From assembly GCA_965215505.1 (NCBI GenBank), contig OZ244065.1:3776001-3840000 (forward strand): a stretch of DNA of 64,000 bases. Reading direction: 5' to 3'. The notes beneath the pieces are model-generated. The model was not told the DNA's origin. It did no database searches and saw nothing but the letters and a program-made list of their open reading frames with translations. Made by a program: the position numbers and the translations under genes. The DNA is from Capsulimonadaceae bacterium. Lineage in GTDB: Bacteria; Armatimonadota; Armatimonadia; Armatimonadales; Capsulimonadaceae. Of this stretch, positions 1 through 64,000 are shown piece by piece. Position 1 is the first letter of the stretch; each line of letters starts with the position of its first letter.

Positions 1-2
1 CC

Positions 3-332
3 TGGTACGGCGTGGCTGATGGGGAGGGCGGTGGGGCGGGCACTTTGGTCGCGAGCGGTGGGTTCTTCGGGCCGCCGGAGGCGGGGACCGTCGAGATCGG
101 CTACTCGGTCCTGCCCGAGTTCCAGCGGAGAGGGTACGGGGGCGAGGTGGCCGGGGCGCTCACAGAATGGTCCTTGGGACAGCCGGGGGTCAGGCGCGTC
201 ACCGCGAACGCGGCGTCGGACAACGCGCCCTCGGTGCGGCTGCTGCGCCGGCTGGGCTTCGTGGAGCGGGGAGCGTCCGAGGAGCCGGGGCACGTCCGGT
301 TTGAGAAGGCGGCGGGCAACGGAGGCGGTTAG
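3..332 (+). CDS. RimJ/RimL-family GNAT N-acetyltransferase, 5' end outside window
   Basis: Frame open from base 3; [16 protein letters not shown] acetyl-CoA motif and [13 protein letters not shown]. Confidence 0.85.
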
Positions 333-1084
333 ATCGTCAGTCCGCCGTCCATGACCAGGGTCTGGCCGGTGATGTAGTCGCTGGCCGGGCCGCAGAGGAA
401 GGCCACCATGCCCGCGATCTCGTCGGTCCGCCCGAAGCGGCCGGCAGGGATCTGCCGCAGCAGCTCGCCCTTGCGCTCCGGGGGGATCTCCACGGTCATG
501 GCCGTCTCGATGAAGCCCGGCGCGACGGCGTTCACCTGGATGTGGCGGCTGGCGACCTCTTTAGCGACCGTCCGCGTGAAACCGATCAGGCCGGCCTTGG
601 CGGCGGCGTAGTTCGCCTGGCCGGGGCTTGCGATCAGCCCGATGACGCTGGTGATGTTGACGATCTTGCCGCGCTTCTGCTTCAACATCGGCTTCAGGGC
701 GGCCCGCGTCATCAGGAACGCCCCCTTCAGGTTCGTGTCCAGCACGGCGTCCCAATCCGCCTCGGACATCCGCAGCAGCAGGCCGTCGCGGGTCAGGCCG
801 GCGTTGTTGACCACGATGTCCAAAGCCCCCCAGTCCGCCAGGACGCGCGCCACCAGGGCGTCCACCTGGTCACTCTGGGTGACGTCCCCGCGCAGGGCGG
901 ACGCCCGCCCGCCCCCGGCGGCGATCTGGGCGACCACTTCCGCCGCCGCCTCCTCCGAAGTCCGGTAGACGACGGCCACAGCCGCCCCCTGGGCGGCCAG
1001 GGCCAGCGCGATGGCCCGCCCGATGCCCGTCCCACCGCCCGTCACGAGCGCGATTTTGCCTGCCAAAGTTTCGCTCATCGGCAT
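329..1084 (-). CDS. fabG: 3-oxoacyl-ACP reductase (SDR)
   Basis: [46 protein letters not shown]; start may be 1078. Confidence 0.9.
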
Positions 1085-1088
1085 CAGT

Positions 1089-1871
1089 TTACACCCACGC
1101 CCGGTAGACTTGCAGCGTCCAGACGTGGCGGGAGCGCCGGGCGGAGAAGTCGATCAGGCCCTCCGTGCGGAGGCGCGTCATGACGTCCATATTCTCCTTG
1201 AACTCGGCGCAGAAGGGCACCTCCACCTGCTCCATCAGCTCCACATTGTCGCCGAAGGCCCGCCGAGCCGCTTCCAGGGTCCGGGGGACGTTGGAGATCG
1301 TGCCGGTCGGGAAGTACAGAACGCCCTTGGGCTTCAGATACTGCCGCACCGAGTCCAGCATCCGGACGATCTGGTCGGCCCCGTCGTGCCCGCCGGTCGG
1401 GATCGAGTCGGGATACCAGGGCGAGAGCCGCGAGACCTCGTCCACGACGCCCGAGACGTCGCTGACGATCACATCGTAGCGCTGGCCCGCCACCGGCTGG
1501 AACAGGTCGCCGCTGGACACCACGACGCGGTCGGCGACGCCGTTGCGCCGGGCATTGGCCTCCACCAGCGGCTTGGCCTGCTCCATGACGTCCACGGCAT
1601 GGACATGGGAGGCCCCCTTCAGGGCGGCGATGATCGCCAGCACGCCCGCCCCGCAGCCCAGGTCCAGCACGCGGGCGCCTTCGGGGATCTTGACCGCCTG
1701 GGCCAGCAGCCGGCTGGTCAGGGTCGGCTGGAAGACGGTGTCGTTGATCTCCATCTCCACTTCGTAGCCGCCGTACTGGTACGAACGGAGGGTGGCAGTG
1801 GCCGCCTTGTCCGCGTCCGGGGCGGCCGTCTTCTTATCCTGGACGTTTGTCTTTTGCAGCGTGGTGTTCAT
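1089..1871 (-). CDS. Class I SAM-dependent methyltransferase (HemK/MTS-like fold)
   Basis: VLDLGCGAG motif [18 protein letters not shown] aagga; 4 nt from fabG start. Confidence 0.85.
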
Positions 1872-2079
1872 GGTGTTCCTTGCCGTTTCGCGCGAGCCTT
1901 TGCGCGCCCGTGCGCGCCTGTATCCTAAGACAGAGCCTCTGAGATGGGATTATGTTCCCACGGCTTGTCGAGGACCATTGGGCATGGGGGAAATGCGGCC
2001 GGATAAAGCTGCCGACGGGCGACCCGAAGCAGGCGGCACCGACGCCCCGCGTCGGCACCTTCCGGTCCGGCTTGCCTCC

Positions 2080-2088
2080 ATTTTACCA
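2080..2088 (-). promoter_or_regulatory. Putative extended -10 promoter (TGGTAAAAT) for methyltransferase-fabG
   Basis: TGnTAAAAT on minus strand about 200 nt upstream of the ATG at 1871. Confidence 0.4.
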
Positions 2089-2130
2089 CAAACTCGGACT
2101 TAGTCGGGGGTCACACAAAAAATAAGCCGC

Positions 2131-2168
2131 CAAAATGAAATCCCCCGCCGGTCGGCTGACGGCGGGGG
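2131..2168 (-). terminator. Intrinsic terminator after small HTH gene
   Basis: Minus strand CCCCCGCCG-loop-CGGCGGGGG followed by ATTTCATTTT. Confidence 0.55.
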
Positions 2169-2205
2169 CGATGGAATTGGAGAACAGAAGGTGGACGGGG
2201 CAAGC

Positions 2206-2517
2206 CTAGACGGCCCAGCGGTAGGCGACGGCGCGGGCGATCAGCGCCCGGCGCGTGGGGACGCCCGCCCGCTGCTGGAGGCGCGACAGGACCTGATGCG
2301 CCTCGCCCGGCGGCATCTCCAGCCGCTGCTCCGCCTGAATCAGAGGCTCGCCCCAGATCAAAGCCAGGAGCAGGCCGCGCTCCCCCGCCGAGAGCGGGAA
2401 GGACCACAAAGACTGCGCCCGGTTGGAAGAGTTAGAAGACTGCACTTCGCCGGAAGCCCGCGCGCCGTTAGGCTGTGTACTGCTCGTGTTCAACATGGTC
2501 CTCTCCGGTGGATACAT
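2206..2517 (-). CDS. Small LuxR-like C-terminal HTH protein
   Basis: LSAGERGLLLALIWG...AHQVLSRLQQRAGVPTRRALIARA resembles a LuxR HTH without a sensor domain. Confidence 0.55.
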   Translation of the reverse strand: MYPPERTMLNTSSTQPNGARASGEVQSSNSSNRAQSLWSFPLSAGERGLLLALIWGEPLIQAEQRLEMPPGEAHQVLSRLQQRAGVPTRRALIARAVAYRWAV

Positions 2518-2700
2518 CGCGAAGTTCTTGACCTTGACGACTTACTTTACCACCCCATCGTAAACACAGCGTTAAATTTTGGCGAGTTCGGTAGTATATA
2601 CTACGAAAATCAAAATATATTTTTCGTCTGGCCTCCTGTACCGGCCCGCCGAATCTGCCGATAGAAGAGTCAGCCTTTTTCCGCGACCGGGAGAGCCGAC

Positions 2701-5418
2701 GTGGCCTCGCAACACCGAAACCCACTCACGCCCGAAAAGCCGCTCGCCCCGGCGGGCGTGTTCCGTCTGACCGTACTGGCGGCGGGCGTCCTGGCCCTGT
2801 TCTATGTGGGCTGCCTGGCCGCCCTCCTGTTCACAGTGGCGCTCCTCGCGCTCGACCTCGGCCTGGCCGTCGGGGCGACCCGGTTCGGCATCGGCGGCTT
2901 CATGAAGGGGCCTCTGGAAGCCCTCCTGCGGCTCCTCTCCTGCCTCACGCGGAGCCTGCGCCTGGAGCGCGAGGCGGACTACGCCCTGCCCCTGCGGGCG
3001 GAGCAGGCCCCCGGACTGTTCGCGCTGGTGGACCGGGTCGCCCGCGCGTCCGGAGTGCGGACGCCCGACCGGGTCGTGCTGGAGATGAGCGACAACGCTT
3101 GGGTCCGGCTGCGCGGCTACCGCCGGGGGCGCGGCCACTGCACGCTCGGCCTGGGCTACGACCTGCTGGCGATCCTCACCGAAGAAGAACTCGCCGCCGT
3201 GCTGGCCCACGAGATGGCGCACGCCCGGCTCGTCGGGCGCGGCCTCAAGGGCTGGCTCGGCAACGGCGTCGCCCGCGCCGCCCGCATGGCGGACGCCTTG
3301 CGGGAGGAGGCCCGACCCGGCCCGGAGCGGGGCCGGTTCTTCCTGGCCGAGATCCTGGCGAATGCCGCCGCACGGCTGGCCGGGGCGGGCGCGCGCCACT
3401 TCGCCGCCCTGTGCCGTCAGGATGAGTTCGACGCCGACCGCGCCGCCGCCGCCCTGTGCGGCAGCGCGGTCGGCGCGCGCGCACTGCGCCGGTCCCACGT
3501 CAGCGGCCTGAAGGCAGGCCCCCACTGGCGGGACCGCCTGGTCGCCTCCCAGCGCGGCGTCAGCCTGGCCGCCTGGGTGCGCGAACTCCGCCTGCCCGCC
3601 GACGAGGCCGAACGGCAGGCTCTGGAGGCGCTGGCGCTCGGGGAGGCCCCGAGCGGCGAGTTCCGGGCGCACCCCTCGCTCGCCGACCGGCTCGCGGCCC
3701 TCCAGAGCGTGGCCTCCCAAAGCGTGGCCCCGCCGCCCGCCGCAGGCGACGACCGGCCCGACGCTTCCCTCCCCGCCCAAGCGCTGCTCGGCGATGCGGA
3801 CGCGCTGGCCGCCGACCTGATCGCTCACGTTGAGCGTGTCGCCGCCGAGGAGGAAAGGCTGGCGGGCCGCCGCCTGCGCCGGCTGGCCCGCAAGGACCGG
3901 AAGCCGCGCACCCGCCACACGGCGGGCGAGGCGGCCGGGATGGCGCTCACCGCCGTCGGCGCGACGCTGGCCTTCCTCGGGCTGCTGGGCCTGGGGATCG
4001 CCCTCTGGCTGCCGTCTTCCCCCGGACAGGCCGCGAAGGATGCCGCCTCGTCGCTGACCTTCGTCGGGCCGGGCGTCCTGATGCTGGCCGCCGGGGGCGC
4101 CCTGATGCGCCTGCTCCGGTTCAAAGACCGGATCGCCCTGCCGGTCCCGCCGCTCGCCCTGTTCATGGCGTCCCTCGAGGTCCGTGACCTGAGTGCGCCC
4201 GCCCAGGCGGCGCAGACGTGCGCCCGGCAGGAGGCGGAGCGGGCGCTGCGGGCGCAGGCCCCGCCCGCCCTCAAGCGCCGGCCGGAGCGGGCACGGTTCT
4301 GGGCGCATCGGGCCTATGACTCCCTCGCGCAGTGCGACTATGTGCGGGCCGAGGCGGCGTCCGCCCTGTGCCTGGAGGCCGACCCGCGCTCCGTCGAGGG
4401 CCGGGCCGCGCGCGGCGTGACGTCGGCCTACTTCGGGGACGCGCCCGGCTTTGCGGGGTCCCTGGGCGTGGCCGTGCGGGAATACGGAGCCACTCGCTCC
4501 CTGAGCTGGGGCCTGGGATGGAGCCTCCTGATGCTCGGCGAGTGGCCGCGCGCGGAGGCGTCCCTGCAAGACGCCATCGAGTCTGCCCCCGAGACCGCCG
4601 CGCTCCGGTCGCTGTGCGGCCTGTGCCGGTGGCAGCAGGGGAAGACGCGCGAGGCGGCGGGGGCGGTCCGGCAGGCCATCGCCCTCGCGCCGCCCGAGCC
4701 GGCCCACCGTCTGCTGCTGGCCCGCATCCTGCTGGCCTCGGGCCTGCCGCGCGACGCCGCCCGCGAGTTCGATCTGCTGGAAGCGGACCTCCCGCGTGAC
4801 CCGGACCTGATGGCGGGCCGCGTCCGGGCCGCCCTGCTGCTGGGCGACGGGGAGGAGGCGGACTGCCGCGCGGCCTCCTTCGAGGCCGCCCACCCCTCGG
4901 CGAAGACCCTGCTGCGGCTGGCGGACCTCTACGCCGGGGCCGGGCGTGAGGACGCGGCGGAGGGGTTCCGGGGGCGCGTGCAGGCGCAGGGCTTCTATCC
5001 GGAGGCCTCGATCGGGCTGGCCCGTGCCGCCCATCGTCGCGGCGAGGACGGGGCGGCGCGGGCGCTGCTCCTGTCCGCGCTGGCCATGACGCGCGCGCCG
5101 GGGCCGCACGCGCTCGGGCCGCTGGACGTGCTGGCAGACATCCTGCGCGGCCTCCTCGTGCTGAACCCGCCGCCGTGCGCCTGCTCCGAATGGGCGGCGG
5201 CGATCCCGCTGCCCTCCCCCGCGCCGGGGATGCGGTGCCTGTCCCTGCGCGTGGCCGCGCCCTCGCCCGCCGAGGCCGCCGCGCTGGTCGGCGAGGTGTA
5301 TGCGGCCATGCGCCCCGGCGCGGACCTGTCGGGGACGGAGATCGAGTGGCGTCCCCTCCCGGCCTCCCCGGAGGGCGGCGATGTGCGCCCCGGCGTCACC
5401 GGCTGGCAGTTCTCGTGA
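2701..5418 (+). CDS. M48/HtpX-like zinc metallopeptidase with TM segments and C-terminal TPR-like repeats
   Basis: EELAAVLAHEMAH (HExxH), RQDEFDAD, AHPSLADRL; RBS ggaga before GTG; helical A/L-rich TPR-like C-terminus. Confidence 0.8.
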   Translation: MASQHRNPLTPEKPLAPAGVFRLTVLAAGVLALFYVGCLAALLFTVALLALDLGLAVGATRFGIGGFMKGPLEALLRLLSCLTRSLRLEREADYALPLRAEQAPGLFALVDRVARASGVRTPDRVVLEMSDNAWVRLRGYRRGRGHCTLGLGYDLLAILTEEELAAVLAHEMAHARLVGRGLKGWLGNGVARAARMADALREEARPGPERGRFFLAEILANAAARLAGAGARHFAALCRQDEFDADRAAAALCGSAVGARALRRSHVSGLKAGPHWRDRLVASQRGVSLAAWVRELRLPADEAERQALEALALGEAPSGEFRAHPSLADRLAALQSVASQSVAPPPAAGDDRPDASLPAQALLGDADALAADLIAHVERVAAEEERLAGRRLRRLARKDRKPRTRHTAGEAAGMALTAVGATLAFLGLLGLGIALWLPSSPGQAAKDAASSLTFVGPGVLMLAAGGALMRLLRFKDRIALPVPPLALFMASLEVRDLSAPAQAAQTCARQEAERALRAQAPPALKRRPERARFWAHRAYDSLAQCDYVRAEAASALCLEADPRSVEGRAARGVTSAYFGDAPGFAGSLGVAVREYGATRSLSWGLGWSLLMLGEWPRAEASLQDAIESAPETAALRSLCGLCRWQQGKTREAAGAVRQAIALAPPEPAHRLLLARILLASGLPRDAAREFDLLEADLPRDPDLMAGRVRAALLLGDGEEADCRAASFEAAHPSAKTLLRLADLYAGAGREDAAEGFRGRVQAQGFYPEASIGLARAAHRRGEDGAARALLLSALAMTRAPGPHALGPLDVLADILRGLLVLNPPPCACSEWAAAIPLPSPAPGMRCLSLRVAAPSPAEAAALVGEVYAAMRPGADLSGTEIEWRPLPASPEGGDVRPGVTGWQFS

Positions 5419-5455
5419 TGCGCTCGGCAATGCCGACACAATAGGAGCAAACTAT

Positions 5456-6169
5456 ATGGACCTGGAACACGCGCCGCGCCCTTCTGCGCCGCCGCAGCTC
5501 GTCAGCGGCGACACCTTCGCCTCGCTGCCCGGACAACTGACCGTACAATACCCCGTCTGGATGCGCTGCTTCCCCGCCAAGACCGTCCCGCAGCTCCTGC
5601 TGCTCGCGCTGCTCCTGGCCGGCGCGGCGGGCCTGCTGCTGGCGACGCATTCGCCGATGGGCCTGTGGCCGTTCGGGCTGGGGGCGGCGGCGCTCCTCCG
5701 CCGGCTTGACTTCAAGTTCCGCCTGATCCGCGAGCATTTCCAGCATGGCTGCCTGAACCCCGGCCGCGTCGTCTCACTGGACCCGCCCTTGATTGCCGTC
5801 CATACCGACCTCTCGCACACGGCGGGCCAGTCCTGGCCCGCCGTCAAGGTCCTGCCCCAGCCGCTGGGCCGGGCGCGCGGCGCGCGCCCGCGCGTCGGCG
5901 ACCGCGTCGCCACGGTCGCGCTGTATCACGGCTCCCGGCGGCGGCCCCACTGGGGCGACTTCTCGCCCATCGCCGTCCAGTGCGTCACCGACGACGCGGG
6001 CGCGGTGCAGCGCGCCCTGGACCGGCTCTCCGCCGACCCGGACGATGTGTGGGCCGCCCTGGACCGTGGGCTTGCCGCCGTCCCGACCCCGACCACGCCC
6101 GGCCTCTACTGGGTCCCCTCCCCGGAGGCCCCGAGGACGCCGCACAACCCGTTCCTGCCTCCGGCGTAA
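5456..6169 (+). CDS. Membrane-anchored hypothetical protein (DUF3239-like)
   Basis: RBS aggag 5443-5447; two N-terminal TM segments; GCLNPGRVVS, PAVKV, GDRVATVALY, HWGDFSPI. Confidence 0.65.
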   Translation: MDLEHAPRPSAPPQLVSGDTFASLPGQLTVQYPVWMRCFPAKTVPQLLLLALLLAGAAGLLLATHSPMGLWPFGLGAAALLRRLDFKFRLIREHFQHGCLNPGRVVSLDPPLIAVHTDLSHTAGQSWPAVKVLPQPLGRARGARPRVGDRVATVALYHGSRRRPHWGDFSPIAVQCVTDDAGAVQRALDRLSADPDDVWAALDRGLAAVPTPTTPGLYWVPSPEAPRTPHNPFLPPA

Positions 6170-6187
6170 GCCCGGCTTGCCTGGTCT

Positions 6188-6294
6188 GCGGGCGACTGAA
6201 GTCGCGGCAACGAGTTCACAAAACCTGCCTTCGCAGGTTCGGATTCCGCGCAGGCGGACTTTGTGCCTTTGTTGGCGCGGTTTCAACCGCCCGC
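6188..6294. repeat. REPIN-like palindromic element, family B copy 1
   Basis: Terminal hairpins GCGACTGAAGTCGC and GCGGTTTCAACCGC; second copy at 36549-36655. Confidence 0.8.
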
Positions 6295-6392
6295 GAACCC
6301 AGCGCCGCCGCACGGACGCAGGAAAACGCCTGCCCGCCGCCGAACCTGAACACGCGCTCCCAATCGCGGACGCTTCGCTCAGGAGGAACCCC

Positions 6393-7634
6393 GTGCAGAT
6401 CACGCGCATCAAACCCGGCGGCTGGGTCATCATTCTCCTTGTCCTCGCGGGCATCATCTTTGGCATCCGCTCCTGCCGGAACTCACTCGCTGGCCGTCCC
6501 GCCACGACAGCGGGCGCGGGCGACATTGGGGGCGGCACATCTGGAACCGACTCCCAGGGGACGGCAACGGCGGGAACCGGCACGGGCGGGGCCGCTGTCC
6601 TGACGCCCCAGCAGGCCGGGAGCGGGGACGTCCTGATCTCGACGACCGGCACCAAGCAGGCGTGGCTCCAGACGGAGATCGACAAGTTCAACGGCCAGTC
6701 GTCGGGCGGCAAGGTGACGCTCAACATCACCGAGTCCCGGCAGGCCCTGCACGACATCCTGGACGGCAAACTCCAGCCCGCCCTGTGGAGTCCCTCCAGC
6801 CCCGTCTGGACCTCGCGCCTGGCGGAAGTCTGGCCCCAGCAGCACGGCGGCGCGTCGGTCGGCGACACGGGCGATTCGCAGTCCTACCGGGTCCTCTTCA
6901 AAAGCCCTCTCGTCTTCCTGACCACCAAGCGCAAGGCGGTCACCTTGAAGCCGCTCCTGTCCGGGGCCTCCCCCTGGGCCGCCGTGCGGGATCTCGGGTC
7001 GGGGCAGCGCAAGTCGCCGGGGGGCGCGTTCCACTTCGCCTATGCCGACCCGCTGAATGCCAGCAGCGGCATGCTGACCATGTCCCTGATCATCACCGAG
7101 TACACGCGCACGCACGGCGGCGCGGACAACCCGGCCGCCGCCGTCTCCGGCCCGGCCTTCGCCGCCTACCTGAGCCAGCTCGACCGGGCCTACGTCCACG
7201 ATGCCGCCACGTCCGGGTCGAGCGCCCTGGAGAAAGCCTTCGCCGCCGATCCGGGCGCGCGCGACTTCATCACCGCCTACGAGAACGCCGCCCTGGCCGC
7301 CGTGGACCGCGACCCGAAACTCGCGATCATCTACCCCGTGCCCACCGCGAACGCCGACCAGGGCGTGTTCCTGCTGTCCGCCCCGTGGGTGAGCGCGGGC
7401 CAGAAGAAGACCGCCCAGGCCTTTTTAGACTTCCTCAGCAAGCCCGAGGCGCGCGACGACGGCATCCAATACTACTTCCGGCCCGCCCAGGGCGACGCCC
7501 GCCTGCTCGCCAAACGCCTCGGCCCGGACGCCCGCGCCCAGTTCCAGGTTTCGCCGCCGACCATTGACCTCCAGCCCTATGACGCCTTGAACGAGGCCGC
7601 CGCGCAGTGGCGGACGCAGATGCAGATGAAGTAG
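6393..7634 (+). CDS. Membrane-anchored extracellular solute-binding protein (SBP_bac_11-like)
   Basis: RBS aggagg before GTG 6393; N-terminal TM; PALWSPSS, SPLVF, ADPLNASSG, YENAA, IIYP. Confidence 0.75.
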   Translation: MQITRIKPGGWVIILLVLAGIIFGIRSCRNSLAGRPATTAGAGDIGGGTSGTDSQGTATAGTGTGGAAVLTPQQAGSGDVLISTTGTKQAWLQTEIDKFNGQSSGGKVTLNITESRQALHDILDGKLQPALWSPSSPVWTSRLAEVWPQQHGGASVGDTGDSQSYRVLFKSPLVFLTTKRKAVTLKPLLSGASPWAAVRDLGSGQRKSPGGAFHFAYADPLNASSGMLTMSLIITEYTRTHGGADNPAAAVSGPAFAAYLSQLDRAYVHDAATSGSSALEKAFAADPGARDFITAYENAALAAVDRDPKLAIIYPVPTANADQGVFLLSAPWVSAGQKKTAQAFLDFLSKPEARDDGIQYYFRPAQGDARLLAKRLGPDARAQFQVSPPTIDLQPYDALNEAAAQWRTQMQMK

Positions 7635-7639
7635 GGGGG

Positions 7640-8116
7640 ATGAAGCAGATTATGCCGACGCCCAAACACATTGTCGCGGTCGCCGGGCTGGTTTCGGACG
7701 CGCGGGGCCGGGTGCTGATGCTCCGCAGCCCTCGCCGCGACTGGGAGTTCCCCGGCGGTCAGGTGGAGGAGGGCGAGAGCCTGACGGACGCCCTGCGGCG
7801 CGAGGTCATGGAGGAGACGGGCGTCACGGTTACTGTCGGTGCGCTCGTCGGCGTCTACTCCAACCTCAAGTCGCACATCGTTATGTTCGACTTCCTGTGC
7901 GCGCTGGTCGGGGGCGAGCTGACGGCCAGCGCCGAGAGTCCCGAGGTCGCCTGGGTGGAGCGGGGTGAGGCGTTGGCCCGCATCATCCGGCCCGCCATCC
8001 GCGACCGGATGCGGGACATGCTGGGGTTCAGGGGTCAGGTTGTCTACCGCTCCTACACGTTCGACGCGAACGAGGTGCATACCGAGTATACGGTGCATGA
8101 GGAGCGGCGGATCTAG
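7640..8116 (+). CDS. NUDIX hydrolase
   Basis: Nudix box GGQVEEGESLTDALRREVMEETG. Confidence 0.9.
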   Translation: MKQIMPTPKHIVAVAGLVSDARGRVLMLRSPRRDWEFPGGQVEEGESLTDALRREVMEETGVTVTVGALVGVYSNLKSHIVMFDFLCALVGGELTASAESPEVAWVERGEALARIIRPAIRDRMRDMLGFRGQVVYRSYTFDANEVHTEYTVHEERRI

Positions 8117-8141
8117 CGCGGTGGCGGAACGGCCACTGATC

Positions 8142-8177
8142 GGGCGAGTGGCCGGGCGAGTGGCCGGGCGAGTGGCC
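8142..8177 (+). repeat. 12-bp tandem repeat GGGCGAGTGGCC x3 abutting REPIN A1
   Basis: Three exact copies directly followed by GGACGAGTG element terminus. Confidence 0.9.
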
Positions 8178-8340
8178 GGACGAGTGATTGAAATCACTCG
8201 CTCCTGCCTGACCTGTCCAGGGGACAGAAGAGCGAAGGCAGAGCGGACAAGAGGTGTCTCCTGTTCCATACTGCCCTTCCTCTCTTTCCTCTGTCCCCTG
8301 GACAGGTCTGCGCGGAGCGAGTGATTTCGATCACTCGTCC
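8178..8340. repeat. REPIN/MITE-like element, family A copy 1
   Basis: GGACGAGTGATTGAAATCACTCGCT...GACCTGTCCAGGGGACAG...CTGTCCCCTGGACAGGTC...AGCGAGTGATTTCGATCACTCGTCC. Confidence 0.9.
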
Positions 8341-8372
8341 AATCCCCCGCTCGCACAAGGTAAAATGACCCC

Positions 8373-8768
8373 ATGGCCGAACCCTCCCTGGACACGCTGC
8401 AAGACCAACTCAGCCGGGCCGCCGAGGCGCACGCGCTGGACATGGAACTGACCTTCAAGCCGATGTTCGGCGGGGTTTCTGCCTACGTCGGGGGCCGCGT
8501 GTTCGCGTCCCTGTCGGACATCGGGCTGGCCCTGAAACTGCCGCCCGCGGAACAGGCCGCGCTGCTGACCGTGGAAGGCGCGAAGCGGCTCCAGTACGAG
8601 CCGCACGCGCCGCCGAGCAAGCAGTACGTCGTCGTCCCGACGCCCATGCAGGCCGACCCGGCGGCCCTGTCGCCGTGGCTCGCGCGGAGCGTCGAATACG
8701 TCCTGGCCCTGCCCGCGCCGAAGCCGAGGGCGGGCAAGGCGAAGCGCAAGGAGAGCGGGGTAGAATAA
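8373..8768 (+). CDS. TfoX/Sxy N-terminal domain family protein
   Basis: KPMFGGVSAYVGGRVFA, LALKL, SKQYVVVP, WLARSVEY. Confidence 0.8.
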   Translation: MAEPSLDTLQDQLSRAAEAHALDMELTFKPMFGGVSAYVGGRVFASLSDIGLALKLPPAEQAALLTVEGAKRLQYEPHAPPSKQYVVVPTPMQADPAALSPWLARSVEYVLALPAPKPRAGKAKRKESGVE

Positions 8769-8786
8769 CAGGGCGGGGAAACAACG

Positions 8787-9149
8787 ATGACGACCATAGC
8801 GATTATGCCAGTGGTGACCGGAGACGGTAGTATCGTTTATTGCGGCATGGCGGGCGAGAAGCGGTCAGAAGGCGACACCGCGGGGAAGGCACTCGACGCC
8901 CTGACGGCGCAGTTGCCCGAGACGCAGGACGGCCTGCTAGTGATCGTCCAAAGCCTACGTCTTGGCCGCTTCTTTGACGTGCAGCAGCAGCGCCGCTTCA
9001 GAGAACTCATGGAAGCCTTACGATGGGCCGGGGGAGAGCTGCCGGCAGAAGAGGAGGCGGAACTTGAGTCCCTGGTCGGGGTCGAAGTCCGCGCCTCCGC
9101 TGATCGCACCGCCATGTTCGCCGCCGAAATTGGGCGATGGTCCACATGA
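8787..9149 (+). CDS. Hypothetical protein
   Basis: Plausible RBS; GDTAGKALDALTAQL and RFFDVQQQRR resemble a small conserved hypothetical family (recall only). Confidence 0.6.
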   Translation: MTTIAIMPVVTGDGSIVYCGMAGEKRSEGDTAGKALDALTAQLPETQDGLLVIVQSLRLGRFFDVQQQRRFRELMEALRWAGGELPAEEEAELESLVGVEVRASADRTAMFAAEIGRWST

Positions 9150-9160
9150 AAGGAAACCGA

Positions 9161-9595
9161 ATGAAGATGACATGGTATGCGGGCGCGTGCGCCGTAGCAG
9201 GAATTTTGCTCCTCCCGGCGGCCGTCGGCGCGGCCCCCAAACCGGCTCCCGCGCCCGCCAAGGCTGCGGCCCCTGGCTTCACCTCCAAAGTGACGGCCAC
9301 GCCGGGCCACGCCAGGGTGGGGAAGGACGCGAACATCGCGGTCAGCCTGGTCAACAAGGGCGCGTCCTTCCCCGGCGCGAACGTGGACCTGGAGGTCTAC
9401 GACGCGAAGAACAAGAAGGTCGCGCAGCACACCTGGTCGGGGCAGGCGCTGGCGAAGGGCAAAGGCGGCGCGTACCGCTGGGCCTGGAAACCGGCCTCGG
9501 CGGGGACATACACCGTCAAGTTCGGCGTCTTCAGCAGCGACTGGAAGAACCTGCGCTACTGGGTGGACAAGGCCCTGATCCTGCCGGTTTCGTGA
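9161..9595 (+). CDS. Secreted protein with single Ig-like beta-sandwich
   Basis: RBS aagga; signal peptide; VDLEVYD...W...GTYTVKFGVF. Confidence 0.7.
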   Translation: MKMTWYAGACAVAGILLLPAAVGAAPKPAPAPAKAAAPGFTSKVTATPGHARVGKDANIAVSLVNKGASFPGANVDLEVYDAKNKKVAQHTWSGQALAKGKGGAYRWAWKPASAGTYTVKFGVFSSDWKNLRYWVDKALILPVS

Positions 9596-9647
9596 CGACC
9601 TCTTTTGTGACAGCCTCTTTCGTGACGGCCTCTTTCGTGACGACACC
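9588..9647 (+). repeat. 15-bp tandem repeat x4 (TTTCGTGACRRCCTC) spanning a stop codon
   Basis: Units at 9588, 9603, 9618, 9633. Confidence 0.85.
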
Positions 9648-9656
9648 CGTAACCCC

Positions 9657-10313
9657 ATGCCGCTAGACCCACTCTGGAAACGCGCCCTGAAGGCAGTTGT
9701 CGAGATCAAGGACCCGCCAGCCCCCCCGCCGCCGGAGCCGGTCCCGCAGGCCGCCTATGACGAGCTGGACGGTGCCCTGAAGATCCAGGAGCGGCGCGAG
9801 TCGCGGCAGCGGCTCACGCCCGCGCCGCCGTCCTCGCCGGCCCCGGATGACGCGAGTCCGGTGGACGCCGACGGCCTGGTTTCCTTCGAGCGGGTGTACG
9901 AGCAGGCCGGGGTGCCCGTCGTCCCGTTCACGGCGGAGCAGGCTTTGGACATGCTCCGCAACATGCCGCCGGGCGTCTCCGACGACTCGCGCCAGCAGAT
10001 CATCAACGTCACCCTGTCCGCCCTGGGCCGCTCCGTCGGCGGGACGCCCGAGGCCATCGTCGCCGACGCCACGCGCAAACAGGCCGCCTTGACCGCCTTC
10101 CGGCAGGCGCGTGGGGACGCCCTGGCGGACCTGACGACGGCCGCCGAGGCGCGCATCGCCGAGCTGCGGCGCGAGATCGAGAAGGGGCAGGCCGTCGTCG
10201 AGCAGGCCAAGCGTCAGTACGAGGCGCTGGCACGGGGCTGTTCGGACGAGGAGGCGCGGCTGGACACGGTCGTGGACTTCTTCAGCCAGACGCCCGCCGC
10301 GCGGAGACCGTAA
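9657..10313 (+). CDS. Hypothetical protein with C-terminal coiled coil
   Basis: 218-aa ORF in + strand run; SFERVYEQAG, coiled-coil C-terminus ending VVDFF. Confidence 0.7.
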   Translation: MPLDPLWKRALKAVVEIKDPPAPPPPEPVPQAAYDELDGALKIQERRESRQRLTPAPPSSPAPDDASPVDADGLVSFERVYEQAGVPVVPFTAEQALDMLRNMPPGVSDDSRQQIINVTLSALGRSVGGTPEAIVADATRKQAALTAFRQARGDALADLTTAAEARIAELRREIEKGQAVVEQAKRQYEALARGCSDEEARLDTVVDFFSQTPAARRP

Positions 10314-10324
10314 AGGAGAGAGTC

Positions 10325-11152
10325 GTGGACCTGGGCGTCGTGGTCAACTTGTATCCGGAAACTAACATCGGCGCGGCCTTTCGGGAGGCCGCCGAGGCGG
10401 GGTTCGGGCGCGGGCAGGTCACATCCTTTATGCACGGGATCACGGCGGGCGATGTCCGCCGGATCGCCCTCTGCGCCCGCGACACCGGGTTCCGGGTGGA
10501 CGCCGTGGGCTGCTACATCAACCCGCTGCGGCTCGATGACGCCTCGCTGCACGGCGTGGATGCCGGGGACTGGCGGACCTGGGCCGAGAACATGGGGATG
10601 CTCGGTACCGAGCGGCTGGTCTGCTGGAGCGGGACCCTGGGCCGGACCCTGATCACCCCGACCCTGCTGAACGGCGAGGCGCAGACCTTCAACAGCCTGT
10701 TCATCGCCCTGAGCGGCCTGCTGGAGATGGCGCGCGGCCTGCCCGTCCAGATCCTCCTGGAGCCGTACACCGCCCACGTCCTCGGCGATGCCGCCGCGTG
10801 CGTCCGCCTGGTCCGCAAGTTCCCCGGCGGCGAGGTGCGGGTCGTGCTGGATGCGCCGAACCTCCTGCCCGCCCGCACTCCGGCCCCGTTCGCGCCGCGC
10901 GTCTCCGAGATCGTCTCCGCGCTGGCCCCCGCCGTCGGCCTAATCCACTTGAAAGACTTCGCGCTGGGAGAGGACGGCCGCCCGCGCTTCTTCCGGCCCG
11001 GTGGGGGCGCTTTAGACTACGGCGAGTACCTGCGCGCCATCGCCCGATCCCTGCCCGAAGTGCCGGTCGTCATCGAGCAGGTGACGAGCGTGGCCGAGAT
11101 GCGCGCCGCCCGCGAGTTCGTGGAGGCGACCCTGAAGGAGTGTGGACTCTGA
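10325..11152 (+). CDS. Sugar phosphate isomerase/epimerase (AP endonuclease 2 TIM barrel)
   Basis: LLEP, VLDAPN, IHLKD, GGGALDY, VIEQ; RBS aaggag. Confidence 0.85.
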   Translation: MDLGVVVNLYPETNIGAAFREAAEAGFGRGQVTSFMHGITAGDVRRIALCARDTGFRVDAVGCYINPLRLDDASLHGVDAGDWRTWAENMGMLGTERLVCWSGTLGRTLITPTLLNGEAQTFNSLFIALSGLLEMARGLPVQILLEPYTAHVLGDAAACVRLVRKFPGGEVRVVLDAPNLLPARTPAPFAPRVSEIVSALAPAVGLIHLKDFALGEDGRPRFFRPGGGALDYGEYLRAIARSLPEVPVVIEQVTSVAEMRAAREFVEATLKECGL

Positions 11153-12093
11153 TGCCTGAGGTTATGGAACCGCGAACGCCCGTTAAATCGTCCCGCTTCA
11201 CGCTCCCGCGCGTGAAGAGGGGGCCGCCGCGCCCCCGGCCCGACCACTGCCTCAACTGCGGGCACGCCGCCGAGGGCAACTTCTGCGCCCACTGCGGCCA
11301 GGAACACAAGGACCACGCTGTCGCCCTGCGCCCGCTCGTCTCCGACCTGCTGGCCGAGGTCGTCTCGTGGGACTCCAAGCTGATGCGGACGCTGGTCCCG
11401 CTGGTCATCCGGCCGGGCTTCCTGACCAGCGAGTACACGGCGGGCCGGCGCGTCGGCTACCTGTCGCCGCTGAAGCTGTACCTGACCGTCAGCGTCCTGT
11501 TCTTCCTCGCCCTGTCCTGGAAAGCGCCGCTGAACGAGCACAACGTCGTCATCAACCCCACCGGCGTCACCGTCCGCGCCGGCGGCAGAACAGTGGCCGC
11601 GCCCAAGTCGCGCACGCTGGAGGAGTACGATGCCAACCAAAGGCGCAAGCCATTGGCCGAGCGGGACCCGCCGCTGACGGCGACCCTGATCCGCCACTCC
11701 TTCAAGGCGAAGCAGAGTCCGATGACGTTTGTTTCGGCCCTCCTGGCTGACATCCCCAAGATGATGTTCTTCCTGCTGCCGCTGTTCGCCATGACGCTCA
11801 AGCTGCTGTATCTTCGGACCAAGCGGCTGTATGTGGAGCATCTGGTTTTCCTGCTGCACGTCCACGCCTTCGCGTTCCTGTTTCTGACCCCGCTGCTGAT
11901 GGCTCCCCTTGTCTGGCGTGGCCTCTTCGCCGGGCTGGTCCTGCCCGTCTACTTTGTCCTTGCCATGCGCGCGGTCTACAAGCAGGGCTGGCCCAAGACG
12001 CTGACCAAGTTCGTGCTGCTCAACCTGGGCTACGTCATCCTGCTCGCGTTCTGCCTCGCTGGCACGGCAGTCGTGGCGCTGTGGCTGCTGTAG
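11152..12093 (+). CDS. DUF3667-like membrane protein with N-terminal zinc ribbon
   Basis: CLNCG...NFCAHCGQ, PGFLTSEYTAGRRVGYLSPLKLYL, YVEHLVFLLH; TGATG overlap with upstream gene. Confidence 0.85.
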   Translation: MPEVMEPRTPVKSSRFTLPRVKRGPPRPRPDHCLNCGHAAEGNFCAHCGQEHKDHAVALRPLVSDLLAEVVSWDSKLMRTLVPLVIRPGFLTSEYTAGRRVGYLSPLKLYLTVSVLFFLALSWKAPLNEHNVVINPTGVTVRAGGRTVAAPKSRTLEEYDANQRRKPLAERDPPLTATLIRHSFKAKQSPMTFVSALLADIPKMMFFLLPLFAMTLKLLYLRTKRLYVEHLVFLLHVHAFAFLFLTPLLMAPLVWRGLFAGLVLPVYFVLAMRAVYKQGWPKTLTKFVLLNLGYVILLAFCLAGTAVVALWLL

Positions 12094-12137
12094 GGCGGGG
12101 ACAGGGAAGAAGGGCGGGGGGACCCCGCCCCTTCCCC

Positions 12138-13115
12138 CTACCGCAGCCACGTCAGCAGCAGCGGCACCGTGATGGCGGACAGGACCGTCGAGACGAACAC
12201 GACGCCGACGGCGAAGTCGCCCTCCATGTCGTTCTGGCCCGCCAGCACCGACCCCATGACCGAGGCCGGCATCGCCATCTCCAGGACGCCGTCCATCCGC
12301 ACCTCCCCGCCCAGCCCCAGCAGGCGGCACAGGCCCCACATCGCGAGCGGGCTGACCAGCAGCTTGCACGCACAGGCCAGCGCCATCGGCCCGACCCGGC
12401 CCCCCGCCGCGCCGGGCCGCAGGGCGACCCCCAGCGCCAGCAGGACCAGCGGCGTCGTCCCCTGCCCGAGATACTCCAGGCCCTTGCCCAACACCCCGGC
12501 CACCGCGCGCAGCCCGGCGACATCGCCCAGAGCGGGCGGGACGGGGACCAGCCGCAGGACGATCCCCAGGACCGCGCTCAGAAACAAAGGCGACCGCAGG
12601 AACCGCAGGACCGCCCCGCGCCGCCCGCCGGTCCCCGTAGTGCCCGCCCCTTTGCCGCCGCCCATCTGCGCGCCGAGCAGGGCCGCCGACAGGTACATCG
12701 GGATGTTCATGCCGAACTGGTCTATCAGGATGGTGACGGGGAACTGTGCCGGCACCAGGGCCAGGGTCAGCGGGTAGCCGATGAAGCCCGTGTTGCCGTA
12801 GACCCCGACCAGCAGCAATGCCCCCAGCACGCCCGGCGTCAGCCGCATCGCCCGCCCGACGGCGTAAATGACGGCGGCGGCGGATGCCTCCGCCCCCACG
12901 CCCGCCAGCACCGGCAGGGCCAGCGCGGCGGACAGGTGGGGTGCGTTCAAAAGCCCGTGCAGGACGAGGGCGGGCAGAGTGACCTGGACGACCAGCCCGT
13001 TCAGGATGGGGACATGGGCGGGGTGCAGGACGCGCGCCTTTTTCAGCCCCCAGCCAAGAAGGATCAGCAGGAACGGCGGCGCGAGGGCGGTGAGGATGGC
13101 GGCGAAGAGGGGCAA
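12138..13115 (-). CDS. AEC (auxin efflux carrier)-family transporter
   Basis: VTLPALV, YGNTGFIGYPL, KLLVSPL, MAMPASV, STVLSAITVP; TTG start inferred. Confidence 0.85.
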   Translation of the reverse strand: MPLFAAILTALAPPFLLILLGWGLKKARVLHPAHVPILNGLVVQVTLPALVLHGLLNAPHLSAALALPVLAGVGAEASAAAVIYAVGRAMRLTPGVLGALLLVGVYGNTGFIGYPLTLALVPAQFPVTILIDQFGMNIPMYLSAALLGAQMGGGKGAGTTGTGGRRGAVLRFLRSPLFLSAVLGIVLRLVPVPPALGDVAGLRAVAGVLGKGLEYLGQGTTPLVLLALGVALRPGAAGGRVGPMALACACKLLVSPLAMWGLCRLLGLGGEVRMDGVLEMAMPASVMGSVLAGQNDMEGDFAVGVVFVSTVLSAITVPLLLTWLR

Positions 13116-13120
13116 ACTTG

Positions 13121-13570
13121 TTAGGCACTTGGATGGGCGACGAAGCCGGTCTTGACGCCGCGCTCGAAGCCGGCTTTTTCGTAGAACCGCAGTGTTGACT
13201 CGTTTTTGCTTCCCGTCAGCAGCATCACCTTGTAGCAGCCGCGCTCCCACGCGGCTTGGAGGGCGTGCTTCAGGACCGCCGTCCCCAGCCCGTGCCGCCG
13301 GTAGTCGGGGTAGGTCACGACGTTCTCGATCAGCCCGTAGGGGTGCCCGCCGCGCGTCAGGTTCGGGACCACGACCAGGGTGCAGGTCGCCGCCAGGGAG
13401 CCTTCCCAATAGGCACCCCAGCACTGCTGGTTCGGGTCCTGCCGCAGCGCCTTCCAGAGTTGTGTCGCCTCGTCCAGCGGCAGCATCTCGTCTTCCGGGT
13501 GGAGGTGCGCGTACAGGCACAGCAGCGCGAACAATTCTTCGTCGGCGACTTCGCGGATGGTTACGGGCAT
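13121..13570 (-). CDS. GNAT N-acetyltransferase
   Basis: PNLTRGGHPYGLIENVVT, YRRHGLG, GCYKVMLLTG, FYEKAGF. Confidence 0.9.
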   Translation of the reverse strand: MPVTIREVADEELFALLCLYAHLHPEDEMLPLDEATQLWKALRQDPNQQCWGAYWEGSLAATCTLVVVPNLTRGGHPYGLIENVVTYPDYRRHGLGTAVLKHALQAAWERGCYKVMLLTGSKNESTLRFYEKAGFERGVKTGFVAHPSA

Positions 13571-13616
13571 GGGGTAGGCCTCGTCAAGCCGCCGTCGGGT
13601 GGACGTGAAGGTGGGG

Positions 13617-13743
13617 GGACGAGTGATTGAAATCACTCGCTGCCGTCGGACCTGTCCAGGGGACAGAGGAGACGGAAGGGGACGCCTGTGACCTCATGCC
13701 TGTGCCCTTGTCCCTTGGACAAATCCTGCGTCAGCGAGTGATT

Positions 13744-13757
<14 letters not shown>
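13617..13757. repeat. REPIN/MITE-like element, family A copy 2
   Basis: Same terminal palindromes and GACCTGTCCAGGGGACAG core as 8178-8340. Confidence 0.9.
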
Positions 13758-15921
<2,164 letters not shown>

Positions 15922-15961
15922 AGTTAATATAGTGTAATGATAAGGGAAAGGAGACAGAAAA

Positions 15962-17929
15962 ATGTGGCAGCGATTCACGGAAGCCGCCCGTCAGGTCGTG
16001 TTCTACGCGCAGGAAGAGGCCGGGAAATGGGGCGAAAGGTCCGTCAGCCCGGAACACGTCCTGCTCGGCATCACGCGCATCCCTGACAGTGTCGGGGCGG
16101 CCGTCCTCGAACAGCTCGGCGTGAGCCTGGAAGACATGCGGCTGGAGGTCCAGTCACACCTGGAGCCGGGCGAAGGCGGACCGGAGCAGGACATGCAGCT
16201 CACCGAGTCGGCCAAAAAGGTGATAGACTACGCCTACGAGGAGGCGAAGCGCCTGAAGAGCAGTGCCATCGGGGCCGAGCATCTGCTCCTGGGGGTGCTG
16301 CGCCTGCCGTATGGCATCGGTCCGGAGTCCCTGGCAAAGCTCGGCATCACGCTTGAAGCCGTTCGAAACCAATTGCTACAAACGCAATCCAAGGGTTTCA
16401 CGCTGGGGAAGCTGCCCCAACCGCGCAAGAAATCTCAGGATATGGCGGCGTATGTGGGGGCCTTGGAAGAACAGGCCAAGACGGCAGAGGGCCTCCTGAG
16501 CCTGGACGAAGCCGTCAAATTCCTCGGCACCAGCAAGCCGACTCTGTACCGCCTGCTCGGACAGGACGAGATCAAAGGACTCAAGGTAGGCCGCCAGTGG
16601 CGGTTCCGCCGCGCCGACCTGACCGCCTACATGGAGCGCGGCCCCGTGGCCGTCTCCGCCGCCCCGAAGGAGGATCTGGACATGGAACTCGCGTTTTTCT
16701 CGGACCTGCTCGGACAGGCCGCGCCGGACCTGACCGGCGACGCCGAAGCCAAGACCGTGCGGCTGGCTGAAGACATCTTCAAGCTCGCCATCCAGTCGCG
16801 GGCCAGCGACATCCACCTGGAGCCGAACGCCGACGACTTCCTGCTGCGCCTGCGCGTGGACGGCGTGCTGCAAGAAACGCGACGCCTGCCGTCCAGCACG
16901 AAAGAGTCGCTGACGGCCCGCTTCAAGATCATGGCCGAGATGGATACCAACGAGAAGCGGCTGCCGCAAGACGGGCGCATCCCCGTCAAGCACGAGGACA
17001 AGGACTTCGATTTCCGCGTCGCCGTCGTCCCGTCCGTGTACGGCGAGGCCGTCACCCTGCGGATTCTTGACCGCAGCACGGTCCTCCTCGGCCTGGACAG
17101 GCTGGGAATCGCGCCCGAGGACCTGCACCAGATCCGGGGCTTCATGCAGCAGCCGAACGGCATCGTCATCGCGACCGGCCCGACCGGGGCGGGCAAGACG
17201 ACCCTGCTCTATAGCTGTCTCCAGGAAGTGGCCGGGGTCGAGAAGAAGACCATGACCGTCGAGGACCCCGTGGAGTATGTCCTACCCTACACCACGCAGA
17301 CCCAGGTGAACAAGAAGGCCGGGCTGACCTTCCCCGCCGTCCTGCGCTCGCTGCTGCGGCAGGACCCGGACGTCATCCTGGTCGGCGAGATGCGCGACCT
17401 CGAAACCGCGCTGATCGCCGTCGAGGTTTCCCTGACCGGACACCTGCTGCTGACGTCCATGCACACCGGCGACGCCCCCTCGGCCCTGCTGCGCCTGCTG
17501 GACATGGGCGTCGAGCCGTACCTCGCCGGGGCGACCGTCGCGGGCGTCGTCGCCACCCGCCTGGTCCGCCGCGTCTGCGACGACTGCAAGCAGCCCGTGG
17601 ACCTGTCGGGCGAGCCAGGCCTGGGCTACGTCGCCCAACTCGCGCGGGAGGGCGGCTACGAGATCCCCACCGACGCGGTGTTCGTGCGCGGCGCGGGCTG
17701 CGAGTCGTGCCGGGGCCGGGGCTATCGGGGCCGGACGGGTCTGTACGAGGTCCTGCCCATGTCGGAGTCGCTGACCGAGGCCGTCCTGCGCCGCGCGCCG
17801 GTGGAGGAGCTGACCGACATCGCCGTCGAGGCCGGCATGCGGACCCTGCTGGCCGACGGCATCCGCAAGGCCGCCGCCGGCCTGACGACCATCGAGGAGG
17901 TCATGCGCGTGGTGACGGTGTCGGTGTGA
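15962..17929 (+). CDS. Fusion protein: Clp N-terminal repeat domain + excisionase-like HTH + PilB/GspE-family ATPase
   Basis: MWQRFTE...EHVLLG/EHLLLG repeats; LLSLDEAVKFLGTSKPTLYRL...KVGRQWRF; ASDIHLEP, PQDGR, GPTGAGKT, EDPVEY, LRQDPD, TGH..H, CxxC/CxxC. Confidence 0.9.
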   Translation: MWQRFTEAARQVVFYAQEEAGKWGERSVSPEHVLLGITRIPDSVGAAVLEQLGVSLEDMRLEVQSHLEPGEGGPEQDMQLTESAKKVIDYAYEEAKRLKSSAIGAEHLLLGVLRLPYGIGPESLAKLGITLEAVRNQLLQTQSKGFTLGKLPQPRKKSQDMAAYVGALEEQAKTAEGLLSLDEAVKFLGTSKPTLYRLLGQDEIKGLKVGRQWRFRRADLTAYMERGPVAVSAAPKEDLDMELAFFSDLLGQAAPDLTGDAEAKTVRLAEDIFKLAIQSRASDIHLEPNADDFLLRLRVDGVLQETRRLPSSTKESLTARFKIMAEMDTNEKRLPQDGRIPVKHEDKDFDFRVAVVPSVYGEAVTLRILDRSTVLLGLDRLGIAPEDLHQIRGFMQQPNGIVIATGPTGAGKTTLLYSCLQEVAGVEKKTMTVEDPVEYVLPYTTQTQVNKKAGLTFPAVLRSLLRQDPDVILVGEMRDLETALIAVEVSLTGHLLLTSMHTGDAPSALLRLLDMGVEPYLAGATVAGVVATRLVRRVCDDCKQPVDLSGEPGLGYVAQLAREGGYEIPTDAVFVRGAGCESCRGRGYRGRTGLYEVLPMSESLTEAVLRRAPVEELTDIAVEAGMRTLLADGIRKAAAGLTTIEEVMRVVTVSV

Positions 17930-17968
17930 TACCGACAAGGTGAGGCCAGGGAGGGTGAAGCCATAAGA

Positions 17969-18024
17969 GGGCGGGGGACCCCGCCCCTACAGCGCGTCCC
18001 GTAGGGGCGGGGTCCCCCCGCCCT
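17969..18024. repeat. GTAG-type REP doublet
   Basis: GGGCGGGGGACCCCGCCCCTAC and inverted GTAGGGGCGGGGTCCCCCCGCCC; related singlets near 12111, 19598, 30836, 52180, 60373, 62735. Confidence 0.75.
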
Positions 18025-18145
18025 TCTTTCCTTGCCCCTCTTCCCCTCCCTCTTGCCCATATTCTTTTTTCCAAAACCTTGCAGGATTCCGCCTGTCGGG
18101 CGCAGAAAAGTATTGGGAGAACTTATCTTTAGGGAGATTATCAGC

Positions 18146-18394
18146 ATGGCATCCTATGATGCGAAGATCGCCGGATACACCGTCACCATCAACTACCAGC
18201 AGGGCGGGACCAATCAGGTCGGAGTCAAGAAGCCCGCCAAGGTGAAAGCCTGGGCCATCTGCCCCGTCTGCGAGAAGAGGATCGAGGGTGCCTCCAACTC
18301 GATGGGCGAGGCCACCCGCGATGTCGAGCGGAAGGTCGCCGAGAGCATCCAGACCGAAACCGAGGCGAAGAACGCCGAGCCGGCCAAAGTCTAG
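18146..18394 (+). CDS. Small hypothetical protein with CxxC
   Basis: RBS agggag; WAICPVCEK; good codon usage. Confidence 0.7.
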   Translation: MASYDAKIAGYTVTINYQQGGTNQVGVKKPAKVKAWAICPVCEKRIEGASNSMGEATRDVERKVAESIQTETEAKNAEPAKV

Positions 18395-18419
18395 CCGAGG
18401 TCTCCGAGAGGGAGGGCGC

Positions 18420-19373
18420 ATGACGGACGCGATGGGGCGGCGAGAACTGATCGGGCGCGGCGTCGCACTCGGCGTCGGCGTCATGGGGGCGGGCGCGCTG
18501 GCCGCGCCCGCCGCCGCGCAGGGCGGGGCGGGGTCCTTTACCTTCCTGCACTACACCGACATCCACGTCGAGCCGGAGCTGCACGCGGTCCAGGGCTTTT
18601 CCAAGGCCGTGGACTCGATGAAGCGCGCCGCCCCGGACGCGGCCTTCGCCCTCTGCGGCGGCGACCTCGTCTTCGACGCCAACGCCGTCCCTTACTCCCG
18701 CGCGGCCCTGCTTTACGATCTGTACCAGGAGCAGGAGGGGCGGCTGGGCGTCCCCGTCCACCACTGCCTCGGCAACCACGACATCTTCGGCCTGGACCCC
18801 GTCAAGAGCGGGGCCGCCGCCGGTGACCCCCACGCCGGCAAGGCGCTCTTCAAGCAGCGCACCGGCCTGGCAAAGACTTACTACTCCTTCGACCACGGCG
18901 GCTGGCACTTCGTCGTGTTAGACACCGTCCAGATTACCCCCGAGTCCTCCTGGCGCGGCTTCGTGGACGACGCCCAGATGGCCTGGCTCGCCGCTGACCT
19001 GGAGAAAGCCGGCAGGACGGCGCCCACGGTATTGATGGTCCACATGCCGCTCCTGTGCGCCATCACGCAGTACACCAAAGGCACGACCGAGCCGACCCCC
19101 GACAAGCTGATCGTCGCCAACGGCCTGGCCGTCCACGAGTTGATCCGGCCCTACAACGTCAAGGCCGTTTTGCAGGGCCATACCCACGTCGTCGAGGAGA
19201 TCGCCTACCTCGGCACCCGCTACGTCTCGGCAGGCGCGGTCTGCGGCGACTGGTGGAAGGGCTGGCGGCTCGGCGTCCACCCGGAGGGCTTCACCGTCTG
19301 CACCGCCCACGAAAACGGCGACTTCGACTGGCGCTACGTCCCCTACGGCTGGAAGGCGGACAAGGCTGCCTGA
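18420..19373 (+). CDS. Tat-exported calcineurin-like metallophosphoesterase
   Basis: GRRELI Tat motif; TDIH, GGDL, GNHD, HMP, GHTH. Confidence 0.9.
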   Translation: MTDAMGRRELIGRGVALGVGVMGAGALAAPAAAQGGAGSFTFLHYTDIHVEPELHAVQGFSKAVDSMKRAAPDAAFALCGGDLVFDANAVPYSRAALLYDLYQEQEGRLGVPVHHCLGNHDIFGLDPVKSGAAAGDPHAGKALFKQRTGLAKTYYSFDHGGWHFVVLDTVQITPESSWRGFVDDAQMAWLAADLEKAGRTAPTVLMVHMPLLCAITQYTKGTTEPTPDKLIVANGLAVHELIRPYNVKAVLQGHTHVVEEIAYLGTRYVSAGAVCGDWWKGWRLGVHPEGFTVCTAHENGDFDWRYVPYGWKADKAA

Positions 19374-19374
19374 A

Positions 19375-19494
19375 ATGAGAATACTCGCCATCGGCGATAT
19401 TCACCGCTGCGCGTCCGCCTTAGACACGCTTCTGGCCGCCGTTTCTCCCACATCGGAAGACACCGTGGTCACGCCGCTGCTCACTCAGGGCTAA
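19375..19494 (+). pseudogene. Truncated Ser/Thr protein phosphatase-like metallophosphoesterase
   Basis: MRILAIGDIHRCASALDTLLAAVSPTSEDTVVT ends before the expected GDxxDRG motif. Confidence 0.75.
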
Positions 19495-19802
19495 GGGCCG
19501 CAGTGTCCCAGCCCTGAAGGGCCGGTCTACACGGATGGGCCGCCCGCTTCGGGGCTTCGGAGGGATCTCTTCGGGGGGGGCATGCAGAAGGCGTCCCGTA
19601 GGGGTAGGGCTTGCCCCTACCCCTTTCTCCTGCCTTACCTTCTTCTCCTGCTCCCCCTACGGAACGCGCGGCAAGAGGGCGGGGGACACCACCCTACGCG
19701 GCCCGGACGGCACCGTCCGGCAGCGTCCTCCGAAGCCCCGAAGGGGCGGCCGACCGGCGGAGCCGACGCGATAATCCCGGCCCCTAGCCCTGAGTGAGCA
19801 GC
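19476..19802. repeat. Nested inverted-repeat / REP cluster
   Basis: Outer 25-bp IR 19476-19500/19778-19802; inner IR GGCCGCCC..TTCGGGGCTTCGGAGG / CCTCCGAAGCCCCGAAGGGGCGGCC; central GTAG-type REPs. Confidence 0.8.
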
Positions 19803-20347
19803 AGCATGGCGAACCCGTTGCCGGGCCAGGTGTAATACTCCTGCCCATCGGCGGCCTTGCCCCAGCGCACTTCATATTTGTCCAGCATGGGAATCAATGC
19901 GGCCTCCACCTCGGCCTCGGTGACTCCCAATCGGGCCGCCAGATCGGCCTTGGTGCGGCGCATCTCCCGGTCTTCGAAGTGCGGCTCCACCAGGCAGCGC
20001 AGGGCGCGCAGGGTCAGCGGGTTCCGGACGAAGGCCGAGAGCTGGGCGATCTTCTCGGTGATCTGGGCGTCGGTCGGCAGGTCGGCGGCCCCATGGATAT
20101 TGTTCAATCCGAACGCCGTCCCCTCGTTGCCGCCGGCCCGGATCTGGTTGATTACGCAGCCGATGGAGATACCGGACCCCGCGCCTTTCTCGGTCATGCT
20201 TTGCCTGAGCTGGCGGCGCATGATCTGGCCGACGTCCGGCGCGTCCTGTCCGGCGGGGGCGGCGTCCAGACGCGCCCGCAGCCCGTCCACCTCCCGCCGC
20301 AGGGCCGCGAGGTCGTTCTGAATGTCCGTGACAGTGGGTTCGCTCAT
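19784..20347 (-). CDS. Hypothetical protein, N-terminal coiled coil and possible C-terminal winged HTH
   Basis: RBS gaggagga; DLAALRREVDGLRARL; TKADLAARLGVTEAEVEAALIPM. Confidence 0.7.
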   Translation of the reverse strand: MSEPTVTDIQNDLAALRREVDGLRARLDAAPAGQDAPDVGQIMRRQLRQSMTEKGAGSGISIGCVINQIRAGGNEGTAFGLNNIHGAADLPTDAQITEKIAQLSAFVRNPLTLRALRCLVEPHFEDREMRRTKADLAARLGVTEAEVEAALIPMLDKYEVRWGKAADGQEYYTWPGNGFAMLLLTQG

Positions 20348-20359
20348 GGTGTGTCCTCC

Positions 20360-20677
20360 TCAGTGCGTCCGGGTCGTCTGGTAGACGGTCACGCGGGTCC
20401 CCTCCCGGTACCGCCACTGCGTGAAGGTGGCGCGCGGAGGGACGGCCGGGCTGGGCGGAGGGGCCGGGGGTGGGGCGGGATTGTACTGCCGCCACTCCAC
20501 GGCCCAGCCTCCGGCGTCCGTCCGCCGCCAGACCTGGGCTTGTGCCTGGAGGGCGTCAGCCTCACGCCGGACCCGGGCCATGACCGCCCGGCGCAGGCGG
20601 GGCGGCGGGGTGGGGCGGGGCAGGCCCGCTAGAGCCTCCTGAACCAGTTCCTGTTCGATCCTGTCTTGCTCGGTCAT
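20360..20677 (-). CDS. Putative soluble anti-sigma factor
   Basis: Directly after ECF sigma; LPRPTPPPRLRRAVMARV anti-sigma-like helix; no TM. Confidence 0.5.
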   Translation of the reverse strand: MTEQDRIEQELVQEALAGLPRPTPPPRLRRAVMARVRREADALQAQAQVWRRTDAGGWAVEWRQYNPAPPPAPPPSPAVPPRATFTQWRYREGTRVTVYQTTRTH

Positions 20678-20689
20678 GCGTCTTCTTTC

Positions 20690-21280
20690 CTACTCCTCGG
20701 TCAGCCAGGCGCGGGCGACGGCCCGGAGATGCGCCCGCCCGGCGTTGATCCGCGACTTGACCGTGCCCAGGGGGCAGCCGGTGATGCGGGCGATGTCGGC
20801 ATACGCCATCCCCTCCATGTCGCGCAGGACGACCGCCTCGCGCTGCTCGAGCGTTAGCCGGTCCAGGGCCGCCCCGATCGCCCGTTCCAAAGCGCCCATG
20901 ATCGCTCGGTCGCATGGGCCGGCCGCGCCCAGCATTGCCGCCGTCATCCCCTCCGTGAGCGGCCCGACCGGCAGTTTGGGCGATTTGGCGTGGTCTAAGA
21001 CTAGCCGCCGGGCGACCGTGAACAGCCACGTCCGAAACGCCACTTCGGGCCGGTAGGAGTGCCGCGCCCGCCAGACGCGCAGCCAGCACTCCTGCGCCAG
21101 ATCCTCGGCCAAGTCCCGGTCGGACACAAGCCGCGTCAGATAGTGGAACACGGCGGCCTCGTGCCGCCCCAGCAGAGCGTCGAAGGCCTGGGCGTCCCCC
21201 TGCGCCGCCCGCCGCATCAGCGTGGCATCTGTCGGCACGGGATTTGTCGGCACACCGTCCGAATGCTCGGCCTCTCGCAT
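20690..21280 (-). CDS. ECF sigma-70 factor
   Basis: AEDLAQECWLRVWR, FRTWLFTVARRLVLD, YADIARITGCPLGTVKSRINAGR. Confidence 0.93.
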   Translation of the reverse strand: MREAEHSDGVPTNPVPTDATLMRRAAQGDAQAFDALLGRHEAAVFHYLTRLVSDRDLAEDLAQECWLRVWRARHSYRPEVAFRTWLFTVARRLVLDHAKSPKLPVGPLTEGMTAAMLGAAGPCDRAIMGALERAIGAALDRLTLEQREAVVLRDMEGMAYADIARITGCPLGTVKSRINAGRAHLRAVARAWLTEE

Positions 21281-21307
21281 CGTCGTCTCCTCGGCCCCTA
21301 CACCCAG

Positions 21308-21335
21308 TTAAACGAGGCGGGAATGGGAAAGTTCG
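21308..21335 (-). promoter_or_regulatory. ECF-type (auto)promoter
   Basis: Minus strand GAAC-N16-CGTTTAA just upstream of ECF gene RBS. Confidence 0.6.
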
Positions 21336-21416
21336 GCTCCGGGGCAGGAAGCGGGCGCGCGGGCGGCGAATAGGGGAGAAACGCCGGTCTGCCCGACGGC
21401 GGAGGAGATTTCAACG

Positions 21417-21827
21417 ATGAAGATTGCCCGCCCGTCCCGCCCCGCCCCTTTGGCCGCTCTGTCTCTGCTGGCCTTCGCCTTGGCCGGCTGCGCCTCCCCC
21501 AAGCCCACCGTCGTCGGCAAATGGCAGGGGACGGTCACGCAGCCAGGCGGTAACATGAGCACGCTATTCGAGTTCACGCCCGACAACAAGGAGACGATCA
21601 CCGTGACGCCGGTCGGCGTGCCGACGATCATCGTCATCCACGGCACCTACGCGATCAACGGCGCGAACATGACCCAGACCTTCACGACGATAACGATGGG
21701 AAGTCAAACCAGGCCCGCGCCTGCTTCCTCCGGCAGTCCCCGGCCGTTCACGCTGGACGGCGATCACCTGATGCTGTCGGACCCGACCGGCAAGCAGACG
21801 ATGACGCTGACGCGCGTGAAGCAGTGA
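21417..21827 (+). CDS. Lipoprotein, lipocalin-like beta-barrel
   Basis: Lipobox LAGC; VVGKWQG...FEFT...GTY...LTLTRVK. Confidence 0.8.
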   Translation: MKIARPSRPAPLAALSLLAFALAGCASPKPTVVGKWQGTVTQPGGNMSTLFEFTPDNKETITVTPVGVPTIIVIHGTYAINGANMTQTFTTITMGSQTRPAPASSGSPRPFTLDGDHLMLSDPTGKQTMTLTRVKQ

Positions 21828-21850
21828 CGGGCGGTAATAGAAAATCCCCG

Positions 21851-22267
21851 ATGAAGAAAACTTCCCTGTCCCTGCGCCCCGCCTCCCTCGCGGTTTTGCC
21901 CCTCCTGGCGGCTGTGCTGGCCGGCTGCGCCCCCAAGCCCACCATCGTCGGCAAGTGGCAGGGCACACTTACGCAGCCGGGCGGGGCGATCACCAGCACG
22001 TTCGAATTCACCCAGGGCGGCAAGGAGACGATCACCAGCCAGGCGACCGGCGGGGGGACAACGGTGGACATCACGGCGGGCGGCACCTACACCGTCAGCG
22101 GCACGAGCCTGACCCAGACCCTCACGACGATGACCCTGCGCGGCCAGCCCATGCCCATCCCGCCCGGCCAAGCCAAGTCTGCGCCGTTCACGCTGGACGG
22201 CGACCGCCTGACCCTGACCAGCCCCGGCACCGGCGAACCGCTGACGCTGACGCGCGTGAAGGAGTAG
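21851..22267 (+). CDS. Lipoprotein, tandem paralog of 21417-21827
   Basis: Lipobox LAGC; IVGKWQGTLTQPGG, PFTLDGD, LTLTRVK. Confidence 0.8.
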   Translation: MKKTSLSLRPASLAVLPLLAAVLAGCAPKPTIVGKWQGTLTQPGGAITSTFEFTQGGKETITSQATGGGTTVDITAGGTYTVSGTSLTQTLTTMTLRGQPMPIPPGQAKSAPFTLDGDRLTLTSPGTGEPLTLTRVKE

Positions 22268-22274
22268 GGCGGCC

Positions 22275-23690
22275 TCATGGGGGCGTGGCCGGGGCCTCAT
22301 ACGGCCCGTGGAAGATGCCGACCCGCGCGAGCGTCGGGCAGGCTTCGGAGTCGGTGATGGTGACGCGCACCTTGCGGGCCGTGACGGTGGGGAACCAGAG
22401 CAGCCGCTTGTAGCCGACCGTCGTTCCCCCGGCGACCTTCCGCCAGGAACCGTCCACATCCGCCTCGACGGTGAAGGCCGCGATGCGCTGCCCGAGCGGC
22501 AGGTACTCCTGGAGCATGACGTTGTTGAAGGCCGTCGGCGTCCCCAGGTCCACCTCCAGCGAGGCCGCCCGGACGCCGTCGCCCGCCGCCCAGTACCGGC
22601 CCGGCTCGCCGCCGACGGCATTGGCGGCGGCAAAGGTCCTGCCGCGCGCGTTTGTCGCCGTGGCCGGTCGGTGTGCTGCCAGGTCATGCCCGAAGATCGC
22701 TTTAACGGCCTGGCCGAACTCCTTCAGCCGGGCGACATCCGCGTCGGCGAACCGGCCCCGTCGGTCCGGTGGGACGTTCAGCAGCAGGACGGTCCCGCGT
22801 CCGACCGAGGCGTAGTAGATTTTCAGCAGGTCGGCCAGAGGCTTGACGCTGCCGTCCTGGTCGACATGGTAGTACCAGCCCGGACGGATCGAGACGTCTG
22901 CCTCGGTCGGGTCCCAGAACGGGGAGCCGTCGCGGCTGTCCCGATTGTTCCAGACGGTGGGGGGCGCGAAGCCGTCCTCATTGCCGACCCAGTGGACGGG
23001 GTTCACGGTGTTGCCGGAGCCGTCCGCGAAGATGACCGCGTGCGGGGCCAGTCTCTGGATGAGCGGGAAGAAGCGCGCCCAATCGTAGACCTGCTTTTTG
23101 CCGTTCGGCCCCTCGCCGTTGGCCCCGTCCAGCCAGACCTCGCCCATGTCGCCGTAGTGCGTCAGCAGCTCCGTCATCTGATTCATGTAGTAGGCGTTGT
23201 AGGTGTCCCCCTGCCCGTAGAGCGCCGAGTTGCGGTCCCAGGGCGAGAGGTAGATGCCCGGCGTGACGTTCTGCGCGCGGCAGGCGTCCGTGAACTCCCG
23301 CACCACATCGCCCCGCCCGCCCTTCCACGGGCTGTTCCTGACCGAATGCTCCGTCCAGACGCTCGGCCAGAGGCAGAAGCCATCGTGGTGCTTGGCCGTC
23401 AGGATGGCTTGCGTGATTCCGGCGGCTTTTAACGCGCTGATCCACTGATTACAGTCGAGCTGCGTGGGGTTGAACAGCTTGGGGTCTTCCTTCCCGTCGC
23501 CCCATTCCGCGCCGGTGAACGTGTTCATGTTGAAGTGGACGAAGGCGATCAGCTCGCGATGCTGCCAGGCCAGTTGCTGCGGCGTCGGCACCGGCCCGTA
23601 GGCGACCGGCGGCACGTCGGCAGGCGCGCGGCTCCCCGCCGCCATCGCCGCGCAGGCCAGCAGGGAACAGAAGAGCAGCAATGGTTTCAT
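22275..23690 (-). CDS. Alpha-L-fucosidase GH29 with C-terminal F5/8C (CBM32-like) domain
   Basis: TAKHHDGFCLWPS, YLSPWDRN, WLDGA, SIRPGWYYH, YYASVGRG, GQRI..F, GTTVGYKR. Confidence 0.92.
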   Translation of the reverse strand: MKPLLLFCSLLACAAMAAGSRAPADVPPVAYGPVPTPQQLAWQHRELIAFVHFNMNTFTGAEWGDGKEDPKLFNPTQLDCNQWISALKAAGITQAILTAKHHDGFCLWPSVWTEHSVRNSPWKGGRGDVVREFTDACRAQNVTPGIYLSPWDRNSALYGQGDTYNAYYMNQMTELLTHYGDMGEVWLDGANGEGPNGKKQVYDWARFFPLIQRLAPHAVIFADGSGNTVNPVHWVGNEDGFAPPTVWNNRDSRDGSPFWDPTEADVSIRPGWYYHVDQDGSVKPLADLLKIYYASVGRGTVLLLNVPPDRRGRFADADVARLKEFGQAVKAIFGHDLAAHRPATATNARGRTFAAANAVGGEPGRYWAAGDGVRAASLEVDLGTPTAFNNVMLQEYLPLGQRIAAFTVEADVDGSWRKVAGGTTVGYKRLLWFPTVTARKVRVTITDSEACPTLARVGIFHGPYEAPATPP

Positions 23691-23811
23691 GGAATCTCCT
23701 CAAGAGGCGCTGATGACGGCAGCCCCCACCCCCCTTTTAGCCCTCTGGGTGCTTGATTCCTTCCAAACGGTCCTCAAGTCGTGCCGAGGCTTGGCCCAGG
23801 GAGCGGCGACG

Positions 23812-23844
23812 AAAAAGGCGCGGGTGGGACTTCCCACCCGCGCC
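23812..23844 (-). terminator. Intrinsic terminator of ScyD/ScyE gene
   Basis: GGCGCGGGTGGGA-AG-TCCCACCCGCGCC-TTTTT on minus strand. Confidence 0.8.
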
Positions 23845-23872
23845 GCCCGTCTCCCCGTGGGGTTCCGGGGGG

Positions 23873-25207
23873 TCAGTCTGACGCCTCCCCGTTCCGCTTC
23901 TTGCGCCGGGCGGCGACCACCAGCCCGCCAAGGCCCAGGGCCAGCAACAGGCCGAAGGAGACGGTGGTGGCGGCCTCGGGGACGGGGGAGTTCAGGGAGT
24001 AGCGCAGGACCTCGCCGCTCCCCTCGAACGTGCCCTGGCTGTTCATCACGCCCTGGCTGGAGATGAAAAGGGCGTTGCCCGGCCCGGCGATCAGGGCGGT
24101 GTAGTCGATGCCGCCGGGGAGGGAGGCGAGGAGGGTGTGTACGCCGGACGGGTCCACCTGGAACAACTGGGCGGCACCCGGATTCGGGCCGAGGCCGTTG
24201 GTGGTTTCATCCAGCACATACATGTTCCCGTTCGGGCCGAACGTCAGGCCGGTGATCGTCGTGAAGCCGCCGGAGCCGGCGAAGGAGAACGGCTTGCCGG
24301 AGGCCGGGTCCAGGCGGAACACGCTCGCGCCCCCGGCGGGGAAGGGGTAGCCGGTGAACTCGCCGGCGTACAGGCCGCCCTTGCCGTCCAGGGCCAGGGC
24401 GGTGGGCACCGACTGGAAGGTCGGGCCGCCCCGGCCGGTCGTGTTCGGGGCGGCGGGGAGCGCACTCAGCAGGGAAGGAGCGCCGCCGCCCGCCGGGGCC
24501 TGGAGGACGACGTTCCCGCCGCCGTCGGATATGGCGAACCCGCCGCCGGGGAGGGCCGCCAGGCCGTAGGGGTTCGCCTCGGGGACGGACCGGTCCGGGT
24601 TGTTCGCGGCATAGTTCTGGGTCTCATACGGCACCAGGTCGGACAGCGGCGTCACGGTGTTGGAGCCGGTGTTGAGCCGGACGAGCTGGCCCAGGTCTGC
24701 GGCGTTCGTCGCGCCCGCGCCGGTCGCGCCGAGGACGTCCGTGACGAGCTGGGTGCGCTGCGCTTCGGTGCCGCCCAGGCCGAAGGCTCCGTAGAGCTGG
24801 CCGCTGCTGTCGAAGGCGATGCCCTGGAGTCCGGTGGTCTCGCCGCCCCCGGCGGGGCCGAGCGAGGGCAGGCCGCTGATGACCCGCGTCTGGATGCCGT
24901 TCTGGAGGCGGCTGACGGCGCCCGTGTCGCCGAAGTAGGTGGCGACGCCTGCGCCGCTGACGAAGCCGGGGCCGGTCGCGGCGCTGTGGTTGCCCGTCCC
25001 GCCCTCGGCGACATACAGGCCGCCGCCGGGGCTGACGGCAAGGCCGTAAGGGTTGTCCAGGCCCGTCATGACCGGCTGGAACCCGGCCTGGGCTCGGGCC
25101 GCCGGGGCCAGCGCGGGCATGAGGGCGAGTGCGCCCAAAGCCGCGCGAGCGGTAGTCCGCGCGAGCGAGAGGCGGCCAGTCGAGGGCTGCTTGATGATCT
25201 TCTGCAT
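23873..25207 (-). CDS. ScyD/ScyE-family beta-propeller protein with PEP-CTERM sorting signal
   Basis: GLDNPYGL, LYVAEGG, ISGLPS, NPYGL, QSVPT, GEFTGYPF; VPEAATTVSFGLLLALGLGGLVVAARRKK. Confidence 0.88.
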   Translation of the reverse strand: MQKIIKQPSTGRLSLARTTARAALGALALMPALAPAARAQAGFQPVMTGLDNPYGLAVSPGGGLYVAEGGTGNHSAATGPGFVSGAGVATYFGDTGAVSRLQNGIQTRVISGLPSLGPAGGGETTGLQGIAFDSSGQLYGAFGLGGTEAQRTQLVTDVLGATGAGATNAADLGQLVRLNTGSNTVTPLSDLVPYETQNYAANNPDRSVPEANPYGLAALPGGGFAISDGGGNVVLQAPAGGGAPSLLSALPAAPNTTGRGGPTFQSVPTALALDGKGGLYAGEFTGYPFPAGGASVFRLDPASGKPFSFAGSGGFTTITGLTFGPNGNMYVLDETTNGLGPNPGAAQLFQVDPSGVHTLLASLPGGIDYTALIAGPGNALFISSQGVMNSQGTFEGSGEVLRYSLNSPVPEAATTVSFGLLLALGLGGLVVAARRKKRNGEASD

Positions 25208-25315
25208 GTTCGTGTTCTCCTCCGGCGATTCGTCTGTACGGAGAGAATAGCACCCGGAGCGTAATGCAAAGCGTAACTAAATCGCGGGGAATTTGTGCAT
25301 GGAAAGGATATCCGG

Positions 25316-25353
25316 AAAAACAGGGGCCGACGGCATCATGCCGTCGGCCCCTG
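25316..25353 (-). terminator. Intrinsic terminator after chimeric relic
   Basis: Perfect palindrome CAGGGGCCGACGGCAT/ATGCCGTCGGCCCCTG followed by T5 on minus strand. Confidence 0.7.
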
Positions 25354-25406
25354 CTGTAAAGTACGACTCGCCCCAAATTTCCGCCCTGGGCCTTATCGCC
25401 CTCGCT

Positions 25407-25577
25407 CTAAAGGGACGCTCCCGCAAAGTCATGCCGGTCCAGGGCGTATCTGACGGCGGGGTGACCCGTCACTTCTCCCGTCCGCGGGTCGGCGAGCGTG
25501 TTCCTGTTGAAGTGGATGAAGGCGATCTGCTCACGCTGCTGCCAGGGCAGCAGGGAACAAAGCAGCAACGATTTCAT
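25407..25577 (-). pseudogene. Chimeric relic: GH29 N-terminal fragments fused to GNAT C-terminal fragment
   Basis: MKSLLLCSLL/WQQREQIAFIHFNRNT matches fucosidase 23690; DPRTGEVTGHPAVRYALDRHDFA matches GNAT 26674 end. Confidence 0.8.
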
Positions 25578-25700
25578 GGGGTCTCCTCGCGAGGCGCTGA
25601 TGACGGCGGACCTCACACTCCCCTTATCCCTCCTTGTGCTTGACTCCTTCCGACAGGCTCCCAAGCCGTGCCCAGGCTCGACCCAGGGGGCGGCGACGGA
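25578..25700. repeat. Diverged direct repeat of fucosidase upstream region (23691-23812)
   Basis: GAGGCGCTGATGACGGC, GTGCTTGA.TCCTTCC, CCCAGGG.GCGGCGACG shared in same order. Confidence 0.85.
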
Positions 25701-25903
25701 AGGTGAGGGCTGGGGAGGGTTCCGGCACGGCGGCGGGCGGCACGAAGCTCAGGTCGAGCGTCACGCTGCTTCTGGGGGTAAGCGCGAGGTTCTGAAATTT
25801 GGCGAACACGTCCGTGGCGTCTGGCGATGGGGGATCTGCCCGTCTCGCTTATGCGAAGGTCGGCGAAGGTGGCTTGGCCGACACTGTTGAAAGAGGCAGA
25901 CAT
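25700..25903 (-). pseudogene. PEP-CTERM protein remnant
   Basis: ...DVFAKFQNLALTPRSSVTLDLSFVPPAAVPEPSPALTF, cut before the TM helix at the duplication junction. Confidence 0.45.
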
Positions 25904-25923
25904 AAATCACCTCTCAGACGGTT

Positions 25924-26292
25924 TCACAGGGCGAAGCGGATGGGGCTGCCGTCCGCCGCGCCTCGATTCGCGGCGGGCGCGCCGGGCCTGGAGTCTACCG
26001 GCTTAGTCAGGTCCAGGAGCGCCTGCCCGTCACCCGCCGCGCGCATGATCCGCGCGAAGACTTCGCCTGCTTTGGCCTCCGCCTCGTGGTGTCCACAGTC
26101 GGGGCGGACCGGGAACGAGGCCAGGGAATACTTGCGCTCGTCGGGGAAGTGTGCCTCCACGTCGAACCGCACCGCGTCCTTGGCGGGGGCGCGTCCGCCG
26201 GCGGCGGGGCCGGAGGCTCTGGACTCCTGGACGACGACGCGCGCGGCCAGGCCCAGGTTGATGCAATTATTCTCCGAGATCTTGACCCACAT
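25924..26292 (-). CDS. Hypothetical protein
   Basis: 122-aa ORF with upstream promoter-like motif; MWVKISENNCINL. Confidence 0.65.
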   Translation of the reverse strand: MWVKISENNCINLGLAARVVVQESRASGPAAGGRAPAKDAVRFDVEAHFPDERKYSLASFPVRPDCGHHEAEAKAGEVFARIMRAAGDGQALLDLTKPVDSRPGAPAANRGAADGSPIRFAL

Positions 26293-26347
26293 CTTTCGGG
26301 CACTCTTTTCTATCTTGATACAGTCGCTTGCTACGATCGGACGTTGT

Positions 26348-26376
26348 ATTATCTTCTAATGCACAGACCATGCCAA
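26348..26376 (-). promoter_or_regulatory. Putative promoter (sigma70 TTGGCA-N17-GATAAT overlapping sigma54-like GG-N10-GC)
   Basis: Minus strand TTGGCATGGTCTGTGCATTAGAAGATAAT. Confidence 0.45.
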
Positions 26377-26673
26377 GTCTTCCTGTGGGAGCGGGGTGAG
26401 GGGCGGGAGCAGGATGAAGGGCGGGAGAGGAACGCGATGCGGGAGGCCGGCGACTACCAGTTATAAGGCCGAAGGGGGAGCGAAAGAGGCACCGTCGGCA
26501 ATCCAAACCGCTTGCAGCACCGACACCGCGAGGTTTTGGCCTGTTCAGCGAGGAGCGAGGCCAGAACGGCCCCCGCGCCTCGCCGGCCTCGCTTCAGGGG
26601 GGCGACCGACTCTGTAACCCGAGATCAATGCGGCGTTGTAACCCGGCGTTCACCAAACCCACGCGCGGGCCGC

Positions 26674-27234
26674 CTACGCCGCGAACTCGTGTCGGTCCAG
26701 CGCGTACTCGACGGCGGGGTGGCGCGTCACTTCTCCCGTTTCCGGGTCGGTGAACTCGTAAGTGTAGCCGCGCTCGAAGCGCAGGCCGCTCTTCTCCAGG
26801 ACGCGGACCGAGGCGACGTTCGCGGCCAGGGCGGTCGCTGTGACTCGGGCCGTGCCTGGCTCCAGGAAGCCCTTTCGGATGAGTGCGCGCGACCCCTCGG
26901 TCGCGCAGCCCTTGCCCCAGGCGGACTTTTTGAATCGGTAGCCCAACTCGACCTCATCCGGGCTTCCTTTGGCGGGCCGGAAGTGGAACCAGCCGATGTC
27001 TTCGCCGGTCGCCTTTAGGGTAGCCACCCAGTAGCCGTAGCCTTCGTACCTCTCGTGATAGGCGAGGTTGCGGGGGATCAGGACATCGCGGTAGAAGGCA
27101 TACGGCATGCGGCGGCCGTCCAGGTTGGTGAACCGGATCACGTCGGGGTCGCCGTCCAGCGCGTACAGGAAGTCCGTATCATCCGCAGTGAAGCGGCGAA
27201 GGAGGAGGCGGTCGGTTTCCAGGAAGACGGTCAT
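26674..27234 (-). CDS. RimJ/RimL-family GNAT acetyltransferase
   Basis: LETDRLLLRRF, ELGYRFKKSAWGKG.ATE, NVASVRVLEKSG. Confidence 0.9.
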   Translation of the reverse strand: MTVFLETDRLLLRRFTADDTDFLYALDGDPDVIRFTNLDGRRMPYAFYRDVLIPRNLAYHERYEGYGYWVATLKATGEDIGWFHFRPAKGSPDEVELGYRFKKSAWGKGCATEGSRALIRKGFLEPGTARVTATALAANVASVRVLEKSGLRFERGYTYEFTDPETGEVTRHPAVEYALDRHEFAA

Positions 27235-27259
27235 GGATACTATCCTGGCGGCTGGGGCC

Positions 27260-29287
27260 TCAGAGGCGGCGGAGCAGGAGGGCGCAGACGTCGTCGCGGA
27301 AGACGCCCTGCGCGTGGGCGTCCGCCTCGGCGACGATCCGGGCCGCCGCTTCCTGGGCGTCCGGCTCGCCCGCGTGGGCGCGCAGGAAGCGGAGGAGGCC
27401 CTCCGTCCCCAGCAGGTCCAGCCGGGTCGGTCCGGCCTCGGAAAGCCCGTCGGTGTGCAGCAGCAGCGTGTCGCCCGGCGCGAGCGTGACGCGGCCCTCG
27501 GTGTAGGCGGCGTTCTCCCAGACCCCGAGCGGCGGCCCGGTCGGCTCCAGCCGGTCGGCCTGCCCGCCTTCGGCCCGGTGCAGCAGCCCCGGCTCGTGGC
27601 CGCAGGAGGCGTAGACGATCTCGCCGGTCCGGGCGTCATACAGGCCCGCGAAGAGGGTGACGAAGCCTTGGATGAGGTCGTGGGCGGTGACGATGGTGTT
27701 CAGGCCGGTCAGGGCCGGGGCGGGCGCGCGGTACTGGTACAGCACGCCGCGCAGCATGTTGCGGACCGTCGCGAGCTGGGCGGCGGCGGCGAGGCCCTTG
27801 CCGGAAACGTCGCCGATGACGACCGCGTACAGCTCTTTGTCCAGGGCGAACACGTCGTAGAAGTCGCCCCCGACCCGCGCTTCATCCAGGGCGGGCTTGC
27901 TAAAGGCCCCCAGGGCGAGGCCGGGGACCTCGGCGGGGATGGCGGGCTGCAAGGCGGCCTGCAAGGCGTCCGCGATGCGCCGCTCGCGCTGCCGGACGCG
28001 GGCGGCTTCCAGGGCGGCCTGTGCCTGCGAGGCGATGGCCTCCACCAGCATGACCTCGTTCGATGTCCACCGGCGCGGCACGTCCACCATCGCGACGCCC
28101 AGGGCCGTCATGGTGAGGCCGGGGGAGAGCGGTGCGCGGATGAGGGCGCGCAAACGGCCCCGGTCGTCCGGGTTGACCGCCCCGCCGCCGGGCAGGGCGG
28201 CGACGTCCTCGATGACGTGGGTGTGCCCGGCCAGGTACGCCGGGTCCCGGTTGTAGCTGTAGGAGAAGGCGTCGTACTCGCCCATTAGCGAGGGGCGGCC
28301 CTCCCGGTGCCACTCCGGCTGGAGGACGCCGCTGCCGGCCGCCAGGTCGTAGGTAACGAAGTAGCAGTGGTCTACGTCTAAGGCGCGGCCCAAGGCGTCC
28401 ACGGCGATTCTCAGCACCGCCGCCGGCTCCTCGGCGGCGCGGATCGCCTGGCTGATCCGGTTGACCAGCCGCTCGCGCTCGAACGAGGCCGCCAGCTCGC
28501 GCTCGGCCTCCTTGCGGCCCGTGATGTCCATCGTGATGCCGTCGAACCGGACGGGGATGCCCACGTCGTCGTAGTAGCCGCGGCCGACGGCATTGACCCA
28601 GCGCGTCCTCCCGTCGGGTGCCTGGGTGCGGTACTCGATGTTGTACTCGGTACGCTCCTCGATGGCGCGGTTGACCGCCTCCCGCGTCCGCTCCCGGTCG
28701 TCCGGGTGCAGCAGGGAGTAGAAGAGGGTGAAATCCACCTCAGCGTTCGGCGGCAGGAAGAAGTGTTCCTTGCACGTCTGGTTCCACAGGATCTTATCGA
28801 AGGGCCACTCACAGTAGAACGTCCCCAGGCGGGCGGCCCCCAGGGCGAGCTGCAAGTCCTGTTCGCTCCGGCGCAGGGCCTCCTCAGCCCGCCGCCGCTC
28901 GGTGATGTCGGTCATCAGGGAGAAGGTGCCCGCGTAGACCCCGTCCTCCTTGATGATGCTGACCGCGGCGATCACCCAGCACGCGCCGCCGTCCTTGCGC
29001 CGCAGGCGGACTTCATACTGTTCCCGCTCCCCCTGCCGCCGCGCCGCGCGCCGCTCGCGCCCCCGTTCGGCGTCCTCGGGGAACAGCAGGTCGTACACGG
29101 GCCGCCCCTCCAGCTCGCCAAGCCCCCAGCCCACCATCTCCGCCATCCGGGCGTTGGCGTAGGTGATCCGGTCGTCGGCGTCCACGCGCACCAAGCCCTC
29201 CAGGGAGAGGTCCAAGAGGCGCTGGTACAGCATCTCGGCCACGGGGGGCGCAGCCGAGAAGGCGGGTTGTTCTTCGGGAGGGTTCAT
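27260..29287 (-). CDS. PAS-PAS-GAF-SpoIIE (PP2C/RsbU-like) phosphatase
   Basis: Two PAS/PAC (DITERRRAE, HPDDRE, DITGRK), GAF, VGGDFYD, IGDVSGKG, HTDGLSE, DDVCAL. Confidence 0.93.
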   Translation of the reverse strand: MNPPEEQPAFSAAPPVAEMLYQRLLDLSLEGLVRVDADDRITYANARMAEMVGWGLGELEGRPVYDLLFPEDAERGRERRAARRQGEREQYEVRLRRKDGGACWVIAAVSIIKEDGVYAGTFSLMTDITERRRAEEALRRSEQDLQLALGAARLGTFYCEWPFDKILWNQTCKEHFFLPPNAEVDFTLFYSLLHPDDRERTREAVNRAIEERTEYNIEYRTQAPDGRTRWVNAVGRGYYDDVGIPVRFDGITMDITGRKEAERELAASFERERLVNRISQAIRAAEEPAAVLRIAVDALGRALDVDHCYFVTYDLAAGSGVLQPEWHREGRPSLMGEYDAFSYSYNRDPAYLAGHTHVIEDVAALPGGGAVNPDDRGRLRALIRAPLSPGLTMTALGVAMVDVPRRWTSNEVMLVEAIASQAQAALEAARVRQRERRIADALQAALQPAIPAEVPGLALGAFSKPALDEARVGGDFYDVFALDKELYAVVIGDVSGKGLAAAAQLATVRNMLRGVLYQYRAPAPALTGLNTIVTAHDLIQGFVTLFAGLYDARTGEIVYASCGHEPGLLHRAEGGQADRLEPTGPPLGVWENAAYTEGRVTLAPGDTLLLHTDGLSEAGPTRLDLLGTEGLLRFLRAHAGEPDAQEAAARIVAEADAHAQGVFRDDVCALLLRRL

Positions 29288-29466
29288 AACGGCATCAACA
29301 GGGACATATTACCCGATACGACGCTTCTGGTGAGGCCATTGGGACAGAATTCTTGCGCCGTGTCGCCTGGGCGGGACAAAAGCGGGCAGGAGACGGTGCG
29401 GGACGCGGCGAGCTCTGGGTCAAAGGTGTGTCTGCTGCTCCGGGCACAGCTTCAGGACGAGCTTCA

Positions 29467-29598
29467 GGACGAGTGAATGAATTCACTCGCTGCCGCCGGA
29501 CCTGTCCAGGGGACAGGAGAGGGAGAAGGACGGCGTCGTCTTGTTCTCGCGTCCCTTGGACGCCTCCAGTCGCAGCGAGTGAATTCATTCACTCGTCC
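29467..29598. repeat. REPIN/MITE-like element, family A copy 3
   Basis: Variant palindrome CGAGTGAATGAATTCACTCG; preceded by 12-bp duplication GCTTCAGGACGA. Confidence 0.9.
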
Positions 29599-29607
29599 TG
29601 AACCATC

Positions 29608-30730
29608 ATGCCATACATGCTCGGAAACCACCCACATTTCGTGCCCTGGACCGACCCCGTCTCGGGCGTCCGCAGCTTCCTCCTGAACGAACACGTCGCC
29701 CCGGTTCAGATGGTCATATACTTCGTCAACCCCGCCGTCTCCGCCGACGAGAAGTGGCTCTGGTTCGGCTGCGGCTACCCGCCCAGCCCGTACAAGCGGC
29801 TGGGGGTTGTGAGCCTCGACTCGGATAACCCGTTCATCAGGGTCTTCCAAGAGGCGACGTTTCAGTCCGAAACCCCGCTGGTCTCCGCCGCCGGGGACTC
29901 CTGCTACTTCGCCTGTGATACGGGCGTCTATGAGGTGAACACCGCCGGCGAAGTGCGGCCCGTCTTGCAGATACCGCCGGAGATACTCAAAAACAGGCCG
30001 CTGGCCCGCGTCGCCACCCACCTCACGCTCTCCGCCGACGGGAGGTGCATGCTGCTCGATGGCGCGTTCGCATCGGGGCGGTGGTTCGTCGCGCTGGGCG
30101 ACATGGCGACCGGCGAGGTGCGGGTGCTGAAGGAGTGGACCCGGCACATGAACCACGCCCAGTTCTCGCCGACCGACCCGGAACTCTTCTCCATCGCGCA
30201 GGACTGGTGGCACGACCCGGTCAGCGGGCAGGCCTACCCCTTCGACCAAAGGATCTGGCTGATGGACACCCGGAACACGCGCTATGAGCCGCTGCGCCCC
30301 GGCGACTGGTTCGGCCACGGCACGCAGGCCTGTCACGAGTGGTGGGATAAGCAGGGCCGCCTGTGCTGGGTGGATTATCAGGCCGGCGCGATGCGCTGCG
30401 ATGTCGGCACGCGCCGTGGAACACATCTGGGAGCGCGCGCTGTGTCACGCCCACTGCGACGCCTCGGGCGAGCTGTGGTGCGCGGACCAGTCGCCCTATC
30501 TGTGGCAGGAGCGGCCCTGTGAGGTGCTGTTCTTCAACTCGCGCACCGGCAAAGAGGTGGCTGTCGCGTCGGCGATGCCCCAGCCGTCCCTCCCGCGCAG
30601 CCCGCTCCACCTCGACCCGCACCCGCACTTCTCGCCTCAGGGGACCTATATCACCACGATGTTCACCGTGCGCGGTCTGCCGGAAGTCGCGCTCACCGAG
30701 GTTGCCCCGCTCGTGGCGCGGACGCAGTAG
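29608..30730 (+). pseudogene. Frameshifted oligogalacturonate-lyase/TolB-like beta-propeller gene
   Basis: NHAQFSPTDP, QRIW, CHEWW in one frame; continues in another frame as CHAHC..., HLDPHPHFSP after ~30412. Confidence 0.7.
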
Positions 30731-30962
30731 CCCAAAGCGTTCCGGCCCGTCCGGGTCCTCGGAGGGGCGGGGAGGCCCCGCCCTCTTCAATCCCTCCGCT
30801 CTTCCACCCTCCGCTGAGGGCGCGGCAGGAGAAGAGGGCGCGATGAATCGCGCCCCTACGCCATCCCCGTTCCGTCCTGACCCTTCCTCAACCGCGCAGC
30901 GGTTTTCACTCAACAGTAGACCGGCCATTCATGGCCGGGACGTTCTTCGGACCGTAAGAGGT

Positions 30963-31838
30963 TTACTGCATCTGCCGGCGGAAAGCGCCGGGGCTGAGGT
31001 GGTAGTGACGCCGGAACACCTTGCAGAGATGGTTGGCGTCCGCGAAGCCGGTCGCGGCGGCGATGACCGCCAGCGTGTGGTCCGTCGCCAGCAGGCGCTG
31101 CGCGACCTGCTCCAAACGGACCTGGGCGACGAACTGGGCCGGGGGCAGGCCGGTCACGGCCCGGAAATGGTGGCTGAAGTGGCTGCGGCTCATCCCCCGC
31201 GACCGTGCCAGATGCGCCACATCGGGGGCATTGTCCAGCGTCCCCATCACCTCCCGGCGCACGTCCTCCAGCAGCCGCTCCCGCGCTGGCAGCGCGTACC
31301 GCCGCCCGTGTTCGTGCCGCTCATACTCCCACAGGAACTCGAACAACGCCTGCTCCTGCGCCCACTCGTCGCGGAATCCCCCCAAACAGGCACCCTCGAA
31401 CAGCCGGACCAATCGCGCTGCCACCAGGCCCTCCGGGTCCATCTCGCTCACCGCACTCCCCGCCGACTTGACCTGCTCCAGGCGCGCGACGACGTGGGGG
31501 TGGTTGAACATGAGCCAGAAGAACGTCCAGCCCGGCGATTCGGGCGGCAGGCGGTAGACGTGCGCCGAAGGCACCTGGGCGGCGAACGTCCCCCCCGGCG
31601 TCAGGCGGTGCGACTCCCCGTTCTCCTCATAGACGCCCCAGCCCGCCAGGGTGTACTGGAAGATGACATAAGGGCGGGAGGCCATGTGTCGCCGCAGGCC
31701 GTCCCAATGGTACGCCGTGCCTGCCGGGCGCTCCTCAAGCCCCGCGCTCAGATATTGGCCGGACGACGACAGCAGCACCCCTGGGCGGTGCGCCGCCGCC
31801 AGGCGTTCCAGGCTCTGCCGCAGCGCAGAATGACTCAC
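30963..31838 (-). CDS. AraC-family transcriptional regulator
   Basis: Cupin-like N-terminus; MSRSHFSHHFRAVTG, IAAATGFADANHLCKVFRRHY.LSPG.FR. Confidence 0.93.
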   Translation of the reverse strand: MSHSALRQSLERLAAAHRPGVLLSSSGQYLSAGLEERPAGTAYHWDGLRRHMASRPYVIFQYTLAGWGVYEENGESHRLTPGGTFAAQVPSAHVYRLPPESPGWTFFWLMFNHPHVVARLEQVKSAGSAVSEMDPEGLVAARLVRLFEGACLGGFRDEWAQEQALFEFLWEYERHEHGRRYALPARERLLEDVRREVMGTLDNAPDVAHLARSRGMSRSHFSHHFRAVTGLPPAQFVAQVRLEQVAQRLLATDHTLAVIAAATGFADANHLCKVFRRHYHLSPGAFRRQMQ

Positions 31839-31868
31839 ATACAGACCCTCCCAGGATTATATAGCATA

Positions 31869-31897
31869 TTGTCAGAACAAATCGGCCCCTGTATAAT
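31869..31897 (+). promoter_or_regulatory. Sigma70 promoter of CAZyme cluster
   Basis: TTGTCA-N17-TATAAT. Confidence 0.75.
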
Positions 31898-31944
31898 AAT
31901 CACAAAGCGACAACAGCTCTTCCACCGACGAAGGAGTCAGCGAA

Positions 31945-33603
31945 TTGAAACCCTCTCGATTGTTCAGGGCGGCCCTCGCCGCCGTCACCGGCCTGGCCGT
32001 CGCCGGGACCGCCGCCGCGCTCGTCTCGGCGGCGCGGGCCGACGACGCCGGGCGGGGCGCATCCCTCCAGGGTGCCCCGACGCTCCGCAAGCAGGGCGAC
32101 GCCGTCCAACTGGTCGTGGACGGGAAGCCGTTCCTGATGCTCGGCGGCGAGCTGCTGAACTCAAGCTCGTCGAGCCTCCCCTACATGACGAAGCTCTGGA
32201 CCCACATGAACGACCTGCACGCGAACACCGTGCTGACCCCGGTTTCGTGGGAGCAGATCGAGCCGAAGGAAGGCGTCTACGACTTCTCGCTCGTGGACGG
32301 CCTGATCCGGGACGCCCGCAAGCACGACCTCCACCTCGTGCTGCTCTGGCTGGCGAGCTGGAAGAACGGCATGTCCAGCTACCAGCCGCTCTGGGCCAAG
32401 GCGGACTACAAGCGGTTCCCGCGCGCCGCCCGGTCGGACGGCTCCCCCATGCAGGTCTGGAGCACCCTCTCCGAAAACAACTGGAAGGCGGACGGGAGCG
32501 CCTTCGCCGCCCTGATGCACCACCTGCGCGACTTCGACCAGCGCGACCATACCGTGCTGATGGTGCAGGTCGAGAACGAGGTGGGCGTGCTGGGGGACTC
32601 GCGGGACCGCTCCGAAGCCGCGAACGCCGCCTTCGCGGGTCAGGTGCCCGCCGCCCTGATGCAGCACCTCACCAAAAACGACGCCGCCCTCGTCCCGGAG
32701 TTCCGCGCCCTCTGGGTGAAGGCCGGCCAGAAGCCCTCCGGAACCTGGGAGGAGATCTTCGGGGCCGGGCCGCACACGGACGAGATCTTCATGGCCTGGA
32801 ACTACGCGCGCTATGTGGACCATGTGGCCGCTGCCGGCAAGGCTTCCTACCCCATCCCGCTTTACGCGAACGCCTGGCTCAACGACCCCATGGACTCCAA
32901 GCCCGGCAACTACCCCAGCGGATGCCCCGAGTCCCATGTGATAGACGTCTGGCAGGCCGGTGCCCCGCACCTCGACATGCTCGCCCCTGACCTCTATGCC
33001 GGCAACTATCAGGAGCGCTGCGACCTCTACACCCGGCGCGGCAACACCCTGTTCGTCCCCGAGATGAACAGCGACGCCGGCGGCGCGCATAACATCTTCC
33101 TGGCGATCGGCCGGTACAATGCCCTCGGCACCTCCCCCTTCGGGATCGACCACACGCCCGGCGATGGGCCGTTCAGCAAGAGCTACGATGTGCTGGGCCA
33201 GATCGCGCCCTATTTCCTGGAGAACCAGGGGCTGGGTCGGACGACGGGCTTCGTCATTGACACCGACCACCCGCGCGTCACCACCCGGATGGGCGACTAT
33301 GACGTGGAGGTCTCGCTCGACTCGGTCTTCGGCCGCACCGCCTCGCTCGGCTACGGGATCGTGATCCAGACCGGGCCGAACGAGTTCCTGGGGGCCGGGA
33401 GCGGCTTCCGGGTCGCCTTCCACCCCCTGACGCCCGGCCCCAAATACGGCGGCATCGGCACAGTGCAGGAGGGCACGTTCCAGAAGGGCGCGTGGGTTCC
33501 GGGGCGGCGGCTCAACGGCGACGAGACCGACCAGGGTAGCGGGTGGCGGTTCTCGAGCTTCCAGACTGCCATCGAGAAGTGTACCGTGTACCGGTACGAG
33601 TAG
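31945..33603 (+). CDS. GH35 beta-galactosidase-like protein (DUF5597 C-terminus)
   Basis: DGKPFLMLGGELLNSS, WEQIEPKEG.YDF, WKNGMSSY, QVENE, APDLY, GRRLNGDE; signal peptide. Confidence 0.88.
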   Translation: MKPSRLFRAALAAVTGLAVAGTAAALVSAARADDAGRGASLQGAPTLRKQGDAVQLVVDGKPFLMLGGELLNSSSSSLPYMTKLWTHMNDLHANTVLTPVSWEQIEPKEGVYDFSLVDGLIRDARKHDLHLVLLWLASWKNGMSSYQPLWAKADYKRFPRAARSDGSPMQVWSTLSENNWKADGSAFAALMHHLRDFDQRDHTVLMVQVENEVGVLGDSRDRSEAANAAFAGQVPAALMQHLTKNDAALVPEFRALWVKAGQKPSGTWEEIFGAGPHTDEIFMAWNYARYVDHVAAAGKASYPIPLYANAWLNDPMDSKPGNYPSGCPESHVIDVWQAGAPHLDMLAPDLYAGNYQERCDLYTRRGNTLFVPEMNSDAGGAHNIFLAIGRYNALGTSPFGIDHTPGDGPFSKSYDVLGQIAPYFLENQGLGRTTGFVIDTDHPRVTTRMGDYDVEVSLDSVFGRTASLGYGIVIQTGPNEFLGAGSGFRVAFHPLTPGPKYGGIGTVQEGTFQKGAWVPGRRLNGDETDQGSGWRFSSFQTAIEKCTVYRYE

Positions 33604-33623
33604 GCCGGCAAGGAGTGAGCCGG

Positions 33624-33779
33624 AACGAGTGATTGAAATCACTCGCTGATCGGGACCTGTCCAGGGGACAGAAGAAGGATACGAGGGAAACAGAAGAGGG
33701 AACGGGCCAGGGTGGCATCACCCTGTTTTCGCGTCCCCTGGACGCTTCCGCCCGGAGCGAGTGATTTTAATCACTCGTT
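33624..33779. repeat. REPIN/MITE-like element, family A copy 4
   Basis: AACGAGTGATTGAAATCACTCGCT...AGCGAGTGATTTTAATCACTCGTT. Confidence 0.9.
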
Positions 33780-33840
33780 TTCCTCTCGCCAGCCATCTGT
33801 GGGCACCAGTGCGTAACGTCAGCCAGTAAGGAGAGGCCCC

Positions 33841-36509
<2,669 letters not shown>

Positions 36510-36548
36510 GACAGGACGGTAACTGATTTAAAGACTGTACGCAGACCT

Positions 36549-36655
36549 GGCGACTAAAGTCGCGGCAACAAAGGCACGAAGTCCGCCTGCGCGGACTCAG
36601 ACTCCGAACCTGCGAAGGCAGGTTTCGTGAACTCGTTGCAGCGGTTTCAACCGCC
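36549..36655. repeat. REPIN-like element, family B copy 2
   Basis: Same termini as 6188-6294 with interior in opposite orientation. Confidence 0.8.
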
Positions 36656-36695
36656 GGTCCAGAGCTTTTATACGGTCTCCTAGGAAATACCAGCC

Positions 36696-38228
36696 ATGCG
36701 CCTCTCCCGACGCCAATTCCTGATGCAGAGCGCGGCGGCCACCGCCGCCGGGCTTGCCGCGCCGCTGTGGCTCCCCGGCCCCGCCGGGGCGGAGGCCGTC
36801 GCCACGGCGGGCAGCGAGCCGCGCGTGATCGGCGCGGGGACAGTAGGCCCCGACATCCACCGGGGCGCGACCCCGGCCGCCATTCCGCCCGGCCTCTTCC
36901 AGCCGGACTCGGACTCGATCCGCCGGCACTACAAGCCGCCGCAGTGGTTCAGCGACGCCCGCTTCGGCATCTTCATCCACTGGGGGCTGTATGCGGTCCC
37001 CGCCTACCACAACGAGTGGTATGCCCGCCACATGTACGGCGCGTTCGCCCAGTACCAGACCGACCACTATGGGCCGCCGGACAAGTTCGGCTACAAGGAC
37101 TTCATCCCGCTGTTCAAGGCCGAGAGGTTCGACCCTGACGCCTGGGCCACGCTCTTCAAGAAGTCCGGGGCTAGGTATGTCGTCCCGTGCGGCGAGCATC
37201 ACGACGGCTTCGCCTTGTGGGACAGCAGCCTGACCCGTTGGTGCGCCGGCAAGATGGGGCCGAAGCGGGACCTGATCGGGGACCTGTCCAAAGCCATCAA
37301 GAAGCAGGGGTTGGTGTTCGGCGTCTCCAGCCACCGCATGGAGCATCACAGCTTCATGTACCCGACCACCAAGGTCAAAACGGACCTGTTCGACCCCGCC
37401 TACGCCGACTTCTACGGGCCGCCGATCCAGGAGCAGATGGACGCCGGCGGGGCCTCACCGGCGTTCCAGGACGACTGGCTGGCCCGATGCCAGGAGCTGA
37501 TTGACAAGTATCAGCCGCAGATGCTCTGGTTTGACGCTGGGGTGGATGCCCCCGAGTACCGGGCCGTCCTGCTGCGCTGTGCCGCCTTCTACTATAACCG
37601 GGCGGCCGGGTGGGGCAAGGAGGTCTCGCTGAGTACCAAAGACTCGCGCCTGGCCGGCAGCATCCTGGACTTCGAAAAGGGGGGGCGCGGCCCCAAGGAC
37701 ATCCTGGGCGGGGCGTGGCAGATCGACGACCAGATCGCGACCAACTCCTGGGGCTACATCAACGACATCAAGTACCGCAGCGCGGCCTCGATCCTCGGCG
37801 AGCTGATTGACGCTTCCAGCAAAGGCGGGAACCTGCTGCTGAACATCTCCCCGAAGGCGGACGGGACCATCCCCGACGAGCAGCAGCAGATCCTGCTGAC
37901 GGTGGGCAAGTGGCTGGAGACGAACGGCGAGGCGATCTACGGCACCCGCCCGTGGACGCGCTTTGCCGACGGGCCGTTCCACTTCACCACGGGGAGCGGC
38001 GCGCTCTACGCTATCGGGGCCGTCGGGGCGGATGTCCCCGCCGTCATCCCCTCACTCGCCACGGGCGCATCGGGCAAGGTGTCGGGCGTGCGCCTGCTGG
38101 GCCGGCCGGGCGAGTTAAAGTTCTCGCAGGACGCGGACGGCCTGAAGGTCCAGATGCCGCCGGGAGCGCCGGACCGGTACGCCTCCGTCCTCAAGATCAC
38201 TGGCCTCAAGACCACGGGGACAGTTTAG
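36696..38228 (+). CDS. Tat-exported alpha-L-fucosidase GH29
   Basis: SRRQFL; WFSDARFGIFIHWG, EHHDGF, LWFD, SKGGNLLLNI, NGEAIYGTRPW. Confidence 0.92.
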   Translation: MRLSRRQFLMQSAAATAAGLAAPLWLPGPAGAEAVATAGSEPRVIGAGTVGPDIHRGATPAAIPPGLFQPDSDSIRRHYKPPQWFSDARFGIFIHWGLYAVPAYHNEWYARHMYGAFAQYQTDHYGPPDKFGYKDFIPLFKAERFDPDAWATLFKKSGARYVVPCGEHHDGFALWDSSLTRWCAGKMGPKRDLIGDLSKAIKKQGLVFGVSSHRMEHHSFMYPTTKVKTDLFDPAYADFYGPPIQEQMDAGGASPAFQDDWLARCQELIDKYQPQMLWFDAGVDAPEYRAVLLRCAAFYYNRAAGWGKEVSLSTKDSRLAGSILDFEKGGRGPKDILGGAWQIDDQIATNSWGYINDIKYRSAASILGELIDASSKGGNLLLNISPKADGTIPDEQQQILLTVGKWLETNGEAIYGTRPWTRFADGPFHFTTGSGALYAIGAVGADVPAVIPSLATGASGKVSGVRLLGRPGELKFSQDADGLKVQMPPGAPDRYASVLKITGLKTTGTV

Positions 38229-38232
38229 CCCT

Positions 38233-40397
<2,165 letters not shown>

Positions 40398-40432
40398 GCC
40401 CGACGGCACTGCTGCCGAAAGGACAATGGTTG

Positions 40433-42940
40433 ATGTGGTATCCTGGAAGAAGATGGATCGCTTTGCTGACCGGGCTGCTGGTGATGGCCGCCGCCGCGCC
40501 GCCGAGCGCCGCCGCTACGCCCAGGCCGCCACGGCAAGAGTTATCTTTCGACCGTGACTGGCAGTTTCATCTTGGCGATGTTGTCGGTGCGGACCAGCCG
40601 GGTTTCGGCGACGCGGCCTGGCGGCCCGTTGACCTGCCGCACGACTGGAGCATTGAGGGGCCGGTCGGCCCGGACCAGGCCCCGATGGACGGGCCGTTTG
40701 ATCGGTCTTCGCCCGCCGGGGCGAACGCGGCCTACCTGAACGGCGGCGTCGGGTGGTATCGCAAGACGTTCACCCCGCCCGCGCTCGGAGGGCGGCGTTT
40801 CGCGCTCCTCTTCGACGGTGCCTACATGGACAGCGATGTCTGGCTCAACGGGCACCACCTGGGCAACCACCCCTACGGCTACACCAGCTTCTCGTATGAC
40901 CTGACGCCCTTCCTAAGCCTCGGCAAGAACGTGGTCGCCGTGCGGCTGAACGCGCAGCAGCCCGCCTCCCGCTATTACACCGGGGCGGGCCTCTACCGGC
41001 ACGTCCATCTGATCGTGACAGCCCCCGTCCACCTGGCGCAGTGGGGAACCTACGTCACGACGCCGCAGGCCGCGCCCACCGGCGCGCGGGTGCGCGTACA
41101 GACCCAGGTGGACAACGACGGCCCCCAGGCCGCCGGGGCGGCCCTCATCACCACGCTCTTCGACCCGGCCGGGAAAGAAGTCGCGCGGCAGGCCGCCAAT
41201 AAGCAGATCGCCCCCGGCGGCCACGCCGCGTTCGACCAGACCCTCCCGCTCCGCAGCGCGCGGCTCTGGTCGTGCGACACGCCCGTCCTGTACCGGGCGG
41301 TGAGCGAGGTGCGCGTCGGCTCGGCACTCAGCGACTCGGCCGCCACGCCGTTCGGCATCCGCACCATCGCCTTCACCAAGGGCAACGGGTTCCTGCTGAA
41401 CGGCCGGCGCGTGCAGATCAAGGGCGTCTGCGACCACCACGACCTGGGCTGCCTCGGTGCCGCCGCCCTGCGTCGCGGGTTCGAGCGCCAGCTTGAGATC
41501 CTGAAGGGGATGGGCTGCAACGCCGTCCGCATGAGCCACAACCCGCCCTCGCCGGAACTGCTCGATTTGTGCGACCGAATGGGCTTCCTGGTCATGGACG
41601 AGTCATTCGACGAGTGGCAGGAGAGCCACAACAAATATGGCTACGGGCGCTTCTTCGACAAATGGAGCGAGCCGGACATGGTGAGCATGCTGGACCGGGA
41701 CCGCAACCACCCAAGCATCATCCTGTGGAGCATCGGCAACGAGATCCTGGAAGGGCGGGAAGGCACCCCGACCGCCGGGCCGCTGGCCTTGCGTCTGGCG
41801 GCCATCTGCCACCGGGAAGACCCGACGCGGCCCGTGACCTCGGCGGGCGCGAACGCCAGCAATGCCTGGAAGAGCGGGCTGGGGAAGGCGCTCGACGTCT
41901 TCGGCGTCAACTACGATGAACCCTTTTACTTCGACCGGAACAAGCCGGGCGGGGACAGCACCGTTGCGACCGACCCCACCGGCTACCACGGCGAGCTGCC
42001 GATGATCGGCAGCGAAACCTCCTCCCAGGTGGACTCGCGGGGCGAGTACGGCCTGCGCCTCGACGCCCAGGGCGCGGTCCAGATCACGGCGAGGCTAAAC
42101 AACCAGGTCTCCAGCTACGACCTTACCCGGCCCCCGTGGGCTTCTTCGGGCGAGACCGACTTGCTCGCACTGAGGAACGCGCCCTGGGTCGCGGGCGAGT
42201 TCGTCTGGACCGGGTTCGACTACCTCGGCGAGCCGACCCCCTTCCGGTGGCCGTCGCGCTCCTCCTATTTCGGCCTGCTGGACCTGTGCGGCTTCCCCAA
42301 GGACCGCTACTACCTCTACAAGAGCCAGTGGAGCGACGCACCGCTCGTCCACCTCCTGCCGTCATCCTGGACCTGGCCCGGTTTCGAGGGCAAGCCGATC
42401 CCGGTCCGCGTCTTCACCAACGCCGACACGGTCGCGCTGTCCCTGAACGGCGTCTCCCTGGGCGTGAAGACCTTCGCGACCGAGGCGAAACAACTGCACC
42501 TGGAATGGGATGTCCCCTACGCGCCCGGCGTCCTGAAAGCGGTGGCGAGGAAGAACGGCAAGGTGGTCGCCACGGATGAGCTTCATACCGCCGGGCCGCC
42601 GGCGTGGGTTTCGCTGATCCCCGACCGTGCGCGGATCGCGGGCGACGGCTTGGACCTTTCTTTCCTCAAAGTCACGGTCCTGGACAAAGACGGCAATGTC
42701 TGCCCCGACGCGGACACCGAGCTTCACTTTGCCCTTCAAGGGACATCGGCGCGGATCGCCGGGCTGGACAACGGCGACGCGACAAACCATGAGCCGTTCC
42801 AGGGGACGCAGCACAAAGCTTATCACGGGCTTGCCCTCGCCGTGCTGAGGTCGCGCCCCGGCACCGTCGGCCCCGTCACGCTCACCGTGTCTGCGGACGG
42901 CCTGCCGCCCGCCTCGGCGACCGTCACCGTCACCAGATGA
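40433..42940 (+). CDS. GH2 beta-galactosidase-like protein (DUF4982)
   Basis: LPHDWSIE, WYRKTF, HHDLG, RMSHNP, NHPSIILWSIGNE, WTGFDYLGE. Confidence 0.93.
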   Translation: MWYPGRRWIALLTGLLVMAAAAPPSAAATPRPPRQELSFDRDWQFHLGDVVGADQPGFGDAAWRPVDLPHDWSIEGPVGPDQAPMDGPFDRSSPAGANAAYLNGGVGWYRKTFTPPALGGRRFALLFDGAYMDSDVWLNGHHLGNHPYGYTSFSYDLTPFLSLGKNVVAVRLNAQQPASRYYTGAGLYRHVHLIVTAPVHLAQWGTYVTTPQAAPTGARVRVQTQVDNDGPQAAGAALITTLFDPAGKEVARQAANKQIAPGGHAAFDQTLPLRSARLWSCDTPVLYRAVSEVRVGSALSDSAATPFGIRTIAFTKGNGFLLNGRRVQIKGVCDHHDLGCLGAAALRRGFERQLEILKGMGCNAVRMSHNPPSPELLDLCDRMGFLVMDESFDEWQESHNKYGYGRFFDKWSEPDMVSMLDRDRNHPSIILWSIGNEILEGREGTPTAGPLALRLAAICHREDPTRPVTSAGANASNAWKSGLGKALDVFGVNYDEPFYFDRNKPGGDSTVATDPTGYHGELPMIGSETSSQVDSRGEYGLRLDAQGAVQITARLNNQVSSYDLTRPPWASSGETDLLALRNAPWVAGEFVWTGFDYLGEPTPFRWPSRSSYFGLLDLCGFPKDRYYLYKSQWSDAPLVHLLPSSWTWPGFEGKPIPVRVFTNADTVALSLNGVSLGVKTFATEAKQLHLEWDVPYAPGVLKAVARKNGKVVATDELHTAGPPAWVSLIPDRARIAGDGLDLSFLKVTVLDKDGNVCPDADTELHFALQGTSARIAGLDNGDATNHEPFQGTQHKAYHGLALAVLRSRPGTVGPVTLTVSADGLPPASATVTVTR

Positions 42941-42953
42941 GAAAGAGGCGTGT

Positions 42954-44132
42954 ATGATAAAGATGAGACGACTCGCTTTCCTTGGGCTGATGATCCTCGG
43001 CGTTCTATTTCCCGCCGTCGCCGCCTTCGCACAGGCCGTGCCGCCGCCCGGCAAGCCCGTCTCGCGCCAGGGGCCGTTCCTCCTGGGCGCGGACGTCTCG
43101 TGGATACCCGAGGAGGAGGCCGCCGGGGCGACCTACTATGACGACGGCGTCAAGACGGACATCTTCGCCATCCTCAAGAAGTACAAGTTCAATTACATCC
43201 GGCTGAGGATATTCGTCAACCCGCAGGCCCCCGGCGGCTATGCCGCTGGTCGGCCCGAAGCCTTCTGCGATCTGGCGCACACGGAGGCCATGGCGAAGCG
43301 GGTCAAGGCCGCCGGCATGGGGTTCCTGCTGGACTTCCACTATTCGGACACCTGGGCCTCGCCGGGCAAGCAGTTCAAGCCGCTGGCCTGGAAGGACCTC
43401 AGCTTTCCCGAACTGACCGAGACGGTCCACACCTATACGCGGAGCGTGGTCCGGGCACTCAAAGACCAGGGGACGCCCCCGGACATGGTCGCGGTCGGCA
43501 ACGAGGTCACGGACGGGATGCTGTTCCCGGACGGGCGGGCGTCTAATTTCGACCATTTTGCGGCCCTGGTCAAAGCCGGCATTTCCGGCGTGAAGGACGT
43601 TGACCCGAACATCAAGATCATGCTCCACCACCACCTGGGCCGCAGCGACCTGGTGGTCCGGGCGTGGGTGGACAACATGCTCGCCCGAGGCGTCCAGTTC
43701 GACGTCCTGGGCCTCTCCTGCTACGCCCAGGCGCATGACGGGGACTGGAAGACCACCTTTGACGATGTCTCCGCCCGGTATCCCGACAAGCTGATCGTCG
43801 CCGCCGAGTATACCGGCCACAAGCGCCTCCTGAACGATCTGGTCTACAACACGCCCGGAAAGCGCGGGCTGGGCACCTTCCTCTGGGAGCCGATCCAGTA
43901 CCGGGAAGCGATCTTCGACAAGGACGGCAGGAACGCGGGCGGCGGGGCAACCCCGGTCCAGGAGCGGCCCGGCTTCGCCAACACCATTCCGACCACCCCC
44001 GCGCCGCCGACAGTGTCCGTCACGCCACCGGCCCCGCGACCGCCTCGCGGTCCCTGGAACGGTGGGCGTTACGATACCAACGACTTCATCAAGCTTTATC
44101 CGCAGATGTCCGCCGACTACGGCAATAAGTGA
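42954..44132 (+). CDS. GH53 endo-beta-1,4-galactanase
   Basis: GADVS, IRLRIFVNP, LDFHYSDTWA.PG.Q, VGNE, WEP. Confidence 0.92.
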   Translation: MIKMRRLAFLGLMILGVLFPAVAAFAQAVPPPGKPVSRQGPFLLGADVSWIPEEEAAGATYYDDGVKTDIFAILKKYKFNYIRLRIFVNPQAPGGYAAGRPEAFCDLAHTEAMAKRVKAAGMGFLLDFHYSDTWASPGKQFKPLAWKDLSFPELTETVHTYTRSVVRALKDQGTPPDMVAVGNEVTDGMLFPDGRASNFDHFAALVKAGISGVKDVDPNIKIMLHHHLGRSDLVVRAWVDNMLARGVQFDVLGLSCYAQAHDGDWKTTFDDVSARYPDKLIVAAEYTGHKRLLNDLVYNTPGKRGLGTFLWEPIQYREAIFDKDGRNAGGGATPVQERPGFANTIPTTPAPPTVSVTPPAPRPPRGPWNGGRYDTNDFIKLYPQMSADYGNK

Positions 44133-44209
44133 ACAGGCCGCCGTGAAAGAGGAGAAGTCAAGACCGGGGTCGAAGTCCCGACCATGCCGCCGGGTGCAGT
44201 TGCTCCACG

Positions 44210-44345
44210 AATGGCACGGCTAGACGGCCTTCGGCCACGAAGTACCGCTTCGCGGCACTCAGAACCAATCTTAGCCCCGCGAAGCGGGGGTTTATGGCGT
44301 CCGCGCCGTATACCCCACTAAAACCCTAGCCGTGCCATTCATGGC
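44210..44345. repeat. REP-like element (GAATGGCACGGCTAG / CTAGCCGTGCCATTC termini)
   Basis: Inverted termini; related TAGACCGGCCATTCATGGCCGG at 30917 and 60474. Confidence 0.7.
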
Positions 44346-44384
44346 ATGGTCCGATGGGCGCTGGAAATTACCAGGAGTTTTATC

Positions 44385-45539
44385 ATGTCATCTAATCACT
44401 CGCGCGTATCCACTATCTTCGGTCCCGGCGTCGCGCTGACGGCGGCCGGCCTGGCGCTGGCCGCCTCCTGCTTCGGGCAGGCGACGCCTTCCAGTCCCAA
44501 AACCCCCGCCCCGAAGACCTTCATTGACTACTTCAAGCCGACGCCGATGACGGGTCCCCTTGCGTCGGACGTCTGGGGCGCGGCGGCGGTTTCGCCGCGT
44601 GACCCGAAGAACGGGCTGGAAGACCAGACCATGAAGCAGTGGGACTACTGGGACGGCCAGATCATCCGGGCGAAGGACGGCAAGTACCACATGTTCGCCA
44701 GCCGCTGGGACCAGGCCAAGGGCCACAACGGCTGGTTCGGCTCGCAGGCCGTCCACGCGGTCAGCGACAAAATCATCGGGCCGTATATTGACAAGGGGCT
44801 TTGCTGGCCGGACAATGAGGGCGGCAAGGGGCACAACGTCACCGCCCTGGTGCTGCCCGACGGGCGCTATGCGGTCGTGGTCAGCGAAACCCGGCCCGGC
44901 GACGTGTTCGTCTCCAAGTCTCTAGACGGACCCTGGGAGTATCTGGGCCGGATACAGGTCGCCGCCAACGAGTTCAGCGGCGGGGGCCGCATGTCCAACG
45001 TCAGCATCATGGTCCGGCCCGACGGCGGATTCCAGATCGTGCCGCGCTCCGGGGCCATCCTGATCAGCCGGACCGGCATCCTGGGACCCTACACGGTGCA
45101 GGGGCCGAGCGTCTACCCCACCGTCCCCGGCCTCCCGCAGCACGACCTGGGCAACCTGGAAGACCCGGTGGTGTGGTTCAGCGGGGGGCTGTATCACATC
45201 GTGGTCAACAACTGGAGCGACCGCAAGGCGTACCATCTCACCTCGGCGGACGGCATCACCGGCTGGACCTATCGGGGCCTGGCCTATGACCCGACGAGGG
45301 ACTTCGTGCGCTACACGAACGGGGCGGTCAACCATTGGAACAAGATGGAGCGCCCGAGCGTGCTGATCGAGAAGGGCCATGTGGTCGCCATGACTCTGGC
45401 GGTCATTGACGTCCCGAAAGACCAGGAGAACGGGAGCGACGCCCACGGCAGCAAGGTGATCGTCATCCCCTTCGACGGCGCATCCCTGGACCGCGACCTG
45501 AAGCGTGCTTCGGTGGCCTCAGCAGCACCGCCCAAATAG
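44385..45539 (+). CDS. Five-bladed propeller glycoside hydrolase (GH43-like clan)
   Basis: WDGQII...DGKYHMFASRW, GHN, SN.S, LEDP, KMERP; signal peptide. Confidence 0.75.
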   Translation: MSSNHSRVSTIFGPGVALTAAGLALAASCFGQATPSSPKTPAPKTFIDYFKPTPMTGPLASDVWGAAAVSPRDPKNGLEDQTMKQWDYWDGQIIRAKDGKYHMFASRWDQAKGHNGWFGSQAVHAVSDKIIGPYIDKGLCWPDNEGGKGHNVTALVLPDGRYAVVVSETRPGDVFVSKSLDGPWEYLGRIQVAANEFSGGGRMSNVSIMVRPDGGFQIVPRSGAILISRTGILGPYTVQGPSVYPTVPGLPQHDLGNLEDPVVWFSGGLYHIVVNNWSDRKAYHLTSADGITGWTYRGLAYDPTRDFVRYTNGAVNHWNKMERPSVLIEKGHVVAMTLAVIDVPKDQENGSDAHGSKVIVIPFDGASLDRDLKRASVASAAPPK

Positions 45540-45552
45540 CGAAGGAAACCGA

Positions 45553-46896
45553 ATGATGCTGCGCCGCCTCCTGCCCTGCCTCGCCTGGCTCATCCTGGCC
45601 GCCGCCCCGGTCCTGGCCCTTGACGGGACTCTGACTATCCACGACCCCTCGACGGTGGCCGTCTGTGACGGCCACTATTACGTCTTCGGCACGGGGGGCG
45701 GCATCCCCATCTTGTCGTCCGCCGACGGCTTCACCTGGCAGCGCACCGGGCGCGTCTTCGCCCGCGTCCCCGACTCGGTCAAGTCGTTCGTGCCGAAGAA
45801 CGACGGCGTCAACGTCTGGGCACCCGACATCATCAAGCTGAACGGCAGCTATTACCTCTACTACGCCATCTCCAGTTGGGGGGAGTTCGTGTCCGCCGTC
45901 GGCCTGATGACCAGCCCGACCCTGGACCCCGCCGACCCCAAGTACAAGTGGACCGACCGGGGCATGGTGGTCCACTCGGCCCAGGGGGAAGACCTCAACG
46001 CCATAGACCCCGGCGTGTTCCATGCACCCGACGGCACGCTCTGGATCTGCTACGGCTCCTACCACGGCAGCATCCAGCTCGTGGAACTCGACCCCAAGAC
46101 GGGCCTCCGCATCGCGCCGGACTCGCGCGTCTCGGTCATCGCCCGCCAGAGCGAGGCGTCGGACATCGTGTTCCACGACGGCTACTACTACCTCCTGGTC
46201 AACCACGGGAGCTGCTGCCAGGGGGCCAGAAGCACCTACAACATCCGCGTGGGCCGGTCCAAGCGGGTCACAGGCCCCTATCTGGACCGTCACGGCGAGG
46301 ACTTGACCCGTGGCGGCGGCACCCTCTTCCTGGCGGCCTCGGGGAGCCGGATCGGGCCGGGGCACTTCGGCCTGCTGGTCGAGGGCGGCGTCGAGAAGTT
46401 TAGCTGCCATTATGAAGCCGACACGACCCGTGGCGGGCGTCCGACCCTGGATATCCGGCCCCTGCTGTGGACGGCCGATGGCTGGCCCTTGCCGGGCACC
46501 GACATCAAGGACGGGGCGTACCAGATGCGGTCCCAACAGACTGGCACGAATATTGAAGTCCCGCCGGACGCCGCCGAGGGGAGTCCGGCCCGCCTTGCCG
46601 CCTACCTGGTCCACGACAACCAGAAGTGGACGGTCACGGCGGCCGGCGGCGGATTTTATAAGATCGTCGGCGTGGCCGGCGGCAAGGCGTTGACGGCATC
46701 GCCCGCTTCGGTGACGGCCGCCGCGTTCAGCGGGGCGGACAGCCAGCTTTGGAAGATTGACCAAGTGAGCGACGGCAGCTACCGCATCGAGTCGAAGTCC
46801 GGCAAACTGGCCCTGACGGCGGGCGCGCGGGGTTCGCTGGCGCTGGCAGCCTACACCGGGGACGACACGCAGCATTGGGCCCTGGACACGCCATGA
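45553..46896 (+). CDS. GH43 endo-arabinanase-like protein with C-terminal ricin/CBM13 domain
   Basis: IHDPS, WAPD, NAIDP, GPGH; QKW/QLW/QHW repeats. Confidence 0.88.
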   Translation: MMLRRLLPCLAWLILAAAPVLALDGTLTIHDPSTVAVCDGHYYVFGTGGGIPILSSADGFTWQRTGRVFARVPDSVKSFVPKNDGVNVWAPDIIKLNGSYYLYYAISSWGEFVSAVGLMTSPTLDPADPKYKWTDRGMVVHSAQGEDLNAIDPGVFHAPDGTLWICYGSYHGSIQLVELDPKTGLRIAPDSRVSVIARQSEASDIVFHDGYYYLLVNHGSCCQGARSTYNIRVGRSKRVTGPYLDRHGEDLTRGGGTLFLAASGSRIGPGHFGLLVEGGVEKFSCHYEADTTRGGRPTLDIRPLLWTADGWPLPGTDIKDGAYQMRSQQTGTNIEVPPDAAEGSPARLAAYLVHDNQKWTVTAAGGGFYKIVGVAGGKALTASPASVTAAAFSGADSQLWKIDQVSDGSYRIESKSGKLALTAGARGSLALAAYTGDDTQHWALDTP

Positions 46897-46915
46897 GAGT
46901 GGAAGGAGTAAGGCG

Positions 46916-48142
46916 ATGGACCGAAGGGATTTCCTAAAGGGGGTGGGTGCTGCGACGCTCGCCGGGGCGCTCGTTCCCGCGCTGAAGGCCGCCCCGCCGC
47001 CCCCGGACGTGACATCGCCGTTGTTCGTGCCGCCACCACCGTTCACCTCGCCCGCGGATGTCTATTCCGGCATCAGCGGGCCGGGCAAGGCGGTGGCCGG
47101 GGACGGAACTGGCGGCTGGCGGAGCGGCCCGGACGGCGTCCACTATCAGGGGCCGGATCCCAAGCCGGGCTGGACCGTCATCAAGGCCGGGCTGACCGAC
47201 GATTCCGCCGTCAGAACCGGGCTGATCCCGCCGATCAGGCCGATCTGGGACCTGCACCTGCGCGACACCGTCGTCATCCTGGGCGGCGACGGCCACTACT
47301 ACATGACCGGCTCCTCGGGCGACAACATCTGGGACCGCAACGAAGGCATAGAGCTGTGGCGGTCAGCGGACCTCCAGAAGTGGGACTATCTGGGCCTCGT
47401 TTGGAGCATCGAGAAGGACGCCACCTGGGAGAAGCGGTGGCGGCTGCTGCACGACAAGCCGACCCGCAACGTCTGGGCACCCGAGATCCACTTTGTCAAG
47501 GGCAACTACTTCCTCTGCCTGTCCATGGCACCGGGCGGCGTCGCCATCTACAAGAGCAAGACCGGCAAGCCGGAAGGGCCGTATGTTACCGCCCTGGCCG
47601 AAGACAAGCCGCTCGTTGGCGGCATTGACGCGACTCTGTTCCAGGACGACGACGGCAAGGTCTACTTTTCTAATGGCGGCGGCGGCACGATCCACTTGAT
47701 GAAGGACGACATGAGCGGGTTCGCCGATGCCGGGCAGCGAGTCACGCTGCAAGGGCCGAACGCGCTGGGGGCGGACGGGGCGGGCCGCCCGCCGGGCCGC
47801 ATCGGGCACGAAGGGGTGTCGCTGTTCAAGGCGAACGGCACCTACTATCTGGGCGCGGCCGACACCTATTTGGGCCGCTACAGCAGCATGGTGGCGCAGT
47901 CGCCCAGCATTTATGGCCCCTACACGCTGCTGCAAGAGGCAGTCCCCTGCGGCGCGGGCACGAACTACTTCAAGGACAAGGAGGGCCGCTGGTGGTGTGC
48001 CTTCTTCGGCAATGATACTCAGGCACCCTGGCGGGAGAAGCCGGGGCTGGTCAGGATCGAGTTCGACAAGAAGGGCATGATCCAGGTGGCGAAGGAGCAA
48101 CCGCCTTTCGTACTCCGGGAGAGTGCCCGGAAGCATGTCTGA
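46916..48142 (+). CDS. Tat-exported GH43 glycoside hydrolase
   Basis: MDRRDFL; LRD, WAPEIH, GIDATLF, HEG. Confidence 0.85.
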   Translation: MDRRDFLKGVGAATLAGALVPALKAAPPPPDVTSPLFVPPPPFTSPADVYSGISGPGKAVAGDGTGGWRSGPDGVHYQGPDPKPGWTVIKAGLTDDSAVRTGLIPPIRPIWDLHLRDTVVILGGDGHYYMTGSSGDNIWDRNEGIELWRSADLQKWDYLGLVWSIEKDATWEKRWRLLHDKPTRNVWAPEIHFVKGNYFLCLSMAPGGVAIYKSKTGKPEGPYVTALAEDKPLVGGIDATLFQDDDGKVYFSNGGGGTIHLMKDDMSGFADAGQRVTLQGPNALGADGAGRPPGRIGHEGVSLFKANGTYYLGAADTYLGRYSSMVAQSPSIYGPYTLLQEAVPCGAGTNYFKDKEGRWWCAFFGNDTQAPWREKPGLVRIEFDKKGMIQVAKEQPPFVLRESARKHV

Positions 48143-48203
48143 GTCGCGACAGGAACCGTGACCATCATCAGGGGGTTGTTCTCTATGTCGAGGAGAATCT
48201 TCC

Positions 48204-48413
48204 ATGGAAACAACATTCATCGCGCCGGACATCGAATGCGCCGGATGCGCGGCCAGCATCCAGAAGGCTCTGGGGCGGCAGGACGGCGTCCAGGCCGTGA
48301 CGGTGGACGTGCCGACCCGGCGGGTGACGGTCGCCTTTGACGACGCCCGGACGGGCCGCGCCCAGGTCGCCGAGACTTTGACCGACATCGGCTTCCCGCC
48401 GCAGGAAGACTAG
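48204..48413 (+). CDS. copZ: Heavy-metal-associated chaperone (CopZ-like)
   Basis: DIECAGC HMA motif, GF C-terminus, adjacent to Cu ATPase. Confidence 0.8.
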   Translation: METTFIAPDIECAGCAASIQKALGRQDGVQAVTVDVPTRRVTVAFDDARTGRAQVAETLTDIGFPPQED

Positions 48414-48422
48414 GCGGCCCCA

Positions 48423-50753
48423 ATGAACGGAGTCGAACTGACCGTGCTGGCCGGAGCCGTCGGCGTCATCGGCCTGCTGTACTGGTTCTTCTTCGGGCCG
48501 AAGGGGGCCGCGCCGCCGGTCGCCGCGCCCCAAAGCGGCGATGCGCGCACCGACCTCGTCATCATGGGCATGACCTGTGCGGCCTGCGTCTCGCGCGTCG
48601 AGAAGGCCGCCCGGCGCGTGCCGGGCGTCGCCGACGCGGCCGTCAACCTGCTGGCGAGCCGGGGCATGTTCACCTATGACCCCGCCCTGACGTCGCCCCC
48701 CGTCATCGCCGCCGCCATCGAGAAGATCGGCTTTGAGGCCGCGCCGCTGACCCAAGGCACCCCGAAGGCGGACCATGCCGAGGCGAGCCGCGCGCTGGCG
48801 CGTCGCTTCTGGACGGCGGCGGCACTGACGCTGCCGGTCGTCATAGGCGCGATGGGTGGCGAGATGATGCGCCTGCCGCTCCCCGCCTGGCTCGTCTCGC
48901 CGTGGACGCAGCTCCTCCTGACGACCCCCGTGCTGTTCTGGGCGGGCGGGCCGTTCTTCCGGGGGGCCTGGCTGTCACTCCGGCAGCGCGGCAGCGACAT
49001 GAACACTTTGATCGCGCTGGGGACCGGCACCGCCTACCTCTATTCGCTGGCGGCGACCGCCCTGCCGCGCCTTTTCGCTCCCCCGCACCACGTCTACTAT
49101 GAAACCGCCGACGTCATCATCACCCTGCTGCTGCTGGGGAGGATGCTGGAAGCGCGGGCGAAGGGCCGGACCGGCGCGGCCATCGAGACCTTGCTCGGCT
49201 TGCAGCCCAAGACCGCGCGTGTCGTAGAAGGCGAACTGGAGCGGGACGTCCCAATTGAGCAAGTGAGGGTGGGGGACCGGGTGCGCGTCCGGCCCGGCGA
49301 GCGCGTGCCGGTAGACGGGCGCATTCTGGAAGGCGCGTCGGCCATTGACGAGAGCATGATCACGGGCGAGAGCCTGCCGGTGGAGAAGGGCGTGGGGGCG
49401 TCGGTCGTCGGCGCGACCGTGAACACGCGCGGTTCGTTCGTCTTCGAGGTGACCCGCATCGGGGCGGAGACGGCCCTGGCCCGCATCGCCGCCCTGGTCC
49501 GGCAGGCACAAAGCTCGCGCGCCCCGATCCAGAAGCTGGCCGACCGCATCACGGCCGTCTTCGTCCCGGCCGTGCTGATGATCGCCGCCGCAACTTTTGC
49601 GCTGTGGTTTTCGGTCGGCCACGCGCCGGGCCTGGCCCTGTCCTGCTTCATCGCCGTGCTGATCATCGCCTGCCCCTGCGCCCTGGGCCTGGCAACTCCG
49701 ACCTCGTTGATGGTCGGGGTGGGGAAGGGGGCCGAGTACGGCATCTTGATTAAAGACGCCGAGGCTCTGGAGCGGGCGGGGACAGTGCGAACGGTCGTTT
49801 TAGATAAGACCGGGACGCTGACGACCGGCAAGCCTGTCCTGACCGACATCGTGCCGGCGAACGGCATGGCCCCGCAGGAGATCCTGCGCCTGACGGCGGC
49901 TGCCGAGCGCGGCTCCGAACACCCCCTGGCCTCGGCCATCCTCGCCGGGGCATTGGCGCAGGGCGTTGGCGGCGCGGAGGTTTCCCACTTCGACAGCCTC
50001 GCCGGGTCGGGCATCGCGGCCACCGTGGAGGGCCACTCGGTCCTGGCCGGGAACGCCGGACTGCTGGCCGCATACGGCATCGCCTCCGAAACGCTGACGC
50101 AGCGCGCCCTGGAACTGGCCGAGGCGGGCCGGACGCCGATGTATGTCGCCGTGGACGGCCACGCGGCCGGGCTGGTCGCCGTCGCCGACACCCTGAAGCC
50201 GACCTCGCGGGCGGCAGTCGCGTCCCTCAAAGCTTTGGGCCTGACCGTGGTGATTCTGACGGGGGACAACGCGCGCACGGCGCGGGCCGTCGCGGATGAG
50301 GCGGGAGTGGAGGAGGTGCGGGCGGACGTCCGCCCCGAGGACAAGGCCGCCGAGGTGAAGCGCTTGCAGGGGCTTGGGGGCGGGGTGGCGATGGTCGGCG
50401 ACGGCATCAACGACGCCCCCGCGCTGGCGCAGGCCGACGTCGGCATCGCGCTGGGAACGGGAGCGGACGCCGCCATCGAGGCCGCCGACATCACCCTGCT
50501 CGGCGGCGACCTCTTGGGAGTCGCGACCGCCATCGCACTGTCGCGGGCGACATTGGGCAACGTCCGGCAGAACTTGATGTTCGCCTTCGGCTACAACACC
50601 CTGGGCATCCCGCTGGCGGCGGGCCTGCTGTACGCCGTGACCGGCCACGGCCTGCTCTCGCCGATGCTCGCCTCGGCGGCCATGGCCCTGTCGTCCGTCT
50701 CAGTCGTCACCAACGCGCTCCGGCTGCGCGGGTTCAGGCCGCCCCGACCCTAA
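48423..50753 (+). CDS. copA: Cu(I)-translocating P1B ATPase
   Basis: GMTCAAC, TGES, CPC, DKTGT, SEHP, GDGIND, YN and MALSS. Confidence 0.93.
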
Positions 50754-51574
50754 CCTAATTCCCGAAGATCGCCGATAATTCTCTCAGGACGCCACTCCGG
50801 CGGCGCGGCCTGGGCTTGGGCCGGGCTGGTCACGCCGGTCAGCACTAGGACCGTATGCGCGCCCGCCCGGCGACCGACGGCGATATCGGTGTCCAGGCGG
50901 TCGCCGATCATGACGCTTTCGGAGGCCTTGACATTGGCCACCGCCAGGATGGCCTCGTAACCGTGCGCCTCTGGCTTGCCGATGTTGACCGGCTCCCGGC
51001 CCGTCGCGGTGGCGAGGGCGGCGACGAGTGAGCCGCCGCCGGGCACCTCACCGTCTTCGGTGGGCAGGGTCGAGTCGCGGTTGGTGGCGATGAACTGGGC
51101 GTGGCCGCGCGTGATGGCGGCGTGGGCGAAGTGGAGTTTGTCGTAGGTGAACTTCCGGTCAATGCCGACCACGACGTAGTCGATGTCGTGATAATCCACC
51201 GCATCGGGCTGGGTGACGACGGAAAGCCCCGCCGAGTCATGCAATTCGGCGGCCAGGCCCGGCTCGCCGATGACGAACACGGAACTTCCCGCCGCCCCGC
51301 GCTGTCTGAGGTACAGGGCGGCGGCGTAGGCCGAGGTGAAGATGGCCGACTCGGGCACTTCCAGGCCGTTCACTTTGAGCAACTTCGCCTGGTAGTCCGC
51401 GCGTGTCTGAGCCGAGTTGTTGGTCAGGAAGTAGACTGACTTGCCCGCGTCTTGCAGGCGGCGGACCGCCTCGGCGGAGTGGGCGATGGGCGTGCTGCCC
51501 AGGTACAGCACCCCGTCGAGGTCGAAGACGTAAACCGAAGCGGCCGAGAGCGTTTCGGCGGGGATTGCAGGCAT
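50750..51574 (-). CDS. HAD-IIA hydrolase (NagD family)
   Basis: [33 protein letters not shown]. Confidence 0.92.
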
Positions 51575-51803
51575 GTTTGGCACGCGCCAGTGTAGCACAT
51601 CGGGCGGAAACTTGTCAAACGCAGTGCGCCGGGCGAATTGTCACCCGGCGTCAACATTAGACCCGTGCGGCAGGGTTCAGGCGTGGAACCGCCGGGTAAA
51701 GTGAACCCGTAGAACATACAGCACCAGAAGCCGCGCGAGCAGCTTTCCGACTCAACAAACCCTTCTGCGCACGACTGGCAGAGTCTTAGAAGGTCAACTC
51801 AAC

Positions 51804-52073
51804 ATGAAATCCTCAACGGAAATAGACATCAACCAGCGCGTTTTCGCGCTTCAGCATTTGGACTCGGGCGAATACATCTGCCTGCTGCAAGAGGGCACCG
51901 ACTACCTCGCCTGTTTCTCCGACGGCGACAGCGCCTTGGAGTTTCGCTCCTCGCTCGGCTTGCAGGAGCATGTGGACCTGCGCGCCATGACCCTGGACCG
52001 CAGCCCCTTCAAGCACTTCTGGCTGGACGGCGAGAACGTGGACATCCGCAAGGAGCAGGAAGTCGCGAACTAG
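51804..52073 (+). CDS. Small hypothetical protein
   Basis: 89-aa ORF, RBS gaagg, host-like codon usage. Confidence 0.75.
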   Translation: MKSSTEIDINQRVFALQHLDSGEYICLLQEGTDYLACFSDGDSALEFRSSLGLQEHVDLRAMTLDRSPFKHFWLDGENVDIRKEQEVAN

Positions 52074-52101
52074 CGGCGGCAGGTGATATGACGGATACGA
52101 G

Positions 52102-52144
52102 CGGCCCGCCTCCCGATGCATGATGAATGCATGGGGGCGGGCCG
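52102..52144. terminator. Hairpin between convergent genes
   Basis: CGGCCCGCCTCC..ATGCAT...ATGCATGGGGGCGGGCCG. Confidence 0.45.
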
Positions 52145-52203
52145 TTGTGCGTTGGGATGGGTAGGGGAGCCATGACCGCGTAGGGGCGGGGTCCCCCGCC
52201 CTC

Positions 52204-53805
52204 TTATCGCCCCGCCCCTTCATTGACCCGCCCGCCCCCCAATGCCTCCAAAAACGCCTCCCCTTCCAACTCCTGCACCTCGTACCGCTCCCCCTCCTCG
52301 GCCAGCGGCCCCAGCGCCTGCGTCGTCTCCAGGCCAAGCGTCACTTCTTTGACGAACGCCGCTCCCAGCGCCGCTTGCAGCCGCGCGCCGTCGTGGTGGA
52401 AATACTCCTGCAACAGCGGCACGACCCGCCGATACCAGGCGAAACGCAGGTCGTCCGCCGTCCTGACCCCCATCAGGTAGCTGTGCCCGATCCGGTGATC
52501 CGGGTCCAGCAGGGCCGCCACGCGCCTGTTCAGCCGCGTCAGCAGCTCCTGCAAGTTGACCCCGGCTACGTCCTCAGACAGCAACTCCGGCTTTGGCGGC
52601 ATCTCGACGAACGTGAACCGCCGCCGCAGGGCAAGGTCCAGCAGGGCGATGGAGCGGTCCGCCGTATTCATCGTGCCCAGGATCGTCAGGTTGGCGGGGA
52701 CGCCGAACCGCTCCCCCGAGTACGGCAGCGTCACCCGCACCTCGTTCGGCATTCCCAGCCGCTTGTCGTCCTCGATCAGCGTGATTAGTTCCCCTAACAC
52801 CTTCGCGATGTTCGCCCGGTTGATCTCGTCAATGATGATCAGGTACTCCTTGTCCGGGTTCCCCTCCGCCGTCCGGCAGGCCCGCTTGAACACGCCGTCC
52901 ACGACCGCGTAGCTCACCTGCCCCTCATGGATGACCGGCTTGACCCCTTCCACGAACTCCTCATAGGCGAATGACTGATGAAACGTCACCATTTCCACCT
53001 TGTCCGCGTCGGTGAACGCCTTGGCGAACTGCGTCACCAGCCACGTCTTGCCCGTGCCGGGCGGTCCGTAGAGGAGGATGTTCTTGGTGCGCTCCGCCAT
53101 TCGGAGCAGCGGCTTGACGGCTTCCGGTACAAAGCGCTTCTGGGCGACACTTTTAGGATGTTGGGTCCCATCTTTTTCTTCTAAACCCATCAAGTTCAGG
53201 TGGTGGTAAGTCGAGCGAGGTACACGAACGGCTTGGTCGCTCATGGGCCTGCTTATTAGCTCGTTGTTATGATCTAGCCTCGTTACCAAAGTGCTGTAGT
53301 CAGCATCGTATTCCACATAAGTCGCTGGTTTCCAGACAGCACGATTCCATGACTTGATCTCGCTGGTAGCGACCATGCATTGTACTTGATTACCTTGACT
53401 CACCAAGATGTTTGCCGCTTCTGCCTGTTTGGGGTGTAGAGGCATATAGTCCTCTCCAAGTTCCCAGGTCGTTTCGGCGGGCGTTGGATTAGCTTTTGCT
53501 ACGCGGGCTTCACCTCGCTTGGTGATCTTATAGAAGCCATGACCTGACACGCTTGTCGGGTACAACTCACCTTTCTTCACTAGTTCATGCCTAACAAGTT
53601 GCACGTCGTTTTTCCACCGGCTGTCACGCTGGCTGCCCTGTTTAACAACGAGTTCTTCCTGTGTCAGTTTGAATAAATCTGCTAATGGCTGATACAAATT
53701 GGATGGTTTGGCCTGCCCACCTTGGCGTATGATCTCTTCGAGCAAGGGCAACTCCATATCCTTACGGTTCGGAAAAGTGAAACTATAGTCAGTAGATTGT
53801 GGCAC
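52204..53805 (-). CDS. mcrB: McrB-family AAA+ GTPase with Mrr_N-like winged-helix N-terminus
   Basis: GPPGTGKT, FHQSFAYEEFVEG, IIDEINR, MNTADRS, ALRRRF, IGHSY, PLLQEYF. Confidence 0.92.
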   Translation of the reverse strand: MPQSTDYSFTFPNRKDMELPLLEEIIRQGGQAKPSNLYQPLADLFKLTQEELVVKQGSQRDSRWKNDVQLVRHELVKKGELYPTSVSGHGFYKITKRGEARVAKANPTPAETTWELGEDYMPLHPKQAEAANILVSQGNQVQCMVATSEIKSWNRAVWKPATYVEYDADYSTLVTRLDHNNELISRPMSDQAVRVPRSTYHHLNLMGLEEKDGTQHPKSVAQKRFVPEAVKPLLRMAERTKNILLYGPPGTGKTWLVTQFAKAFTDADKVEMVTFHQSFAYEEFVEGVKPVIHEGQVSYAVVDGVFKRACRTAEGNPDKEYLIIIDEINRANIAKVLGELITLIEDDKRLGMPNEVRVTLPYSGERFGVPANLTILGTMNTADRSIALLDLALRRRFTFVEMPPKPELLSEDVAGVNLQELLTRLNRRVAALLDPDHRIGHSYLMGVRTADDLRFAWYRRVVPLLQEYFHHDGARLQAALGAAFVKEVTLGLETTQALGPLAEEGERYEVQELEGEAFLEALGGGRVNEGAGR

Positions 53806-53807
53806 TG

Positions 53808-55097
53808 TCAGATTACCCCCTGAAAAACATCTTTCAGTTCCTCAATCAACTGCCGGATACCTTCCGGTTTGCCTAGCTCGACGCGCAAACCCAGCGTGGC
53901 GGCCTGGACCGTGCCGCCGCCTTCCAGGTCGAATCGGAGGCGCAGGGGTTCGGCCATGCCTGCGGTCTGGGGGTAGAGGAGCAGGACGCGGGGGCAGGCG
54001 TAGCGGCGGGCGTAGGCGTGCATCTGGTACATGTCAGCGGGGGTGATGCCTGATGCGCCGCGCTCGGCGGGGGCGAGGGCTTTGTACTTGGTGTCCAGCA
54101 GGAGCGGGAAAGTGCCGTCAGCGGCGCGCAGGGCGAGGTCGGGTTTCAGGTGGAAGGCGGCGCGGCCTTCGCGGCGGGCGAGGTGCAGTGCGGTCCCCGC
54201 CGATTGAGGGAGCAGGGTGCAGTCGGCCAGCGAGGGCGGCAGTATGGCAGCGCGGTGGCATCGGAGGAAGTTGAAGACGAAGGACTCGAACAGGCGATTC
54301 ATGTCGAAGACGAAGGCGAACGCGTCCCGGTCGCCGCCCGAAAGCTGTAGGGAGCCGCCGTCGAGGAAGAGCCGGGCCAGGGTCAGCAGGGGGGCGTAGG
54401 CGGGGTGCAGGCGCGTCAGGGACACGGCGGACGCCTCGGCGGCGGTGACATTAGGGAGCAGAGTCACCCCGTCCATCCAGGCGCGCAGGGTGGACAGAGC
54501 GCGGCGGTTGTCGGAGTCGCGGGTGAGTGTCCACAGGCGCTCCACGACGAAGCGGAGGATGCGGTTCAGGGGGTTGTCGGGCGTGAACTCATCGTAGGTG
54601 ACGCAGAACCGGTGCCGATGGGCGGGGCGGCGGAGCTGGGCGGTCAGCCGCCACTTGCCGCGCAGGAGGGGCGAGTCGTCGTCTTCGATTGGGATGTAGC
54701 CCCGGACGATGCCGCGCTGCCAGACGTCGGTGAGGTGGGCCGTGAACAGGCGGGTCAGGACCTCGAACCAGTTGGCATGGCGGCGCAGCAGGGGGGCCAG
54801 GGCGTGTTCGCGGATGGGGAGGTCGGCGGCGACGGCCAGCAGGTGGAGCAGGTTCCGGGCGGCCTCATCGGCACTGCACTCCTCGTGCCGGTAGATTTTG
54901 GGCAGGATTTGGATCGTCTCGCGCCCCAGCCGGACGACGCCGACGTACTGAGTCGCCTGCACGGCGGGGGAACCGGTCCGGTCAAGGACGGCCCGCAACA
55001 CATCGTCGCCTCGCTCCCGGTTCAGGCGCTCCAATGAGGCCAGGCGGCGCGGGTCCCAGGGGAAGGGGGCGGTCTTGTTCTCGAAGAGGGTGAGCAT
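53808..55097 (-). CDS. mcrC: McrC-family PD-(D/E)xK nuclease subunit
   Basis: YVGVV, QILPK, DNPLNRIL, FDMNRLFE, KPD...LDTKYK, DMYQMHAY. Confidence 0.92.
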   Translation of the reverse strand: MLTLFENKTAPFPWDPRRLASLERLNRERGDDVLRAVLDRTGSPAVQATQYVGVVRLGRETIQILPKIYRHEECSADEAARNLLHLLAVAADLPIREHALAPLLRRHANWFEVLTRLFTAHLTDVWQRGIVRGYIPIEDDDSPLLRGKWRLTAQLRRPAHRHRFCVTYDEFTPDNPLNRILRFVVERLWTLTRDSDNRRALSTLRAWMDGVTLLPNVTAAEASAVSLTRLHPAYAPLLTLARLFLDGGSLQLSGGDRDAFAFVFDMNRLFESFVFNFLRCHRAAILPPSLADCTLLPQSAGTALHLARREGRAAFHLKPDLALRAADGTFPLLLDTKYKALAPAERGASGITPADMYQMHAYARRYACPRVLLLYPQTAGMAEPLRLRFDLEGGGTVQAATLGLRVELGKPEGIRQLIEELKDVFQGVI

Positions 55098-55279
55098 GAT
55101 CCTCTCCCCGGCGCAAGCGCCGACCCTCCCCTCGGAGGGAAGGGTGGGTGAAAGGCGGCTTGTTGGTCTTAACGGAAGCCTTGCCGTGACCGGAGGCCAC
55201 CCGGCATTACAGACCGACCTCTATTTACCCACCCTTCCCTCCGAGGGGAGGGTCGGCGCTTGCGCCGGGGAGAGGATCA
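55097..55279. repeat. 53-bp perfect inverted repeat filling the intergenic space
   Basis: 55097-55149 is the exact reverse complement of 55227-55279. Confidence 0.95.
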
Positions 55280-55816
55280 GAAATGCAGACCCGCCGTGAC
55301 GATGAAGCCGTCGGCGCGCTGGACGGCCTGGTACTTGGCGCTCACGGTCAGCAGGCCGCCGGGGAGGCTGTAGCCCAGCTCGCCGTAGGCACCCACCTTC
55401 TGAGTTGTGGAGAGCTGGTCCAGGACGCTGCTGTTGCGGTGCTGGTTCAGGAAGTAGTAGCCGACGCCCCCGCCGACATAGACGCCTGCGCCGACGCCGA
55501 CCTGCAAGCCGGCCGTCAGCGGGACGACGGTCGAGTGGCTGCCGGACTTGGAGCCGGTCTCGACGCCCGCGCCCAGGACGACGCGCAGGGGGGTGGGGTT
55601 CGGGATGGGCAGGCCGTAGTGGAACTCGACGTCGAGCTGGGTGTTGCCGCCCGCCGATTTGGCCGCGCCGCTGGACGGGATGAAGACGCCCGCCGTGATG
55701 GCGTTGGGGCTGCCCAGGATCGGCAGGGCCGGGCCGGGGGCGGCGTGGGCTGCGCCCGCGGAGAGGCTGAGGGTGGTGGTAAGGGCGGCGAATGCGCCGG
55801 TCAGTCGAAGGTTCAT
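55277..55816 (-). CDS. Small outer-membrane beta-barrel-like protein
   Basis: Signal peptide; YVGGGVGYY; alternating C-terminus ending AGLHF. Confidence 0.7.
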   Translation of the reverse strand: MNLRLTGAFAALTTTLSLSAGAAHAAPGPALPILGSPNAITAGVFIPSSGAAKSAGGNTQLDVEFHYGLPIPNPTPLRVVLGAGVETGSKSGSHSTVVPLTAGLQVGVGAGVYVGGGVGYYFLNQHRNSSVLDQLSTTQKVGAYGELGYSLPGGLLTVSAKYQAVQRADGFIVTAGLHF

Positions 55817-55855
55817 GGTATTCTCCTTGCGATCAGTTCAAGACGTTCAGAGCAG

Positions 55856-56364
55856 TCAGAAGCGGGCACCGAGCGCCAATGTCGCGCCGCCCGCCCGGTC
55901 TGTCAGGCGGTATTGGGCGTTGACGAAGACCGTCCCGGTGAGGTTGTAGCCGGCCTCGGCATAGGCGCCGGGCCGGAAGAAGGCGTGGATGCCGTTCAGG
56001 TCGGACCCGTAGACGCCCGCGCCGAAGCCCGCGTACCCGGACTGGGCATCGAGCGGGGAGCGGCCCCCGCTCAGGCCGTAGGACAGGCCGACGGTGCCGC
56101 TGACCAGGGTGGAGCCTTCGCCCCGGCTGCTGCGCGCGGCGCTGGCTCCCAGGACGATGCGCGAAACCGCCGCAGGCTTTGCGGGGAGCGCGTAGCGGAC
56201 GTCCAGGATCGGCAGGCTGCTCGTGGCGCGGGCGCGCGTCTCCCCCGACGACGGCAGGAAGACGCCGAGGCTGACGCTGACGGGTTTGGGCGTCTGCGCG
56301 TGTGCCGGCACTGCTGACGCCAGCAGGAGGAGGACGGGGACCAGGTTTCTCATGGCTGCATGGG

Positions 56365-56368
<4 letters not shown>
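55856..56368 (-). CDS. Small outer-membrane beta-barrel-like protein (paralog)
   Basis: GVFLPSSG, YAGFGAGVY, GAYAEAGY, LGARF; ATGA overlap with serA stop. Confidence 0.7.
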
Positions 56369-57948
<1,580 letters not shown>

Positions 57949-58261
57949 TGAATAAACTCCCTTGTTCTGATTCTAGCGTTCCGATGCGGCGCAGGAGGCC
58001 GGGTTGAATGGGGTTCGTTTCCGCAAAAAAGCATGCTCGTTTTTGCGTGACGCCTTCCCCGGAATGAAATCCGGTCTTCGGCGGGTGGGAGTTCGTTTTG
58101 ACAAATTTCACTGCTTCGTCGGCGTCGGCCTCCGCCCTCGTTCCGGGGTTCGTTTTTGCAGATTTGTTTGTTGTCTCGGTCTAACGTCCCTGCCCTCTAA
58201 GATATAAATGTCTACTGTTTATCCCGTGATTGTACCCGATAACAGACAGAAGATCAAGACG

Positions 58262-58492
58262 TTAGGCTTCCAGTGTTCCCCGGTCGTAATACTTGCGCTC
58301 CCACTCGTGTTCGAAGCGGGGGTCTTCGGCGATGCCCAATCTTCCACAGAGGGTGCAATGATCTTCCGGGTCGGGCTTGCCGAACGCCTCATAAAAGTCA
58401 TCCAGGTCTTGTGGGTTGATGCCGGACACCTCATTGACGGTTTCACCGGCACCGGCACAGCCGGGTTCGCGGCAAACAATCGGGACAACCAT
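58262..58492 (-). CDS. Small putative zinc-binding protein
   Basis: RBS aggtg; CREPGC and CTLC. Confidence 0.6.
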   Translation of the reverse strand: MVVPIVCREPGCAGAGETVNEVSGINPQDLDDFYEAFGKPDPEDHCTLCGRLGIAEDPRFEHEWERKYYDRGTLEA

Positions 58493-58605
58493 ACTTTCAC
58501 CTGACGATCATAACCGATGCCAGACGCGCTGCTGCGGGTCATTAACTGATGTTACGCGAGTGCTGTCACGGCGCTGGAGCCAGGCGGATGAGTACAGATG
58601 AGTTC

Positions 58606-58752
58606 GGACGAGTGATTGAAATCACTCGCTCCTCTCGGACCTGTCCAGGGGACAGAAGAGGGGAAAGACGAAAAGACCGTGACGGTGGCCTCTGCCGTTC
58701 TCTTGTCCCCTGGACAATTCCGGCGTCAGCGAGTGATTTCAATCACTCGTCC
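58606..58752. repeat. REPIN/MITE-like element, family A copy 5
   Basis: Family A termini; followed by ACTCGTCCT stutter. Confidence 0.9.
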
Positions 58753-58785
58753 TACTCGTCCTACTCCTCAACCGGCGCGTAACAT

Positions 58786-59087
58786 CAATCGTTGATCCAG
58801 AAGAACACTGCCCTGGTTTGTTCCGCCACGGCGTCTGTCAGGGGAACCGCATAGATCGGCGACGTGCGCTTTCAACTGTCGGCTCATCTCCTCGGCAGTG
58901 ATCCACCGTCCGGCGTCGTAATCCTTGACACTCTGGTCCAGGCCCGCCATCTTGGCTTGAAGCTCGGCTTCGGCTTCTTCCAGGTCGCGGTCAGCAGGGC
59001 GTTGGAAAGCTGCTCCGGGTCGAGGGCCAGTTTTTCGGCATACGCGCGGAGGCGCATCTCGGTGTCGGGCGTCAGCGTGACCGTCAT
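58786..59087 (-). pseudogene. Decayed antitoxin plus ParE/RelE-like toxin fragment
   Basis: MTVTLTPDTEMRLRAYA, frameshift near 58986, then EEAEAELQAKMAGLDQSVKDYDAGRWITAEE; overlapping YAVPLTDAVAEQTRAVFFWIND stop. Confidence 0.6.
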
Positions 59088-59092
59088 GATCG

Positions 59093-60181
59093 TTAGCCCT
59101 TCTTGTCGGCGAAGTCCTTGAGCAGTTCGGTCAGGGCCTTGACGCCCGCTTCGGGGAAGGCGTTGTAGATGGAGGCGCGGAAGCCGCCGACGCTGCGGTG
59201 GCCTTTCAGGTTGGTCATGCCGGCCTTCTTGAACTCGGCCAGCAGGTCCGGCTCTAGCGCCTCGTCGCGCAGCCGCCAGGTGACGTTCATCAGGGACCGG
59301 TCGCCCTTGCTGGTGACGGTGGGCTGGAAGAAGGGGGTCAGCAGGTCCAGGGTGTTGTAGAGGAGGGCGGCCTTGTGGCGGTTGCGGGCCTCGATGGCTT
59401 TCAGTCCGCCCTCGCCCTCGATCCACTTTAAAACCAGGCCGACGACGTAGATGGGGAAGCAGGGCGGCGTGTTGTAGAGCGAGCGGCTTTCCAGGAAGGT
59501 GCCGTAGGAGTAGATCTTGGGCAGGTCGGGGTTGGCTTCGGCCAGGAACGACTTGCGGGCGACGACGAGGGTGACGCCGGCGGGGCCGATATTCTTCTGC
59601 GCGCCGCCGTACATCAGGGCGAACTTCGTGTAGTCGCGTTCCAGGGCGAGGTAGTCCGAGGACATGTCGGCGACGAGCGGCGTGTCGCCGGTGTCGGGCA
59701 GGTCGAAGTACTCGGTGCCCTCGATGGTGTTGTTGGTGGTGATGTGGACGTAGCGCGCACCGGGAGTCCGGGTGAAGGTGCGGGGGATCTCGGCGTAGCC
59801 CTCGCCCTTGGAGGTGGCCGCCTCGCGGGCGTCGCCGTAGAACTTGGCTTCCTTCAAGGCCTTCGCGCCCCAGTCGCCGGAGACGACGTAGTCTGCGCTG
59901 AGGCCGGGTTTGAGGAAGTTCTGCGGCACCTGGGCGAACTGCTGGCTCGCGCCGCCGGACATGAACAGGGCGGCATACTCGGCGGGGTCCAGGCCCAGGA
60001 CGCGCAGCAGGCGGGCCTCGGCGTCGGCGTGGATGGCCTCGTAGTCCTTGCCCCGGTGGGAGACTTCCAGGACAGACATCCCCGAGCCGTTGATCTCGCG
60101 GACGCCTGCGGCGGCTTCTTCCAGGACGGGTTCGGGCAGGATGGCCGGCCCGGCGCTGAAGTTGTAGGTGCGGTGGCTCAT
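59093..60181 (-). CDS. serC: Phosphoserine aminotransferase
   Basis: YNFSAGPA, EVSHRG, NTIEG, DMSS, GAQKNIGPAG, LYNTPP, KGHRSVGGFRASIYNA. Confidence 0.97.
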   Translation of the reverse strand: MSHRTYNFSAGPAILPEPVLEEAAAGVREINGSGMSVLEVSHRGKDYEAIHADAEARLLRVLGLDPAEYAALFMSGGASQQFAQVPQNFLKPGLSADYVVSGDWGAKALKEAKFYGDAREAATSKGEGYAEIPRTFTRTPGARYVHITTNNTIEGTEYFDLPDTGDTPLVADMSSDYLALERDYTKFALMYGGAQKNIGPAGVTLVVARKSFLAEANPDLPKIYSYGTFLESRSLYNTPPCFPIYVVGLVLKWIEGEGGLKAIEARNRHKAALLYNTLDLLTPFFQPTVTSKGDRSLMNVTWRLRDEALEPDLLAEFKKAGMTNLKGHRSVGGFRASIYNAFPEAGVKALTELLKDFADKKG

Positions 60182-60509
60182 TGTCTGGTCTCGTTTCTAA
60201 CTCGTTCGCGTTTGTGTGTTCGCCGTTGAACTCGCTGCCGTGGGGAGGTTCGTCAAAAGCGCCCTCAGTGTACCCGAAAGGCGGGGGGGGTGGCAAGGGG
60301 GCGGGTCGGGGGATGGAGGATGGAGGGCGGGAAGAGGGCGCGGCAGGATTAGGAGGGCGCGGATCAGGAAGGAGGGCGCGGCAAGCGGCGCCCCTACGAT
60401 GACCGGAGGGAATCGTCATAAGCCCCGAAGCGGGTGGCCCACCGGCGAAGCCGGGAGTACCCCAATAAAATCCTAGACCGGCCATTCATGGCCGGTTTCT
60501 TGCTGGGGC

Positions 60510-60983
60510 TTACAGGATCGTCGCCACATAGCGCCGCGAGGCTGGGTCCAGGGCCTCGGTGTCGGTGATCTCGAAGCGGTTGCCGTCCACGTCCAGCAGC
60601 AGGAGGTGGGTGGGGGAGAGCCAGACGGCGTTCTCCTGGAGGTTCTGGGTCACGAATTCCCGGTCGCCCCGGTCGGTCTGGACGCTCCAATAGGTCGCCC
60701 CGAACTCCTGTTTGGCGCTCACGATGGCCCGGACGGCGGCGGTCAAATAGCGCCGCCGCAGCTCCTCCTGGGCGGCCTCTAAAGAGGCGGGCGGCAGGAC
60801 GTTGGGGTCGGGGAGGGTGACGATCTCCGCCCCTTTGCCGTCGAGCAGGGCGAGGTACTGGCCGGGCCGGGACAGCGGCGCGGCCCAGGCCGGCTTGACG
60901 GTGTGGTAGGATTTCTCGTCCCCGACGGTCAGCCGCAGGCGGTCCTTGGGGTGGTAGAACAGGTTCAGCGATTTGGGGTCCAT
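60510..60983 (-). CDS. DUF1854-like protein
   Basis: PLSRP..YLAL, EELRRRY, WSVQTDRG, DVDGNRFEI. Confidence 0.8.
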   Translation of the reverse strand: MDPKSLNLFYHPKDRLRLTVGDEKSYHTVKPAWAAPLSRPGQYLALLDGKGAEIVTLPDPNVLPPASLEAAQEELRRRYLTAAVRAIVSAKQEFGATYWSVQTDRGDREFVTQNLQENAVWLSPTHLLLLDVDGNRFEITDTEALDPASRRYVATIL

Positions 60984-60997
60984 GGGTGCCTTCTTGT

Positions 60998-61432
60998 CTA
61001 GATGATGTCGGCCCGGCCGTCGTAGGCGGCGCGGGAGGACAGGATCAATCCCCGATGATCTTCCGCCCACTGGGCGAGGGCGGCCAGCGGCCCGATGAGG
61101 GTCCGGCCTAGGGCGGTCAGCTCATACTCGACGCGCACCGGCACGGAGGGGTAGACCGTCCTCTCGACCAGCCCGTCGCGCTCTAGCTGCCGCAGAGTGT
61201 GCGTCAGCATCCTCTGGGAGATGCCCTCGATGGAGCGGCGCAGGTTGCTGAAACGCATCCGGCCGTCTTTGAGCAGGACGACCACCAGCACGCTCCACTT
61301 GTCGCCGACCCGGTCCAAGATGTCCCGCAGGGGGCACCCCTTGCCGCCCTCGGACGGCGTCTTGGGCGCAGAAGGGGCTGCCTGGACGGGCAGCGAATGG
61401 ATTATCTTCCGGTTCTTGCTGGTCGTAATCAC
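60998..61432 (-). CDS. HxlR-family winged-helix regulator (QorR/YtfH-like)
   Basis: CPLRDILDRVGDKWS, ISQRMLT..LRQLERDGLV, VEYELT; GTG start inferred from RBS. Confidence 0.9.
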   Translation of the reverse strand: MITTSKNRKIIHSLPVQAAPSAPKTPSEGGKGCPLRDILDRVGDKWSVLVVVLLKDGRMRFSNLRRSIEGISQRMLTHTLRQLERDGLVERTVYPSVPVRVEYELTALGRTLIGPLAALAQWAEDHRGLILSSRAAYDGRADII

Positions 61433-61448
61433 TTGCAATGCTCCCTTC

Positions 61449-61533
61449 GGTTACTCCTAAGTAACCTTGTGACTTGAAAGTGCCGTCTTGACGGCGACTC
61501 GCCTAGAGTGTACCATGGTTACAAGAAGTTACC
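61449..61533. promoter_or_regulatory. Divergent control region: TTGACG-N17-TACCAT promoter and GGTTAC-N5/6-GT(A/T)ACC boxes
   Basis: -35 at 61488, -10 at 61511; boxes at 61449-61466 and 61517-61533. Confidence 0.6.
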
Positions 61534-61575
61534 AACTTCTTGTTAGGAACTGACTCGACACTACGCGGTCCCTGC

Positions 61576-61706
61576 CGAGTGGTTGAAAACCACTCGCTAG
61601 GCCAGGTGTCCTTCGGACAAAAGGCGGCGGACAGAGGGCAGCGGACACGAGCCATCTCTCCTCGTCCGCAGGACGCTTCTCCTAGCGAGCGGTTTTCAAC
61701 CGCTCG
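61576..61706. repeat. REPIN-like element, family A variant copy 6
   Basis: CGAGTGGTTGAAAACCACTCGCTAG...CTAGCGAGCGGTTTTCAACCGCTCG. Confidence 0.75.
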
Positions 61707-61756
61707 TCCGGGGCCGCATGACATCGAGACCTGAACCACAGTATGGAGGCAACACA

Positions 61757-62611
61757 ATGATCGTCGTCACCGGAGCCACAGGCAATCTTGGCCGTCTTGT
61801 CATCGCGGGGCTGCTGAAAATAGTCCCGGCCTCAGGGATCGTCGCAGCCGTGCGGACTCCCGAGAAGGCCGCAGACCTCGCCTCCCTCGGGGTGCAGGTG
61901 CGGCAGGCGGACTATTCGCAGCCCGAAACACTGCACTCGGCCCTGGCCGGGGCGGACAAGGTGCTGCTCATCTCGTCCAGCGAGTTCACCGGGACGGGAC
62001 CCCAGCACCGGGCCGTCATCAAGGCCGCCAAAGGCGTGGGGGCGAAACTGCTGGCCTATACCAGTATCCTGCGCGCCGACACGTCGGCGCTGACGCTCTC
62101 CGAGAAACACAAAGAAACCGAGGAGAACATCCGGGCCTCCGGCCTGCCCTTCGTCTTCCTCCGCAACGGGTGGTACTTCGAGAACCAGACCGGCGCGCTC
62201 GGTCCCGCTTTGCAGCACGGGGCCATCCTTGGGGCGGCGGGCGAAGGGCGCTTCGCCTCGGCAGCGCGCGCGGATTACGCGGCGGCGGCGGTCGCCGTGC
62301 TGACGAGTCCGGGCCACGAGAATAAAGCCTATGAGCTGGCCGGCGACTTCCCGTACACGCTGGCCGAGCTGGCGGCCGAGGTTTCCAAGCAGGCCGGGAA
62401 GCCGGTGGCTTACAACAACCTGCCGCCGGAGGGTTATCAGGCCGCCTTGGAAAGCTTCGGTCTGCCCGCCATGATGGCCGCCTACCTCGTGGACGCGGAG
62501 GTCTGCGCGGCGCGGGGCGAGCTGGACGACGCCTCCGGCGATCTGCACAAGCTGATCGGGCGGCCCACCGCCACGCTGGCGGACGCGGTGGCGGCGGCGC
62601 TGAAGGCGTAG
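61757..62611 (+). CDS. qorB: NmrA-like NAD(P)H:quinone oxidoreductase (QorB/YtfG-like)
   Basis: TGATGNLG, LLISS, AYTS, LRNGWY.EN, RADYA, LIGRP; divergent HxlR. Confidence 0.8.
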   Translation: MIVVTGATGNLGRLVIAGLLKIVPASGIVAAVRTPEKAADLASLGVQVRQADYSQPETLHSALAGADKVLLISSSEFTGTGPQHRAVIKAAKGVGAKLLAYTSILRADTSALTLSEKHKETEENIRASGLPFVFLRNGWYFENQTGALGPALQHGAILGAAGEGRFASAARADYAAAAVAVLTSPGHENKAYELAGDFPYTLAELAAEVSKQAGKPVAYNNLPPEGYQAALESFGLPAMMAAYLVDAEVCAARGELDDASGDLHKLIGRPTATLADAVAAALKA

Positions 62612-62771
62612 GAGCCGACGGAGGGAGCAGGCCCGTAGCGCACCCGGCGCGTATGCGGGCGCGTCGGTCCCGGCCGTGAAGGGCTGGTCTGTTCCCGGCT
62701 CCGCCGGTGGGCCGCCCCTTCGGGGCTATGGAAAGGGCGCGATGAATCGCGCCCCTACATGGCGGCGGCTT

Positions 62772-64000
62772 TCACCGCCGGGGGCGATGGTCCGGGCGGC
62801 GGGCGGGCGGCGGGCCATAGGCCTTCTGGAAGCGGCGGATGAACTCCTCGCTGGCCTGGGCGTGGTTCACCATCGGGCGCGGGTACTTCGGGGTGTCCAG
62901 TTCCGGTATCCAGCGGCGGCAGTAGGCCATGTCGGGGTCGTAGCGCCGCTGCTGGGCGATGGGGCTGAAGACCCGGAAGTTGCCGTTTGGGTCGGGCGCG
63001 GTCCCGGCCACCCACTGCCAGCCGCCGTAGTTCGCGGCCCAGTCACCGTCCACCAGCCCCTGCATGTAGTACTCGGCCCCGAGCCGCCAGTCGAGCAGGA
63101 GGTCTTTGCACAGGAACGAGGCCGCCACCTGCCGGGTCCGGTTGTGCATCCAGCCCGTCGCCAGCATCTGCCGGATGCCTGCGTCCACATAGGGGTAGCC
63201 GGTCGTCCCGCTCTTCCACCGCTCCAGGTACTCGTCGTTCTGGTCGAAGCGCATGGCCGCCAACGCGGGCTGGATGGCCTTCTTCAGCATGGTCGGGTGG
63301 TGCCAGAGCATGGCATTGAAAAAGTCCCGCCAGCCCAATTCGTCCTGCCACTTGCGCCCACCCGCGCCGCCGACGTCGTCCGCCGCGCGCCAGCAGTCCC
63401 GGACGGAGATCGTGCCGTATTTCAGATGCACCGACAGGGCGGACGTGCTGGCCGCGTCGGAAGTGTCGTCCCGGTTGTCCGCATACAGGTGTAGGCTGCG
63501 CCGGGCGAACTCCGCTAAGGAAGACTGCGCCGCCCCCTCGCCCGCTGCGGGGATGTCTTGCGTCAGGTGCAGCCCGTAGTCTTCCATCCGGGGCAGGGTG
63601 GCCGAGGGCAGGGGGGCGTCCAGGCGCAGGCTTGCCGCGACTCCGTCCATGTCCAAGGGCTTGCCGACGCGCAGGCGCGTCTCCCAAACCCGTTTGAAGG
63701 ACGTGTAGGTCTTGAACGGCTCGCCGTCGCGCGGGTCCACGATGCCCTGCGGCGCGGCCAGCAGGGCGTCGTCGAAGGCATGCACGGACAGCCCGGCGGC
63801 CTCCATCATCGCCGTCACGCGCTCGTCGCGCTCCGTGCTGTAGGGCGTATAATCGCGGTTGAAGTACAGGGCCGACGCGCCCGCCTCGGCGGCCAGCGTC
63901 CGCAGTTCCCGCTCGGGCGGCCCGCCCCGGCGCAGGACGAGCTGGCCGCCGCGCCGGCGGAACTCCTCGGCCAGCACGTCGAGCGACCGGAACAGGAAGG
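62772..64000 (-). CDS. phrB: Deoxyribodipyrimidine photolyase/cryptochrome family, 5' end outside window
   Basis: TSALSVHLKYGTIS, ELGWRDF, G.TGYPYVDA, GWMHNR, LLDWR, DGDWAANYGGWQW. Confidence 0.85.
   Translation of the reverse strand, partial: FLFRSLDVLAEEFRRRGGQLVLRRGGPPERELRTLAAEAGASALYFNRDYTPYSTERDERVTAMMEAAGLSVHAFDDALLAAPQGIVDPRDGEPFKTYTSFKRVWETRLRVGKPLDMDGVAASLRLDAPLPSATLPRMEDYGLHLTQDIPAAGEGAAQSSLAEFARRSLHLYADNRDDTSDAASTSALSVHLKYGTISVRDCWRAADDVGGAGGRKWQDELGWRDFFNAMLWHHPTMLKKAIQPALAAMRFDQNDEYLERWKSGTTGYPYVDAGIRQMLATGWMHNRTRQVAASFLCKDLLLDWRLGAEYYMQGLVDGDWAANYGGWQWVAGTAPDPNGNFRVFSPIAQQRRYDPDMAYCRRWIPELDTPKYPRPMVNHAQASEEFIRRFQKAYGPPPARRPDHRPRR

Follow-up and report, generated by a model that had tools for sequence, protein, structure and literature searches.

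A PilB/GspE-class ATPase carrying an excisionase/MerR-type helix-turn-helix and a ClpC-type N-domain, with a conserved palindrome at its own promoter

The locus and its surroundings

The window, that is, the whole stretch of DNA that was analysed, comprises 64,000 nucleotides of a Capsulimonadaceae bacterium (Armatimonadota; assembly GCA_965215505.1, contig OZ244065.1, positions 3,776,001 to 3,840,000 of the forward strand). One open reading frame encoding 655 aa lies in it next to the divergently oriented pyrG gene. The features of the locus are as follows.

13923..15596, minus strand: divergent neighbour pyrG (CTP synthase), true start at 15596
15738-15709, minus strand: promoter-like site of pyrG, from the promoter scan
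15893..15921, plus strand: σ70-type promoter, with −35 box TTGACT (15893-15898), 17-nt spacer and TG-extended −10 box TATTAT (15916-15921)
15902..15943, no strand: 42-bp palindromic candidate operator, TTATCA-N30-TGATAA, from repeat search and ortholog alignment
15948..15953, plus strand: Shine-Dalgarno sequence AAGGAG, 8 nt upstream of the ATG, read from the sequence
15962..17929, plus strand: open frame of 655 aa, two Clp_N repeats + HTH_17 + T2SSE ATPase
15962..16390, plus strand: ClpC-type N-terminal domain, aa 1-143, two Clp_N repeats (Pfam, PDB match and model)
16397..16486, plus strand: disordered linker, aa 146-175 (pLDDT below 50)
16493..16642, plus strand: HTH_17, an excisionase/MerR-type winged helix, aa 178-227, with wing motif KVGRQWRFR (profiles and model)
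16667..16711, plus strand: conserved linker helix, aa 236-250, KEDLDMELAFF (family alignment and model)
16748..17908, plus strand: PilB/GspE N2D + CTD ATPase, aa 263-649 (Pfam T2SSE)
17177-17203, plus strand: Walker A motif, in the ATPase domain
17576-17710, plus strand: tetra-Cys site, in the ATPase domain
18003..18025, plus strand: intrinsic-terminator-like hairpin 3' of the stop codon, a weak call

The start of pyrG was placed at 15596 with the aid of its domain boundary: CTP_synth_N opens only at aa 108 of the long reading frame, and the start is [11 protein letters not shown]. Divergent pyrG is likewise present at three related loci (L017, L018 and L021), and the order Mem_trans-pyrG-gene is common to Capsulimonadaceae orthologues that are only about 50% identical. 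As the hairpin follows the stop codon, the gene is monocistronic, and it stands apart from pilus genes. The hairpin itself is a weak call because terminator-like sites are not enriched in the region (2 found against a shuffle mean of 2.0). In line with the initial annotation, which had reported no pilin, PilC or secretin genes nearby, none of these domains was found in the 47 window ORFs scanned (21 + 26). Similarly, no pilus genes were found within 3 ORFs of the gene at 18 related loci, no companion regulator gene was conserved across these 18 loci, and no integrase, transposase or defence gene adjoins the gene in the window.

Domain architecture and family of the protein

It had been proposed from the sequence that a Clp N-terminal domain, an excisionase-like HTH and a PilB/GspE ATPase are fused in this single ORF. 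A Pfam scan bears this out: Clp_N was matched in two stretches with 84.1 bits (cut-off 20.7), HTH_17 (PF12728) at aa 178-227 with 52 bits (cut-off 27) and T2SSE with 380.7 bits. The frame is open, and the AF2 model of the 655-aa protein has a mean pLDDT of 88.6, with values mostly above 90 across the ClpC-type N-domain. The linker at aa 146-175 shows gaps and varying length in the family alignment.

The ATPase had been described as intact, and its motifs can indeed be read in the sequence: Walker A GPTGAGKTT (406-414), Asp box EDPVE (434-438), Walker B DVILVGEMRD, His box TGHLLLTSMHT (492-502) and a putative Zn site formed by Cys539/542/580/583. The Glu of Walker B has a catalytic role in such enzymes. 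PilB, GspE and PilF proteins of solved structure (Geobacter PilB 5tsg/6olj, Thermus PilF 5it5/6f8l, Vibrio EpsE 4ksr) have the same N2D + CTD core, Walker A and B motifs, Asp and His boxes and tetra-Cys Zn site, and in a PDB search residues 198-585 of Geobacter PilB matched the ATPase at E 2e-104. The solved homologues of this core are hexamers. The N-terminal MshEN/N1E domains of PilB and GspE serve in binding to the platform or to c-di-GMP. Unlike PilB/GspE, the protein is without MshEN/N1, carries the HTH and Clp_N in its place and is encoded outside any pilus or secretion gene cluster. No Pfam match to MshEN (T2SSE_N, PF05157) was obtained in the 655 aa, and MshEN is carried by all 6 other full-length PilB paralogues of the same genome. 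In NCBIfam, the GspE equivalog TIGR02533 scored 457.7 against a cut-off of 630.25, aligned from profile position 100 only, and the PilB equivalog TIGR02538 scored 439.3 against 675.65, aligned from profile position 173 only.

For the HTH, the assignment made beforehand holds as well. Besides PF12728, the NCBIfam 'excise' model TIGR01764 was matched above its cut-off (47.9 against 28.8). The order of elements by DSSP, strand-helix-helix-strand-strand-helix in both models, is that of a winged-helix fold of the MerR/excisionase type. Foldseek returned BldC, RdfS, Xis, TraN, RacA and SoxR with probability 1.0 and with E of only about 0.01 because the domain is small; a PDB sequence search with the HTH alone as query gave nothing meaningful. 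The winged-helix fold is thus in common with MerR-family regulators and with small MerR-like or excisionase proteins (BldC 6ama, RdfS 8dgl, Pukovnik Xis 4j2n, SoxR 2zhh, BmrR 3d70), the matches having TM-scores to target of 0.66-0.80 and rmsd of 1.0-2.9 Å over 49-57 columns. MerR-type regulators continue with a C-terminal coiled-coil dimerisation helix and an effector-binding domain. In contrast, the present HTH is followed by no coiled coil or effector domain, only by the short helix at aa 236-250 and then the ring ATPase, and no MerR or MerR_1 Pfam match was found in the protein. The DNA-binding module of HTH_17-REC response regulators is of the same HTH_17 subtype.

The two-repeat Clp_N fold is shared with the N-domains of ClpC and ClpC1 and with stand-alone ClpC2; in the PDB, the N-domains of ClpC1/ClpC are matched with E 7e-27. 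However, the AAA+ D1/D2 modules that follow the N-domain in Clp/Hsp100 unfoldases are missing, and the ClpB, ClpA, ClpG and ClpK models of NCBIfam match the N-domain stretch only. The phospho-arginine pocket had been described as altered at its Arg and Thr positions and retained at both Glu, and alignment to the ClpC1/ClpC N-domains agrees: the Arg positions read A8 and S83, the Thr positions read P30 and A105, and E31, E106 and K85 are retained. Arg8 is kept by most family members. In PMC12583610, the equivalents of Glu E32/E106 are described as crucial for the phospho-arginine pocket, and that of K85 is also called crucial. The McsB gene adjoins clpC in this genome. Co-occurrence of McsB was rejected as a discriminator of the three-domain form: 5 of 5 genomes that encode this form have McsB, as do 4 of 5 Armatimonadota genomes that encode the form with the HTH only.

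The architecture search that had been called for in relatives shows that the fusion is conserved: Clp_N, HTH_17 and T2SSE occur together in 100 of the 120 homologue clusters listed, and by a second count in 107, the remaining 13 having HTH_17 and T2SSE only. An assembly chimera is thereby contradicted. The HTH_17-T2SSE core family extends over Armatimonadota, Planctomycetota, Verrucomicrobiota and Lentisphaerota, and it is also found in Abditibacteriaceae and Chthonomonadaceae. The three-domain proteins formed one clade with a support of 97 in a quick tree whose outgroup was only the six PilB paralogues of the own genome, and L019 groups with that clade. On these comparisons, Clp_N is an addition to the HTH_17-T2SSE core within one Armatimonadota clade. 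Distribution within the phylum is patchy. A search with aa 1-262 retrieved mostly ClpC N-domains and was uninformative; redone with the HTH and linker (aa 170-262), it picked out 25 of the 201 genomes sampled across the phylum; among 7 other genomes from the genus itself, 1 matched.

All 61 aligned family sequences keep the tetra-Cys site; 7 of them have Arg in place of the Walker A Lys, and 13 lack the Walker B Glu. Selection would seem to act on the HTH rather than on catalysis, which we count in favour of the trigger-enzyme reading discussed below. It should be borne in mind that the loci were retrieved with the wing peptide patterns VGRQWRFR and KVGRQWR, so the invariance of the wing motif among them is partly by construction. 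Three apparent stand-alone Clp_N + HTH_17 relatives (P0147, P0148 and P0153) were rejected as truncated or frameshifted fragments of the full protein. Atlas clusters of Clp_N + HTH_17 proteins of 210-236 aa scored 0.80-0.83, under the 0.9 line, and are leads only. Another relative, L026, has two soluble PilC-like (T2SSF-like) domains at the same N-terminal position, inside the protein itself.

The promoter and the candidate operator

The σ70-type promoter upstream of the gene has 10 of 12 consensus matches, and the promoter scan found 4 sites against a shuffle mean of 0.3. The initial annotation had singled out the region 15890-15945 for a binding assay. This region turned out to hold a phylogenetically conserved palindrome lying on the promoter, which makes a DNA-binding regulatory role likely. 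Of its two half-sites, the left (TTATCA, 15902-15907) lies inside the promoter spacer and the right (TGATAA, 15938-15943) on the downstream side of the −10 box; around them, imperfect arms of 19 nt (15902-15920 and 15925-15943) are 79% complementary. The palindrome at the gene's own promoter is newly described here. In 10 of 10 aligned orthologous promoters the columns TTGACT, T.TCA and TGATAA are invariant while the flanks diverge, and the orthologues L013 and L014 have perfect 12-nt arms. The upstream region of L015, which has all three domains, differs.

To see how often the pattern occurs elsewhere, whole genomes were searched. In the own 6.18-Mb genome it is present twice, and in the genomes of 5 relatives it occurs 1 to 3 times each; in every case only the copy at the gene has an AT-rich interior. 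A second paired site was not found in the genome search. The palindrome is thus essentially unique in each genome searched. A Fur box was considered and set aside, as the arms extend to ...wwwCGT, the spacing is 30 nt and the site occurs once per genome, at the gene only.

As an out-of-sample test, the half-site was then counted in the PVC phyla. It can be seen that, first, in the 110 nt upstream of the Planctomycetota and Verrucomicrobiota loci, TATCA/TGATA was found 9 times against 1.24 expected from composition, a comparison in which the half-site had been defined after viewing the Armatimonadota promoters and the related sequences are non-independent. Exceptions are L025, with no half-site, and L016, L024, L033 and L035, with one each. 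Secondly, when inverted hexamers were sought de novo in 46 independent metagenome loci, TATCAT/ATGATA ranked first, in 14 of 46 against 0 of 44 control windows, these controls being coding DNA that differs in composition. Against the same controls, the TATCA..TGATA palindrome was present in 16 of 46 loci (0 of 44) and at least 2 half-sites in 25 of 46 (2 of 44). Within 260 nt upstream of the HTH, 30 of the 46 loci are without the palindrome and 21 have fewer than 2 half-sites. Thirdly, at 17 loci of PVC relatives a 19-bp palindrome was found, in most cases abutted by −35-like and −10-like hexamers, and in PVC genomes (Planctomycetota/Verrucomicrobiota/Lentisphaerota) the perfect palindrome was present in 2 of 5, as a single copy in both. 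For Lentisphaerota, TCAGA/TCTGA was counted 4 times against 0.38 expected, on the same two loci on which it had been defined.

A MerR promoter has its dyad operator within a −35/−10 spacer of 19-20 bp. The 19-bp palindrome of the PVC relatives fills the −35/−10 spacer, as in this layout. In contrast, the spacer in the window has the optimal length of 17 nt and its half-sites lie on either side of the −10 box.

Self-regulation and its alternatives

On balance, we favour the explanation that the protein is a "trigger enzyme", an ATPase that binds DNA and regulates itself, and not an ordinary pilus motor. In this scheme, a cytoplasmic PilB/GspE-class ATPase would have had its MshEN/N1 docking domain swapped for the MerR/excisionase-type winged helix HTH_17, with the ClpC-type N-domain placed ahead of the HTH on a flexible tether in the Armatimonadota clade. 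Judging from the conservation of the palindrome, the HTH most likely binds TTATCA...TGATAA, whose halves lie to either side of the −10 box in the strong σ70 promoter of the gene; bound there, the protein would therefore repress its own synthesis. The half-sites are about three helical turns apart, and two HTHs from a single oligomer may contact them. For a simple dimer, 30-36 bp would be an unusual spacing, which counts against the self-operator reading. With no other such site in the genome, the protein is best described as a trigger enzyme: the ATPase would serve another purpose and would set its own level through DNA binding; the single operator per genome points to self-regulation rather than to a wider transcriptional role. 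DNA binding would probably be modulated by nucleotide state or by engagement of a partner, and Clp_N may serve to dock either a partner or a phospho-arginine mark, McsB and ClpC both being encoded in the genome.

The trigger enzymes PutA and BirA repress their own genes. With these the protein would share the logic only, that of a catalytic protein whose DNA-binding domain is aimed at its own promoter, and there is no homology. Hexameric P-loop ATPases in which a (winged) helix-turn-helix reads a specific DNA motif are also known, namely NtrC-type bacterial enhancer-binding proteins and FtsK gamma. However, the ATPase here is of the PilT/VirB11-like class, not AAA+ or FtsK, and its putative site overlaps a σ70-type promoter, not a σ54 enhancer or a chromosomal polarity motif.

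The alternative that survives best, though we regard it as unlikely, is that the palindrome is the site of another regulator and that the HTH anchors the ring ATPase on DNA elsewhere, at other sites or without sequence specificity, as might be the case in a DNA-uptake or translocation motor. Thermus PilF, a PilB-family ATPase required for transformation, binds DNA and RNA according to PMC3583032. TraN, a dsDNA-binding type IV secretion protein, is among the fold matches, and ComEC is divergent next to the gene at 2 of 18 loci (L033 and L038). Against this, neither the other 16 loci nor the window show ComEC linkage, the locus has no conserved companion regulator to which the palindrome might be ascribed, and the half-site is shared across phyla wherever the gene sits, as the sole such site per genome searched.

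It seems improbable that the protein simply powers type IV pilus or type II secretion assembly at an unlinked platform, with the HTH and Clp_N as protein-protein adaptors that bind no DNA. This copy has kept its motifs and Zn site, and by the E value given above its core resembles solved PilB about as closely as true PilBs do; the N-terminal PilC-like domains of L026 also fit such a role. There are moreover three PilC-like (T2SSF) genes without a nearby ATPase in the genome, at about 0.691, 2.007 and 2.652 Mb, and no evidence tying any of these three to the ATPase was found. Yet the docking domain present in all 6 paralogues is absent, both equivalog cut-offs are missed, pilus genes never adjoin the gene at the 18 loci and some family members have degenerate catalytic residues. 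Nor would such a role explain why a conserved palindrome accompanies the gene in different phyla.

A horizontally acquired mobile-element or defence module with an excisionase-like HTH and an ATPase is very unlikely. HTH_17 is an excisionase family, the distribution within the genus is patchy and the MADS1 HTH was weakly matched in NCBIfam (34 bits against a cut-off of 80). But no gene of a mobile element or defence system adjoins the gene in the window, its order with Mem_trans and pyrG is shared with distant Capsulimonadaceae orthologues, and the three-domain proteins form one clade in the quick tree. An assembly chimera or pseudogene is hardly credible, given the recurrence of the architecture among the clusters listed, the junctions bridged by contigs from different studies (X9 record 26, 15994-16869; X5 record 17, 15597-16534; X2 record 2, 15714-16606), the open frame and the confident model.

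Beyond simple self-repression, the protein may be a mechanochemical transcription switch, a doubtful proposal. The nucleotide cycle of the PilB-class ring would drive the twisting or the release of MerR-type operator DNA at the gene's own promoter, and Clp_N would read McsB phospho-arginine marks, perhaps, by analogy with CtsR, on the HTH's own wing KVGRQWRFR, which is invariant and rich in Arg. If true, protein-quality-control signalling would be coupled to motor production. In a bolder variant, the ring would be loaded at the palindrome and translocate DNA in a sequence-targeted manner.

The usual view of PilB/GspE ATPases is that of dedicated pilus or secretion motors. Here, a subfamily in at least 4 phyla is without the platform-docking domain and has gained an HTH predicted to be sequence-specific, each gene having an apparent private operator. 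If binding is confirmed, the trigger-enzyme reading would make a PilB-class ATPase its own transcription regulator and offer a compact model for ring ATPases turned to regulation, and the HTH with its operator would provide an orthogonal, single-target regulatory part that is ready for use. In a literature search of limited reach, no paper on the Clp_N-HTH_17-T2SSE fusion was found. A fusion of Clp_N to ornithine carbamoyltransferase is encoded in the same genome; together with the addition of Clp_N to the present family, it suggests that ClpC N-domains serve more widely as portable modules in Armatimonadota.

The fusion protein and its predicted fold

The initial annotation had claimed that one protein joins a Clp N-terminal domain, an excisionase-like HTH and a PilB/GspE-type ATPase, and profile searches bore this out. 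The open frame at 15962-17929 (+) encodes 655 aa, with the following Pfam matches:

fusion ORF, Clp_N, two repeats, 84.1 bits (cut-off 20.7)
aa 178-227, HTH_17, 52 bits (cut-off 27)
aa 263-649, T2SSE, 380.7 bits

The excisionase model TIGR01764 of NCBIfam also matched (47.9 bits vs a cut-off of 28.8), so that the HTH scores above the cut-offs of both models. Alignment to the NCBIfam equivalog models for GspE and PilB did not begin before profile positions 100 and 173, respectively, and the protein falls below both cut-offs. It has the Walker A, Asp box, Walker B and His box motifs as well as four Cys. In a comparison with solved structures, aa 260-652 matched residues 198-585 of Geobacter PilB (E 2e-104), and residues 1-147 matched ClpC1/ClpC N-domains (E 7e-27). 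In the latter alignment A8 and S83 stand at the ClpC Arg positions, P30 and A105 at the Thr positions, and E31 and E106 are retained, in agreement with the residues first assigned by eye. According to one study, the two Glu of the ClpC N-domain are crucial for phospho-arginine binding (PMC12583610); the degenerate binding proposed in the initial annotation is therefore no more than possible.

An AlphaFold2 model, with an alignment of 61 sequences as input, gave a mean pLDDT of 88.6 and a pTM of 0.61. The Clp N-domain is confident, aa 146-175 form a disordered tether, aa 178-225 a winged helix (strand-helix-helix-strand-strand-helix) and aa 236-250 a short conserved helix, followed by the ATPase N2D and CTD. 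A separate HTH model resembled BldC, RdfS excisionase, Pukovnik Xis, TraN, RacA and SoxR/BmrR in Foldseek (TM-score to target up to 0.80, rmsd down to 1.0 Å); the E-values were only about 0.01, as expected at so small a domain size.

Genomic setting, spread and apparent partial degeneration of the family

As initially annotated, pilin, PilC and secretin genes are not nearby: no pilus gene was found among the 47 window ORFs scanned, nor within three ORFs in 18 related loci. The genome carries seven full-length T2SSE genes; the other six have MshEN, which the fusion alone lacks, and some of these six adjoin PilC, PilT or a secretin. One PilB paralogue of this genome (L004:1-2682 (+), G000:C1 about 5293773-5296454; at least 893 aa, running off the locus end) places a receiver domain before MshEN and T2SSE. 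The gene order Mem_trans-pyrG-fusion gene recurs in Capsulimonadaceae orthologues that share about 50% identity, and the other neighbours are a metallophosphoesterase and an ECF sigma factor. At 20690-21280 (-) and 21417-22267 (+), the sigma factor gene lies close to two small ORFs that lack Pfam matches, and no anti-sigma factor was identified. Elsewhere in the window, a restriction pair of the McrBC type occupies 52204-55097 (-), made up of an McrBC component and a protein with Mrr_N and AAA_5. In the related loci, a divergent ComEC (Competence domain) gene adjoins the HTH-PilB gene in 2/18 (L033:6138-7091 (-) and L038:6235-7842 (-)), and in L037 the gene two ORFs upstream of it encodes a PilZ-domain protein.

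The possibility of an assembly chimera is argued against by two results: the same three-domain architecture was found in 100 of the best 120 clusters (query aa 1-262), and sequencing runs from different studies yielded contigs that span the domain junctions. With aa 172-262 as query, 107/120 of the matches listed had three domains and 13/120 had HTH_17 and T2SSE only. The source names go no further than "excisionase family DNA binding protein", "type II/IV secretion system protein" or "PilB", and a PilB/GspE carrying an HTH or Clp_N did not turn up in a literature search of incomplete coverage. Among species-representative genomes, full-length matches were confined to Armatimonadota (loci L013-L018 and L021), and matches beginning at the HTH came from Abditibacteriaceae, Chthonomonadaceae, Planctomycetota, Verrucomicrobiota and Lentisphaerota. 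In a quick tree with a thin outgroup, the three-domain proteins formed one clade (support 97) and the six MshEN paralogues a separate one (support 100). The family is patchy: an HTH-linker query gave matches in 25/201 genomes sampled from the phylum, in some of them to short ORFs alone, and in 1/7 other genomes of the genus.

Across 61 aligned members, Walker A Lys is replaced by Arg in seven and Walker B Glu is absent in 13, and all 61 retain the tetra-Cys. The members with changed Walker residues (P0020, P0025, P0101, P0104, P0105, P0114 and P0116 among them) keep HTH and tetra-Cys intact and look catalytically degenerate; the window copy retains all catalytic motifs. Selection seems strongest on the HTH and Zn site, although invariance of the wing motif is partly by construction, because this motif served to fetch the loci.

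In one relative, an Abditibacteriaceae MAG (L026:7224-9425 (+)), the Clp_N position before HTH_17-T2SSE is taken by two PilC-like (T2SSF) cytoplasmic domains, which are soluble and lack membrane segments. Because Clp_N is replaced there, the N-terminal slot accepts different helical partner-type modules. This orthologue has lost Walker B Glu, and its C-terminal end looks frameshifted. The same N-domain type is fused to ornithine carbamoyltransferase in the fusion's own genome, and this pairing was seen in 7/120 of the matches listed (query aa 1-262). The ORF, outside the window, encodes about 729 aa (G000:C1:4018692-4020881 (+); L096:898-3084), with two ClpC-type N-domains (four Clp_N repeats) joined to the enzyme. 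It curiously pairs a phospho-arginine-reader type of domain with an arginine-biosynthesis enzyme; a literature search of incomplete coverage found no paper on it. An McsB-type arginine kinase gene directly adjoins clpC in this genome, and its presence is not discriminating since McsB is common in the phylum with or without Clp_N on the protein.

A palindrome at the promoter

The intergenic region is 365 bp, not 53 bp, given the conserved pyrG start; the CTP synthase domain begins at aa 108 of the longest ORF.

13923-15908 (-), longest pyrG ORF, 5'-extended by about 104 codons
15596 (-), true start of pyrG (CTP synthase), divergent neighbour
15902-15907, TTATCA, and 15938-15943, TGATAA: half-sites of a candidate operator, in imperfect 19-nt arms
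upstream of the fusion gene, promoter TTGACT-17-TATTAT (10/12 matches, with TG)
18003-18025, terminator-like hairpin after the fusion gene

The palindrome, between pyrG and the fusion gene, brackets the -10 box. The same layout was found upstream of orthologues, two of which (L013 and L014) carry perfect arms of 12 nt, TTATCATTTCGT and ACGAAATGATAA, and upstream of the HTH-only Armatimonadota genes L019, L020 and L026, the last with TTATCA-N30-TGATAA. Exceptions are L015 (no motif), L025 (no half-site), and L016, L024, L033 and L035 (one half-site each). Across 10 aligned promoters, no variation was seen in TTGACT, T.TCA and TGATAA, and the flanks are variable. The pattern TTATCA-N24-36-TGATAA occurs twice in the 6.18-Mb genome, with an AT-rich interior only at the fusion gene, and no other paired half-sites were found there. 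Five relatives' genomes hold one to three copies each, the AT-rich copy being the one at the orthologue. Among near-identical strains of runs X4, X5 and X9, positions 15927 and/or 15928 in the central spacer vary, and no difference is listed in operator arms or promoter hexamers; as the strains differ so little, this comparison is weak evidence.

With its definition taken from Armatimonadota promoters, the half-site was then looked for in other phyla. Within 110 nt upstream at six Planctomycetota/Verrucomicrobiota loci, TATCA/TGATA was observed 9 times vs 1.24 expected from the windows' own composition. Metagenome contigs scanned anew with an alignment from Planctomycetota, Verrucomicrobiota and Lentisphaerota (PVC) yielded 62 loci, 46 of which extend 260 nt or more upstream of the HTH. 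Compared with 44 control windows, which are coding DNA of different composition, the counts were:

top inverted hexamer in a de novo count, TATCAT/ATGATA: 14/46 loci vs 0/44
TATCA..TGATA palindrome: 16/46 vs 0/44 (not seen in 30/46 loci)
at least two half-sites: 25/46 vs 2/44

Where present, the 19-bp TATCAT-N7-ATGATA usually lies directly between TTGACA/TTTACA-like and TAnnAT-like hexamers, so that it fills a 19-bp promoter spacer (L111, L120, L122, L128, L130, L133, L138, L139, L146, L164, L034, L036 and others, all Planctomycetota/Verrucomicrobiota). An operator filling the 19-bp -35/-10 spacer is the MerR promoter layout. The perfect palindrome occurs in 2/5 PVC genomes, there as a single copy at the HTH-PilB gene. 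Two Lentisphaerota loci have TCAGA/TCTGA arms instead and a different recognition helix; the TCAGA/TCTGA motif was itself defined on these two loci.

Putative self-regulation

The protein's own HTH is the only DNA-binding domain that always accompanies the palindrome, and the neighbouring genes are not conserved. Self-regulation of the fusion gene through this HTH would be the simplest interpretation. In the window, repression is the likely direction, because the half-sites lie on either side of the -10 box and the 17-nt spacer is optimal; with the PVC layout, MerR-like activation would be possible as well. With a single site per genome, the fusion protein looks like a trigger enzyme, one that would adjust its own amount. 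The initial annotation had proposed a secretion ATPase repurposed as a DNA-binding, partner-recruiting regulator or motor; this is partly supported, in that the palindrome offers a concrete, testable candidate mechanism for the DNA-binding regulator part. Thermus PilF binds DNA and RNA, according to a published account (PMC3583032). The same HTH_17 subtype serves as output domain in HTH_17-REC response regulators of Acidobacteriota. Three small regulators of this kind from Acidobacteriota/Vicinamibacterales (L042:315-893, L052:7986-8591 and L054:7992-8579) have an N-terminal HTH_17 with the same RVGRQWRFRK wing, followed by the receiver domain, an order unusual for response regulators.
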